A stretch of DNA of 64,000 nt, from the NCBI GenBank assembly GCA_963792265.1, contig CAWBVP010000030.1, forward strand, positions 4,612 to 68,611, read 5' to 3'. The translations under genes and the position numbers were made by a program. Source of the stretch: an uncultured Gemmatimonadales bacterium (GTDB lineage Bacteria; Gemmatimonadota; Gemmatimonadetes; Gemmatimonadales; GWC2-71-9). Shown here piece by piece: positions 1 to 64,000 of this stretch (positions are counted from its first letter, which is position 1; each line of letters opens with the position of its first letter). Below the pieces are notes generated by a model that was given only the letters and a program-made list of their open reading frames with translations, ran no database searches and was not told where the DNA came from.

Positions 1-113
1 ACGAGCTCAGAAATGATTCGGGGCTCCGGGTTCGTGGTGCAACCCAGGAGGAGCAAAATGGCCACAATCAGGGTTCCGTTTGCAATACCGTTTTGGCGAC
101 CGTCAGATGGCAT
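1..113 (-). CDS. Putative lipoprotein, truncated by window edge
   Basis: Manual translation MPSDGRQNGIANGTLIVAILLLLGCTTNPEPESF; lipobox LLGC; GAGGAG RBS upstream on the minus strand. Confidence 0.6.
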   Translation of the reverse strand, partial: MPSDGRQNGIANGTLIVAILLLLGCTTNPEPRIISEL

Positions 114-211
114 GCCGTAGCACTCCTCGAAATGGTGAGCCTTGGGGTCACGAGGAGAGCGAGGATGCACTCTCCTCTTAGGGTTCCTGACCTTGAGCTA
201 GTGTTTAGCCA

Positions 212-3020
212 TCATGGCGCCATCACACCAAAGGCGGTACAGGTCCCATTGGTATACGGAAAGGTGATGGACGGGCGAAGTAGGGAACCGTCCGCCATCG
301 AGCGAAAGTCAATCCTCAGAAATTCCGCCCCGAAGCGACCGCGACGAGCTCCTTGCCATCCTCCGATACAGCCGCATACCCGAAGAATAGATCTCCTCCT
401 GGCAACGAGTACAGCATGCGCGACTGTCCACCGGGCACCGCGACTGCGTACACATCGGTTCCCAGATTTGCCCCGCCTTCGGGGGAAACCTGCCGGACTG
501 GAACGACAACCTCCTTTCCCGTAGGAGAGAAGTATGCGCCAGGTACCTGGAACCCTTGGAAAGTCGTGAGCTGCGCGAGTTGGGGGCCGTTCGGTATTCG
601 CAGAGTGACCTCCATGACCGGGTTGGGATTGAAGGACACCTGACGAGTCGCCACCACTGTGTCGCCATCGTGGGACAAACCACGCGGACTCAAGGTCGAG
701 CCGGACTCCGTCAAGTCGGGCGGAAAGTTGGCGGCTGGGGCCCACCGACCAGCGGTCCACTGGAGCAATCCCTGGAAGCCGAAAAAGTTCACGAAATGGC
801 CATCGTGGAACCGATTGAAGCTGAACCCCGAAACTCGAACCCGCCTGGGCATATAGCGTCTCATCTCCATCGGAACGCTCCGCCATAAGTGAGTCCGGCG
901 TTGCCCAGAGACGGTTCCCACAGAGGGGCGCCCCCCGACGACGCGCCGCGAGCTTGAGTGACTCATACGCGTTCACGATATTGTACTGCTCTCCGCCGGC
1001 TGTTCTCGTCGCTTTCCAGCCCCCGGCATTGGCGCCGTCTACGATAAGAGACTTGAGATCGGAAGCCTTGAGTCGGCTGTCGAAGGACAGCAAGAGACCT
1101 GCGATTCCGCTCACAATCGGCGCCGAGGCGGAAGTTCCATCGCCATTGATGATCGCTCCGGTTTGGTTCATGAAAAACACACCTTTACCCGGTGCTGCCA
1201 CCGTAACCAATGACCCATAGTTTGAGCCGCCGCCGCCTGGCTCCGAGCTCAGCCCAAAGGACTGAATCGCTTGGTACTTGCAGCTACCACGATAACCTGA
1301 TCCGCATTCTGGCCCTCGCTCGCGCGAAGAAGCCCGCCGTGTCCGCGCCGGTCTTGTAGTTCCCTGCAGCGATCACCAGAAGCGGTCGTTTGCCTCGGGC
1401 GCCTAACGCCGACAGCGTCGAGTCCAAGCCGCGGCCGGCAAGTGCCCGAGTGGAATCGTCCCACTGAGGCCGGACCGAGAGAGAGAGATTAACTATCCGA
1501 GCCCCGTCATCCGCCGCATTCTTGATCTGCTGCAGCACCCGCCCGACGAATCCATACCCGTTGCCGCCGATCTCTCCCACCTCATAGCCATGCAGGTCAG
1601 CATTCCACATCATCCCGGTCATGCCCTTCTGGTTGTTGCCACGGGCCGCGAGGATTGATGAAACGCCAATGCCATGGGCGCCAGAGAGGATTTCCCCCAC
1701 CGGGCGCCGGATGAACAGTGATGGTCACGTCATGATCAGCGGCCAGAGTGGGAAACCCGCCGTCGACCACAGCCACCTTCACTGAGCCATCCCCCGTTGT
1801 ACACCCCCAGGCCATCGGCGCCAGGACGGCCTCCAATGCCCAGTTCTGTCCGGTTAAGCTTTTACGGTCCACGTGCCAAGAACTCCAATTGGCATCATCG
1901 ACAGGCCGACGATACATGGGCGCGACATCAATCTCGTAGGTCGCGAGCTGCACTTGAGAAAGGCGCTCGAGCTTCTGCACGGCGCTTACTAGGCCTCCAC
2001 CACCAGTGCTGTCCGGCACGCGGAGATAGTAGTGGCCCTCCCCCGCGCTAGATGGAACGCCACCAACTACTGCCCCGTGGACCGAATCCACTGCTGCTTG
2101 GCGTTGACTGGTCGTCGCCGAGGACTTGAACTCGACAATCACGACATTCTTAGAAACACTCCTGGAAGGGCTGCCGTGTTGCTATCCAGATTACTGGCGC
2201 TGTATACCCAACTGGCGAGCGTGTCGGGCGCGTGAGCAGGTACCCCCTGCTGGTGAGTGACCGACAGCACGAGACGTGGTTTGGACGCACTTTCCCTCGC
2301 GTGAAATACCACAGTCCCGGACTGGGTTTCCACCGCGAGCTTGAGCATCCAGCCCAGGTTCGGGGCTTGCCCAGACAAGAACGCTCGCACGTCTGCGGTC
2401 ACGTCAAAAGTCACGACCCCGGTTTGATTGTTGCTGATCAGGGTCTGGGACACCGGCGTGGTTGCGAAGGGCCGAGTCCCGCTCGCCATCGTCCAGCTGT
2501 TGCCGGGGCAGTCTGCGACGTTGTTACTGACATTGGTGTCATTGGCGCAGTTCCAGGTGGCGCCTCCTTCGGTCCAGGCCCGCGTCATTCGGTGGGCCGC
2601 CACTGAACGGCCCGAAGTGCCCCAGTCGTTGCCATTTCGCTTTATGGTGACCTCTAGGCTGGCGGAAACTAGTGAGTCGTCGGCGAGAGAATCCGTGATC
2701 CCCGCCTGACTGAACGCGAGCAGAATCCGATTCATTCCGCTATTCGCCGCCCGGATCAGGAGGCTGTCGTTCGAGCCGTAGTTCTTGTGTGCGGCATCGC
2801 TGCGGATATACGCATCCATCTGCGGACCTACCTGCTTGCCGACTGTCAGCGCAGGGCCGATCGGTGGTACTTCGATCGCGTTCCGCCGTTCCGCCGGTTC
2901 CGTGGCGTCACGGCAACCCCCGATCATTGCTACTATCCCGCACAGAGGGAGAATTACCCGGAGGGGTGCTGAATCAAGCAGGTGCATGGAGCTACTCCTT
3001 GCGCGTTTGGGTGCAATCAC
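212..3020 (-). CDS. Secreted S8 (subtilisin-like) serine protease with N-terminal DNRLRE-like domain, prodomain and C-terminal beta-propeller-like region; split by several frameshifts
   Basis: ORFs 2139..3020, 1597..2142, 1284..1700, 212..1210 and 316..966 are collinear. Catalytic motifs VAVVDGG (Asp), HGIGVSSILAA (His), IAAGN (oxyanion Asn), GTSASAPIVSG (Ser). N-terminus has DAYIRS...NYG...RILLAF...WTEGGATW. Confidence 0.85.
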
Positions 3021-3422
3021 CTTTGCTGGGCGGGCCGAAGGAAATGCGGACCTGATACCAGGTCACTCACGGGCTCCTCGGACGATGGATGGCAGAAGGG
3101 CGAGCGAGCGAGCCATTGGTCTATGGAACGCGATTAACGCTCAGCTTACGGGCACTGCGAAGGTCAAGTGTGAAGAGTTGAACGAAGATAGGAGGCGTGG
3201 GAGCCAATCGCAAAGAAAAACAGGCAAACCATTCCCTATGGCGTCTCTTCTCAGTGCGCAATTTTGTTTTAAACACGATGTTCTGCGACAGGCTACTGCC
3301 CTGCTACGTCGTGTTCGCGGCTCAGTCCACTTCGCGTGCGCCAATGTAACAATTCTGATTCAGTCACACTCTTTTCATGTTGAACCTCGACCGAATCAAT
3401 TCCGGAGTAAACCCTAGTGGAA

Positions 3423-3875
3423 CTAAGGTTTGATTACCTGCTCCCGCCGGTCCTTGTTGGTCAGCTTGATTGACGTGCTCGATCCCTGCGCCAGAATCTG
3501 GATGTAGGTCGGATCGTCCTCGCCGCCGAGGCCGAGGCCGGAGCCCTGCCCCGAGGCGCCGAGCTTCACGTTGGGCCGCCCTTCCGGAGAGATCAGCCGG
3601 AGCAGCACGCTCTCCGGATATCCCACCGTGCCGTCCGGCATCTTGAACTTCGGGTCTCCCGGCAAAACCGTGATGCTGGCCCGGACCCGCCCCTCGTCGT
3701 CCACGATTTCCAACGCACGGCCACGTAGCACCGGGGCGACCCGCTCCGCGACAACGGCGCGGGTCTGACCGACCGAGAACGCCAGCAGCAGGATATTCAA
3801 GAAGGTTATGACGATGAGAAGGCGCTGATTCTTCATGGGTTCCTCCCGAGCAGACTCTTCCCAATAGCGCTTCAT
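3423..3875 (-). CDS. Hypothetical exported protein
   Basis: 150-aa ORF with an N-terminal hydrophobic segment and repeated LEIVDDEGRVRA / LRLISPEGRPNVKL units. Confidence 0.7.
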   Translation of the reverse strand: MKRYWEESAREEPMKNQRLLIVITFLNILLLAFSVGQTRAVVAERVAPVLRGRALEIVDDEGRVRASITVLPGDPKFKMPDGTVGYPESVLLRLISPEGRPNVKLGASGQGSGLGLGGEDDPTYIQILAQGSSTSIKLTNKDRREQVIKP

Positions 3876-3882
3876 TTACCCG

Positions 3883-4380
3883 CTAGACAACACGCGTTAC
3901 GGGGCGGGCTAATGGGGCCCGACCGTGAGAAGGGGATCGACTCCTGCCGAGCCGAACCTGCGGCAACCTCTCGAGCCGCTCGATGAGCTGCCATATCCGC
4001 TCGTTGTCATCGCCATCGTCCACTCGGACAGCATAGATCCCCCTCTCCGGGGTCGCGATCCGCCAGCCGCCCACGACCGTTCCACAGACTGCAGCTACCG
4101 CATCCCGCCGCTGGGTTGGGGTCGTGCCGGGCTTAAACGACACGCCAATGATGTGCTTGAGGTGCCGAAATCCCGAGCGGGTCCAGCTGCTGTCGTCGCT
4201 GAACCATGCCGGTACCGTATCCGGAGGCAGGTCGGGCACGCTGGCAGCCACGCAAGGTTCGGATGACTCGCTGCCACTACTCTTGTTTACCTTCGCGGAC
4301 GCGCAGGCGAGAACCAGGGCAACGGCGGCGACGGTGACCGGGCTCACATTCAGGTACCACAGCGGGTGGTCATGTTGCAC
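3883..4380 (-). CDS. Lipoprotein resembling a stand-alone S8 prodomain (I9-like)
   Basis: Lipobox LVLAC; aligns by eye to the prodomain of the neighbouring S8 protease; C-terminus probably frameshifted. Confidence 0.65.
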   Translation of the reverse strand: MQHDHPLWYLNVSPVTVAAVALVLACASAKVNKSSGSESSEPCVAASVPDLPPDTVPAWFSDDSSWTRSGFRHLKHIIGVSFKPGTTPTQRRDAVAAVCGTVVGGWRIATPERGIYAVRVDDGDDNERIWQLIERLERLPQVRLGRSRSPSHGRAPLARPVTRVV

Positions 4381-4411
4381 CGGGTAAGATCACCTTTGAA
4401 ATGGGGACTTC

Positions 4412-4999
4412 ATGTCATTACTCGAGATGCTGCAACAACGCCTGGGTGGCGACGTCGTGAACCGGATCAGCAGCCGGATCGGCGCCGACCCGGGCACGAC
4501 CGGTAACGCCATCGATGCCGCGCTTCCGCTACTCATCTCCGCCCTGGCCCACAACGCTCAGGATCCGGCTAAGGCCCGCTCCCTCGATACCGCCGTGGCT
4601 CAGGATCACAGCGGCGCCATACTCGAGAATGTCCCGGCACACGTGAGCGCTCCTGACCAGCAAGACGGAGCCGCGATCCTGCAGCACGTCCTCGGAGACA
4701 AGCAGCAGACGGTTCAGTCCGGCCTGAGCCAGGCCACCGGGCTGGATGCCAACAAAGTCGGCTCGCTGCTGACCACCTTGGCGCCGCTGGTCATGGGCGC
4801 GCTCGGCCGGGCCAAGCAGGAAAACCGTCTCGACCAGGGCGGTCTTTCCAATCTGCTCAGCCAGGAGCAGCAGCATCTCAGCCAATCGGCGCCGGGCGCC
4901 ATGAATGCCCTGAGCCGTCTGCTGGACCGCAACAACGATGGCTCGGTGGTAGACGATATCGGCGGAATGCTGGGCAAGGCGTTCGGAGGCAGGAGGTAG
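4412..4999 (+). CDS. DUF937 family protein
   Basis: Typical DGAAILQHVLGDKQ, LAPLVMGALG and LDRNNDGSVVDD motifs. Confidence 0.8.
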   Translation: MSLLEMLQQRLGGDVVNRISSRIGADPGTTGNAIDAALPLLISALAHNAQDPAKARSLDTAVAQDHSGAILENVPAHVSAPDQQDGAAILQHVLGDKQQTVQSGLSQATGLDANKVGSLLTTLAPLVMGALGRAKQENRLDQGGLSNLLSQEQQHLSQSAPGAMNALSRLLDRNNDGSVVDDIGGMLGKAFGGRR

Positions 5000-5003
5000 C
5001 CCA

Positions 5004-6492
5004 TCACTCCTCCTCCGGACGGCCGAACATCAGCTGAATGAACCCCTGGTCCTCCGGCTCGCGATCACGTGCACGTGGTCGCCCGGCTCGAGCGTGGTGG
5101 CCGGCTTGGGCGGCACCAGCCGGTTCTTCCGGACGATCAGCGTCACCGCGGCTCCGTCGGGAAGCGGCAGGTCCTCCAGCGGCACCCCGGCCACCACCAG
5201 CGCTTCATCTATATAGAAGGACATCAGCTCGCCCTGGAGCGGCTGGCGCGACTCGATGGCCAGCACCGCCTGCGGCGCCGGCGGCTCCTTGGCTCTGGAG
5301 CCCGAGCCGCCGGGTCACCCAGGCCACCGTCGCGCCCGGGCACCAGCGCGCTCGCCACCACGATGAAGAACACCAGGTCGAACAGCCGCTCCGCGCCCGG
5401 CGCGCCGGCCAGCACCGGGAAGGTCGCCAGCACGATCGGCACCGCGCCCCGAAGGCCCACCCATCCGATGTAGAGCACTTCCCTCCGGGGATAGCGGAAC
5501 GGCAGGAGACAGAGCGCCACCACCAGCGGCCGGACCACGAACGCGAGCAGCAGCGCGATGGCGAGCCCGACCCCGGCCACATCGAGCAGCCGGGAGGGAT
5601 AGACCAGCAGACCGAGGATGAGGAACATCCCCACCTGGCTGAGCCAGGCCAGCGCGTCGTGCACCCGGAGCAGCCCGGTGTGGTAGGGCAGCGGCCCGTT
5701 GCCCAGCAGCAGCCCGGCGAGATACACCGCGAGGAAGCCGCTGCCGTGGGCCAGCGTCGCCACGCCGAAGGCGAGCAGGCCGAGCGCCAGGGTCATCACC
5801 GGATAGAGCCCGCCGCTGGGGAGGCTGAGCCGGCGAGAGCAGGTGCCGTCCGCCGTATCCCACCGCCGCGCCGAACGCGGCGCCCACCACCAGCTGGAGC
5901 AGCGATCTCCAGCGGGATCCGGAGCCGGCGCGGCCGAGCCCGGGGCCAGCAGGTTCTGCGGTGAGGACGGTGGTGAGGATGACCGCGACCGGGTCGTTGA
6001 TGCCCGACTCCACCTCGAGGGTGACGCCGACCCGCCGCTTGAGCTGGAGCCCGCTGCCGCGGAGCGCCGAGAACACCGCGGCCGCGTCGGTGGAGGACAC
6101 CACCGCGCCGAGCAGGAGCGCCTCGCGCCAGCCCAGCCCCAGGCAGTGGGCGCAGCGCCGCCACCAGCACCGCGGTGCCGGCGACGCCGACCGTCGCCAG
6201 CACGCCGGCCGGCGCCGAGCGCCTTCCGCACCGCGCCCAGCGGGGTGTTGAGCCCGCCGTCGAACAGGATCAGCGCCAGCGCGAGCACGCCGACCCGGAA
6301 GGCGAAGCGGTAGTCGTCGAACGCGATGCGGCCGATCCCCTCGGAGCCGGCCAGCATGCCGACGACGAGGAAGAGCAGCGCGATCGGCAGGCCGGTGCGC
6401 TGGGAGGCCCGGCTGAAGATCACGCTCACGCCCAGCAGCAGCCCGCAGGTGGCGAGGAGCAGGGCGGTGGCTTCGGGCTCGTGGGGAAACAC
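5004..6492 (-). CDS. cvrA: K+/H+ antiporter (NhaP2/CvrA type, CPA1) with C-terminal TrkA-C domain; frameshifted
   Basis: [38 protein letters not shown] and [13 protein letters not shown] motifs across ORFs 5224..6492, 5315..6499 and 5030..5266; ends [16 protein letters not shown]. Confidence 0.85.
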
Positions 6493-6500
6493 GCTGCATC

Positions 6501-6610
6501 GCTATGGGCTATGGGCTATGGGCTTGGATGCGGAAGCAAGACCAGCTCCAAACTATAGTGCTAGCGGGACCAGCGAATAGCCAACCGCGCATAGCGCATA
6601 GCGCATAGCC
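6501..6610. repeat. Inverted pair of heptamer tandem repeats between divergent antiporter genes
   Basis: (GCTATGG)x3 at 6501-6521 facing (GCGCATA)x3 at 6587-6607. Confidence 0.8.
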
Positions 6611-6626
6611 TCCCCATACTTCCCCC

Positions 6627-8244
6627 ATGTCCGCCGAGAGCCTCGTCTCCGCGCTGGCCCTGATCGGCATCGTCATCCTGGTGGCGTCGCTGTTGTCCGG
6701 CCTGGTCGAGCGGACCGGTGTGCCCCAGGTGGCCATCTTCCTCCTGCTCGGCGCGATGCTGGGGCCGGCCGGCCTCAACCTGGTCAACCTCACGCTGCAG
6801 TCGCCCACGCTGCAGTGGATCGCGATCCTGGCGCTGGTGCTGGTGCTCTTCACCGATGCCATCGCCATGGACCTGAGCGAGATCCGGCGGCCCCGCCGGG
6901 TGCTGCTCCTGGTCCTCGGCCCCGCGACCCTGCTCCCCGCCATCCTCATCGCGCTGGCCGCGCACTTCATCCTCGGTCTCGATCCGCTCCCCTCCGCCAT
7001 CCTCGGCGCAGCGCTGGCCTCGACCGACCCGGTCATGCTCCGGAGCCTGGTCCGCCGGTCCACCCTGCCGGCGGGCGTGCGGGCGGCGCTCCGGCTGGAG
7101 GCGGGGATCAACGACGTGATCCTGCTGCCGATCGTGGTCCTGAGCATGCTGCTGCTGAGCCCGCCCCGGCCGGAAACTTCGCGCTGGAGATGAGCCGGCA
7201 CGCCGTGGGACTCTTCGTGCTGGGCCCGCTGCTCGGCGCGCTGATCGGCTACGTCGCCATCACCGTGCTGGAGCAGGTGCGCAAGCGGGTCGGGGTGCGG
7301 CGGGACTACGAGTCGCTCTACGCCCTGGGCTGTCGCCTTCACCGCGTACGCCGCGGCGGAGTCGGTGGGAGGGAGCGGCTTCCTGGCCGCGTTTGCCGCC
7401 GGCGTGGTGATCGCCAGGCTGGACGTGGAGCTGTGCGACTGCTTTCTCGACTACGGCCAGGCCACGGCCGAGATGTTCCTGCTGTTCACCTTCGTCGCGT
7501 TCGGGGCCTGGCTGATCTGGAGTGGCTTCACCGTTGCCGATGGCCGCACGCTGCTGTTTGCGCTGCTGGCGCTGGTGGCGCGCACCGCGGTGCTGCTACC
7601 GGTGCTCGCCCGGGAGGGGATCGACCGGCGAACCCGAAGGATCGTGGCCTGGTCGGGGACCCCGGGGACTCAGCTCGCTGCTCCTGATCCTGCTGCCGGT
7701 GTTTGCCGGCGTGCCGGGGAGCGAGCGGCTCTTCGCCATCACCTGTCTGGTGGTGCTGCTCTCGGTGGCGCTGCACGGCACCGGGATCGCCCTGTTCCTC
7801 CGGGGACGAGGGGACGACCAACGCGCCGGTCCGGGTTACCGGCGGCGACGCGGTGACCCATGAGCCCGATCCCGACGCCAAGGTCCCCGAGAAGATCACC
7901 CTGGAGGAGTTCCAGAAGCTGCGCGACGCGGGCGAGCCCTATGTGCTGGCCGACGTCCGCACCGAGCGGAGCTACCGGGCCGACAATCTGCAAGCGCAGG
8001 GCGCCATCCGGCTCCCGCCCGACGATGCGGTGCGCCGAGCTCGGGAGCTGGGCCTGGAGCATCACGGGACGGTAGTGCTCTACTGTGCGTGAAAGGATGA
8101 AGCCACAAGCGCCCGGGTGGCGCGAGAGCTTCGAGCGGCAGGCTGGCCCAAGGCGCGCGCGCTGGTGGGCGGCTGGGCCGCTGGCAGCAGGAGGGCCTCC
8201 CGGTCGAACCCAGGAGCGCCGAGCCCATAGCCCATAGCGGATAG
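6627..8244 (+). CDS. CPA1 cation:proton antiporter with C-terminal rhodanese domain containing a probable selenocysteine (TGA 8090-8092); frameshifted
   Basis: LVLFTDA, LASTDPV, LEAGINDV, SGFLAAF and GPRGLSS motifs; then VLADVRT...VVLYCA-TGA-KDEATSARVARELRAAGWPKARALVGGW..WQQEGLPVEP. Confidence 0.8.
8099..8132 (+). promoter_or_regulatory. Candidate bacterial SECIS hairpin
   Basis: GAAGC(8099)/GCTTC(8128) lower stem and GCGCC-CGGGT-GGCGC apical stem-loop just 3' of the in-frame TGA. Confidence 0.6.
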
Positions 8245-8270
8245 CTAATAGCCAATAGCGGATAGCGCAG
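8221..8270 (+). repeat. Heptamer tandem repeat (ATAGCnn)
   Basis: cccatag cccatag cggatag ctaatag ccaatag cggatag. Confidence 0.85.
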
Positions 8271-8366
8271 CCCCTGGCACACCCGTTGCCATAATCCCCC
8301 CGCAGTCAGGGCCGTTGCCCAACGCAGCGGCCCGCGGCCCCCCCTAGAACGCCAGAACGACCCAGC

Positions 8367-9506
8367 TTGGGCCCTCAACTGCTCCCGATTATGGAGGCGG
8401 AACTCATGCGCGTACTGCAATTCGCGAAGCGATCTGTCATGACGGTGGCGTTTATCAGCGCCACCCTGGCGGGATGTACCGACAACTCGAGCCCGGATGC
8501 GCCGTTCAATCCGGCCGGCACCAGCGCGGACCTGGACGCGGTGGGATCGAGCTTCTCATCGGAGACCTTCAACAGCTTCTCCGCCCTCAGCATCAAGTTC
8601 GACGCCGCCATCGGCGGGGCGCCCATCATCTCGACGTCCGCCGCAGCTATGGCGATCGGGCGCCGCGGCAGCAGCTCGAACGTGCGGGCCGCCGCGGTGC
8701 AGAGCGCCCAACGCCTGGCGGGGATGATGACCCGGTCGGCGAAGCAGGGTGCCGGGATCTCGATGATGGCGATTCCGTCCAACGTGGCGGGAAAGACCTT
8801 CGAGTACGATCTGGCGACCGGCGCCTACGTCGTGTCGTCCCGTCCGCTGCTGCCGCTCAACAAGGTCCGCTTCATCCTCTATGCGGTCGATCCGGTGACG
8901 CTCGCTCCGGTGGACCCGCTGGTGGAGACCGGCTACGTGGATCTGATCGACCGGAGCGCCGGCACCACTCAGGCGGCTGAGATCGTGGTCGTCTCGGGGA
9001 GCACCACCTACCTCGACTACACCATCACCGCCACCAGCACTGCCTCGAGCGGCCGGGTGACCGTGGTCGGGTACGTGACCGATGGACTGGTCCAGGCCAA
9101 CGTCAATCTCCGCTCGTCCATCACCTTCACCGGTGGCCTCACGCTGAACTACTCGCTCGGGGTGCCCGACCGCGGGGTCGCGATCGACCTCACCCTGACT
9201 GCGACGGACCTGGCCCAGCAGACCGGGACGCTGACGGTGAACCTGACGCTCCGGGGTCCCAACGGCACGGTAGGCATGACCGGGCAGTTCACCAACACGA
9301 CCGGTCTCCTGCACGTGCGGATCAACGGACAGGCCTTTGCCACCGTCACCACGGACGGCACGACCGTCACCTACACTCGAGACGACGGCCAGCCGTTCAG
9401 CAACGACGAGGCGGGGGCGATGACTCGGGTGTTCGAGCTGCAGGCGGGAGCCTTCATCGCGTTCGATCAGATGCTGGCGCCGGTGGGAGCGTTGTTCGCG
9501 ACGTGA
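8367..9506 (+). CDS. Hypothetical lipoprotein (start probably 8406)
   Basis: Intact ORF; GGAGG RBS before ATG 8406; lipobox LAGC; Thr/Gly-rich beta strands. Confidence 0.8.
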   Translation: MGPQLLPIMEAELMRVLQFAKRSVMTVAFISATLAGCTDNSSPDAPFNPAGTSADLDAVGSSFSSETFNSFSALSIKFDAAIGGAPIISTSAAAMAIGRRGSSSNVRAAAVQSAQRLAGMMTRSAKQGAGISMMAIPSNVAGKTFEYDLATGAYVVSSRPLLPLNKVRFILYAVDPVTLAPVDPLVETGYVDLIDRSAGTTQAAEIVVVSGSTTYLDYTITATSTASSGRVTVVGYVTDGLVQANVNLRSSITFTGGLTLNYSLGVPDRGVAIDLTLTATDLAQQTGTLTVNLTLRGPNGTVGMTGQFTNTTGLLHVRINGQAFATVTTDGTTVTYTRDDGQPFSNDEAGAMTRVFELQAGAFIAFDQMLAPVGALFAT

Positions 9507-9547
9507 AGGCGGTAGGCGGTAGGGCGGTAAGCAGATAAGCGGTAAAC

Positions 9548-9580
9548 AGAAGAAGCCCGACGATTTGGCCGGGCTTCTTC
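9548..9580. terminator. Hairpin between convergent genes (likely bidirectional terminator)
   Basis: GAAGAAGCCCG...CGGGCTTCTTC inverted repeat. Confidence 0.65.
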
Positions 9581-9631
9581 ATTTGTAGTCATCGCGAGCA
9601 GGCGCAGCCTGCGTGGCGATCCGTGGATGCC

Positions 9632-10654
<1,023 letters not shown>

Positions 10655-10765
10655 GATCTCTCTACGAAGGTTCTGATGCTGAGATTTCCCCATGGTTCAG
10701 GAGGTGGACGCCATGAGGGTCATGGAATTCATCCCGTCATCGGCGCAGCCAATAGCGGATAGCCG

Positions 10766-11059
10766 ATGAGCGGCGCGCGCAATGCGCGCCCGACATTGCG
10801 AAATATTTCACAAGCGAATAGCTTAGCCGCCGTGACGCCCTCGCAACCCGGTGGAGGAAAGGGCCCTAGCCCCATGCGCTACGCCGGATTGGGCCTCCAA
10901 CTCGCGGTGAGTTTGCTGGTCTTCGTCTGGATCGGACAGTGGGCCGACCGCAAGCTGGGCACCGGAGGGCTGCTCACCATCCTGGCGGCATTAATCGGTT
11001 TCGGGGGCACGATGTTCTCGATCGTTCGCAGTCTGAATCGGGACAACAAGGGCGAATGA
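10766..11059 (+). CDS. AtpZ/AtpI family protein (start possibly GTG 10832)
   Basis: Two TM helices (GLQLAVSLLVFVWIGQWADRKLGT); first gene of the atp cluster. Confidence 0.8.
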   Translation: MSGARNARPTLRNISQANSLAAVTPSQPGGGKGPSPMRYAGLGLQLAVSLLVFVWIGQWADRKLGTGGLLTILAALIGFGGTMFSIVRSLNRDNKGE

Positions 11060-11424
11060 CGCGGGCAAAGCGCTATCTCCTCGGTATGGGCGTGGTGCTG
11101 ATTCTCTTTCTGGGAGTCCTGGCCTTTGCTCCTCCCGATTGGCGCCCGAGCCTGTGGCTGGCGCTCGGTCTCGCCATGGCCCTTCAGGTTCCCCTCGGCA
11201 TGTGGTTGATGGCGAGCCTCGGCAGCGATCGTTTCCTTGCCGTCTGGGTCCTCGGGATCCTGGCCCGCCTGGCACTGCTGGGCGTCGCGGGACTGGCGCT
11301 CTTCCCCGCCTTTCACTGGCCCGCGGCACCGGGACTCCTCAGCCTGGTCCTTCTCCTGATGGCTTCGCTGGCCCTCGAAGGCCTGGTCTCGATGCAGGAG
11401 TTCCGGAAGGTGCCCGCCCGGTGA
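11056..11424 (+). CDS. Four-TM ATP synthase protein I-like membrane protein
   Basis: Hydrophobic ORF translationally coupled between the atpZ-like gene and atpB. Confidence 0.65.
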   Translation: MTRAKRYLLGMGVVLILFLGVLAFAPPDWRPSLWLALGLAMALQVPLGMWLMASLGSDRFLAVWVLGILARLALLGVAGLALFPAFHWPAAPGLLSLVLLLMASLALEGLVSMQEFRKVPAR

Positions 11425-12392
11425 AGCGCCTGGCTCGGGGGACCGGACTCGCCGCCCTGCTGGTTCTCCTTGGCAGCGGGCTGGTGGGCGCCCAGGTGGC
11501 CCCGATCCAGAAGGAAGCCTTCAAGTCGGCGCAGGGTGAGCACCGGGCGAGCGAGCGCGAGGTGGACGTCATGGAGCACCTCGCGAATTCCCATGTGATC
11601 GAGATTCCCTGGTTCAACGAGCGCTACACCAAAGAGATCGCGCTCCCCCGGATTCCGCCCATTCATATCGGTCGGCTGGAGATCGATCTGTCACCCACCA
11701 AGCACTCGGTCTACGTGGTGCTCGCGGCACTGCTGGTGGCGCTGGTCTTCGTGACCTCGGCTCGATCCGTCGCGCAGGCCCAGTCCCGCGGTAAGCCGCC
11801 GAAGGGGTTCGCCGGAGCGGTGGAGGCGACCACGCTCTACCTTCGCCAGGAGTTCATCCTGCCCAACGTCGGCCACCACGGCGAGGGCTACGTTCCCTAT
11901 CTGGTGACGGTCTTCTTCTTCATCCTCTTCTGCAATCTGCTGGGGCTGGTGCCCTGGGGAGCGACGCCGACCGGCAACATCGCGGTCACCGGCGCGATGG
12001 CGCTGCTGGCGTTCGTGGTGATCGAGATCTCGGGCATGCGGGCGTTGGGCCTCAAGGGCTACCTCAAGACGATCTTCTATCTACCGCCGGGGCTGCCGGG
12101 CTTCATGAAGCCGATCATGCTCCTGGTCATGACGCCGATCGAGCTCATCGGCAAGCTGGCCAAGCCCTTTGCGCTCGCGGTTCGACTCTTCGCGAACATG
12201 ACGGCCGGGCACGCGCTGGTGCTCGCGCTCATCGGCCTGACCTTCACCTTCCAGAGCTATGTCGTGGGCGTGGCCGCATCGGCCATGGCGACGGCGGTCA
12301 TGCTGCTGGAGCTGTTCGTAGCGTTCCTGCAGGCATTCGTGTTCATGCTGCTGACCGCGGTGTTCATTGGATTGATGCGGGCGGAGCATTAA
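11421..12392 (+). CDS. atpB: ATP synthase F0 subunit a
   Basis: NLLGLVP, KPFALAVRLFANMTAGH, ELFVAFLQAFVF. Confidence 0.95.
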   Translation: MKRLARGTGLAALLVLLGSGLVGAQVAPIQKEAFKSAQGEHRASEREVDVMEHLANSHVIEIPWFNERYTKEIALPRIPPIHIGRLEIDLSPTKHSVYVVLAALLVALVFVTSARSVAQAQSRGKPPKGFAGAVEATTLYLRQEFILPNVGHHGEGYVPYLVTVFFFILFCNLLGLVPWGATPTGNIAVTGAMALLAFVVIEISGMRALGLKGYLKTIFYLPPGLPGFMKPIMLLVMTPIELIGKLAKPFALAVRLFANMTAGHALVLALIGLTFTFQSYVVGVAASAMATAVMLLELFVAFLQAFVFMLLTAVFIGLMRAEH

Positions 12393-12432
12393 GGCGGGGA
12401 AGCGGGGAAGCAGGGAATGGAAAGCAGGTAGA

Positions 12433-12600
12433 TCAGCCGGCGGGCGTTCGCGCCGAGCTGAGTCGGTAATCCGCCGGGCGGCGGATGAAGCCCGCTGTTC
12501 CGAGCCTTGGCTCTGGAACGACGGCGGGTTGCCCAGGGCGAGGCCGTTTCGGGAGAGTCGGCCCACGCGGGGCGAGCGCAGCCGGGTAACGGGTCTCCCG
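12433..12600 (+). ncRNA. Candidate structured RNA in the atpB-atpE spacer
   Basis: At least four consecutive hairpins, including GGCG-TTCG-CGCC and a long stem at 12489-12530. Confidence 0.4.
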
Positions 12601-12621
12601 CTCAAGCAACGGAGCTCAAAC

Positions 12622-12897
12622 ATGGTGGACATGTTACTTCTGGTACAGGCGACGGCGGAGACGGCCGGCCGCGGGTACGGCATGGTGGGCGCGGGTCTCG
12701 GCGCCGGTCTCGCGGTCATCGGCGCGGGGATCGGGATCGGGCGGATCGGTGGCTCGGTCGCCGACGGGATGGCGCGCCAGCCCGAGAATAGCGCGCGGAT
12801 CCAGACCGGCGGCTTGATCTTCGCGGCGCTGGTCGAAGGAGTCGCGCTGTTCGTCGCGGTTATCGCGCTGCTCATGCAGGGGAAGATCACGTTCTAG
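12622..12897 (+). CDS. atpE: ATP synthase F0 subunit c
   Basis: GAGIGIG, ARQPE loop and conserved Glu in ALVEGVALF; no Na+-type Q..ES/T signature. Confidence 0.95.
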   Translation: MVDMLLLVQATAETAGRGYGMVGAGLGAGLAVIGAGIGIGRIGGSVADGMARQPENSARIQTGGLIFAALVEGVALFVAVIALLMQGKITF

Positions 12898-12907
12898 GGG
12901 AGCTTTC

Positions 12908-13447
12908 ATGCTTGCTTTGACGCTCGCTCTGATTCAAGAGGAACACGCGGCCAGCGGTCCACTGGTGGTGAACGGCGGACTGGTGATCTGGACGCTGGTG
13001 GTGTTCGGCCTCCTGCTCTTCATTCTGAAGAAGTACGCGCTTCCGCCGATTATGGCTGCGGTGGAAGCGCGGGAGCGGGACCTGGAGGAGACCCTGGCCG
13101 AGGCGGAGCGGCAGCGGGCGGAGGCAAGCCGGCTGTTGGCCGAGCACGAGAAGCTGGTGGTCGAGGGCAGGGCGCAGGCGCATGCCCTGCTCCAGGAGGC
13201 GCGCACCGCCGGGGAAAAGGAACGAGCGCTGGCGCTGGAGAAGACCCGGCAGGAGCAGGAGGAGCTGCTGGAGCGGGCTCGGCGCGACATCCTGGCCGAG
13301 CGCGACCGGGCCCTGGTCGAGCTCCGTCGCGAGGCGGTGGATCTCTCGCTGGCGGCCGCCTCCAAGCTCATCGGGGAGCGGCTCACCTCGGAGACCGACA
13401 AGAAGATCGTGCAGGAATACCTCGCCGGCCTGGATACCCGGCATTGA
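12908..13447 (+). CDS. atpF: ATP synthase F0 subunit b
   Basis: N-terminal TM followed by a charged coiled coil; operon position. Confidence 0.93.
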   Translation: MLALTLALIQEEHAASGPLVVNGGLVIWTLVVFGLLLFILKKYALPPIMAAVEARERDLEETLAEAERQRAEASRLLAEHEKLVVEGRAQAHALLQEARTAGEKERALALEKTRQEQEELLERARRDILAERDRALVELRREAVDLSLAAASKLIGERLTSETDKKIVQEYLAGLDTRH

Positions 13448-13980
13448 GAGCCGAGACGGTCGCCCGCAACTACGCCGAGGTGCTGTTTGAGCTCGGCGAG
13501 AAGAGCGGTAACACGGATCGGTATGCCGATCTGATCGACGCGGTGGCCGGGGCGGTGGAGAACACCCCGCGGCTGCAGACGGTGCTCATGTCGCCTCGGG
13601 TCTCCAAGACCGAGAAGGCCCGCCTGTTCAGCGCGGCGCTGCCCAATGTGCCCCGCGAGTTCGTGCTGTTCATTCAGGCGCTGGTCCGGCGGGGCCGCCA
13701 GGTGCTCCTGCGGCAGATCGCGAGCGAGTACCTGGCCTTGCTGGACCAGAAGCTCGACCGGGTGCGGGCCGGGGTGACCCTGGCGCGGAACCCGGATGAG
13801 AAGTTGAAGCGCACCATCCAGGACGCGTTGACCAAGCAGCTGGGCAAGCAGGTGATCGCGGCGTTTTTGGTTGAGCCGGAGATTCTGGGTGGGGCCATTG
13901 TGCGGGTGGGCCAGATGGTGCTGGACGGCTCGGTGCGGCGGCGGATGACGAAGCTCAGGCGGCAATTGCTGGCGCGGTAG
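13444..13980 (+). CDS. atpH: ATP synthase F1 subunit delta
   Basis: VARNYAEVLF...ILGGAIVRVGQMVLDGSVRRR. Confidence 0.93.
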   Translation: MRAETVARNYAEVLFELGEKSGNTDRYADLIDAVAGAVENTPRLQTVLMSPRVSKTEKARLFSAALPNVPREFVLFIQALVRRGRQVLLRQIASEYLALLDQKLDRVRAGVTLARNPDEKLKRTIQDALTKQLGKQVIAAFLVEPEILGGAIVRVGQMVLDGSVRRRMTKLRRQLLAR

Positions 13981-13991
13981 GCATCGATGAA

Positions 13992-14355
13992 GCGCGACGC
14001 GGCGCGTCGCGCCGTGTTATGGATGTATGATCATCCCAAGGGCCACCCATGAGGGTGGCCCCGATGTTTTTCGGCCATCATCCCGATCCCAAACGCCCGC
14101 CTGGGGCGGGCCTTGGTTGATTTATTACGCGTGCCGCGTACCCGGCCCTTACGGGCCGGGCTCTTGATTTGGCGCGGTCCTCCGGACCGCGGATACCCGC
14201 CGACCAGACAAGCTCCATTCGAAATGTGTGTACAGAACCCTACCAAACACGGAGCGTCCGCGGTCCGGAGGACCGCGCCAAATCGGGAGGGCCACCCGTG
14301 AGGGTGGCCTTGGCATCCATGCCCAACGGCATCCCATAGGCCCGCGACGCGGGCC
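13992..14355. repeat. Cluster of REP-like palindromes next to a transposase
   Basis: GGCCACCCRTGAGGGTGGCC at 14041 and 14290; perfect 28-bp inverted repeat 14166-14193 / 14257-14284; CCCGGCCCTTACGGGCCGGG at 14141; GGCCCGCGACGCGGGCC at 14339. Confidence 0.85.
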
Positions 14356-14359
14356 GTGG

Positions 14360-14814
14360 TCAATCCAACACGTGCGCGGCGTCGTAGGTGATCCCGTGTC
14401 GTTCCAGCAGCCCCAGAAATTCCCCGGTGAATGCCCGCTCCCGGTGATGCATCTCCTGATTGCGGATGTATTCGCGCAGGTATTCATCATCAAAACCTGT
14501 CACCGTGAATGCCCCGTACCCGTGTTGCCACCGGAAATCACGCCGGTGGGGGATGGTCTCGATGGATCCAGCGGGTAGGTGTTTGCCTTGATGGTGCTCA
14601 CCAGCTCCGCAATGGTCACTGTGCCCGGGGGCTCGAGGTAGAGATGCAGATGATCTCTGACTCCTCCGGCACAGAGCAGCTTGCCCTCCTTCCGGGAGAT
14701 GATGTTGCTGGCGCACGCGAACAGCCGAGGCCGCCACTCGGGGTCCAGCCAGGGCCTCCGGTTCTTGGTGGCCCAGACCAGGTGCAGGCGAAGCGAGAGA
14801 TAGGTGTCTGCCAT
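14360..14814 (-). mobile_element. tnpA: IS200/IS605-family (Y1, HUH) transposase, RAYT-like; frameshifted
   Basis: HLVWATKNRRPWL, DHLHL (HUH), WQHGYGAFTV and YIRNQEMHH across ORFs 14500..14814 and 14360..14737; no tnpB. Confidence 0.88.
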
Positions 14815-14950
14815 GAACCCTTCACCCTAGTCTCTCGATCCAGGTAGTGGGAATCATCACTTCGCGCTGTGGTGCCAAATTCTCCGGGCGGCACCTATGT
14901 TTCTCGCCGCTGGCTTGAACCCGCGCCTCGACTCCTGACTCGAGCCCTTC

Positions 14951-17917
14951 GTGATCGCCGTCGCGCTCCTTGTGGTCCAGCAAGCGGCAGCCGGAACGCC
15001 GAATCCGTACTGGCAGCAGCAGGTGGCCTACCAGATCGAAGCCCGCCTGGACGAGCCGCGCGGGGTGCTGGCCGGCACCGAGCGGATCCACTACACCAAT
15101 CGCTCGCCCGACACCCTCACGACCTTCTCGCTCCATCTCCATCTCAACGCCTTTCGCCCCGGCTCCCGCTGGGCCGATGCCGACTCGGTCGAAGGCCGCC
15201 GCCGCTTCAACGATCTCAAGGACCCCGACTTCGCCTACAACCACGTGCGCGACGTCCGGATCATGGGCACGCCGGTGCGCCCGGTGTATCCCTTCGCCCC
15301 CGACAGCACCATCGTGCGCTTCGACCTCCCCCGCCCGCTGTTGCCGGGCGACTCGATGGCGGTGGACCTGAGCTGGGACGCGCGACCCTCCACCGTGCCC
15401 CGGCGACAGGGACGGGAGGGCCGCCGTTTCGATTTCGCCCAGTGGTATCCCAAGGTGGTGGTGTACGACCGCGACGGGTGGGAAGAGCATCCGCTCTATC
15501 CCGCCGGTGAGTTCTACGGCGAGTTCGCCTCGTTCACCGTCGACCTCGACGTGCCCGAGGACCAGGTGATGGGAGCGACCGGCGTTCCGGTCTGCGGCGA
15601 CCCCGGCTGGGCCCGGGCCAACCGCAACCGGTCACGCCCGGTGGACTACCAGCGGGACTACTACGGGGCGCGCACTCCGTCGGCCGGTGCGTGCGAGCGT
15701 CCCGCCGCCGGCCGGAAGAAGCTCCGCTGGTACGCCGAGGACGTGCACCACTTCGCGCTCTCGCTCAACCCGGCGTACCGCTACGAGGAAGGCCGCTACG
15801 GCGACGTCGCGGTGCGGGTGCTCTACCAGCCGGGAGACGAGGCGAGCTGGGGCGGCGGCGTCGCGGTGGAGCGAACCGAGACCGCGCTCGCCTGGCTCGA
15901 TCGGCTCTTCGGCAAGTTCGCCTGGCCCCAGATCACCAACGTGCACCGGATCGAAGGCGGCGGCACCGAGTTCCCCATGATGATCATGGACGGCTCGGCC
16001 GATCAGGGGCTGATCGTCCACGAGCTGGGCCACAACTATGTCATGGGAATCCTGGCCAACAACGAATGGAAGGAAGGCTGGCTGGACGAGGGGTTCACCA
16101 GCTTTCAGACCAGCTGGTTCTGGGAGGCGCTCGGCAAGGGCGGCGCCTACGAGAACGAGGAGCCGGGCGTCCTGGACCTGGATCTCGACGGCTACTCCGA
16201 GCCGCCGAGTTTACCGGGCGAGGCCTATCGCGACTTCAACTCCTACAACATCGCGATCTACACCCGGGGCGAGCTGTTCTTTCACCAGCTGCGCTACATC
16301 GTGGGCGACGAGACGATGCACCGGATCCTCCAGACCTTCTATCAGCGGTGGAAGCTGAAGCACGTGGACGAGGCCGCCTTTCGAGCGGTGGCGGAGGAGG
16401 TGTCGCATCAGGATCTGTCCACCTTCTTCGCGCAGTGGCTGCATGGGGTGGAGTTGTACGACTACGCGGTGGGGAGGGTGAAGGCGGGCGAGGCGGGGAA
16501 GCGGGGAAGCGGGGCGGTGGATGACTCGAGTGGAAGTGGTGCGGAAAGGGTGAAGGACGGATTCCAGTGGACGTCGCCGTCATAGCCAAGAGCGATACCG
16601 GAGTCGTGCGCGCAGAGGGACTGGCCGAGCGGGAATGGGTGGAGGTGGAGACCCGCAGCAAGCCGAAGCTGGTGATGCTGGACCCTCTGGTCCGAACCCA
16701 CGACTGGAACATGCTCAACAACCGGAAGCGCGTCGGTGGGCTGCTGACCCGGCTGTTCGGTTCGAAGCCAGGAGTTGAAGGCTACTTCCATCCGTACTTC
16801 TCGACCCGCTCCCGGCGCGACCGGCTCACCGCGGGTATGCAGCCCACGGTATGGTACAACGACGCCGGGGGCGTGACGCTCGGCCTCCGAGCCCTGGACG
16901 ATTATCTCGGCCGGTTCGACCAGAATCAGAGCTTGATCAGCGCGAGCACGACATGGGGCACGGACAATGGCGTGAAGGACACCGACTTCTTCTTCCGGGT
17001 GCGCAATCCGGTGTCTCTCCGGGCCCCCAACCTGAGCCAGACCTTCGACGTCTTCAACTTCGAGGGGCGTTACGGCGCCACCGCCAGCTTCAAGTGGTCG
17101 CGGCGGGCTCATCTCAGCTTCGGCCCGACCTCGAGTCGGAGCCTGAGGCTGCAATGGGTGGCTACCGACGACTTCCGCTACCTGGATCCCGGCCTCTACG
17201 ATCCGGTGGGCACGGTCGAGCTGGCTATGGGCAGCGGCGTCGCGACCACCAGCGGGAAGTGGCAGCTCGCGGCGCGGGTCAACACCGGAGGGGGACTGGC
17301 GTACAACCGTAATGGGCTCGCCGCGAGCGGCCGGCCCGATCTGGATCCGTTCTACTTTCGCGGCTCGCTGGAAGCCACCGCGCGCCGGCCGATCGGCCGC
17401 TCACTCGGTCTCGGTGCTCGCCTGTTCGTGGGCGGAGCCGGCGGGACTCACACCGCCGCCAAGCAGCGCCAGTTCTACGTCCAGGGCTCCGATCCCTTAG
17501 AGCAGCTGAACAATCCATTTCTCCGCTCCCGCGGTGCGCTGCTGGTGGGTGAGGACTTCCACTACCAGGCCCCCGGCGGTGCCGGCGTCCGCGGCGTGGA
17601 TTCCCGGGTGTCCACCGGCGCGATAGCCGGCTTCAATCTGGAGCTGGAGCGGGCGCTGCTCGCTCGCGCATCGGCGAAACTGTTCAACCGGGTTACCGTC
17701 GCCGCATTCGGCGATCTCTCGTACGGAGACGACATCCATTTTCTCGGCGATGCCGGCGTCGGCCTTCGCGCGGAGCATCGCATCGGCGACACCCGGTTCA
17801 CCACCCGATTCGATTTCCCGCTTGTACGTCAATCGGCCGGAGCTGGCGCAGGACCGCGCGCCGGGCGACGATAAATTCGCGTTTCGCTGGACCTTCAGCT
17901 TCGAGCCGGAGTTGTGA
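14951..17917 (+). CDS. M1 family zinc aminopeptidase with long C-terminal beta-rich extension; frameshifted
   Basis: YWQQQVAY, AQWYPK, GGGTEFPM and HELGH-x18-E (WLDEG); continues in ORF 16567..17874. Confidence 0.88.
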
Positions 17918-18075
17918 GGCGGGAAGCGGGGAGGCGGGGAAGTACGGGAAGAGGCAGCGGAATAGAGCAAAGGAGTCGGATCTGAAGTCCGATTCTTTGA
18001 ATACTGACTGTCTGCTTCCCTCCTTCCCGCTTCCCGCTTCCCGTCCTTCCCGCTTCCCGCCTACCCGCTTCCCTG
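17917..18075. repeat. Inverted arrays of GGGAAGCG-type repeats around a hairpin spacer
   Basis: gggaagcggggaggcggggaag at 17921 facing cttcccgcttcccgcttccc at 18023; inner hairpin caaaggagtcgga/tccgattctttg. Confidence 0.8.
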
Positions 18076-18090
18076 CCATATTTCCCCCGC

Positions 18091-18667
18091 ATGCTGAAAC
18101 CCTACGACACCAACCGCCGCGAGCTGCTGCGCTCGGCCCTGGGCGACTGGCTCGAGCGGCTGGTTGCGAACACCGAAGATCGCGTCATCGCCCGGCGATA
18201 CTTCCGGCCTCCCGGTGCGCTGCCGGAGATGGGATTTCTCGCGGCCTGCACCCGCTGCGGTGCTTGTGTCGACGTCTGTCCCCCGCATGCGATTCTCAAG
18301 GTGCCGACCGATGGCGGGCTCGCCGCCGGCACGCCATACATCGATCCTCAAGCGCAGCCGTGTATCGCCTGCGCCACCATGCCGTGCGCGGCCGCGTGCC
18401 CCACCGCGGCGCTCACCGTGCCGGCGAACGGATGGAGCGGATATCGCGTCGGCTATGTGGAGCTGGATCCCCAGCGCTGCATCACCTTTCGGGGCACTCC
18501 CTGTCGGCGTGTGTGCCGATGCATGTCCGGTGGGGCCGGCGGCGCTGTCGATCGATGAGGGCGGCCATCCGCTGCTCCGGGCCGAGGGATGTGTGGGCTG
18601 CGGCGTCTGCGCTCAGGTCTGCGTGACGACGCCTTCATCATTCCAGCTCACCTACGCAGGCGGCTGA
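18091..18667 (+). CDS. NapF/MauM-like 4Fe-4S dicluster ferredoxin; frameshifted
   Basis: RPPGA, CTRCGACVDVCP, CIAC...CAAACPT and CVGCGVCAQVC motifs. Confidence 0.85.
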
Positions 18668-19018
18668 GTGCCTCCGGTGCCATACCGGGTGGACAAACCC
18701 TGGGGTTACGAGCTGATCTGGGCCCGCACCGATCGCTATGTGGGCAAGATTCTCCATGTGAAGGCGGGCCACATTCTCAGCCTGCAGTATCACAACTTCA
18801 AGGACGAGACGATGCACGTTCTCTCCGGCGAGCTCACCCTCCGAACCCAGGAAGGTGACCGCCTGGTGGCCCGGCCGTTCAAGGCGGGGGAGACGGTGCA
18901 CATTCCGCCCAAGCTGATTCACCAGATCGAGGCGGTGGTGGACAGCGACGTGCTCGAGGCTTCGACGCCCGAGCTCGACGACCTGGTGCGCCTCCAGGAC
19001 CGATACGGACGAGGTTGA
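18668..19018 (+). CDS. Cupin (mannose-6-phosphate isomerase-like)
   Basis: VDKPWGYE, LSLQYH..KDET, EASTPELDD. Confidence 0.85.
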   Translation: MPPVPYRVDKPWGYELIWARTDRYVGKILHVKAGHILSLQYHNFKDETMHVLSGELTLRTQEGDRLVARPFKAGETVHIPPKLIHQIEAVVDSDVLEASTPELDDLVRLQDRYGRG

Positions 19019-19019
19019 G

Positions 19020-20054
19020 ATGCAAGTGATCATCCCGCTCGCCGGCAAAGGCACCCGGTTGAGGCCGCACACCCACCTGGTGCCCAAGCCATTGCTCAAG
19101 GTGGCCGGCCGCCCGGTCATGGATTGGGTGATGGACCGGCTCCAGGGTCTGGATGTCAGCGAGCTCATCTTCATCACCGGGCATCTCAAGGAGCAGGTGG
19201 AAGCGTTTGCCCGCTCCCGCTATCGGATTCCGTCCCGCTTCATCGAGCAGAAAGTGCAGGACGGCACCGCTGGAGCGATCAACCTGGCTCGGCCTCACGT
19301 GAAGGAGGCGGTGCTGATCATCTTCGTCGACACCGTGTTCGAGGCCGATCTCACGCTGATCAATCGCACCGACGCGGACGGGATCATCTGGGCCAAGGAG
19401 GTGGAGGACTACCAGCGCTTCGGCGTCGTGGTGACCGACGCCAAGGGCTACATGACCCGCATCGTGGAGAAGCCCTCCACGCCCATCTCCAAGCTGGCCA
19501 ACATCGGCCTCTACTACATTCGCGCGGTAGACAGCCTGTGGCAGGGGATCGACCACGTGCTGGCCAACCCGGCCAACAAGGGCGAGTGGTATCTCACCGA
19601 CGCCTTTCAGTGGATGATCGAGCACGGCAAGAAAATTCTCACCGCCGAAGTGGGCGGTTGGTACGACTGCGGCAAGCTCGACACCCTGTTGGAGACCAAC
19701 GAGATTCTGCTTCGCAAGGGCGCGGCCCGAAAGCGGAGCTTTCCTGGCGTCACCATTCACGATCCGGTGTATATCGAGGATGGCGTCACCATCGATCGCA
19801 GCGAGATCGGCCCCAACGTCTCCCTGGAGCAGGGCACCAAGGTCAGCGGGAGCCGGCTGCGCAACACCATCGTCGGTCGAGACTCGAAGTTGAGCCGGGT
19901 GGAGCTGGACGGCTCGCTGCTGGGGAACGGCGTGGTAGTGGACGGTCTCCACGGCAGCGTAACCCTGGGCGATCATTCGGAGGTGACCGCAAAACCCAAC
20001 TCGGGGAAGTCATCCCTCGCAGTGCTCGGGGCGAGTCTGAAGAGCCAGAGCGCG
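19020..20054 (+). CDS. Sugar-phosphate nucleotidyltransferase with left-handed beta-helix tail
   Basis: LAGKGTRLRPHT..PKPL, VEKP, WYDCG; no stop codon before the DUF885 region. Confidence 0.85.
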
Positions 20055-21670
20055 GTGACCTCGGTAGACGATCTCTGCCGGTCGTACCTCGACCTCAAGT
20101 ATCATTTCGACCCGGCCGCGGGCAGCATCGTCGGCCTGGTTGCCGAAGACGCCAGGCTGGGCCGCTTCGATCCCCAGACCATCAGAGAGCACATTTCGGC
20201 ACTGCGTTCGGTAGCCGGCGCGGTGGAGGAGCTGGAGCCCGATACTCTGGCGGCCGAGATCGATCGCACCGCCCTGCTGGGCGAGATCCGCACTGCCATT
20301 TTTCGTCTGGAGCACGAGCAGCCCAATGTCCGCAATCCGGGCTTCTGGCTCGGGCATCTCTTTCAGGGACTCTACGCCCTGCTCGCCCGCACCGAGACCG
20401 ATCCGGCGGAGCGGGCCCCGGCCGTAGCAGCCCGCCTGGCCGATGCCCCGGCGTTTCTGGATTCCGGACGCGCGACCATCAGCGAACCGCCGGCCGTGTT
20501 CGTCGACATGGCCTTGAGCATGCTCGGCGGCGGCGGGGAGCTGATCGCGCAGGTGGTGTCCGTGTTCGGCAGCGCGGCTCCCACCCTGGCCGACGAGCTC
20601 AAGCGGGTGGGACAGAAGGCGCTGGAGTCGTTGGTCAGCTTTGGGGCCGCGCTCAAGGACGAGATCGAGCCCAATCCCGATCCCAACGCCTTCGCCATCG
20701 GCGAGGAGCAGTTCAGCCGCCGGCTGCATCACGAGCACGCGTTGATGGCGGGCCCGCCGGAGCTGTGGCGCTACGGGCTTCACCTGCAGGAGGAGGTGAC
20801 TCAGGAGATCGTAGCGCTTGCGGCGCGGATCGATCCCCGTCCCTGGCGCGAGCTGGTCGACCATCTCCGGGATCAGACGCCCGAGCCCGATGAGCTGCTG
20901 GGGGTCTACCGCTCGGAGCTCGATCGCGCGTGTGATTTCGTGCGGCAGCACAATCTGGTGCGAGTGCCTGACGGCAATGTCGAGGTGGTTCCGACGCCGG
21001 CCTTCCTGGCATCGCTGGTGCCCTTCGCCGCCTACGAGCCCCCGCCGATCTTCCTGCAGCAGCGCACCGGACGCTTCTACGTCACCCGGCCGACCCTTCG
21101 CTGCCGCCGGGAGCCTTCTCCCAGCAGCGCCGGGGCCATTGCCGCCACGCCATCCCGGTGATGGCGGCGCACGAGGTCTATCCCGGCCACCATCTCCAGC
21201 TGCTGACGAGCGAAGGGCTCGACTCCGAGGTGCGCCGCCACGTCTGGAGCCCGGTGATGGTGGAAGGCTGGGCGCTGTACTCCGAGCAGCTGATGGGCGA
21301 GGCCGGCTATTACGAGAGCGACGAGGTCCGCCTGTTTCAGCTGGTCAATTTGCTCTGGCGCGCCATCCGGGTGGTGTTGGACGTCGGCCTGCACACTCGG
21401 GGCATGACCCCGGCGGAGGCGGTGGATTATCTGGTGGAGCATCTGCCGATCGAGCGGTTGAGCGCTGAGGCGGAGGTCCGCCGGTATTGCGCGTGGCCCA
21501 CCTACCAGCTGTGCTATGCGGTGGGACGGCGCGAGCTGTTGCGGCTCAGGGAGGCATACCAGGAGCGAGAGGCGGCTTCCTTCGACCCCCGGCGATTCCA
21601 TGACGAGCTGATGAGCTACGGCGGAATACCGGTGTCGCTAGCGCGCTGGGGCATGGATCTCGTGGAGTGA
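20055..21670 (+). CDS. DUF885 family protein; frameshifted, in frame with the upstream gene
   Basis: HEVYPGHHLQ, EGWALYSE, RAIRVVLDVGLH, PTYQLCYAVG. Confidence 0.85.
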
Positions 21671-22654
21671 CCATGAAGATCACCGTCCTGACCTATCTCG
21701 ACAGCGAAGACGAAAACTCCAAGGACTACGAGGCGGTGGTCCCCCAGGTGGCCCGCGCGCTCCGGACTCTCAGTCACCGGGTGTCCGTCCTCGGGGTCCA
21801 CGGCGATGTCAAGCGGCTCGATCGCCGGGCTGTCGCGGCGGAAGCCGGACCTGGTGTTCAATCTCATGGAGATGTTCAGCGAGAACGTCTTCGGCGACAT
21901 TCCCGTCACCGGCCTGCTCGATCTCCTCGGCCTCAAATACACCGGGAGCGGCCCCGGCGAGCTCTATCTCAGCCAGGACAAGGGTCTCACCAAGAAGCTG
22001 CTGGCGTTCGAGGAGATCCTCTATCCCCGCTTCGCGGTCTTCTCCCGGCAGCAGGCGTTCGAGACCGGCGGCAATCTGCGGATGCCGCTCTTCGTGAAGC
22101 CACTCCGCTCCGACTCCTCCCTCGGCATCGGCGGCAAGTCGCTGGTGCACGATGCCGTGGCCCTGATGGAGCGGGTGAATTACATCCGGAAGGAGCTGAA
22201 CGACTCCGCACTGGCTGAGGAGTTCATCGATGGGCGGGAGTTCTACGTCGGGGTACTGGGGAACGGGCAACCCAAGGCGCTACCGCCGATCGAGGTGGAC
22301 TTCACCGGCTTTCCCGAGGGCGTGCCCAAGGTGCTGGACAGCAAGGCCAAATGGGACGAGCGCAGCAAGGAGTACAAGGGTACCAAGTCAGTGCTGGCCA
22401 ATTTGCCGGATGAGCTGCGGGCCAGATTGCAGAAGGTAGCGGTCGACGCCTACCGGGCGCTCCGGGTCCGGGATTATGGCCGAGTGGATCTCCGGCTCAC
22501 CGAAACGGGCGACATCTACGTGCTGGAAGTGAACGCGAGCTGCTATCTCGAGAAGTCCAGCGAGTTCGCCATGTCGGCGGCAGCGGCGGGGTTCGAGTAT
22601 CCCAAGCTGATCGAGCGGATCGTGCAGCTGGCGCTGGAGCGCTACGGCAAGTAG
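21667..22654 (+). CDS. D-Ala-D-Ala ligase-like ATP-grasp enzyme; frameshifted
   Basis: PDLVFNL, YTGSGP, FVKP..SDSSLGI, EEFIDGREF, DYGRVDLR, LEVNA. Confidence 0.85.
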
Positions 22655-23670
22655 CTCCCCCGCTGCACGTGGTTCATCGCCAGGCCGGTCACCAGGGTGG
22701 TGAGGGCCATGATGGCGGAGTCCTCCCGGTTGGCCGGATAGCCCTGTTCCAGCTGGGCGGCCCGTTCGGCCAGATAGCGGAGCAGCACGCGGGTGCGCTC
22801 GGGGAAATGGCCGGTCCAGCGAAACACGTTGGCCATCAGCTCGGGCTCGAGCCGGCGAATCAGCGCCTCAGCCGGACGGAGCGGGTCATCGAGCGACAGC
22901 CCGTCGCTGGGGCCGAGATCCTCGAAGATGGCCCGCAGCGCCCCATCTAGTCCAGGCGGCAGCTCCAGTGAGGCCGGGGCTCGGCCGTAGTATTGATCCA
23001 GCGAGTATTCGATGTCGCCAACATCTTCGTCCAGCTCGCTGTTGGTGACTTCGGGAGGCCGGTCCCGCAGCCCGGCCATGGTGCGGCTGCAATAGGCGAG
23101 TTTCGCATAGGCAACCGGCCAGCCCCCGTACTCGGTGCGCCAGTCGAGCCCCGGACTCATCCACACCGCAAAGGTCTCCGCCCAATCCTCGTCGGGATGC
23201 TTCTGGGCATACCAGCCCGGGAGGTGCCGGACGTAGCGCCGGCTGAAGGGCTCGGGCCGGTACTCTTCGAAGTAGGGTTGGGTGATGGAGCCGAACTGCT
23301 TGACCCACTCTTCCTGGTCGTAGAGCCGATAGGCGTAGTTGATGACGTGGCCCATCTCGTGACGCAGGTAGCGCAGGATATCGGCCCGGTCGAATCCCTC
23401 CACGTGTCCTACCCGCTCGGCGTGGAGCGCGGTGAGGTCGGGCCGGGCCAGATAGAAGGGGATCGCCATCGCGATGGTCTCGAAGGGGACACCCCACTCG
23501 GTGGAGAGGTAGAAGCGGGGCCGGACCCGGGTGATCCCCGCCTGGCGGAGCTCGTTCTCGAACTCCGCGAGGATCGGCTCCAGGCGGGTCCCTTCGATGG
23601 TGAGTCCGAGATCGCGGATCGGCGTGGACCAGAGATTCGACTCATGAAACCGCAACGGCTCGGACGACAT
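22642..23670 (-). CDS. Putative zinc metallopeptidase (HExxH)
   Basis: LRHEMGHVINYAY and YAQKHPDEDWAETFAVW. Confidence 0.8.
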   Translation of the reverse strand: MSSEPLRFHESNLWSTPIRDLGLTIEGTRLEPILAEFENELRQAGITRVRPRFYLSTEWGVPFETIAMAIPFYLARPDLTALHAERVGHVEGFDRADILRYLRHEMGHVINYAYRLYDQEEWVKQFGSITQPYFEEYRPEPFSRRYVRHLPGWYAQKHPDEDWAETFAVWMSPGLDWRTEYGGWPVAYAKLAYCSRTMAGLRDRPPEVTNSELDEDVGDIEYSLDQYYGRAPASLELPPGLDGALRAIFEDLGPSDGLSLDDPLRPAEALIRRLEPELMANVFRWTGHFPERTRVLLRYLAERAAQLEQGYPANREDSAIMALTTLVTGLAMNHVQRGSYLP

Positions 23671-24888
23671 GGCAACAAACATACATGTAGGTGAAAGGGG
23701 CGCTATTCGGCCTTCCGGGGTGCCGCCGGCGGTCAAAGGGCTGTCGCTGGTCTCCCTGTTCAACGACTTCGCCAGCGAGATGGTGTACCCCTTGCTGCCG
23801 GCCTTCGTCACCCGGACCCTGGGCGGCGGCGCGCTGATCCTGGGAATTCTGGACGGCGCCTCCGAGCTCACATCCTCGGTGCTGAAATGGATCAGCGGGC
23901 GCCTGGCCGACCGGCCCGGATGGCGCCGGCCGCTCATCCTGGGCGGGTACGCGACGGCGATCCTGGTCCGGCCGCTCATCGCCTTTACCAACAAGGCCTG
24001 GCAGGTCGTGGGGTTCCGGGTCATCGACCGGGTGGGGAAGGGGCTCCGGACCGCGCCGCGCGATGCCATGATCTCGGATATCACGCCGGCGGAGCTGAAG
24101 GGCCGGGCCTTCGGGTTTCATCGTGGCGCCGACCACTTTGGCGCCGTGCTCGGCTCGCTGGCCGCCTGGTGGCTGCTGCGACAGGGGGCCGACGTGCGGC
24201 AGGTGATCGAGTGGAGCGTGGTGCCGGGGGTGGTGGCGTTCGTGGTGCTGGCGGTGGTGCTGAAGGGCGGGCGGACGGCCGGACAGGCGGACAGACGGTC
24301 TGAGACTTCCTCTTCTCGTCGACCGCGACCCGCGCCCGCCCGTCCGCCTTCTGGCCCTCGGTGCTCGCCCTCACCGCCCTCACCTTCTTCCGGCTTCCCG
24401 AGACCCTCCTCATTCTCCGGCTGCAGGACCTCGGCGTTGCGGTGGCGGCGATTCCACTGGTTTGGGCCGGCCTCCATGTGGTGCGGAGCGCCAGCTCCTA
24501 CCCCGGTGGGTGGCTGGCCGACCGGCTGGGACCCCGCCGCATGGTTGCAGCGGGAGGACTGCTGTTCGCGGGGGTGGCACTCGCCCTCGGTGGCGCGATC
24601 GGCTCTGCCACAGCAACGACACTCTTCCTGACCTTCGGTCTGGTGGCGGGCCTCACCGAGTCGGGGGAGCGATCGATCGTGAGCCGGCTGGCACCGGTAC
24701 GCACCGGGCGCGGGTTTGGCATTTACCACGCGCTTACCGGTGGGACGGCGCTCCCGGCCGGGCTGATCTTCGGAGCGCTCTATCAATCGGTCAGCGGCCG
24801 CACGGCGCTTTGGACTTCGGCCGGCGGGATGCTGGCTGCGGTCCTGGTCTGGCTGGCGATACCCGCGTCACCCGAGGGAGACCGCTGA
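23669..24888 (+). CDS. MFS transporter; frameshifted
   Basis: SLFNDFASEMVYPLLP, DRVGKGLRTAPRDA, GWLADRLG. Confidence 0.88.
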
Positions 24889-24890
24889 CT

Positions 24891-25793
24891 ATGAAGGTTT
24901 TCTGGCTGGTAGCTGTGGCGAGCGCGGTTGCTTCAACCGGCGCGGTGGCGCAGGTGCAGGTGCGGGTGGGAGATCCGCGACGGGCAACCTATTCCGAGCT
25001 GCACGAGGCACTGCGGGAAGGAACTCCGGCAGCGGATTCGATGCTGGCTCTGCAGCGCTCCAAGTCTCCCGCGCGGCTCTGGCGCCGGATGTGGGCGGCG
25101 GTGCGAGGAACCGGAGACTGGAACTCGGGGCTCGTGGCGCTCACCCGGCTGGCTGAGCTGAGGAGCGCGGCCTATGCCGACAGCGCCGCGAGGATGCAAC
25201 GCCGATTGAGCCAGGCAGACCCTGACTCACCGCCTTTTCCGGGTAATCCGGGACTCAAGGCGGAAGATCTGGAGCCTTCGCTTCAGGCGATCATCTTGGA
25301 GCGGCGCCGAGCGGTGCAGGGTGATTCAGCGGTGCTGGCCGATATCCTGGCCCGGATACCGACCAAGAAGTACGACCATGGCGACGCCTGGGTGCTCGGC
25401 CGGCTCGGCGCCGGGGCCGCTGATTCAATCTGGGCGCGGTTTCGTTCGGCGGACTCGGAAGAGTTCCGGGTTCGCTACCTGACCCTGCTCTCCTACTTCA
25501 CCGACCCCAAGCTCATCCCGTTGCTGACCCGGGTGTACGTCGCCCCCGACAGCTTCGGGATCCCCAAGCGCTATGCCATCCGCGCCTCAGACGGACTGCT
25601 CTGGATCGGGACCCGGGCCAGCCTTCAGGCACTGCTCGATGCCCGAGCGGAGGCCGCGAAGCGAGGCGCCTATGCCGACTCCAGCCTCGCTCGCGGCGGT
25701 TATGATTTTCTGGCCAACGACAGCTCCGCGGTGATCTCGCGGACCGGCAAATGGCTTACGAAGTGGGTCGCGGAGCTGCCTGCTTCGCCTTAG
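24891..25793 (+). CDS. Hypothetical secreted helical protein
   Basis: Signal peptide MKVFWLVAVASAVAS; intact ORF. Confidence 0.7.
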   Translation: MKVFWLVAVASAVASTGAVAQVQVRVGDPRRATYSELHEALREGTPAADSMLALQRSKSPARLWRRMWAAVRGTGDWNSGLVALTRLAELRSAAYADSAARMQRRLSQADPDSPPFPGNPGLKAEDLEPSLQAIILERRRAVQGDSAVLADILARIPTKKYDHGDAWVLGRLGAGAADSIWARFRSADSEEFRVRYLTLLSYFTDPKLIPLLTRVYVAPDSFGIPKRYAIRASDGLLWIGTRASLQALLDARAEAAKRGAYADSSLARGGYDFLANDSSAVISRTGKWLTKWVAELPASP

Positions 25794-27300
25794 CCCTGAC
25801 GAAGGCGTAATTCAGGGTCGGCAGGTTGTAGGATTGGGCCGCCTGCTTGAACATCTCCCCGGCCTTTTCCTGATCGCCCTTGCCCTGGTAAGCCAACCCG
25901 GTCACGTACAACACGTACGGATCCTGCTGGTTGGCCTGGCCCAGGTGATCGATTGCCTCGTCGTACTGCTTCTCCTTTAGAGCGATCCTTCCGGCCAGCG
26001 CATGAGCCTGGCGAATCCGGGCGGGGTTTTCCTTCTCCTTGGCGCCCATTCAGGTAGGTCTCTGCTTCCGACTTGGCCGTTTGCACGATCGTTCTTGGCC
26101 AGTGCCACCCGCCCCAGGTCGTAATGGTTGCCCAGCTTTGCGTCCTCCTTCACTTCATTGGAGAGCCCGGACTTCTCCTGTATGGCGAGGGCCTTATCGT
26201 AGCGCTTCTTGGCCTCATCCGGCCTGCCGGCATTCAGCAGGATGTCTCCCATCGACACCAGATCGCCGGCCATGGCGGCGGTGTCTCCAATCTTGGCGCC
26301 CAGATCGTACTGGCGCTGCATCTCCTTCAATGCGCCGGGTCGGTCTTGCCCTGATCCACCAGCACCACCGTGGTGGTGAACATGGCGAAGCGGCGGTCGC
26401 CGTCGTTGCGGCCGGCGCGCTCCATCTTCTGGGCCTCCGCAATCGCCTGATCGTGCTTGCCCTGGAAGATCAGATCGCTGGCGATGCCGAAGTGGGAGCT
26501 GACGAAGTGGGGATCGATCGAGAGAGCCTTGCGATACTGGGCGATCGACTCGTCGAACCGCCCGGTCTTCATCAGCAGCTCGGCGTAGGAATCGTAGGGA
26601 TTGGGGTCATTGGGGACCAGCTCGATGTACTTCTTGAAGGCCGCTTCCGACTCCGGGTAGTTGCCGAGGAAACGCTCGGAATATCCCAGCATGTTGTAGG
26701 CGGGGCTGAAATTGGGGTCGAGCTCGATTGCCTTCTGCAGCTCGCCGCCGCGCCTTCTCGTAGTCCTGCTGGCCGAAGAAGTAGGAGTTGGCCAGGGTCG
26801 CGTGTACCCGAGGATCGTCCGGGTACTTGCTGGCAGCCTGCTTGTTGTAGTCGAGCGCTTTGGCCGGCTGGGCATCGGCGCCGGCCTGGAGCGCGAGGAT
26901 CAGCAGCCGCTCTCCCTCGGTGGCCTTGGTGGAGAGGGCTGACGCCTGATCCAGATGCGCGCGAAACTCTTTCGTCGGTCGGCGAGGTGAGCGCGAGCTG
27001 GTAGTGCCCCATGGCAAAGTCGGGATCCTGGGCCACAGCTTTCTCGAACACCTGGCGGGCGTCGTGCGGCTTGAGCTGATCGGCGTAGGCCAGGCCCTGG
27101 TCATAGAGTTTTCTGGCTTCTTCGGACTTGGTGCTCACCGGCACCTTGCCGCGCACGCTTCCGGCGGTGCCGGCGCTGTCCGTCGCACTGATCGCCCCGC
27201 TCTCGGGAGTGGCGTCAGACTTGGTCCGATTACAGCCCGCGAGGATCGAGACCACCCCACAGGCAGTAAGCCAGACGTTACGGGTGAAAGCTCTCTTCAT
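25756..27300 (-). CDS. TPR-repeat lipoprotein; frameshifted
   Basis: Lipobox LAGC; KAIELDPNFSPAYNMLGY and NPYDSYAELL repeats. Confidence 0.85.
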
Positions 27301-27450
27301 TAGGGCCTCCGTCGGGTGAGAGATATGCCAACACCCCGCGACGCCTACGCGCCACGGGCGAGTGTTTCGGAAGCCTGGGAAGGGATTGCCAGTTGCTAGG
27401 GTACGGCGGGATCAGCAGAGAGTCAAGCGAAGTCTCAAGCTGCACCGACG

Positions 27451-27636
27451 TCAGCAACAGCGAGTGGGACCGTCTCCATAGCGGGTGCGCACGAAATCCT
27501 GGAAGAACTGCGTTCGGTGGGGACCGGGAGCTCCGGATGACAGCGGCGGAGATGTCCACGATGCGCGGCGTAGTCCGGCATCCCGGCGATTCTTCGAAGC
27601 GCGGCGAGATGCGCAATTTGCGTCCTGTCCGTCAGC

Positions 27637-27647
<11 letters not shown>
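27451..27647 (-). CDS. YbdD/YjiX (DUF466) family protein; frameshifted
   Basis: GMPDY..H.RRCHP then [18 protein letters not shown]; directly downstream of cstA. Confidence 0.8.
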
Positions 27648-29677
<2,030 letters not shown>

Positions 29678-29756
29678 TGAGAAAACGTATAGAGGAGCGG
29701 GAAGGCCGGGAAAGACGCCTTGCCCCTCCCCAAATCCGCTCGTACCTTCGAACTCC

Positions 29757-30623
29757 ATGCCATTGCCATCCTTCGGCTTCGGCCAACGGCCCTCGTGGGA
29801 ACATGAGGCGCCGGAGGGAAGCGGAGCCGTGCTCGAAGCGCCCCGGCCGCAGCCGATCAGCAAGGGCTGGCGCGGCAAGGTGGCCATTGTGACCGGGGGA
29901 GCCACCGGCCTCGGCCGCCATATCTCGATGGAGTTTGGCCGGCTGGGCTGCCACGTCGCATTCTGCTTCGTCAACATGCCGGGGCGGGATGTCAGCGAGC
30001 AGGCGCTCCTGACGGAGACCGCCCTCACCGCCATGGGAGTCCGGGTCCATGCCCGGCGCTGCGACGTCCGGGACCGGGAGGATGTGGAGCAGTTCGTCGG
30101 CGAGACCAAGCAGAAGCTGGGCGGGGTCCACTTCCTGATCAACAACGCCGGCATCGCCAGCGACGGGGCACTCTGGCGGCTGTCGAGCGTGGCCTGGGAC
30201 GAGGTCCTCGACACCAACGTCACCGGCTCCTTCAACTGCATCCGGGCCGTGGCACCGGTCTTCCGGGCGCAGCACTACGGCAAGATCGTGAGCGTCAGCG
30301 CCCATCAGGCCGAACGGCCCGGCTTCGGGGTCGCCAACTACGCCGCGAGCAAGGCCGCGCTTCTCGGTCTCACCCGCGCGGCGGCCGTGGAGCTCGGCCC
30401 CGCCAACGTCAACGTGAACGCCGTGGCACCCGGCTTCATCCGCACCGAGCGGATGGCCATGCTCCCCTCCGAGGTCATCGAACGGGCCCAGAAGAGCTCG
30501 GTCCTCGGTCGGGTGGCCGAGCCGGACGACGTGGCCCACGTCATCTCGTTCCTCTGCTCGGAGTCGGCCCGCCACATCACCGGGCAGACGATCGTCGTGG
30601 ATGGCGGCCTGTCGCTGGAATGA
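29757..30623 (+). CDS. SDR family oxidoreductase (FabG-like)
   Basis: TGGATGLG, NNAGI, YAASK, NAVAPG. Confidence 0.9.
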   Translation: MPLPSFGFGQRPSWEHEAPEGSGAVLEAPRPQPISKGWRGKVAIVTGGATGLGRHISMEFGRLGCHVAFCFVNMPGRDVSEQALLTETALTAMGVRVHARRCDVRDREDVEQFVGETKQKLGGVHFLINNAGIASDGALWRLSSVAWDEVLDTNVTGSFNCIRAVAPVFRAQHYGKIVSVSAHQAERPGFGVANYAASKAALLGLTRAAAVELGPANVNVNAVAPGFIRTERMAMLPSEVIERAQKSSVLGRVAEPDDVAHVISFLCSESARHITGQTIVVDGGLSLE

Positions 30624-30672
30624 GTTGAGCGCTCCAGTTTACGGCCCGCCATTCACCGTTTACGCTTCTCCC

Positions 30673-31347
30673 ATGATTGCCAACCCAAAACGACTCCGCA
30701 TGATCACCAGCCGCGCGCTCGTTGTCATGCTTGCGGTTCCGGGGTGTGCCAAGGCCCAGCACGAGGCCGCTCCCAGCGAGACCGCTCCCACGCCCTTGCC
30801 GCCAGTGCCAATGCTGTCCACCCAGGCGCTGGCGGGGAAATCGGTCGCCGTCCTGCCGATCACGCTCGTCGTAGCCGATTCATCGGTTCAATCCGACACC
30901 GGCTACGCTCGCTACCGGGATCGCCGCGCGGCGCTGCAACGGACCGACTCGCTGATCGCCGAGGCCCTTCTGGGCCGCGGGCCCGAGGTGCACTGGATAC
31001 TTCCGCCCGAGCTCCGCAAAATGGCCCGGCGCTCGGCCGGCTTCGTTCCCGAGCCGGATGAGATGGGTCAGGCGGTCCTGCGCTCGCCCAAGATGACTGC
31101 AATCCCCGACCCGCTGCGGTCCTCGCTTCGAAGTCTCCTCGCCATCGCGGATGGGCGGCTCGCTCTGGTGCCGGCGGCGCTCGGCTTCGGCCCGGAGCCG
31201 GACGGCCGGATTCGAGCCGATCTCTCGATCGTGCTGGGTGACGTGCGTACCGGGAAGATCTTATGGCGCTCGCTTGCGCTGGGGCGGGGGAAGTCGCCGG
31301 ATGAGGCGCTGAACGCAGCGCTCGCCGCCGTGCTTCCGGCCCAATGA
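30673..31347 (+). CDS. Hypothetical lipoprotein
   Basis: Signal with VPGC; translationally coupled to the next gene. Confidence 0.65.
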   Translation: MIANPKRLRMITSRALVVMLAVPGCAKAQHEAAPSETAPTPLPPVPMLSTQALAGKSVAVLPITLVVADSSVQSDTGYARYRDRRAALQRTDSLIAEALLGRGPEVHWILPPELRKMARRSAGFVPEPDEMGQAVLRSPKMTAIPDPLRSSLRSLLAIADGRLALVPAALGFGPEPDGRIRADLSIVLGDVRTGKILWRSLALGRGKSPDEALNAALAAVLPAQ

Positions 31348-32360
31348 CCTACGATGTGACGCTGATACCAGGGGACGGCATCGGTCCCGAGATCACCGCG
31401 CAGACCGTGAAGGTACTGGAGGCCACCGGACTGCGTTTCAACTGGGACGAGGAGCTGGCCGGCGTGGCTGCGGTCGAGGCCACCGGCACGCCGTTGCCCG
31501 ACGCCACCGTCGAAAGCATTCGGAAGAACGCTCTCGCCTTGAAAGGACCCCTCACCACTCCGGTCGGCACCGGGTTCCGCTCGGTCAACGTCGGGCTCCG
31601 AAAGGAATTCGAGCTCTTTGCCAACATCCGGCCGGCCCGCACCATCATGCCGGGCGGACGGTTCGAGAACGTGGACATCGTGCTGGTGCGGGAGAATCTG
31701 GAGGGACTCTACATCGGCGTGGAGCACTTCGTCGCCGTCGGCGACGATCCCCGCGCGGTCGCCGAGTCGATGGCCATCGTCACCCGTCGAGGCTGCGAGC
31801 GGATCATCCGCTACGCCTTCGAGTACGCGCTGAAGCATCAGCGGCGCAAGGTCACCATCGTCCACAAGGCCAACATCCTGAAGATGGTAAGCGGGCTTTT
31901 CCTGGAGGTCGGCCGCAATATCGCCAAGGAGTACGAGGGCCGGGTCGAATCCAACGACATGATCGTGGACAACACCGCCATGCAGCTGGTGATGCGGCCG
32001 GAGCAGTTCGACGTCATGGTGACCACCAACATGTTCGGCGACATCCTGAGCGACGAGGTCTCCGGCCTGGTCGGCGGCCTGGGCCTCGCGCCCGGCGCCA
32101 ACATCGGGACCAAGGCGGCCATCTTCGAGGCGGTGCACGGGAGCGCGCCCGACATCGCCGGCAAGGGGATCGCCAACCCGTCGGCCCAGATGTTCGCCGC
32201 GGCCATGATGCTCGATCACATCGGCGAGCTCGAGCGGGCCAACCGGATCCGGGACGCCATCGTTGCCACCATCGTGCGCGACGGCATCCGGACCCGCGAC
32301 CTGGGTGGGACCGCCAGTACCGAGGAGTTCGGCCGTGCCGTCGCTAAGCGGGCTGCCTGA
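31344..32360 (+). CDS. Isocitrate/isopropylmalate dehydrogenase family, NAD-IDH-like
   Basis: [42 protein letters not shown]. Confidence 0.92.
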
Positions 32361-32628
32361 GGTCCCCTGCGCCAGGTGCGAGCGCCGGGTCCGGGGATTG
32401 CGCTGGGGTGACCTGTGCCCCGACTGCCTGGCCGAACGGGAGGGTCGTGCAAGAAAGCTGGCGCGCCGCATCTCCCTCGCCGCGACGGTACTGATGGCAG
32501 CGTACGTCGCCGTCCGCGTGCCGGCCGCTCCGATGGCCCGGCTGTACGGGGCCATCGCGGTGCTGGCCACCTACATCATCGTTCGGCGGATCGTCACCCG
32601 AGTGGCCATGGAGTATCTACCGAAATGA
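32263..32628 (+). CDS. Small membrane protein with zinc-ribbon-like motif (true start likely ~32350)
   Basis: CARC...CPDC followed by two TM helices. Confidence 0.6.
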   Translation: MPPSCATASGPATWVGPPVPRSSAVPSLSGLPEVPCARCERRVRGLRWGDLCPDCLAEREGRARKLARRISLAATVLMAAYVAVRVPAAPMARLYGAIAVLATYIIVRRIVTRVAMEYLPK

Positions 32629-32667
32629 AGGCAAGAGAAGCGGGGCGGCGGGGCAGCGGGGCAGCGG

Positions 32668-34077
32668 TTGCGCAGCAGGGTCTTGTGCAGTGGTCAGCGG
32701 TTCCGCCTTGGAAGCATGTTCGTACTGAGCTGGCGACTTCTTGTGCCGCGATGCGCTGCCCCGCCCCTTCAGGCCCAGACCTCTCTCACCATCTACAACG
32801 ATGGCCGCGTGCTGGTGCGGCGGTCGGTCTCCGCCAACGTACCGAAGGGATCATCCACTCAGCGGCTTGCGCTCGGCGCGCTGGACCCGGGGACGCTGTT
32901 CTCGCTCGACTCGTCGGTCACTCTGGAACGGGTGGCGTACGATGGGGCAGTAGATGAGGCGAGCGTGCTGCGGCGGTCGGTGGGCAAGCGGCTGGTCTTC
33001 CGGATCTCCGACCCGCACGACACGGTCAGCGCGCTGGTGCTCGGCGTGGATCCGCTGCGGCTGCAATTGCCCGACGGGCGGATCAGCTTCAGCCCGCCCG
33101 GGCTCGCGTTGTATCCCAGCGACGTCGTCGTGGTGGAACCGACCGCTATTCTCTCAGTCCGGAGCGCGCGGGGGCAGCAGCAGATGCGGCTGGGATATTT
33201 CACGACCGGCGCCAGCTGGCAGGCAAGTTATCAGGTGGTGTTGGGACGGGAGGACGCCCGGGTGACTGGGATGGCGGTCCTTCCCTCCGAGTCGCTCCGG
33301 GCTGAGGATGCCGAGATCCAGCTGTTGGCCGGCTCGGTGAGTCGAGCGGCGCCCCCGGAGGCTCGTCCGATGATGATGGACCGTATGGAGGCGGCGGCCA
33401 AGACGGTATCGGGCTTCGCCACCGAGCAGAAGGTGGGCGAGTTTCATCTGTACTCGCTTCCCGGCAAGAGCACGCTGCTCCCCGGTTTGACCACGTCGGT
33501 CGCGTTATTCCAGCCGGCCCAGGCCAAGTATGAGAAGAACTACGTGGTGCACGGTGAGCTGCCCTTCTGGGGCTTCCTGCCGCAGCGGGGCGAGGAGACC
33601 GAGCCGCCGGTCCAAGTGATCTACACCCTCAAGCGCCCCAGGAAGACCGACTTCGGCGACCGGCCGCTGCCCGGAGGCATCGCTCGCATGTATCAGCCCG
33701 ACAGCGCGGGAGGCCTGCAGCTGGTGGGCGAGGCCACGCTGAATCACACTCCCGCGGGCAACGATCTCAAGCTCGATGCCGGCACCGCATTCGATATCAC
33801 GGCGAAGCGGATCCAGACCAGCTACAGCACCCGGCGGGACAGCACCAAGACTCGCGGAGTGCACACTGTCGCCACGGCGGACTACAAGGTGACCTTGAAG
33901 AACGCGACCGACAGCGCCGTGACCGTAGACGTGCAGGAGGAGCGGGCGGGGGAGTGGGAAGTGGTCGCCAGCTCGGTGCCGGCGGAGAAGGTCTCATCCA
34001 CCATGACGCGCTTCCGGGTCAGGGTGCCGGTCCGGGGCGAGGCGGTGCTGACGTACCGAGTCAGGGTCATCTGGTGA
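32668..34077 (+). CDS. DUF4139 domain protein
   Basis: LTIYNDG, SWQASY, GEFHLYSLP, PLPGG, LTYRVRV. Confidence 0.8.
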   Translation: MRSRVLCSGQRFRLGSMFVLSWRLLVPRCAAPPLQAQTSLTIYNDGRVLVRRSVSANVPKGSSTQRLALGALDPGTLFSLDSSVTLERVAYDGAVDEASVLRRSVGKRLVFRISDPHDTVSALVLGVDPLRLQLPDGRISFSPPGLALYPSDVVVVEPTAILSVRSARGQQQMRLGYFTTGASWQASYQVVLGREDARVTGMAVLPSESLRAEDAEIQLLAGSVSRAAPPEARPMMMDRMEAAAKTVSGFATEQKVGEFHLYSLPGKSTLLPGLTTSVALFQPAQAKYEKNYVVHGELPFWGFLPQRGEETEPPVQVIYTLKRPRKTDFGDRPLPGGIARMYQPDSAGGLQLVGEATLNHTPAGNDLKLDAGTAFDITAKRIQTSYSTRRDSTKTRGVHTVATADYKVTLKNATDSAVTVDVQEERAGEWEVVASSVPAEKVSSTMTRFRVRVPVRGEAVLTYRVRVIW

Positions 34078-34940
34078 GCGGTTCGTCCATCACCATCGTT
34101 CACCTCTCCGATCTCCATTTCGGCGGCTACGCCGACCTCCGCCAGATCGAGGCGCTGGAGGAGTTCCTTCCCACGCTCAACCCAACCGCGATCGCTGTCT
34201 CAGGAGACCTGAGCCAGCGGGCGCGGCACGGCGAATTCCAGGCGGCCCACGTTTTCTTTCACCGGATGAAAATGAAGACCCCGATGATCGTGGTGCCGGG
34301 CAACCACGACATCGAGTGGTGGAAGAGCCCGCTCGGCCTGTTGGGGGAGAAGCAGAAATACGCCAAGTATCTCAAGTATTACAGCGAGCTCCGGCCGGTG
34401 CTGGAGGTTCCGGGTGCGATCATGGCAGGCGCGCTCAGCAGCTACGGCGTGGCCTTCGGTTCCCTGACCTGGAACCTGCGGGACCTCGCGGTGAAGGGAC
34501 ATCTGCCGAGGTCGGAGACCCGGCGGGTGCAGAAAATCTTCGCCGCCGCGTCGGGGGTCGCCAAGGTGCTGGTAGTCCATCACAACGTGCTGGCCGGGGG
34601 CACCGGCCGCATGGGCCTCGCGCGGTGGCGCTCGGCCCACAAGCGCCTGCTCGCCACCGGTGCGGATGTGATTCTCTGTGGCCACGACCATCACGAGGGC
34701 GCGGGCCAGATCGAAGGCGGAGTCGCGGTCAGCACCTCCGGAACCCACAGCTACCGCCAGCGGGGCGGCCGTCCGTCGGTGTTCAACCTGGTCAACGTCG
34801 ACGAGGTGTCGGTGCACATTCAGCACTTTCGCTGGGTCTCCGAGAGCCGGCAGTTCATCCCCTCCGACAAGTTCTCCTTCGGACGAAAGGGGGCGCCCAA
34901 GGCGGCGGTGTCGGTGGCGGGCGGGGATCAGGGGCTGTGA
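34074..34940 (+). CDS. Metallophosphoesterase
   Basis: HLSDLH, SGDL, PGNHD, VHH, CGHDH. Confidence 0.9.
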   Translation: MSGSSITIVHLSDLHFGGYADLRQIEALEEFLPTLNPTAIAVSGDLSQRARHGEFQAAHVFFHRMKMKTPMIVVPGNHDIEWWKSPLGLLGEKQKYAKYLKYYSELRPVLEVPGAIMAGALSSYGVAFGSLTWNLRDLAVKGHLPRSETRRVQKIFAAASGVAKVLVVHHNVLAGGTGRMGLARWRSAHKRLLATGADVILCGHDHHEGAGQIEGGVAVSTSGTHSYRQRGGRPSVFNLVNVDEVSVHIQHFRWVSESRQFIPSDKFSFGRKGAPKAAVSVAGGDQGL

Positions 34941-35650
34941 TGAAGGCGGGGAAGCAGGTAAGCGGGGAGGCAGGGCGGCACATTCAGCTGGAAGATCGGC
35001 TGCGCCTGCTAGGTTCGCGGCACATCCGATTCGTCACCCATAGAAATCGAACTGTGATGCTGAGCCTGAGCCGAAGCGGAATCCTCCGCTTGCATGAGGG
35101 CTACGCTTTTGCGCCGGACCGGGTGCTCAAAGCGATCGTCCGATTCCTGAACCCTCGAGTTCCCCGGGTGCTTCGGCGGGCCGCCGAGCGCGAGTTCCTC
35201 GCCTTTCCGGTCCACGTATATGCGCCCGCGCCGAAACGGGCACCCCAGATGGAGCGGGCGCAACCGGGAGATCTGGTGCTGCTGCACCGGTTGGAGACGC
35301 TCCATCAGGCGCTGAACGCGCAGCACTTCGGCGGAACCCTCGGCCACATTCCCATTCGCCTCTCCGGCCGCATGCGGAGCCGGCTCGGCGAGCTGGCGGT
35401 GGATCTGGAGACGGGCCGGCCCAATGAGATCGCGATCAGCCGCCGGCACATCGCCCGGCATTCGTGGTCGGAGGTGGAGCACACGCTGCTGCACGAGATG
35501 GTGCACCAGTGGCAGGCGGAGGGAGCGCTGCCGGTGGATCACGGTGGCACGTTCAGGAGGAAGGCGCGTGAGGTCGGAGTGGTTCCGGCGGCCAAGCGAA
35601 CCGTCCGGATCCACCCCCCTCCCCCGCTATTATATTCCCGCCAAGAATAG
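34940..35650 (+). CDS. SprT-like metalloprotease domain protein
   Basis: RMRSRLG, TLLHEMVHQW, HGGTF. Confidence 0.85.
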   Translation: MKAGKQVSGEAGRHIQLEDRLRLLGSRHIRFVTHRNRTVMLSLSRSGILRLHEGYAFAPDRVLKAIVRFLNPRVPRVLRRAAEREFLAFPVHVYAPAPKRAPQMERAQPGDLVLLHRLETLHQALNAQHFGGTLGHIPIRLSGRMRSRLGELAVDLETGRPNEIAISRRHIARHSWSEVEHTLLHEMVHQWQAEGALPVDHGGTFRRKAREVGVVPAAKRTVRIHPPPPLLYSRQE

Positions 35651-35672
35651 ACTCCACTCTCACGAGGCAGCG

Positions 35673-36876
35673 ATGGCCACGGCCGCAGGGACATCCCAGT
35701 TTACCGGGGTCGATTTCCTCAACCTCGACTCCCTCCTCTCCGAGGAAGAGCGCGCCGTGCGCGACACGGTGCGCGCCTGGGTGGACGAGAACCTGATCCC
35801 GGTCATCGGCCAGGCCTACGTGGAGGGCAAATTTCCCAAGCAGCTGATCCCGGGAATGGCGGAGCTGGGCCTCTTCGGCGCCAACCTCCCCGAGGAATAC
35901 GGCTGCGCCGGGCTCAACAACGTGGCCTACGGGCTCATCATGCAGGAGCTGGAGCGGGGCGACAGCGGGATCCGCTCCTTTGCCTCGGTGCAGGGCGCGC
36001 TGGTGATGTATCCCGATCTACGCCTTCGGCAGCGACGAGCAGAAGAAGCACTGGCTCCCGCTCCTCGCGTCCGGTCAGGAGATCGGTTGCTTCGGCCTCA
36101 CCGAGCCCGATTTCGGCTCCAACCCGGGCGGCATGATCACCACCGCGCGGGAGACGAAGGACGGCTGGATCCTCAACGGCACCAAGATGTGGATCACCAA
36201 CGGCTCTCAAGCCACCGTCTCCATCGTCTGGGCCAAGACCGGCGACGTCAAAGATCCCAAGTCGATCCGCGGCTTCATCGTCCCCACCGATACCAAGGGC
36301 TACACCGCCAAGGACCAGAAGGGGAAGCTCTCGCTTCGGGCCTCGGACACCAGCGAGATCCATCTGCAGGACGTCCATCTCCCCAAGGACGCGGTGCTGC
36401 CCAAGTCCGGCGGCCTCAAGAGCCCGCTCATGTGCCTCACCCAGGCGCGCTACGGTATTGCCTGGGGCGCCATCGGCGCCGCCATGGCCTGCTACGACGA
36501 GGCGCTTCGCTACGCGGGGAGCCGGGTCATGTTCGACAAGCCCATCGCGGCGACCCAGATCCAGCAGGTCCGCCTGGTCGAGATGCTGACCGAGATCACC
36601 AAGGCGCAGTTCATGACGTTGCAGCTGGGGAAACTAAAGGACGCGGGCAGCATGACTCCATTCCAGGTCTCGCTCTGCAAGCGGAACAACGTGAACATGG
36701 CGTGCGAGTGCGCCCGCGAGGCCCGCCGGCTCCTCGGTGCCAACGGCATCCTGGCCGAGTATCATTCGATGCGGCATATGGCTAACCTGGAGTCGGTGTA
36801 CACTTACGAGGGCACCCACGATATGCACTCGCTGATCGTGGGCGAAGCCATCACCGGACACGGCGCCTACACGTGA
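35673..36876 (+). CDS. Acyl-CoA dehydrogenase (glutaryl-CoA dehydrogenase-like); one frameshift
   Basis: ELERGDSGIRS, GTKMWITNG, KLSLRASDT, NLESVYTYEGTHD. Confidence 0.92.
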
Positions 36877-36946
36877 CCTTCGTCACGGCCTGAGACCAGC
36901 CAAGTTGCGACTCTGAAGACCAGGAAACTTCTTCAGGGAGCAGGCC

Positions 36947-37180
36947 ATGGCGAACCGAGTGACAGTCTGGTGGCAAGGCGAGGAATACGACGCGGTTCGC
37001 CGGCAGGGGCGGGATGCTGCTCCCGATCCGGCTCCGGTCTGGCAGTTGCTGCACGACGGGGCACCCGTCACCAGCTTCGCGGCGGAGCCGGATGAATCCG
37101 CTGGTGCGGTGAAAGACAAGATCCTCGGCTGGCTGGAAGCCAATCGCAGCCGTCCGGCGATGGACGTCGGCCGGCAGTAA
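36947..37180 (+). CDS. Small hypothetical protein
   Basis: 77-aa ORF with ATG and purine-rich upstream sequence; followed by a GC hairpin at ~37206-37236. Confidence 0.6.
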   Translation: MANRVTVWWQGEEYDAVRRQGRDAAPDPAPVWQLLHDGAPVTSFAAEPDESAGAVKDKILGWLEANRSRPAMDVGRQ

Positions 37181-37261
37181 CTGCGCGGGCAGACTCCCGC
37201 AGGGTAGCCCCCCGTCGGGACTCTCGGGGGGCTTTGCACGTAGCGCCTTCGCGGGTTATCA

Positions 37262-38044
37262 ATGCCGTTCCTACGCGTCGCTTTGCTTGCCTTTGGCCTT
37301 ATCTTCGTCGCTGCCCCAGCGGCTCTTCGGGTGAGCGGCTCCAAGGGACCGAGTCCGGCCGCTCATTTGCGAAGATTTCTCACTCGAGCTCTCGATCTCA
37401 GCCGCCTCGTGCTTACCGAGGGGCCGGCCAAGGCCTGGTCGGCAATCCGCTACCGGGTCTACTCGGATTCGACATCGCTGGGCCTTCGCCGGGACCTGCG
37501 CCTGCCCTTCGACAAGCCCACGGCCAAGATCCCGATCACCATCCGCCCTATCTCCTCGAGCGACGACATGTCAGCGCTCGATCCCGAGCCCGATCTGCCT
37601 CCGGACGAAGCCATGTCCCGTCTGGCGCAGCGCCGGCTGCTGGGATCGGGGCTCCGGGTGTGTTACGTCGCGATCGCGGACGATGGCAAGCCCTGCTACA
37701 TGCAATGGGCCATTCCGGCAACCGAAAACGAACGGATGCGCGCGGTGTTCGGGAACCTGTATCCCAAACTCGGCCCCGATGAGGCCCTGCTGGAGGGGGC
37801 GTATACGCCGACTGCCTATCGGGGAAAGGGCATCATGGGTGCGGCCATGGCGCAGGTGGCGGAGCGGGCGGCCGATTTCGGAGCCCGCTGGGTCATCACC
37901 TTCGTGGACGAGCGGAACTCGGCATCGGTGAAGGGGTGCGTGCGCGCAGGGTTTTCTCCCTACCTGAGACGGCACGAGAAATTCCGCTGGTTCTACCGGC
38001 AGATTCAGTTCGAGCCGATCGAGGCGACGGGCAACGTATCCTGA
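37262..38044 (+). CDS. GNAT-like acetyltransferase
   Basis: AYTPTAYRGKGI (motif A) and N.ASVKG..RAGF. Confidence 0.75.
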   Translation: MPFLRVALLAFGLIFVAAPAALRVSGSKGPSPAAHLRRFLTRALDLSRLVLTEGPAKAWSAIRYRVYSDSTSLGLRRDLRLPFDKPTAKIPITIRPISSSDDMSALDPEPDLPPDEAMSRLAQRRLLGSGLRVCYVAIADDGKPCYMQWAIPATENERMRAVFGNLYPKLGPDEALLEGAYTPTAYRGKGIMGAAMAQVAERAADFGARWVITFVDERNSASVKGCVRAGFSPYLRRHEKFRWFYRQIQFEPIEATGNVS

Positions 38045-40234
38045 TGCAGCTCTCCCCAGCTTCTCTGAAGGTCGCTCTCTGCCTCTCCCTTCTTCCCGCG
38101 ACCGTTTTCGCTCAGCAGCCTGACAGCACCGTCGGCGATACGCTCCGGCGCGACACCACCCGGGTCACCAAGCTCCAGACCATCGAGGTGACCAGCTCGA
38201 TCGCGCCCACCGCTGGACCGACCATCGGATCCGGCATCCCGGCGCGGATCTCGACCGTCACCGGCGCGGCCATCGATGCCTGGGAGCCGCGACTGCTGGC
38301 CGACGCGCTCGCCACCCAGCCGGGAATCTCGCTCTACGATGATCTGGGCAGCCCGTTCAAGCTCAACATGACCACCCGGGGCTTCAACGTGGGACCGGTG
38401 GTGGGGCTGCCGCCCGGCGTCTCGGTGTTCCTGGATGGCGTGCGGCAGAACGAGCCCGATGCGGCGGAGGTGAACTTCGATCTTCTGCCGATGGAGCACG
38501 TCCAGCGAGTCGAGCTGCTGAGCGGCTCCGGCTCCCTGTTGGGTCCGAACTCGCTCGGTGGCGCGGTCAACCTGATCACCCGGAGGGGGAGCGGCCCGCT
38601 CGAGGCCGAGGCCGAGCTGTCGGGCGGGTCGTTCGGATCGTACTCTGGCGAGGCGTCGATCGACGGCCTCAGTCGGGGCGGCTGGGACTACTACCTTGCC
38701 GGCGGCTACGAGAACGAGGACGGCTGGCGGCAGGCCACCGGCGCCGAAAACCTGAACGGCTTTCTCAACCTGGGACGCAGAGGACCGGAGCGAGGCATCA
38801 GCTTCCAGGGGTTCGGCGCCGAGTCCAAGGCGCAGACCGCCGGATCACTCCCCGAGAGCATCTTCCAGAGCTCTCCCGCAAACCAATTTCACGGTGGGCG
38901 ACTTCGAGGATCTGAACCAGCTGCAGGGCTCGGTCTCGGGTTACGCGTCACTGGGGAATGGTCGCGGCTCGTTTACCGCCTATGTGCGTCGAAGTCACGC
39001 CGAGCGATTCAACGTCAATCAGGCGCCGGACAACAACGTTCGCTCGTTCACCAATAACCGGACCATCGGTGGCAACCTCGACTGGCGCTGGACCAAACCG
39101 CGTGCCAACGGGAGTCTCTCCATCCGTCTCGGCGCCGACGGCGGCGGCCAACCGAGTGCACATCCAGTTGCTCGAGGAAGATCCCATCAATCCGTCCAAC
39201 ACTACCCTGACCACCGACGTCAAGAGCCCCAGCTACGACGTGGCGGGGTACCGCTGGCCGATCTGCGGCTCCAGGACGTCACCTTCTCTGGCGGCTTTCG
39301 TTACGACTATATCCACATCCCGTTCCAGGACCAGCTCGATCCCACCGGCGACACGACCAGCAACTTCAGCCGGCTCAGTCCGCGGGCGGTGTGAGCCTGG
39401 ATGTCGGCCCCTGGCGCATCGGTCTACGCCTCGGTGGGGCAGAGCTTCCGGGCGCCCGCGGTGCTGGAGCTGGCCTGCGCCGACGAGACCGCGGCCTGCC
39501 CGCTGCCCTTTGCCCTGGGCGACGATCCGCCGCTCAAGCCGGTGGTGGCCACGACCTTCGAGGTGGGAGGCCAGCTGGTGCGGGGTCCCGCAATTCTGAC
39601 CGCATCGGTGTACCGGACTAACGTGCGAGACGACATCTTTTTTATCCAGTCGCCGAACGCCGTGTTCGAGGGATTCTTCAACAACATCGGGGACACTCGC
39701 CGCGAGGGAGTCGAGCTCGGAGTCCAGGTCATCCCTACCGAGCGGCTCTCGCTCTACGCCAATTACGCTTTCACCCAGGCCACCTTCCGGGGCCCGGCCG
39801 AGATCTTCAGCATCCGGGCCGACACCGCATTCAGCGGGTCACCTCTCGCCGGGCCCAACGCTGTGAGCGTGGGTGACCGGCTTCCGACGATTCCGGATCA
39901 CCAGGTGAAGCTGGGTGGATTGCTCAGCCTGCCGGCCGGCATTCAGTTCGGGGTAGACGCGCGGTATTTCGGGAAGCAATGGCTCAGGGGCGATGAAGCC
40001 AATGAGACCCAACCGCTCGGCGGGTACTTCGTGGCCAATGCGCGGGTCGGCTACACTCGAGAGAAGTGGGAGGTGTCGGCAGTGGTGGACAACCTCCTCG
40101 ACTCGCACCATCCCATCTTCGGAACCTTCAATGAGAATCGTCAGACCGGCGTCCTGGAGCGCTTCCTGACCCCGCTCAACGCGCGGACGTTCAAGCTGGT
40201 TGTCCGCCGCGGCTTCGGCGGACCCCCAGACTAG
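38044..40234 (+). CDS. TonB-dependent receptor; frameshifted
   Basis: Plug motif RGF...VFLDGV...RVELLSG...GGAVNLIT; barrel ending VDNLLD...ARTFKL. Confidence 0.9.
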
Positions 40235-40302
40235 TGACCCTGGTCACGGACCGACACAATGTGCAACGCCATCCTGTTGGGGGCTCAAACATGACCTAAT
40301 AG

Positions 40303-41214
40303 GTGGAGGCAATCATGCAGGGTACAGCGATCGCGGTGCCGGTCCAAAGCACCAGTGACGCGTTCAAGGCTTCTCTCGCCGGCGCTCTCAACACCTTCCT
40401 TTCCGCGATTCCCCGGATCATCGGTTTTCTCGTCGTCCTCATAGTCGGCTGGATCATCTCCTCCCTCCTGGCGCGAGGGGTGCAGGCGCTGCTTCATGCG
40501 GTCAGATTCAACGACCTGGCGCGGCGTTCCGGATTTGCCGGCTTCGTCCAGAAGATGGGGGTGAAGGACGACTCGGCCGGCGTGATCGCGAGCATAGTCA
40601 AGTGGTTCGTCCGGTTGATTACGCTGGTGGTGGCGTTCGACACGTTGGGACTTCCCGCGGTGTCCAACGTGCTGCAGCAGCTCCTGCTCTGGCTGCCGAA
40701 CCTGGTCGTAGCTCTGGTGGTGCTGGTCATCGGCGGGCTCGCGGCCAATGCACTGTCTCAGCTGGTTCGAGGGGCCACTGCCGAAGCCGGCTTCAGCAAC
40801 CCCAACATGCTGGCAACGGTCACCCGGGTAGCGGTTTGGGCGTTCACCGTCATCGTTGCGGTCAACCAGCTCGGCATTGCAACCACGCTGATCAACACCC
40901 TGTTGATCGGGGTCGTAGGGGCCTTCACCATCGCGTTCGGACTGGCGTTCGGGCTCGGCGGCCGGGACAAGGCAGCTCAACTGCTCGACCGAATTGGTCA
41001 GGAGGCCCAGCGCGCTGGACCGAAGCTCGAAAAGGCCGCCGCAGCCGCAGGCCAGCAGGCCAAGGGGATGGCGCAACAAGCTCAGTCAGCGGGGCAGCAC
41101 TCGGCCGGACCCACGGGCAACGGCAACTGGGTCGAGCGGTCGGAGGGTGACCGTCGCCGAGTCGAACGGCCTGGCATCAGGGACCGCCGGATGGGTGGAG
41201 ACGCCGCCAGCTGA
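40303..41214 (+). CDS. MscS-associated TM-helix repeat membrane protein
   Basis: Two repeats PRIIGFLVVLIVGW / PNLVVALVVLVIG; GLAFGLGG. Confidence 0.8.
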   Translation: MEAIMQGTAIAVPVQSTSDAFKASLAGALNTFLSAIPRIIGFLVVLIVGWIISSLLARGVQALLHAVRFNDLARRSGFAGFVQKMGVKDDSAGVIASIVKWFVRLITLVVAFDTLGLPAVSNVLQQLLLWLPNLVVALVVLVIGGLAANALSQLVRGATAEAGFSNPNMLATVTRVAVWAFTVIVAVNQLGIATTLINTLLIGVVGAFTIAFGLAFGLGGRDKAAQLLDRIGQEAQRAGPKLEKAAAAAGQQAKGMAQQAQSAGQHSAGPTGNGNWVERSEGDRRRVERPGIRDRRMGGDAAS

Positions 41215-41340
41215 TCAGGCGAGAGCCGAATGCGCGCGAGGCCACTGCCAACGGTGGCCTCGTTGCGTTTCCATCTTGCGGCGAGCTAGCTTTGCCCCGT
41301 CATCGACAGCTATTCAGCTCATACCCAATAGCCATTACCA

Positions 41341-42093
41341 ATGAAGATTGCCGTCTGTATCAAACGAGTGCCGGACATGGAGATGCGGTTCTCCATCGCG
41401 GGAGACCGCAAGTCGCTGGAGCCGGGCGGCGCCAAGTATGAAATGGGAGACTTCGATGGCTACGCGCTCGAGGTCGGTCTCCAGCTGGTCGAGAAACAGG
41501 GACCCGGCGAGGTGGTGATCTACTCGATAGGCCCCGACGGGGTGCAGGAGATCCTAAGGAAGGGTCTTGCCATGGGGGCAACCCGCGCGGTGCAGCTCAA
41601 GGCCGAGGAAGTCCCCTTCGACGGGCTTGCCATTGCCCAGGCGCTCGCTGCCGAGCTCAAGGATGGCGGGTACGACCTCATTCTGTTCGGCCGCATGGCC
41701 ACCGATACAGCCAACGGAACTGTGGGACCGATGACCGCGGAGCTGCTCGGCTTGCCTTGCGTCACCTCGATCTCGCATCTGGAAATCGCGGACGGACGTG
41801 GATCTGCTCGTCGCGACCTCGAGGGCGCGGCGGAAACACTGGAGTTCCCGCTCCCCGCCGTGCTTACGATCGACGAGGGGATCGCCCGTCCCCGGCTCGC
41901 GTCACTCAAGGGCATCATGGCCGCCAAGAAGAAGCCGCTGGACGTAAAGCCGGCACAGCTGGGAGAGTCGCGGCTGGTCGTCGAGTCGATGGCGCTTCCA
42001 CCGGACCGCCCGCCAGGCCGCATCATCGGCGAAGGTGCCGCCGCGGTGCCGGAGCTGCTGCGCCTCCTGCAGACCGAAGCCAAGGTGTTGTGA
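41341..42093 (+). CDS. etfB: Electron transfer flavoprotein beta subunit
   Basis: KIAVCIKRVPD, DLILFG, GIMAAKKK. Confidence 0.93.
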   Translation: MKIAVCIKRVPDMEMRFSIAGDRKSLEPGGAKYEMGDFDGYALEVGLQLVEKQGPGEVVIYSIGPDGVQEILRKGLAMGATRAVQLKAEEVPFDGLAIAQALAAELKDGGYDLILFGRMATDTANGTVGPMTAELLGLPCVTSISHLEIADGRGSARRDLEGAAETLEFPLPAVLTIDEGIARPRLASLKGIMAAKKKPLDVKPAQLGESRLVVESMALPPDRPPGRIIGEGAAAVPELLRLLQTEAKVL

Positions 42094-43099
42094 TGGCTCC
42101 GATTCTCGCGTTCGCGGAGACCCGGGGCGGCGATCTCCGCAAGGTGGCGCTCGAGACCGTCACCGCAGCGAGGCAGGTGGCCGACTCGTCCGGTGGCGGC
42201 GAAGTGCACGCGATGATCATCGGCGCTCCCGGGATCGCGTCCCGCGCGGAGGCGCTGGGGCGGTACGGGGCTGACGTGGTGATTGCGGTCGAGCACGCCG
42301 GATTGGGCGCCTACAACCCCGAGGTGTTCGCGGCTTCAGTAGCAGATCGGATCAAGTCAGGCGGATACCGCGCCGCGTTGTTCTCTGCCTCTGCTCAGGG
42401 CCGGGACCTGGCGCCAAGGGTCGCGGCCCGGCTCGGTGTCAGTCTCGCGTCCGACGTGACCGGCTTCGAGCTCCAGGGCGACTCGGTCTTGGCCCGGCAC
42501 CCCGCATACACCGGCAAGGTCATCGTCACGCTGCGTCTCAGGGGAACACCGGCGGTGCTTTCGATCCGCCCGGGGGCCGTCACGCCCGGTGGAGAAGATG
42601 CGTTCGCCACGGCTGGAGACCGCTGCCCCGGCCATGGAACCGGGCGCGGCTCGGGTGACGGTGAAGGAGTCGGCTCCCCGCGGTCCGACCAAGCTCGACC
42701 TGGGAGAGGCCTCGATCATCGTGAGTGGTGGTCGCGGTCTCCGTGCGGCGGAGAACTTCAAGCTGGTGGAGGATCTCGCCGCCGCGCTGGGTAACGCAGC
42801 GGTCGGTGCCACCCGGGCGGTGACCGACGATGGCTGGCGCCCGGCAACCGACCAGATCGGCCAGACCGGCCGGTTGGTCAGTCCCGATCTTTATATCGCG
42901 GTGGGGATCTCAGGTGCCATTCAGCATCTCGCCGGCATGCGCACGGCCAAGACCATCGTGGCGATCAACAAGGACAAGGACGCCCCGATCTTCAAGGTGG
43001 CGGACTACGGGATCGTAGGGGATCTGTTCGAGGTGGTGCCCGCGGCTCACGGAGGAGATCCGAAAGGTTCGTCAGTCAACCTCGGACACCATAGCCTGA
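42093..43099 (+). CDS. etfA: Electron transfer flavoprotein alpha subunit; frameshifted
   Basis: [35 protein letters not shown]. Confidence 0.93.
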
Positions 43100-44377
43100 A
43101 TTCGCCGCACCCCTTCCGCCACCGCTGCTTCCTCCGGACCAAATGAGAACCGCACGTAGTGGCGGAAGCGCGACGGGCGGCCGCTGCGGCGCTTGCCTGG
43201 ATTCACGTCGAAGAATTCACCCGGTACGCAGATGACCTTTCGCTCCAGCGCCGCCCGGAAGAAGGACATCCCGTCGTTGATCGATGCCGGCAGCCCGGAG
43301 ACGTCTCCCCAGCAGTAGAAAGTTCCCTCCGGCTCCAGGTCGAACCGAATGCCGGCCTCGCTGTAGCCCCTCGCTCAGGATCGCACGCTTCTTCAGGAAC
43401 GTCTTCCGGATGGCCGCAGTCTCGGCCCGCACCAGATCCGGCGCGAGCAGCGGAATGGCCGACCGTTGGAGCGGCTTGCTGCCGCCACCGTCGAGGAAAG
43501 AGCCGCTGCTGGAGACCGCCTCGATGACCTGCTGGGGAGCTACGATCCAGGTGCAGCGCCATCCCGGATAGCGCCAGTTCTTGGTGAACCCATCGAAGAG
43601 GACGACCGGGTCGGCATCCACGTCGTCCACGTAGCGGGCCGCGGAGACGAGGCCGCCATTGTCCGCGGGGTCACTCCAGATGTAGTGGGAGTAGAACTCG
43701 TCGATGAGGAGCGAGCAGCTCAGCTCGCGAGCGACTTTCACCCAGCTCGCGAGCTCCTCATCCTGGATCACCTTTCCGGTAGGGTTGCAGGGATTGGACA
43801 GGAGCAGCGCCGAGAGTCCCCGGCCGGTAATCTCGCGGCGCAGCTCGTCGAGGCTGAAGTGGTAGCCGGTCTGTCCTTCGAGGAGGATCGGGATCGAGGT
43901 GAAGAGCTTGAAGATGTCGAGCAGCTCCTCGTACGCGGTGTAGTCCGGCAGGAAGTGTCCCAGGTTGATCTCGCCGAGTGCCGCGACCGCCCGAGTGAGC
44001 GAAGCGCGGCCCCCGCCGCAGATGCAGACGTTGTGCTCGGTGTATTTCGACCGCTTGTCCTGGCGGTAGAGCTCGTTGTACAGGTCGGCTACCGCCCGCC
44101 GCAATTCCCACAATCCCGGAATCGGCGCGTAGTCCTGATCGCCGGGCCCGATCTTCACCTGGGTCACCCGCGGCGGTGCACCCGGCAGCGGGCCGGTCTC
44201 CGGCTGGCCTTGGCCCAGGTTGCACCAGTCAGGGTGACCGTAGCGGTAGCCCAGCCGTCCCGCCTCTGCCATCACGAAGATGACGCCGGTAAAGGGAACC
44301 GGACGGAAACCGGGAATGCTCACGTAGTCCTCGCTTTGACCAGAGCCATGGTCAAACTTAAGTTGCGCCGTCTTCAA
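43072..44377 (-). CDS. PLP-dependent class I/II aminotransferase; frameshifted
   Basis: [37 protein letters not shown]. Confidence 0.88.
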
Positions 44378-46054
44378 TGTTCAGGAGCGGGTTCCCAGTG
44401 CCGACGATTCTCCCCATTCGCCACCAGCGTAGCCTCCCGCTCGACCGGCTGATCTCGCGTGATTCCCCCAATGCCGAAGCGATCGAGATGGACGTGGTCA
44501 TCGTCGGCGCGGGCCCGGCCGGACTTGCCTGCGCGCTCGAGCTGGACCGCCTGGCCAAGCAGGACCGGGAGGCGGGCGGGGGAATGCCCGATCTCAGCAT
44601 TGCCGTTCTCGAGAAGGCCGGCAGTCTGGGCGAGCACAGCCTCTCGGGCGCGGTGGTCAATCCCCGCGCCTTCCGGGAGCTGTTCCCCGATGTCAAGGTC
44701 GAGGAGCTGCCCTTCCGCCAACCGGTCGAGACCGAGTCGGTGTATCTGCTTACTGAGCGGCGGGCGCAGCGCATTCCCACGCCTCCCACCATGCATAACA
44801 AGGGCTATTACACCGCCTCGCTCTGCGAGATCGTCCGCTGGCTGGGCGAGCGCGCCGAGCAGGCCGGTATCAACCTGTTCGCCGGGTTCCCAGTGGACTC
44901 GCTGCTGGTGGAGAACTCAGTGGTCCGCGGGGTGCGCACCACTCCCTCCGGCCTCGATCGGGATGGCAAGCCCGGCTCGGGCTACGCCGAGCCCACCGAT
45001 GTCACGGCGCGGGTCACCGTGCTTGCCGAAGGGACCCGGGGTCTCCTGGCTCAAGCCTACCGGGAGTGGCAGCAGATCGGGTCATCCAACCCGCAGCTGT
45101 TTGCCCTGGGCGTGAAGGAGGTGTGGCAGACGACGCGCCCGCTCGACCGGGTGGTACACACCCTGGGATGGCCGCTTCCCACCGACGCCTTCGGGGGCAG
45201 CTTCATGTACCCCCTGGGACCGGACCAGGTCGCTCTCGGCCTGGTTGTGGGGTTGGACTATCACGACGCCAATCTCGATGTGCATGACCTGCTCCAGCGG
45301 CTGAAGCTGCATCCATTCTTCCGGCAGTATCTGGAAGGTGGCCAGCTGCTCGAGTGGGGCGCCAAGACCATCCCCGAGGGCGGGTACTACTCGCTGCCCG
45401 AGCGGCGCTATGGAGATGGTGTTCTGCTGGTGGGGGACACGGCGGGGTTTGTCGACGTCCCCTCGCTCAAAGGGATCCACTACGCCATGCAGTCGGGGAT
45501 CTATGCCGCGCGGGCGGCATTCGCCGGACTCAAGGCAGGCGATGTCTCCGCGGGCGCGCTGGCTCCTTACGACCGGATGGTGAACGAGAGCTACATCGCA
45601 GCCGACCTGTACCGGACCCGGAACATGCGGCTGGCATTCAAGGACGGATTCTTCCTGGGCGGGGCCAAGGCTGGTCTCATGACCCTCACGGGCGGACGCT
45701 TTCCCGGCGGCAAGATCGACATGCCGGCAGACGCATCGGTTCCGCGGACCGCGGCCGGCCGGCCCTCAAGTTCCCCGCACAGCTCGCTCACCGTCGAGCA
45801 AACTCGATGCGGTGTTCAAGTCGGGCAACGCCACCCGTGACACCATACCCTCGCACCTGCTCATCGGCCCGGACATCACCCCCGAAGTCGCCGACTTCTA
45901 TGCCCATGTATGCCCCGCCGGGGTGTACGAGCGGGTGGGCGACCAGCTCCGGGTGAACGCCCCCAACTGTATCGACTGTAAGGCCACCGATGTGCTCGGA
46001 CCTCGTTGGACACCGCGCGAAGGAGGTAGCGGACCCAAGTACCGGCTGATGTGA
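44377..46054 (+). CDS. ETF-ubiquinone oxidoreductase; frameshifted
   Basis: VGAGPAGL, SLSGAV, KGIHYAMQSG; C-terminal CPAGVYE..NCIDCKA. Confidence 0.92.
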
Positions 46055-46351
46055 CAACCCCGGCGCTACGGCACTGCGACTTCCTGCAGCACTCATAAGC
46101 TCCCTCTACAACAGCTTCGGTCATTTCGCCTCGCAGTGCTGTTTCCTGCGTGGCTGATTCTTCAACGGTGTCGCGTTCTTATGAATTGTGGGAACGGCGG
46201 GTCTTACCGAAAATAGATGTGCATCAAAGCCTTCGGTACGCACAGTAGGGACGGGCGACAACAAACGGTCAACGGTGCGCCGGGATTTCATCTCAGAGGC
46301 ATCGTGGGCCGAATGGCCGCTCGCCACCTGCGCTGCTTGAAAGCAGGAGGA

Positions 46352-46768
46352 ATGATGCCGCGAGCTGGACACATGACGGCCTTCGCTTTCGCGCTCGGAC
46401 TGAGCCTCGCTGCGCCGCTGGATGCGCAGGGTCAGACCGCGAGCGCGGCGTGGCAATCGACGCCGGCATCGATCCTGAAGAATGCTTTGCGCGACCTCGT
46501 CGCCGCCGAGGACAAGTACCGGCTCACTCACCCGACCTATGCTGGATCGGTTGAGCTGCTGCCGGTGAAGCCGGGCGCCGACGTGAAGGTTCAGATTCTG
46601 CGGGTCACCGCGGCGGGATGGCGGGCCAAGGCGACTCACCGGGCTCGGCCGGGACGGAGCTGTGTGGTGTTCGTGGGACAACTGGGTGGCTTGGAGCTTC
46701 CAAAGACCGACGGAGACGGAGAGATGGCGGGAGAGGAAAGGGTGCCGCTCTGTGACCGGATGGAGTAA
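46352..46768 (+). CDS. Secreted hypothetical protein resembling a pilin head domain
   Basis: AGGAGG RBS; signal peptide; LKNALRDLVAAEDKY..TY...GWRA.ATH...C. Confidence 0.65.
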   Translation: MMPRAGHMTAFAFALGLSLAAPLDAQGQTASAAWQSTPASILKNALRDLVAAEDKYRLTHPTYAGSVELLPVKPGADVKVQILRVTAAGWRAKATHRARPGRSCVVFVGQLGGLELPKTDGDGEMAGEERVPLCDRME

Positions 46769-48721
46769 GCCGGTAGAGGCAATCGGATCCAAGCCGGCGA
46801 TTAAGGCCCTGCGTCCGCATGGCCTGATCAGCAATGCCTGGCGCTGGGGCGCGGGTGTGATCTCCGCCGGAGCGGGGTTGGTGTCGATTCTCTCGTACAC
46901 CCACTCGCTCAAGTCCAAGTTCGAGGCCGGACTCGCTGGCGAGCGGCGGCCCTGGCGGTGCGCTGGGTGGGAATCACGCCGACCGTGGATACGGCCACGT
47001 CGATCGGCGACACGATCCAGCTGGCGGTGACGGCCACTGATAAGCGGGGCAATGCGTTGCTCGGCGCGCCGACGGTTTGGAGCAGCACGGACAGTGCGGT
47101 TGCATCGGTGGACAGCGCCGGGACGGTGGTGGCACGGGGCGGCGGTACGACCGCCATCACGGTGACGATCGGAGGGAAGGCCGCCAGGGCCCACGTGTAC
47201 GTGCAGCAGAAGCCGGTGGAGCTCAGCATCATTGGGGACAGCCTGTTCCGGATGCCCGAGGGAGACCGGCGCAGGGCCCGGGCTCACTTGGTCGACTCCC
47301 GGGGCCACGAGATCCCCAGCTACGCGCCCAAGTGGCGCTCGGCTGATGCTTCCATCGCCGCGGTGGACAGCATGGGGAACGCAACCGGGATGGCGCCCGG
47401 GCGGACCACGTTCACAGCGACGCTGGACGGGATGATCGCACAGCTGGGCGTTGAGGTCTTCCCGGTCCCGGCATCGCTCACGCTGCTGTCGGGCGATGGT
47501 CAGCGGGCGCCGGCAGGACGCAAGGTGGCGCAGCCGGTCACGGTCCAGGTGGTGTCGCGCAGTGGCCGGCCGATCCCGGGTATCCCGGTTCGTTTCGCGC
47601 TCGAGGAGGGTGCGGGCCGAGCCGAGCCCCAGGCCGATTCATCGGATGGGCAGGGCATCGCCCGGGCGTCGTGGACCCTGGGTGGCTTTCCCGGGAGGCA
47701 GTCGCTGTCGGTTACGGCAGAAGGGGTAGCCAGTCCGACGGTGGTCACGGCAGAGGCTGAGCCGGTTGCCGCCAACACCCGCGTGACGCTGGTGAGCGAG
47801 CACCTGCAGGGCCCCGCCGGCGCTCCCCTGCCCGATCCGGTGACGGTACGGGTGACCGACACCAGCGGAGTGGCCATGGTGGATGTGGCCGTGGCCTGGT
47901 CGGCCGGTGACGACGGAAGCATCGTGGCGGCGGAGTCTCGCACCGATTCGTTGGGTGAGGCGCGAGCTCGTTGGACCCTCGGTGACCGGTCGGGTGCACA
48001 GCGGGCCTATGTCCAGGTCGGTAGCGCGCGCACGGTACCCCGCTTCGCCGTATCGGCGTTCGCAGGGGCGGGCGCAGCTGCCAACGCCTCCATCGTGGGC
48101 CTGGCGAAGTATGAAGGGTCGGTCGGCAAGGTGCTGCGCCCACCGGTGGAGATCCGGGTGGTGGATAAGACCGGAAACGAGGTGCCTGGCGTATCGGTCA
48201 CCCTTCTGCCGGCGAGCGGCACGGTGGCTGACAGCATCCTCACCACCGATTCGACCGGCCGGGTACGGGTGCACTGGACCCTGGGACGCACCGCCGGCGT
48301 ACAGCATCTGACGGCCACGGTCGAGGGCGTCGATCGGCCGATCGGGATTACGGCGCGGGCGCGGCCGGCGGGGCCGGCCAACCTGGCCTTCGTCTCCCCC
48401 AAACCGGGGACGGCCATGCGGGCGGTACAGTCGCTGGATGTCGACCTGAGCGATGCCTATGGCAATCCGGTCGCCGACCAGCCGGTGGTGTTCAGCACCA
48501 AGTTCGGGACCGTCAGTCCCGCACGAGTGATGACCGATGCCCGGGGCCGCGCGCATACCCGCTGGACCCCGGCATCGAAGGTTGGGAAACGAACGTTGGT
48601 GGCGGCGGTAAAGGGCAGCGATGCCCGGGCCACTTTTATACTGGAGCCGCCCGAGCCGGCAGCGCCGGCCAAGGCGGTGGTGTCAACCAAGAAAGAAACC
48701 GTGAAGCGCGCGTCACGATAG
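46752..48721 (+). CDS. Membrane-anchored protein with Ig-like (Big_2/Big_1) repeats; frameshifted near start
   Basis: WSSTDSAVASVD and repeated TDS.G.AR..WTLG units. Confidence 0.85.
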
Positions 48722-48764
48722 CCGCGCGATGATTGCTAAGAACCTGTCGACGTAGTTGGTACGC

Positions 48765-48895
48765 TCAAGGGTAGCTCAGTGTGTTCAAGGTTCGGCAGCA
48801 AGCTCCTAGTAAGTTAGGGACAACAGGTTAGTACAGTACCAAGGGCAGTCTAGTAGACACCAAGTTTGGTCAAGTCCACTGGAGTCTGAACAGGT
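48765..48895 (+). promoter_or_regulatory. Helically phased CAAG-like direct repeats, candidate operator array
   Basis: ccaagg 48839, tctagt 48849, ccaagt 48860, tcaagt 48870, tggagt 48880, acaggt 48890; tcaagg at 48765 and 48785. Confidence 0.45.
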
Positions 48896-48955
48896 TCACG
48901 CCTAACGAGAGGGATTCTTAACCGTAGTTCCACCTTCGCAGCATCGGAGGATATT

Positions 48956-51342
48956 ATGACCGGCCCACGCACTCCCCTTGTGCACCCGCACCGCCGCCGG
49001 GGTCGGCTCCTCCTGCCATTTCTATTCAGTCATTGGCCTGAGCCCGCTGGCGTGCACCGGCGATCAGCCGACCGAGACGCAGCCTGCAACAGCGCAGATG
49101 TCGGCGGCGGCTCAGCGGCACCACCCGTATCTGATGGTGGATGCGAGTGCGAGCGCCAGCGCGTCGGCGACGCCGCAGGCTGTCGCTTAGCGTGGCCTCG
49201 GCCGCACTGCGGCGACCGGCCCGAAGGTATTGATCCTGGCCGATGCCGAAGGCGTCTCCACCGACCGCGCTGGCGAAAGCGTAGCCGCCGCGGGGTTCCA
49301 GGTGACGTCCCGGCTCGCGCCGGAGTACACCTGGAATGGGACCAACCCGGCCCTCACCGGATTTGCCGCGGTCATCCACCTAAATGGGGCGACCTGGAAC
49401 GTGCCCTTGCCGCCTACGGCGCAGACCGCGTTGACCAACTTCGTCCAGAACGGCGGCGGGTTCGTCGGCGGGCAGTGGAATGGATATGAGGCCACTGTCG
49501 GCCAAACTGGCATGCCGAACCTGGTGCTCCAGACCTATGGATTCACCGGTAGGGAGGGCGAGTGCGCGGGTGCCGCTATGCCATCCGATCTACTCTACCA
49601 TTGCGAGTCAGGCGGGACACCCCGTCCTTCGGGGAGTTCCCTCATCCTTCACCTTCCAGGCCGATGGTCATCACGCGGGACCCATAGTCTCGTTTGCGAC
49701 CGACCCCTCTATGGTGCTGATGCAGACGGCTACCGGGGCACCGGCTGTGCTGGTCCGCAAGTTTGGCAGCGGCAAGGTCGTGAACTTCAGCTTCTCGCCC
49801 AACTATGGCGCTGGGCGGCGACGGTGTCACGCTGCTGGACCCGAACATCCAGCGGCTCTATGTGAACGCGCTGTATTGGACCACCGGATGGTCGCCGGAC
49901 GCTGATGGCGACGGCATCCCGGATCTGTCGGACAATTGCGTGAGCGTTCCCAATCCCAATCAGGCCGATAGCGATCACAACGGGGTCGGGGATGCCTGCG
50001 AGCCGGTCCAGAATCAGACGATCACGTTTGCCGCCTTGACGGACAAGACGGTTGGCGACCCGGCCTTCTCGGTGGCCGCCACGGCCAGCTCCGGTCTCGA
50101 CGTGAGCTTTACCGCCAGCGGCAAGTGCACCATGTCGGGAGCGACTGTCACGCTCAGCGGAGCGGGAAGCTGCTCGATCACCGCGCACCAGGCGGGCAAC
50201 GCCAGCTACCATCCCGCGGCTGATGTATCGCGTTCATTCGCGATTGCCAAGGGCCAGGCGACCCTTGCCCTGGGCAGTCTGAGTGGGACCTACAATGGCA
50301 GCCCCATGGCTGCTACCGTGACGACCACCCCTGCGGGGCTCGGCACCGTCACCATCACCTACAACGGGTCGGCCACTGCCGCCGGTGAACGCGGGGAGCT
50401 ATGCTGTGGTGGCGACGCTGACCAATGACGACTACCAGGCGGCTCCGGCGAGCGGAACCCTGGTGATTGCTAAGGCGACAGCCACCATAACGGTGGGTAC
50501 TGAGTTCGTGTACGACGGCACCCCGAAGCAGTCCAGTATCACGACTGCGCCGGCGGGGCTGACTGTGGTCTCCGTCACCTACAGCCAGAATGGTAGGCCG
50601 GTCGCCAATCCGACCGACGTGGGCGTGTACCAGGTGCTGGCCCATCTGGAGAACCCGAACTTCGAGGCCACGGACGCGACTGGTACGTTGACCATCACGC
50701 AGGCCACGCCGCTCATCAGTTGGGCGACCCCTGCGGCCATTCTCGCGGGCACTCCGCTCAGCGCCGCGCAGCTCAACGCGACGGCCACGGGCGTAGGTGG
50801 GGCTCGCTCTTGATGGCGGCTTCCTCTACACCCCACGGGCAGGCACTGTGCTGGGTGTCGGACCGCAGACCTTGAGCGTCCAGTTTATCCCGGCCAACGG
50901 CAACTACAGCCCGGCCAGCAAGACGGTTCAGCTGTCGGTGAACTACCGCTTTGCCGGCTTCTTCAAGCCGGTGAAGAATCTGCCGGTCATGAACGTGGTA
51001 CGGGCCGGCCGTGCCATCCCCATCAAGTTCTCGCTGGGGCGGCACGAGGGATTGCAGGTCATGCGGACGGCGACGCCGGCCGTGTCGACCGTCGCATGCA
51101 CTATCCCGTCGGAGACCATGACCGACGAGGACGATGACTCAGAGAATTCGAGCGGTCTGCGGGCGGAGGGGGAGAAGTACACCTACGTCTGGAAGACCAG
51201 CTCCACCTGGGCGGGGACCTGCCGCAAGTTCGTGCTTACCCTGGCGGACGGCACCTCGCACGCCGCGCTGTTCAAGTTCGTAAAGGGACACGGCGAGGAT
51301 AAGGGAAGGACAAGGACAAGGACAAGGGCGACATCCGGATGA
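48956..51342 (+). CDS. Secreted lipoprotein with thrombospondin type 3 repeat, MBG-like domains and C-terminal PxKF domain; frameshifted
   Basis: GGAGG RBS; LAC; [22 protein letters not shown]; NAGSYAVVA; [19 protein letters not shown]. Confidence 0.82.
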
Positions 51343-51400
51343 AGGCATCGGCCCTGGTCAAAAGCAGCAAATAAATAGCACGGCAATGCAACAGCTAGAG

Positions 51401-51446
51401 CGAGGTCAGGGTGGCCCGGTGAGGCTGCCCTGGCCTCGCGGCTTTC
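51401..51446. terminator. Hairpin between convergent genes
   Basis: CGAGGTCAGGGTGGCC...GGCTGCCCTGGCCTCG. Confidence 0.6.
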
Positions 51447-51867
51447 ATACCTCGCCGAGGACCTTGATCACCACTCGCTTGCGCCGCTGGCCGTCCCACT
51501 CCCCATAAAACACCCGCTGCCAGGGCCCCAGATCCAACTTGCTTGCGGTGATCGGGACGATCACCTCGTGGCCGATGGTGAGGCTCCGAAGGTGAGCGGC
51601 GGCGTTGTCCTCCCCGGTCTCATTATGGCGGTAACGCTCGGGGTCCCAGGGGGCGACGGTCTCCTCCAGCCACTTGAGGATGTCGTGCCAGAGGCCGGGC
51701 TCGTGGTCGTTGACGAACACCGACGCGCTGATGTGCATGGCGGAGACCAGCACCAGGCCCTCGCGCACCCGGCTGATCCGCACCTGCTCGGCGACCTCAT
51801 CGGTGATGTCGATGATCTCCTGGCGCTTCTTGGTCTCGAACCAGAGGTAGTGGGTATGGGTGGTCAC
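51445..51867 (-). CDS. yjbQ: YjbQ/UPF0047 family protein
   Basis: MHISASV, EDNAAAHLR, LDLGPWQ..YGEWDG. Confidence 0.88.
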   Translation of the reverse strand: MTTHTHYLWFETKKRQEIIDITDEVAEQVRISRVREGLVLVSAMHISASVFVNDHEPGLWHDILKWLEETVAPWDPERYRHNETGEDNAAAHLRSLTIGHEVIVPITASKLDLGPWQRVFYGEWDGQRRKRVVIKVLGEV

Positions 51868-52731
51868 CTCAGCAGCTCTTCCAGTCTTACTGCCGTCTCC
51901 GTCTTCTCGTCCCGGTACTTCACGATCACCGGAGCATACAGCCCGATCCCGGCCCGGGCGCCCGCTCCCGATTTGACCGGCCGGGTGCCGGGAACCACCA
52001 CCGCGCCGGCGGGAATCTCCAGCGGCCGGTCGCCCTCCCGCCGGTAGACCCGGTCGTGCACCAGGTCGAAGACGCTAGTCCCACCCGAGAGCATGGTGCC
52101 CGGCGCCAGCACCGCCCGCTCCCGCACGATAGTTCCTTCGTAAACCCCGCAGTTCCCACCCGACCAGCACCTCGTCCTCGATGATCACGGGGAGCGCGCC
52201 GGCCGGCTCCAACACCCCTCCGATCTGGGCTGCTGCAGATAAATGCACTCGCCGGCCGATCTGAGCGCAGGAGCCCACCAGGGCGTGCGAATCCACCATG
52301 GTGCCCTCACCCACGTAGGCCCCCACATTGATGTACATAGGGGGCATACAGACGACGCCCGGGGCAACGTAGCAGCCGTCCCGAATGGCCGAGCCCCCCG
52401 GAACGATGCGAATTCCTGCATCGGGGCCGACCGCCCGAAGCGGGTAGGTGTCCTTGTCATAGAAGGGGAAGGGACCGCCCACCGCAGCCGGCGCGATCCG
52501 CCCCAGACGGAAGCCGAGGAGAATTCCCGCCTTCACCCAGACGTTGACCCGCCAGGTCCCATTGGAGCTGGGCTCGGCGGCGCGCACGGTGCCGGCGTTG
52601 AGCTCGGCCTTGAGCGCCTCGAATGCTGCCAATGCCTTGGGCTCCTCGCCCGGCGGCACTCCTCCGGCATAGCGCTCGATAGCCGCCCGCAGATCTCCCC
52701 GCTTTCCCGCTTTCCCGCCGACTTCAGACAC
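51864..52731 (-). CDS. dapD: Tetrahydrodipicolinate N-succinyltransferase; frameshifted
   Basis: [39 protein letters not shown]. Confidence 0.93.
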
Positions 52732-53611
52732 CGGTCACTCCGGCCTGGCGCAGTCCTGCCTGGAGCGCGCCACAGGTAGCCTCGCTCACGGGCACTAAGG
52801 GCAGGCGAAGCACATTCTGAATCCGGCCCATGAGGTGGAGCGCGGCCTTGACCGGCGCGGGGTTGGTCTCGAGGAAGTTGGCATCCATGAGCGGGAGCAG
52901 CCGGTAGTGCCAGATGCGGGCGTTTTCCAGGTTGCCGGAGAGCAGGAGGTGCACCAGCGCGGTCATGGCAGCGGGCACCTCGTTTGAGGTTACCGAGATC
53001 AGTCCGTCTCCACCGGCGGTGATCACCGGCAAGGTCAGCCAGTCGTCACCGGAGAACACCGCAAACCCGTCGGGCCGGTCCTGCACAATGTCCATCACCT
53101 GCTTCAGATCGCCGCTCGCCTCCTTGATGCCCATGATATTCGGGTGGGCGGCGAGACGAACCGCGATGCTTGGCTTGAGGTTGACCGCGGTTCGACCGGG
53201 CACGTTGTAGAGGCAGACCGGTTTGGTGGCGGCATCGGCCACCGCCATGAAATGGCGGTACAGGCCTTCCTGGGTGGGCTTGTTGTAATACGGCGTGGCG
53301 CTGAGGATGTAATCCGCACCGAGGCGGCACATTCGCTGGGTTTCGTCCACCGCGCGCGCGGTGTCGTTGCTGGTAGCGCCGGCCATGACCGGTACCCGGC
53401 CCGCCGCTACTTCCACCACTGCCGCAACTACCCGCTCGCGCTCGGAGTCATCCATCGTCTGGGCCTCCCCGGTGGACCCGCACGCCACCAGGAAGTCGAT
53501 GCCTTCGGCGATCTGCCAATCCACCAGGGCCCGCAGTGCGGGGAAGTCCACCTGGCCGTTCTCGGTAAAGGGCGTCACCAACGCCGTGCCGCAGCCCTGG
53601 AGCCGGGTCAT
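52724..53611 (-). CDS. dapA: 4-hydroxy-tetrahydrodipicolinate synthase
   Basis: TALVTPF, GSTGE, PYYNKP, YNVPGRT, GIKEASG. Confidence 0.95.
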
Positions 53612-54306
53612 TCGGCTCCTCCAAACAGCATCTCCTCGAAGGTGAACACACCCGGATGATCCGGCAGCCACTCGGCAGCCGCCAGCGCACCGGCGGCGAA
53701 CGCCTCCCGCCCTTTGGCGACGTGGCTCAAGGTCACGGTTTCGTGGGGGCCATCATAGGTCAGCGTGTGGGTTCCCGGCGAAGTGCCGGCCCGAACCGAG
53801 GTGATGGGGAATCGCCGGCCCGGCTCCTGGGACCACAGCCGACGCTGGAGCAGCAGCGCCGTCCCGGACGGCGCGTCCACCTTCGAGGCGTGGTGCTCTT
53901 CCAATATGGAGACCACGAACTCGGGCCGGCCTCTGAAGCTGCGGGCCAGCTCCTGGGCAGCCCGAAAGAAGAGATGTACCCCCACCGAGAAGTTGGCGGA
54001 GTGAAGCAGGGCGCCCCCGCGCTGGTCGACCAGAGTGGTGATCCGGGGCAGGGCATCGGTCCAGCCGGTAGTGCCGGTGACGGTCGGAATGCCCAGCTCG
54101 ATCAAGCGCTCCAGATTGGCGACGACGGCATCGGGCCGGGTGAACTCGATGGCCACCTCGACTCCCTTCAGCCGCTCGCTGGTCAGCGCGCTACCGCCTG
54201 GATTTTCCAGCCGGTGCACCACGGTGTGGATGGTATGGCCCCGCTCGGCGGCGTGGGCCGCCACCGCCTTGCCCATCTTCCCGTTGCCGACGATGGCGAT
54301 GCGCAT
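53608..54306 (-). CDS. dapB: 4-hydroxy-tetrahydrodipicolinate reductase
   Basis: GNGKMG, GTTGW, ANFSVG, EEHHASKVDAPSGTA. Confidence 0.95.
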   Translation of the reverse strand: MRIAIVGNGKMGKAVAAHAAERGHTIHTVVHRLENPGGSALTSERLKGVEVAIEFTRPDAVVANLERLIELGIPTVTGTTGWTDALPRITTLVDQRGGALLHSANFSVGVHLFFRAAQELARSFRGRPEFVVSILEEHHASKVDAPSGTALLLQRRLWSQEPGRRFPITSVRAGTSPGTHTLTYDGPHETVTLSHVAKGREAFAAGALAAAEWLPDHPGVFTFEEMLFGGAE

Positions 54307-54327
54307 GGGGTCAGAAGTCAGGATTCA

Positions 54328-55681
54328 TCAACACGATCCGAAAAACTCCTGATGCAGCCGGCGCACGACGTCGGGGCCATCTTCTTCCCGCACGACGAAG
54401 GTCATGTTGATGGCGGATGCTCCCTGAGAGATGATCTCGACATTCGCGGGCCAGACGGCGTTAAACACCCGCCCAGCCAACCCGGGCGTCTTGCGGAGCC
54501 CAATTCCTACGATGGCGACGATGGCCCGCTGCTCCTCGATCCAGACCTCGCCCAGCTCGCCCAGGTCGCGGACCAGCGGATCCAGCCGGGACCGGTCCTC
54601 GATCGGTGAGCGACACGCTGACCTCGCCGCTGGCCAGCACGTCCACCACGGTCTCGTGGCGTTCGAACACCTCGAACAGCGCCCGGAGAAAGCCGTAGGT
54701 ACCGAGCATGCGCGGCGCCCGGATGTTGATGACGGTGATGCCCTGCTTCCAGGAGATCGACCGGATCGGCGAGTCGCCCACCCGCTCGACCGCCGCTTCC
54801 GGCTCGACGGTGGTCCCGCTGCGTTCCGGATGGGTGGAGTTAAGAATCACAATGGGTATCCCCGCGCGAACCAGTGGCAAGGCGGTGGCCGGGTGCAGAA
54901 TCCGGGCGCCGAAGGTAGCCAGCTCTGCCGCCTCCTCATAGCTGGCGCCGGAAAGAGTCCGGGCGGTCGGCACGATCCGGGGATCGGCGGTCATCAGCCC
55001 GTCCACGTCGGTCCAGATCTCCACCCGTCCAGCGTGCAAGGCGGCGCCGAGGAGCGCCGCGGTAAAATCGGAGCCGCCGCGGCCGAGCGTGGTGGGAGTG
55101 CCGGTGGCGGTGGCGCCGATGAATCCCTGGGTAACCGGCACCCGTCCCGCTTCGGCCAGCGGCTTGAGGCAGTCCCGCGCCCGTTTGTTCAGCACTTGAA
55201 TGTATGGGGTAGCGCGGGTGAAGCGGCCATCGGTGACCATGATCGGCCGAATGTCCACCCAGGCGGCATCCAGCCCGTTTCCTGCCAGCGCCGCCGCGAT
55301 CAGTCGCGAGCTCCATAGCTCGCCCCGGCTGGCAATGGCGTCGAGCTCGGCGGCGGTGGCAGAGCGATGCCGGATGGCCCGAAGCTCCTGGCATAGCTCC
55401 GCCGCATCGGTCGCGATGGCTTCCAGGGCGGCCTCCGTTCCCGGCAATGCTCCGGCGATCTGCTCGTGCCGTGCCACCAGGTTGGCCACCGCCGCATCGA
55501 TGGCCGGGCCCTCCTCGCTCTCGGCGGTTCGCCCGAGATTGAGCAACGCGTCGGTCACCCGGGCCAGGGCGGAAACCACGACCACGGGCTGGTCGGCAAC
55601 CCTCGAGCGGACGATGCTGATCAGCCTCGTGATGGCCGCGGCGTCGGCCACCGAGGTGCCACCGAATTTGGCGACGATCAT
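54328..55681 (-). CDS. lysC: Aspartate kinase; frameshifted
   Basis: VAKFGGTSV, TLGRGGSD, WTDVDG, ACT domains. Confidence 0.93.
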
Positions 55682-56729
55682 TTCACCCGGCCTTCCGCCA
55701 CCAGCAGCTCGGCGATCTGAACGCCCTGGCCGGCCGCCCCCGAATCGTATTGTGCCCCAGCAGGACCATTCGCAGATCGAGCACCGGGCAGGGACGCACC
55801 CGACCCACGGTCACTGCCATGCCGCCGCCCCGTTCCAGGTCCAGGCGGGGCTGGGGTCGGTCGATCCGCTCGTCCACCTCGATCGGCGGGTTGGGCGAGG
55901 AAGGAAGTTCGGCGACTCGGGCCGAGGCTCGGAATTCCCGCAGCGCTTCCATGGCATCATCCGGGGTCACCCGGCGGCGGAAGCCCACCGAAACCGTCGC
56001 CATATGACCGTCGATCACGGCGACCCGATTGGTGTGAACGCTGACCGGGAATTCCGCCGCCTCCACCGCGCCATTCGAGAGGGTGCCGAGAATCTTGCGG
56101 GTCTCCCGCTCGATTTTTTCCTCTTCTCCGCCGATGTAGGGAATCACGTTGCCCAGGATATCGAGCGAGGGCACTCCAGGATAGCCGGCGCCGGACACCG
56201 CCTGGAGGGTGGAGACGAACAGCCGTTCAATGCCGAAGGCGCGGTGCAGCGGGGCCAGGGCGAGCGCGAGCGCGGCGGTCGAGCAGTTCGGGTTGGCGAG
56301 GATGGAGCCCTTCCAGCCCCGGGTCTCCCGCTGACAGTCGATGAGCGAGAGGTGGTCGCCGTTCACTTCGGGGATGAGAAGTGGAACGTCTCGCTCCATG
56401 CGGTGGGTGCGGGTATTGGTCACCACCACCGAGCCGGCGCTCGCGAAGGCCTGCTCGATTGGACCCGCGACTTCGGCGTCGAGCGCCGAGAAGAGGATTC
56501 GGCCGGGCAGACTGCCACTACACTCGCGAACCGTCATCCGGCCGATCGCCGGAGGAAGCGGCACGGTCTCGCGCCAGCGAGCCACCTCCCCATAGCTACG
56601 GCCGGCGCTGGAAGATGAAGCCGCTACGGCAACAACCTCGAACCAGGGGTGCTCCGCCAGCAGGCGCACAAACTTCTGGCCCACGGTGCCGGTGGCCCCC
56701 AGGATAGCGACCGGGATCTTCTCCCTCAT
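55678..56729 (-). CDS. asd: Aspartate-semialdehyde dehydrogenase; frameshift near 3' end
   Basis: LGATGTVGQ, NPNCST, QAVSGAG, HNTIRG. Confidence 0.95.
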
Positions 56730-57731
56730 ACCCGCCCCCGCGCGAGCAAATCCGACGCCAGCTGCTCGTAGAGATCTACGCCGCGGAGCAGGTCTGCCTT
56801 GCGGATGTGCTCGTGATTGGTATGGGCCACCCGGATGGTGCCGGGTCCGAGCTGGTATCGCTCTCCCCATGCCTCCAGAAAGGGCAGGTCGCTCGCGTAG
56901 CTGACCACCGTGGTCTCCCACCCCGGCGGGGCACCCCCTCCCTTATGGAACGGAAGCTCGACCTTGAACTCCACCGATACGCCCGGCGCGAGCAGTTGCC
57001 TGATGGCGGCCTTGAGCGGTTCGGTGGGCGCCACGGTGCGGATGAGCAGCTGGGCTCGCGGCAGACGGCGGGATCACGTTAGGGGCCACGCCGCCTTCGA
57101 TGAGGCCGAGGTTGAGGGTCGATTGACCCAGCAGAGGATCGTGCGGCAGCGGCAGCGACCGAATTTTCTCGATGGTATCCAGTAGGGCCGCAATCGCGCT
57201 CACGCCTTCATCGGGATAGGCCGAGTGGGCAGCGCGCCCCACGGCGGTGAGATCGACCCGGAGCGACCCTTTCTGCCCGATCGAGAGCCGGTTCTCGGTG
57301 GGCTCTCCATTGATGAGGTAGCGTCCCTTGGGTCCCAGGTCGGCAGCCGCGCGGGCACCGTCGGAACCGTTCTCCTCGCCCACGAGAAACAGCAGGCCGA
57401 TCCGGCGCTCGCCTCTGGCGCTCAACCGCTCGGCCGCGCTTACCATGGCGGCGGCCAGACCCTTGGCATCACAGCTTCCCCGGCCATGGATCGATTCGGC
57501 GTCTTCGGCGAGCGGCAGGTACGGTGGAACCGTGTCGAGATGGGTGGAGAAGACCAGGGCGGGCGGCTCCCGGTAGGCGTACAGGTTCTGCCGTCCTGCG
57601 GTCACCGGCTGGCGCACGACCTGATAGCCGGCACGACGCAGTGTGCTATCCAGAAAATCCGTAGCCGGTCCCTCGGATCCAGTCGGAGATTCCAGAGCCA
57701 CCAGGGCCCGGGTCAGTTCCAGTACGTCCAT
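56726..57731 (-). CDS. M20 family hydrolase (DapE/ArgE-like); frameshifted
   Basis: THLDTVP, GRGSCDAKG, GEE, GEPT, GRAAHS; first gene of the DAP operon. Confidence 0.88.
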
Positions 57732-57737
57732 GAATGA

Positions 57738-57771
57738 GAGCGCCCCGCCAGCGGCATGCGCGACGGGGCTC
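57738..57771 (-). terminator. GC hairpin immediately upstream of the DAP operon start (attenuator/sequestrator candidate)
   Basis: Minus strand CCCCGTCGCG-CATG-CCGCTGGCGGGG followed by a weak pyrimidine tail. Confidence 0.5.
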
Positions 57772-57798
57772 CTGGTCTTGGTAGAGAGTTACTTCCTG

Positions 57799-57906
57799 TT
57801 ATGCCGACCGGTCACTCCCGAGCACGCCGCGCATGTGATCGCGCATCATCCGCTTGGGGCACCGGCAGGTTCGCGGCAGGGCGTCAACGACAATGAGGTT
57901 CGGCAT
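57799..57906 (-). CDS. Putative leader peptide (35 aa)
   Basis: MPNLIVVDALPRTCRCPKRMMRDHMRGVLGSDRSA*; lies just upstream of the hairpin and the DAP operon. Confidence 0.4.
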   Translation of the reverse strand: MPNLIVVDALPRTCRCPKRMMRDHMRGVLGSDRSA

Positions 57907-57998
57907 GGAACGCGAAAGCTAGGAGATGGTCCAACCCGGAGCAAGTGTGGGCTTGACGCTGCCGTACCGGCTTCCTAATTACAGCAAGAGGATCCATC

Positions 57999-58616
57999 AT
58001 GACGGCTTCCGGGTTGACGAGACGTTTGGGCTGGGGAGCTCTGAGCATACTGCTCGGAGCGTGCGGCGACGTGACCACGTTCAGTCCCACCGCCGCCAGA
58101 ATCTATGCGACCAGCATGACCTTCGGAGACCCGATCGAAGACGGCTACACCTTGAGCCTGGATGGCGCGGCGGGACGCAAGCTGGGCACGAACGGGGTAG
58201 TGCTGTTCTCCGAGCTGGAGGCGGGGACCCACACGGTAACGCTGACCGGGCTGACCACCGGCTGCGCGCTGCATGGAGTGAACCCTCGAACGGTGCAGAC
58301 CACGGCCGGCCAGACGGCTGAGATCCAGTTTCTGGTGACTTGCAGCCAACCCGGCACCGCAAGGCTCCTGATCCAGACATTTACCTACGGGACCGGGCCG
58401 GCCCACTATCGGGTTGACCTGGACATCGGTCGTTCCGAGCAGATCGGCGCCAATGCCCAGGTGACGTTCCCCGCAGTGCCCGCGGGACCGGTCACCATCA
58501 CGCTGACCGGTGGCTCGGAACAGGGCTGCGATATCGCCGGGCCCAATCCTCGCACTCTCGTCTTGACGGCCGGCCTGCAGTATCCCAGCGACTTCAAGAT
58601 CCACTGCCGGGACTGA
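57999..58616 (+). CDS. Hypothetical lipoprotein with two internal repeats
   Basis: Lipobox LGAC; repeated HTVTLTG..GC...NPRT. Confidence 0.75.
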
Positions 58617-59944
58617 TCGCCTCCTGCGCCGCCCGCTGGCCTTCCTCGACATTCACCAGGTATAGCAGAGCTCCCCCCACCACGAAGAACCCAATCACCG
58701 ACAGGATCGCGTTCCGGCTGGACCCCGTAGCCGCGATGGTGCCGGCGAAGATGAGCGGCCCAAAGATCCCGGCAAACTTTTCGAAGACGCTGAAGAAGCC
58801 GAAGAACTCGCCGGACTTGTGCTGCGGTATCATGCTGGCGAAGAGCGAACGGCTGAGGGCCTGGGTTCCGCCCTGGACCGTGCCGACGAGGCCGGCCAGA
58901 ATATAGAAGTGCGCCGCCGTCTTCATGAAGTATCCCAGAAGGCTGATGGCGGTGTACACCACCAATCCCAGGAAGAGCGCCTGCTTGGTTCCGATCCGCC
59001 CCGCCACCATTCCAAACAAGAACGTGCAGGGGATGCCTACGAACTGGACCAGCAGGATGGCCCCGATCAGCGCGCTCTGCCCAATGCCGATCTCGGTGCC
59101 ATAGGCCGTCGCCATCTTGATGATGGTCTGGATGCCGTCGTTGTAGATCAGAAACGCCAGCAGCAGGAGGAAGGCGTTGCGGTAGCTGCGCAGCTCGTGG
59201 AAGGTCTCGCCCAGCGCGAATGAACGCCACCTTCACCGGGTTCTCCCCCCGGCGCTCGTCGGGCTCGAGCAGCGCCGGTGGCTCCGGCACCCTGCGGAAG
59301 AGGGGGAGCGAAAAGATCAACCACCACACGGCGACGGAGAGAAATGCCAGTCGCACCGGCAGGGTGGCCTGCGCTTCAGTTAATCCCGGTCCCGAGGGCA
59401 GTCCGAACCAGTCGGGACGCTGAATCCACGCGAGATTGAGGGCCAGCAGAATCCCACCGCCGACATAGCCCACGGCGTAGCCGGCCGACGACACCCGATC
59501 GATCTCATTCCGGCGGGCGATGTGGGGCAGCAGGGCTTCGTAAAACACGAAGCTGCCCGCCACCCCCACCATGGAGAGGGTGAACAGGAGGGAGGCCAGG
59601 TCGAGGTCTCCATGATGGATGAAGAACATCCCCAGGACCGCGGCCACCCCGAGCAGCATGAAGATCGCGATCCACCGCTTCTTGTTGGCCCGGTAATCCG
59701 ATACCGCGCCGAGGATGGGAGAGAGCAGCGCGATAATCACCAGGGCGATGCTGTTCACCGTTGCCAGCCGCTGGGTGGCGCCACTCTCCACCAGGTTGGC
59801 GCCGGCGACCTTCACGAAGTAGATGGGGAACACCGCCACCATGATGGTGGTCTGCATGGAGGAGGCGGCCCAGTCGTACATCGCCCAGGCGCGCAGCTCG
59901 GGCCGATCGAGACCCAGACGGGACAGGAGGGAAGATTTCGGCAT
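58594..59944 (-). CDS. MFS transporter, UMF1/Atg22-like; frameshifted
   Basis: [35 protein letters not shown]. Confidence 0.88.
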
Positions 59945-59985
59945 GACGCGGGAAGCTAGGCGGTACCGTGGCCACCCGTAAGAGC

Positions 59986-60929
59986 TCAGGCGGCGAGCCG
60001 TGCCTCGCGGGCGCTGTGGCGGAGCGAGAGCACCACCGCGGCCGTGAGCGTGGTGATGATGACGCCGAGCGAGAGAAGGATGGGGACATGGAACCAGCCG
60101 CTCAGCGTCATCTTGAGGCCGACGAAGACCAGGATGAAGGCGACGCCGGGCTTCAGATAGACGAACTTGTCGAGCATGCCGGCCAGCACGAAGAACAGGG
60201 CCCGTGAGCCCGAGGATGGCAAACACGTTGGAGCTGTAGACCAGGAACGGATCGCGGGTCACCGCAAAGATGGCGGGGATGCTGTCGATGGCGAAGACCA
60301 GGTCGGACCACTCCACCACGAATCAGCACCAGGAGCAGCGGGGTGGCGAGCACTCGTCCGCGGGACGGTGCGGGTGAAGAACCTGGTCCCGTCGTAGCTC
60401 TGGCTCAGCGGCATGAACCGGCGAGCCAGGCGCACCACCGGGATTTCGTTCCAGGTCGACCTGCTCCTGCTTCTGGGTGAACATCCTGATGCCGGTCACC
60501 ACCAGGATGGCTCCGAACACGTAGATGATCCAGCTGAACCGCTGGAGCAGAAACGCGCCCAGGCCGATCATGATCAGCCGCATGACCATGGCACCCAGAA
60601 TTCCCCACTTGAGGACCTTGGGCTGGGCGTCGGACCGGACGCAGAAATAGGAGAAGATCAGCAGGAAGACGAAGAGATTGTCGACGCTGAGCGACAGCTC
60701 GATCAGGTAGCCGGTGTAGTACTCCAGCGCCGATTGGGTGCCCTCCCGCCACAGGATGAACAGGCCGAACAGCAGCGCCAGCACCACCAGCCCGCCGCTC
60801 CAGCTCGAGCGCCTCCTTCAGAGTGAGCGACATGGGAGCGGCGGTTGAGCACCCCCAGGTCAAGGACCAGGAGGGCCACGCACCAGGCCGGTGAAGCCCA
60901 GCCAGACGGCCGGAGGGTGAGCTGCCCAC
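59986..60929 (-). CDS. TerC/Alx family membrane protein; frameshifted
   Basis: [35 protein letters not shown]. Confidence 0.92.
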
Positions 60930-61767
60930 TCAGCGGCTCAGCGCCATGGCCTCGAGCCGGGCAACCCGCTCCGGGGTCGGCGGGTGGGTGCTGAAGAGCT
61001 TGGTGAGCACTCCTCCTTGCGCCGCCAGCGGATTGACCTGGGCCAGCGGCGCCACCGCCGGCGGCACCTGCATCGGGATCTGGTGCGCCAGGGAGTCGAG
61101 CCGGACCAGCGCTTTGGCCAGCGGCATGGGACGGCCCAGGATCTGGGCCCCCACCCGGTCGGCCTCGAACTCCCGTTGCCGGGAGATCGCAAACTGGATC
61201 AGCATCGCCCCGATCGGCGCCAGCAGGATAAGCGCGAGCTGGGCGTACGGATGGCCGTTGTCGTCGTCCCGGCCGCCGCCGAACATGAGCAGGTAGGGCA
61301 GGTTGCTCAGTGCGCCGGCGATGCCGGCCGCGACCGTGGCGATCAGCATGTCCCGGTTCTTGATGTGGGCCAGCTCGTGCGCGATGCACGCCCTCCAGCT
61401 CTTCCTGCGGCACGTACTTGAGGATCCCGGTCGTCACCGCCACGACGGCATGCTCCGGATTCCGTGCCGGTGGCAAACGCGTTGGGCTGCTCGTGCGGCG
61501 CGACGCCACCGTCGGCATGGGCAGGCCGGCCCGCTGCCGCAGCCGATCCACCATGGCGTAGAGCTCCGGCGCCTCCTGGGCGGTCACGACCTTGGCGCCG
61601 TACATCCTCAGGACCAGCCGGTCGGAGAAGAAGTACATGATGAAGTTGAAGATGCTGCCGAACACCAGCGCTGCGATCAGGCCGCTGGAGCCGCCGATCA
61701 GCTGGCCCACCAGCACGAACAGGCCCAACAGCCCGGCCATGAGCACGAAAGTCTTGACGTTGTTCAT
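60930..61767 (-). CDS. htpX: Zinc metalloprotease HtpX; frameshifted
   Basis: NNVKTFVLM, AVTTGIL, HELAH, ISRQREFEAD, FSTHPP; AGGAGG RBS. Confidence 0.92.
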
Positions 61768-61788
61768 AATCCCCTCCTGGTGGGGCCT

Positions 61789-61844
61789 AAAAAAAAGAGC
61801 GAGACCCCGTCCGCTCCGCTTTCGCGTGGACGAAGGTCTCGCTC
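61789..61844 (-). terminator. Intrinsic terminator of the riboswitch expression platform
   Basis: Minus strand GAGCGAGACC...GGTCTCGCTC followed by a T8 run; overlaps the aptamer 3' strand. Confidence 0.88.
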
Positions 61845-61946
61845 TAAGGCTACTGCTGCCTTCCGAATGGACCGTGCCCGCACTTGGCGAACAGTCTTGA
61901 CGATCCATCCGTCCGCCTTGCCGGCGGATAAGCTACTCCCCTTCTA
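61832..61946 (-). ncRNA. yybP-ykoY manganese riboswitch
   Basis: Minus strand GAAGGGGAGTAGC...CGTCAAGAC...GCGAGACCTTC matches the family consensus; a TerC/Alx gene lies in the downstream operon. Confidence 0.88.
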
Positions 61947-62101
61947 CAGCGCAAATCTAATGGCTGAATCAGGTTGACGTCAACCGAGCGGAACCGAATG
62001 GAGGAGCCGTGCTTGACAACCGGGCCAATGAGGCGTTCCGTGGGAACGATCCAGTCGAAGCTCCGCACGGCTCCTTCAGAAATTAGCCTCGAGGCACGCC
62101 A

Positions 62102-64000
62102 ATGTTCGCACCCATGGTCCGACGCGTTTGGCCCGGCCTTCGCCGCATCGCCGCATCTCATTCGCCGCTGGTGCCATAGTCCTTCGGTCCGGCTTCCTCT
62201 GGCCGGGCAGAGCCAGGACGCCATCCTCACCGGCAAGGTCAGCGACGCCGCCAGCAACGAAGCGCTCAGCGGAGCGCGGGTATTCGTGCCCGGCACCGTC
62301 ATGGCGACCAGACCAGACTGGATGGGACCTATCGCCTGCGGCTGCGCCCGGGTACCCACGAGGTCCGGGTGACCTACATCGGCTACGGCGTTGCGCGCGA
62401 TACGGTCTGCAGGCCGAGGCCGGGCCACGTTCACTCACGATTTCCCCCTTACGCGCGAGCCGCTGGCGCTGCAGGAGCTCGCCGTCGTGGGCACCCGGGC
62501 AGCGGAGCGGACCTCGACCGAGGCACCGGTACCGGTGGACGTGCTCACCGCGGCGGAGATCAAGCAGACCGGCCGGACCGAGACGGCCCAGATCATCCAG
62601 GCGCTGGCGCCCTCGTTCAACTTCCCCCGCGCCACCATCTCGGACGGCACCGACCACACCCGGCCGGCCACGCTTGCGGGGCCTGGCGCCCGACCAGGTG
62701 CTGGTGCTGGTCAATGGCAAGCGGCGTCACGCGAGCGCGCTGATCAACGTCAACGGCAGCATCGGCCGCGGCTCCGGCATGGTGGACCTGAACGCCATTC
62801 CGGCCAGCGCGATCGAGCGGATCGAGATTCTGCGGGACGGTGCGGCCGCGCAGTATGGCTCGGATGCCATCGCCGGGGTGATCAACATCATTCTCAAGGA
62901 AGGCGCGCCCAACGAGCTGGGCACCACCTCGGGCCAGACGGTAGAGAGCGACGGCGGAGTTATCCAGGGCGGCGGCAACTACGCGCTGCCACTGGGTGGC
63001 GACGGGGTGCTGCAGCTCGCCGGCGAGTATCGCAACCGGGGCTTTACCAACCGCTCGGCCCCCGATCTTCGGCCCCAGTACTTCGCCGGCGACCCGCGCA
63101 ACAGCGATCCGGCCCTCACTGGCCAGATCAATCACCGGCAGGGTGACGCCGACACCGAGGATGCCGGGCTGTTCCTTAACCTGGCCAAGCCGGTAGCGGA
63201 CGCGACGGAGGTCTACTTCTTCGGCGGCGGCACACTTCGCAGCGGGGAGTCGGCCGGATTCTGGCGTCGCGCCCTGGACGACCGGACCGTGCGGGCCGAT
63301 CTATCCCAACGGATTCCTGCCGCTGATCGGCACCAAGATCTCGGATTTCTCCGGCGTGGCGGGGTTCGGGGCGACCGGGCGGGTTGGCGATGGGACTTGA
63401 GCGCCGACTACGGCCGCAACCTCTTTCACTTCGATGTCCGTAACAGCGCCAACGTGACGCTGGGAGCCGCGAGCCCGACCGAGTTCTACGCCGGCACGCT
63501 GATGGTCGATCAGTTCATCACCAACCTGGACGTGGCCAAGTCCTATGCCGTCGGGCTCGCGTCCCCGCTGAACGTGGCGGTCGGGGGTGAGTTCCGCAGG
63601 GACGGCTACGGTATTACCGAGGGAGAGCCGGACAGCTAGCGGGACGGCGGTGTGCGGATTCTGGATGGGCCCAACCAGGACAGCCTGGCGGCGCCCGGGG
63701 CCCAGGTCTTCCCGGGCTTCCGGCCGGGCGACGCCACTTCACAGAACCGCAACAACGTGGCCGGCTACGTCGATCTGGAAGCGCAGGTGGTGCAGACGGG
63801 TACTGCTCGGGGTGGCGGGACGGGTGGAGCACTACAACGACTTCGGCTCCACCACCGACGGCAAGGTGACCGCGCGCTTCGAGCCGGTGCCCGGGTTCGC
63901 CGTCCGCGGCGGCCATCGCGACCGGGTTCAAGGCCCCTTCCCTGGGCCAGTCGTTCTTCTCGGCCACATCCACCAACTTCATCAACGGGGTCGCCGTTCG
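62102..64000 (+). CDS. TonB-dependent receptor with N-terminal carboxypeptidase-regulatory-like domain; frameshifted, truncated by window edge
   Basis: [56 protein letters not shown]; in-frame TAG at 63637. Confidence 0.9.

What the first reader, a model, noticed from the sequence alone, without database searches (positions are those of the whole stretch)
6627..8244. Probable selenoprotein: CPA1 antiporter carrying a C-x-U rhodanese domain
Seen: the ORF track ends at ...VVLYCA-TGA(8090), but the same frame continues as KDEATSARVARELRAAGWPKARALVGGW and, after one indel at ~8180, WQQEGLPVEP, completing a rhodanese fold. A stem-loop with a G-containing apical loop (8099-8132) starts 6 nt after the TGA. 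Known: related rhodanese domains have YCxCPxExxxARVA, so the TGA sits at the second Cys, and bacterial SECIS elements lie just 3' of the UGA. Errors here are mostly indels, so a clean Cys-to-TGA with a hairpin is unlikely to be noise. Inference: an ion antiporter with a Sec redox/sulfur-transfer switch, routinely annotated as truncated. The fusion rests on a frameshift near 7810; a separate GTG start at 7853 is possible. No sel genes are in this window.
Basis: partly seen in the sequence, partly recalled or inferred. Interest (0 to 1): 0.9.

Follow-up and report, generated by a model that had tools for sequence, protein, structure and literature searches.

The report
Selenocysteine-containing cation/proton antiporter with rhodanese domain
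This is a real gene for an ion antiporter whose tail domain carries the rare amino acid selenocysteine at an in-frame TGA; public annotation cuts it short there, so the antiporter-bound form of a known selenoprotein domain has been overlooked.

Summary
Window 6627-8244 (+) encodes one roughly 535-residue protein: a CPA1 (NhaP-type) cation/proton antiporter, a variable linker and a C-terminal rhodanese domain. The domain has the motif LYCA-TGA-KDEATSARVA (TGA at 8090-8092).

The TGA is not noise:
- Every related gene examined keeps it, in 22 of 23 published genomes of the genus and in 80 of 80 further loci.
- The sequence after it evolves as coding sequence.
- A hairpin at 8098-8133 meets the published bacterial SECIS model and has one covarying pair.
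- More distant homologues carry Cys at that column.
- The genome has tRNA-Sec, selA, selB and selD.

Neighbouring genes show the same kind of error, so these are most likely assembly errors.

The domain type is already known as NCBIfam NF041203 "rhodanese_LYCAU", called "rhodanese form 3, CxU" in a 2026 review. This domain scores below that model's cut-off. The fusion to an antiporter was not found in the literature I searched.

Public proteins of this gene stop at LYCA (about 485 aa, "cation:proton antiporter"). Function is inferred: most likely a Sec/Cys redox or ligand sensor that controls the antiporter. It is a new variant of a known kind, of moderate to high interest.

The parts
6627..7166 (+). 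Antiporter gene, piece 1 (start ATG 6627; residues 1-180 of the intact orthologue), frame 3
   Evidence: tblastn of the intact G008 protein: 90% identity. PF00999, 71.8 bits.
7163..7333 (+). Antiporter piece 2 (residues 179-235), frame 2; follows a 1-base deletion at about 7160
   Evidence: tblastn: 96% identity. Indel placed.
7335..7667 (+). Antiporter piece 3 (residues 236-346), frame 3; follows a 1-base insertion at 7333. Holds the invariant DVELCDCF motif at 7422-7445.
   Evidence: tblastn: 91% identity. Motif invariant in alignment A2 and present in 119 of 119 database proteins.
7657..7812 (+). Antiporter piece 4 (residues 343-394, last membrane helices), frame 1; follows a 1-base insertion at 7655
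   Evidence: tblastn: 96% identity. Indel placed.
7805..8182 (+). Linker and rhodanese domain up to GGW (residues 392-516), frame 2; follows a 1-base insertion at 7802
   Evidence: tblastn: 90% identity. PF00581, E 2.5e-8. NF041203, 72.6 bits.
8090..8092 (+). Selenocysteine codon TGA (motif LYCA-U-KDEATS)
   Evidence: TGA at the same column in all orthologues examined. Cys at this column in 57 of 150 more distant representatives.
8098..8133 (+). Bacterial SECIS-type hairpin: lower stem 8098-8103/8128-8133, upper stem 8109-8113/8119-8123, apical loop CGGGU 8114-8118
   Evidence: Upper stem paired in 81 of 81 sequences. One pair reads G-C 69, A-U 11, G-U 1. Synonymous sites are suppressed here. 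The hairpin meets the four criteria of the published model.
8182..8244 (+). End of the rhodanese domain (WQQEGLPVEP...) and stop codon at 8242-8244, frame 1; follows a 1-base deletion at about 8181
   Evidence: Translation. Indel against G008 and G024 and against contigs of related strains.
5224..6499 (-). Divergent neighbour: a second CPA1 antiporter with a TrkA_C tail. It is also broken by 1-base indels in the window.
   Evidence: Intact G008 copy: PF00999 at 155.7 bits plus PF02080 at 38.3 bits. Head-to-head arrangement in 52 of 63 loci with enough upstream sequence. Indels listed.
6501..6609 (.). Shared promoter region with two short heptamer arrays in opposite orientation (GCTATGG x3.4 at 6501-6524; GCGCATA x3.3 at 6587-6609)
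   Evidence: Tandem Repeats Finder. Genome-wide count.
8222..8267 (+). Heptamer array (ATAGCNN, about 6 units) that overlaps the stop codon and the 3' flank

Best explanation
Window 6627-8244 is one gene for a selenoprotein. Its parts are a CPA1 (NhaP-type) monovalent cation/proton antiporter, a flexible Ala/Pro-rich linker and a cytoplasmic C-terminal rhodanese domain. In that domain UGA 8090-8092 is decoded as selenocysteine by SelB, directed by the hairpin at 8098-8133.

The five frameshifts in the window's copy are most likely consensus errors of the assembly, not decay of the gene.

How it works is inferred, not shown. The rhodanese domain sits where other CPA antiporters carry a regulatory domain, and it presents a Cys-x-Sec pair between a beta strand and the start of a helix. 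I take it to be a sensor. On this reading, oxidation, persulfidation or alkylation of the selenol, or binding of a soft metal to it, changes the domain and so switches cation/proton exchange on or off. The invariant Cys-Asp-Cys motif on the cytoplasmic face of the membrane domain may take part.

I put the identity as a selenoprotein gene at about 0.93 and the regulatory mechanism at about 0.45.
For: Conserved TGA:
- 25 of 25 strong matches in 23 of 24 genomes of the genus have exactly one TGA. Read through, the frame is about 530-570 aa and spans both domains. Without the unpublished genome G003 this is 22 of 23 genomes.
- 42 of 42 matches at E <= 1e-15 in a draw of 401 genomes of the phylum have one TGA.
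- 80 of 80 loci kept from 357 confirmed in genome contigs have TGA at the codon.

Coding sequence after the TGA:
- Variation by codon position is 0.081 / 0.072 / 0.246 downstream and 0.104 / 0.077 / 0.375 upstream.
- The frame runs on for 41-57 codons.
- 31 of 80 orthologues use TGA as their true stop.

Cys/Sec pair. Of the best 150 representatives:
- 59 end right before the Sec column;
- 57 have C-x-C there;
- 34 have something else.

SECIS:
- The upper stem is paired in 81 of 81 sequences.
- One pair reads G-C 69, A-U 11, G-U 1.
- In codons +1 to +15, 4 of 9 columns use a single codon, against 12 of 192 elsewhere.
- The 5-nt loop CGGGU, the 5-bp upper stem, the 21 nt from UGA to the loop and an energy of -15.6 kcal/mol meet the model quoted in the review PMC13188914.

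Sec machinery is present. selA is found in 174 of 200 genomes of the family.

Domains:
- PF00999 at 149.3 bits and PF00581 at 39.5 bits in the intact orthologue.
- Foldseek's best matches are PaNhaP, MjNhaP1, SOS1, SLC9C1 and KefC.
- The TD, ESxxND and GPRG stretches align with PaNhaP.

Errors not specific to this gene:
- The same kind of 1-base indel lies in the neighbouring genes at 5293-6216 and 9690-10489.
- Contigs of related strains lack the window's indels.

For the regulatory reading:
- The divergent paralogue carries TrkA_C at the same place.
- The domain model (pLDDT 93.8) puts C-A-U between strand 70-74 and helix 78-92.
- DVELCDCF is present in 119 of 119 database proteins of the Sec type and in the Cys-type fusions long enough to show it. 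It is absent from the TrkA_C paralogue.
Against: - No reads of the window's own sample were available. The best run held 0.23 of the sampled words, so real frameshifts in this strain are not excluded.
- There is no expression or protein evidence of any kind.
- The hairpin is no more stable than shuffled sequence (z -0.20).
- Only one of 11 pairs covaries. That change also alters two amino acids (A to T and A to V), so protein-level coupling could explain part of it.
- The lower stem is broken in some sequences (93.8% of cells paired).
- The domain scores 72.6 bits in the window and 83.8-87.6 bits in the intact orthologue against NF041203, below its cut-off of 115.
- One partial public protein (P0002) has Leu at the Sec column, and one (P0254) has Trp.
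- Which of Cys and Sec sits at the classical catalytic position is unresolved. A gapless profile alignment to 6mxv puts Sec there. Gapped alignments to 3tp9 and YnjE put the Cys there.
- The closest solved structure, Alr3790, has no Cys there at all.
- Nothing here tests regulation; a catalytic role fits equally well.
Confidence: 0.85

Rival explanations
1. The rhodanese domain is a working enzyme rather than a sensor. On this reading it is a sulfur or selenium transferase (persulfide or selenopersulfide carrier) tethered to the membrane, and the antiporter merely anchors it or supplies a local pH or ion environment.
For: - Rhodanese domains are classically sulfurtransferases.
- Other Sec-rhodaneses are catalogued as rhodanese-related sulfurtransferases (review table).
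- Both Cys and Sec are invariant.
- The same C-x-C-P domain is also fused to DedA/VTT membrane proteins and stands alone. It is therefore a portable module, not one tied to antiporters.
Against: - The loop after Sec is acidic (K-D-E-A-T). It lacks the Arg and Gly seen in 6mxv (CGGGFRS) and 3tp9 (CRTGGRS); that these are typical of thiosulfate-binding rhodaneses is recalled.
- The model shows only three residues between strand and helix instead of the usual six-residue cradle.
- The closest structures are Alr3790, which lacks the Cys, and the first YnjE domain, taken here to be inactive.
- The DVELCDCF motif is found with the rhodanese fusion in every case checked. This points to cross-talk with the membrane domain.
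Confidence: 0.25
2. The Cys-x-Sec pair, together with the membrane Cys-Asp-Cys motif, forms a soft-metal site (for Cu, Hg, Cd or Zn, for example). The protein then senses or handles metal ions rather than redox state.
For: - There are two invariant C-x-C-type motifs, with acidic residues beside both (DVELCDCF and CAUKDE).
- The review says that most transporter-linked selenoproteins are implicated in metal or metalloid resistance.
Against: - No metal-resistance genes were seen beside it. The neighbours are a TrkA_C antiporter and a protein of no known family.
- CPA1 ion-site residues for monovalent cations are kept.
- No structural evidence shows that the two motifs meet. The full-length model has mean pLDDT 65 and gives no reliable domain placement.
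Confidence: 0.12
3. In this particular genome the gene is a true pseudogene: the five frameshifts are real.
For: There are five uncompensated 1-base indels in 1.6 kb, and no reads of the source sample were available to check them.
Against: - The same kind of indel, mostly an extra base, is found in the adjacent genes on both sides when compared with two independent relatives.
- The pieces remain 90-96% identical to the intact orthologue, with no stops other than those caused by the shifts.
- The genome is in 34 contigs, which I take to indicate a long-read assembly (the inference is mine).
Confidence: 0.07
4. The TGA is a plain stop codon. The protein ends at LYCA, and what follows is not translated.
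For: All public gene calls end there. A hairpin after a stop codon could be a terminator-like element.
Against: - The downstream sequence varies mainly at third codon positions and keeps a rhodanese fold.
- Cys homologues read straight through the position.
- A stop there would cut the domain in the middle of its core.
- The hairpin has no run of T after it.
Confidence: 0.02

Closest known systems
[quoted passage not shown]
   Same: The same LYCAU motif, with Sec two residues after an invariant Cys in a rhodanese domain. It is the best NCBIfam match (E 2.2e-20 for the window, 4.9e-25 for the intact orthologue). Stand-alone forms with one TGA occur in the same bacterial family (open frames of 112-190 aa).
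   Different: It scores below the model's cut-off (72.6-87.6 bits against 115). It is fused to a 13-helix antiporter instead of standing alone as a protein of about 126 aa. It is only 32-47% identical to the stand-alone forms in the same family.
NhaP-type CPA1 Na+(K+)/H+ antiporters (PaNhaP 4cz8, MjNhaP1 4czb)
   Same: The membrane domain has the same fold (Foldseek E 1.3e-10). The profile alignment keeps the TD, ESxxND and GPRG stretches.
   Different: Sequence identity is about 19-21%. There is an extra C-terminal Sec-rhodanese domain. An invariant DVELCDCF motif lies where PaNhaP has a longer insert.
CPA antiporters with a C-terminal regulatory domain: the neighbouring NhaP2-like paralogue with TrkA_C, KefC with its KTN domain, and SOS1 and SLC9C1 with nucleotide-binding domains
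   Same: The layout is the same: a transporter core followed by a cytoplasmic domain on a linker. That KefC is gated by glutathione adducts is recalled, not tested here.
   Different: The tail is a rhodanese domain with Cys-x-Sec, not a nucleotide- or ligand-binding RCK or CNBD domain. No regulation has been shown for it.
Cys-type antiporter-rhodanese fusions and DedA-rhodanese fusions from metagenomes (P0189, P0229, P0232; P0162, P0226)
   Same: The same domain with C-x-C-P in place of C-x-U, fused to PF00999. One source names P0189 'NhaP-type Na+/H+ or K+/H+ antiporter/rhodanese-related sulfurtransferase'. The antiporter forms also keep the ...CDCF... motif.
   Different: They have Cys instead of Sec. 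All are fragments from short contigs of unnamed organisms, and none has been studied.
Alr3790 rhodanese-like domain of Anabaena (2kl3, 3ilm, 3k9r, 3hix)
   Same: It is the closest solved structure (Foldseek E 4.5e-8, TM 0.73). It shares the D-E-x-T-S stretch after the active-site position.
   Different: It has G-A-(gap)-G where this protein has C-A-U, so it carries no redox-active residue there.

Membership tests
Bacterial selenoprotein gene (Sec-UGA with bSECIS) | In-frame TGA kept at the same codon in orthologues from independent assemblies | tested here: met
   25 of 25 strong matches in the genus; 42 of 42 in the phylum draw; 80 of 80 loci.
Bacterial selenoprotein gene (Sec-UGA with bSECIS) | Protein-coding conservation continues after the TGA in the same frame | tested here: met
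   Variation by codon position is 0.081/0.072/0.246 downstream, like upstream. Residues after U are invariant in alignment A3. The domain folds as a whole at pLDDT 93.8.
Bacterial selenoprotein gene (Sec-UGA with bSECIS) | Homologues with Cys aligned to the TGA (Cys/Sec pair) | tested here: met
   57 of the best 150 representatives have C-x-C at these columns, and 59 end just before the column.
Bacterial selenoprotein gene (Sec-UGA with bSECIS) | Hairpin that meets the bSECIS model: loop 3-9 nt, upper stem 4-16 bp, G in the first two loop positions, 16-37 nt from UGA to the loop, energy <= -7.5 kcal/mol (as quoted in PMC13188914) | tested here: met
   Loop CGGGU, 5-bp stem, 21 nt spacing, -15.6 to -16.1 kcal/mol. 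The upper stem is paired in 81 of 81 sequences, with one covarying pair. bSECISearch itself was not run.
Bacterial selenoprotein gene (Sec-UGA with bSECIS) | Genome encodes tRNA-Sec, SelA, SelB and SelD | tested here: met
   all are above the curated cut-offs. SelB matches in two pieces (C16:36015-37085 and C16:37558-37845).
Bacterial selenoprotein gene (Sec-UGA with bSECIS) | Selenium shown in the protein | not testable with these tools
   This needs 75Se labelling or mass spectrometry.
NCBIfam NF041203 rhodanese_LYCAU | Score at or above the curated cut-off (115 bits) | tested here: not met
   72.6 bits for the window; 83.8 and 87.6 bits for the intact G008 orthologue.
NCBIfam NF041203 rhodanese_LYCAU | LYCAU motif | tested here: met
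   VVLYCA-TGA in the window. The pattern is [LVI]YC[ATM]U in the 80 loci.
Pfam PF00581 Rhodanese | Score above the gathering cut-off (22.2 bits) | tested here: met
   34.7 bits for the window; 39.5 bits for the orthologue.
Catalytic rhodanese (sulfurtransferase) | Catalytic Cys at the start of a six-residue active-site loop before the helix | tested here: inconclusive
   The gapless alignment to 6mxv puts Sec at the catalytic Cys. Gapped alignments to 3tp9 and YnjE put C484 there. The model has only C-A-U between strand and helix.
CPA1 antiporter (Pfam PF00999) | Full-length match above the cut-off and an NhaP-like fold | tested here: met
   149.3 bits over profile positions 3-374 of 375. Foldseek matches PaNhaP at E 1.3e-10.
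CPA1 antiporter (Pfam PF00999) | Ion-site residues (TD and ND motifs; the names and roles are recalled) | tested here: met
   ASTDP aligns with GATDP and ESGxND with ESIFND in the profile alignment to 4cza and 4cz8. These residues are invariant in alignment A2.
NCBIfam NF003716 potassium/proton antiporter (NhaP2/CvrA type) | Score at or above the cut-off (355 bits) | tested here: not met
   150.7 bits. The cation carried is therefore not assigned.

The most novel reading that the evidence does not exclude
This would be the first ion antiporter gated by selenocysteine. The Cys-x-Sec pair of the tethered rhodanese domain reacts with oxidants, electrophiles or reactive sulfur species. It then forms a selenenylsulfide, either within the pair or with the invariant cytoplasmic Cys-Asp-Cys of the membrane domain. 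That event switches K+(Na+)/H+ exchange, giving soil Gemmatimonadales a fast selenium-based link between redox stress and cytoplasmic pH and ion balance. Here Sec would act as an allosteric sensor rather than a catalytic residue.
Probability: 0.25. Interest if true: 0.8.

Novelty: new variant of a known kind. Interest (0 to 1): 0.62.

Why it matters
Selenoproteins are nearly all soluble redox enzymes. The 2026 review I read lists only a handful linked to transport: a mercuric transport protein, a P-type ATPase, YeeE/YedE, the Sao ABC parts and a Cu/Zn efflux protein. It does not use the words antiporter or exchanger.

This gene adds a secondary-active cation/proton antiporter to that list. It is not a rarity: 357 loci were confirmed in one-genome-per-species contigs, and nearly all of the 80 kept come from soil Gemmatimonadales assemblies.

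Every public protein of it that I saw is cut at the Sec codon, so the rhodanese domain never reaches databases. Gene callers and family models could be corrected.

The protein also offers a direct test of whether Sec can serve as a regulatory sensor on a transporter. The test would be transport assays with U-to-C and C-to-S variants.

Tried and rejected
- **Hairpin stability.** Single-sequence folding of the hairpin gave no signal above shuffles (z -0.20), so I do not use stability as evidence.
- **Sequencing runs.** No run held more than 0.23 of the sampled words, and no RNA holder was listed. The window's own reads could therefore not be checked, and nothing can be said about expression. Contigs of related strains were laid instead. 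In that output 120 rows of differences were not shown, so it does not by itself prove that positions 8090-8092 are unchanged in those strains.
- **Heptamer arrays as a sulfur-related operator.** The genome has 14 ATAGCNN arrays, in 10 places. I scanned open frames at 8 of the 9 other places; none was sent for C28:3129. Three lie near sulfur- or methionine-related genes: a tandem rhodanese, a Cys/Met PLP enzyme and an aspartokinase. The others lie near TIM, Fpg, an isochorismatase, a luciferase-like oxygenase, an outer-membrane protein and similar genes. I rejected the idea as unsupported.
- **Co-occurrence with the Sec machinery.** selA is in 174 of 200 genomes of the family, so it cannot discriminate. 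Two genomes with the fused gene and no selA match (G061 and G174) are 72% and 81% complete.
- **Full-length structure model.** Its mean pLDDT is only 65. I did not use it for domain placement.
- **Literature.** Searches and look-ups found no antiporter selenoprotein. One search ("LYCAU" anywhere) returned only unrelated words. Search 85 and look-up 86 (Alr3790) gave only a gene name in a transcriptome paper. Supplements were closed, and selenoprotein lists in supplements of the survey papers may hold this gene.
- **Papers I could not read.** Haft and Tolstoy 2025 is not held. Zhang and Gladyshev 2005 (Bioinformatics) was not read; it is cited only through the review.
- **Other tools.** bSECISearch is not on hand, so I applied its published criteria by hand.
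Full report
**What is in the window.** The stretch 6627-8244 (+) holds pieces of one gene in alternating frames. The first 188 residues and a later piece match Pfam Na_H_Exchanger (PF00999). The frame from 7853 matches Rhodanese (PF00581, E 2.5e-8) when the TGA at 8090-8092 is read through. The motif is VVLYCA-TGA-KDEATSARVARELRAAGWPKARALVGGW. After a 1-base gap at about 8181 the reading WQQEGLPVEP... runs to a stop at 8242-8244.

**The fusion and the frameshifts.** In 19 loci from other genomes of the same genus, reading the TGA through gives a single open frame. It is about 530-570 aa where the contig holds the whole gene, and it contains both domains. The G008 orthologue (534 aa, U486) matches PF00999 over its whole profile at 149.3 bits and PF00581 at 39.5 bits.

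Comparison of the window with G008 and G024 shows 1-base indels at these positions:
- about 7160 (-1)
- 7333 (+1)
- 7655 (+1)
- 7802 (+1)
- about 8181 (-1)

There is also an in-frame 3-base difference at 7840-7842. tblastn of the intact protein finds five pieces in frames 3, 2, 3, 1 and 2, at 90-96% identity.

Contigs of related strains from four public runs lack the same indels. The adjacent genes on both sides carry further isolated 1-base indels against both relatives, mostly an extra base in the window. I therefore read the frameshifts as consensus errors of this assembly, not as decay of this gene. Reads of the source sample were not available, so this is inference.

**Is the TGA selenocysteine?** Six lines of evidence agree.

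1. *Conservation of the codon.*
   - 23 of 24 other genomes of the genus have the gene, and each of the 25 strong matches has exactly one TGA. One of these genomes, G003, is unpublished; without it the count is 22 of 23.
   - In 200 other genomes of the family, 42 have a match at E <= 1e-8. The 24 matches of 98 bits or more outside G000 (48-78% identity) all hold a TGA: 20 have one TGA and no other stop, two have two TGA, and two have one TGA plus another stop.
   - In 400 other genomes of the phylum, 41 match at E <= 1e-15. By family this is 35 of 166 in the window's own family, 6 of 93 in a second family of the order, and 0 of 141 in ten further families. All 42 matches, the window's genome included, have one TGA.
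   - Of 357 loci confirmed in genome contigs, the 80 kept all have TGA at the codon.
2. *Coding sequence beyond the codon.* Variation among the 80 loci is 0.081 / 0.072 / 0.246 by codon position in the 31 codons after the TGA. It is 0.104 / 0.077 / 0.375 in the 24 codons before it. The frame continues for 41-57 codons. TGA is also the true stop in 31 of 80 orthologues, so TGA is not a general sense codon here.
3. *Cys/Sec pair.* A profile of the domain, searched against 1.84 billion representatives, found 4915 proteins at E <= 0.001. Of the best 150, 59 end right before the Sec column. Another 57 have C-x-C there, 38 of them C-x-C-P, and 34 have something else.
4. *A SECIS-type hairpin at 8098-8133.* It has a lower stem of 6 bp and an upper stem of 5 bp (GCGCC/GGCGC) around the loop CGGGU.
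   - In 81 sequences the upper stem is paired in all. One of its pairs reads G-C 69, A-U 11, G-U 1.
   - The lower stem is paired in 93.8% of cells.
   - In codons +1 to +15, 4 of 9 amino-acid-invariant columns use a single codon. Elsewhere it is 12 of 192 (mean codon entropy 0.40 against 0.96 bits). The sequences are related, so this is descriptive only.
   - The hairpin meets the four criteria of the bacterial SECIS model as quoted in the review PMC13188914, from passages of its section 5 and the legend of its Fig. 2.
   - Its energy is not better than that of shuffled sequence (z -0.20).
5. *Sec machinery.* All parts are present:
   - tRNA-Sec: 69.1 bits against a cut-off of 47; ARAGORN gives tRNA-SeC with anticodon TCA.
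   - selA: 521.7 bits.
   - selB: 272.9 bits, with its C-terminal part matched separately nearby.
   - selD: 361.6 bits, itself with one in-frame TGA.
   - selA is in 174 of 200 genomes of the family.
6. *Family match.* NCBIfam gives as best match NF041203 "rhodanese_LYCAU, rhodanese-related (seleno)protein".

**What is known already.** The review PMC13188914 was read as passages of its table and of sections 5-7. [quoted passage not shown] So a Cys-x-Sec rhodanese is a catalogued selenoprotein family.

The present domain scores 72.6 bits in the window and 83.8-87.6 bits in the intact orthologue, against a cut-off of 115. It is fused to an antiporter. Stand-alone forms with one TGA, 32-47% identical, occur in the same bacterial family.

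The review does not contain the words antiporter, exchanger or Gemmatimonad. Searches found no paper that describes an antiporter selenoprotein. Supplements were closed, and Haft and Tolstoy 2025 is not held, so prior mention in a list cannot be excluded.

Public gene calls of this gene end at LYCA. Among 375 proteins found, 119 of the 120 listed cover only the part of the queried region before the Sec codon (54-61% of it). Most of them are 483-490 aa, the rest shorter fragments, and they are named sodium/hydrogen or cation:proton antiporter where a name is given, with PF00999 alone. One partial protein (P0002) reads through with Leu at the position.

**The membrane domain.** Foldseek places it with PaNhaP (E 1.3e-10), MjNhaP1, SOS1, SLC9C1, NHE1/3 and KefC. 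The profile alignment to PaNhaP keeps ASTDP/GATDP, ESGxND/ESIFND and GPRG. These residues are invariant in 15 orthologues. That they are the ion-site motifs of CPA1 is recalled, not tested. The best NCBIfam antiporter model (K+/H+, NF003716) is far below its cut-off (150.7 bits against 355), so I do not name the cation.

**The rhodanese domain.** With 48 sequences the domain folds at pLDDT 93.8. Strand 70-74 (TVVLY) is followed by C75-A76-U77 and then by helix 78-92. In full-length numbering these are C484, A485 and U486.

The nearest solved structures are Alr3790 of Anabaena and 6mxv. Alr3790 has G-A-gap-G at the C-A-U place but shares D-E-x-T-S after it.

A gapless profile alignment to 6mxv sets Sec against the Cys of its CGGGFRS loop. 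Gapped alignments to 3tp9 and to the second YnjE domain set C484 there instead. Which of the two holds the classical catalytic position is therefore open.

A Cys-x-Sec pair between a strand and a helix start is the usual setting of redox-active pairs. That statement rests on recalled general knowledge.

**Context.**
- The divergent neighbour (window 5224-6499, minus strand) is a second CPA1 antiporter, with a TrkA_C tail. The head-to-head pair is kept in 52 of 63 loci with at least 400 nt of upstream sequence.
- The membrane domain of the Sec protein has an invariant DVELCDCF (window 7422-7445) at the start of a helix that I place on the cytoplasmic side. I counted helices from the C-terminus in the model; this is inference.
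- The motif is in 119 of 119 database proteins of the Sec type. It is also in the Cys-type fusions long enough to show it (P0189, P0229, P0232). It is absent from the TrkA_C paralogue.
- Cys-type antiporter-rhodanese fusions and DedA/VTT-rhodanese fusions exist in metagenomes.

**Mechanism.** It is shown that this is a gene for a CPA1 antiporter with a C-terminal Cys-x-Sec rhodanese domain, with all the sequence marks of Sec decoding.

It is inferred that the tail is a sensor that controls transport. The arguments are:
- the tail takes the place of the regulatory domains of related antiporters;
- it hangs on a variable linker;
- its loop is acidic and short, unlike the anion-binding cradle of sulfurtransferases;
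- a second invariant Cys pair on the membrane domain is found with it in every fusion checked.

The rival readings, a tethered sulfur or selenium transferase or a soft-metal site, are not excluded.

**Verdict.** There are five frameshifts rather than two. The Cys-x-Sec rhodanese is a known selenoprotein family, so this is a new variant (an antiporter fusion, below the family cut-off) rather than a new kind. It is widespread in soil Gemmatimonadales, and every public gene call I saw cuts it short at the Sec codon.

Noticed in passing
window 6501-6524, 6587-6609, 8222-8267; also G000 C7:555852-556391, C32:8366-8477 and others: Short arrays of a 7-base unit (ATAGCNN, 3-6 units) flank the gene, two of them as an inverted pair in the shared promoter region. 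The whole 3.78 Mb genome has only 14 such arrays; about 0.001 are expected from base composition. Related strains have like arrays at the same places. Genes beside the other arrays are mixed, so no regulon emerges. Their role is unexplained.
   Followed up: partly
window 7422-7445 (Cys codons 7434-7436 and 7440-7442): An invariant DVELCDCF motif lies in the membrane domain. It is present in every rhodanese-fused antiporter long enough to show it, whether Sec type or Cys type. It is absent from the TrkA_C paralogue next door. It may be a partner of the Cys-x-Sec pair.
   Followed up: partly
window 5224-6499 (-): A second CPA1 antiporter, with a TrkA_C tail, is transcribed divergently from the Sec antiporter. 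It is also broken by 1-base indels in the window. The pairing is kept in 52 of 63 loci.
   Followed up: yes
window 5000-10800 and 14300-18000: Many isolated 1-base indels, mostly an extra base, appear against two independent relatives. Other stretches (8400-9500, 18049-20769) have almost none. The consensus quality of this assembly is uneven, and any frameshifted gene in it should be read with that in mind.
   Followed up: partly
G000 C7:367554-368477 (locus L018): The genome's selD match has one in-frame TGA, so SelD is probably a selenoprotein here too.
   Followed up: no
G000 C16:36015-37085 and C16:37558-37845 (locus L010): selB matches in two separate pieces. This may be another assembly frameshift.
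   Followed up: no
proteins P0162, P0226 (metagenomes): The same C-x-C-P rhodanese domain is fused to DedA/VTT membrane proteins. The domain is a recurring cytoplasmic tail of membrane proteins.
   Followed up: partly
proteins P0002 and P0254: Two public fragments read through the Sec column, one with Leu (LYCALMDEQT) and one with Trp (LYCAWKNEAT). These may be real loss of Sec, a sequence error, or a gene call made under another genetic code.
   Followed up: no
locus L045 (contig labelled Chloroflexota, 2580 bases); proteins P0050 and P0091 (labelled Chloroflexota and Nonomuraea): Orthologues (80% identical for L045, 71-78% for P0050 and P0091) sit on short contigs binned to other phyla. This is most likely binning error rather than transfer.
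   Followed up: no
window 12394-12417, 16484-16514, 18014-18073, 32639-32667: Further short intergenic tandem repeats of 7-8 bases, such as GCGGGGAA, GCTTCCC x8 and AGCGGGGC. I did not examine them.
   Followed up: no
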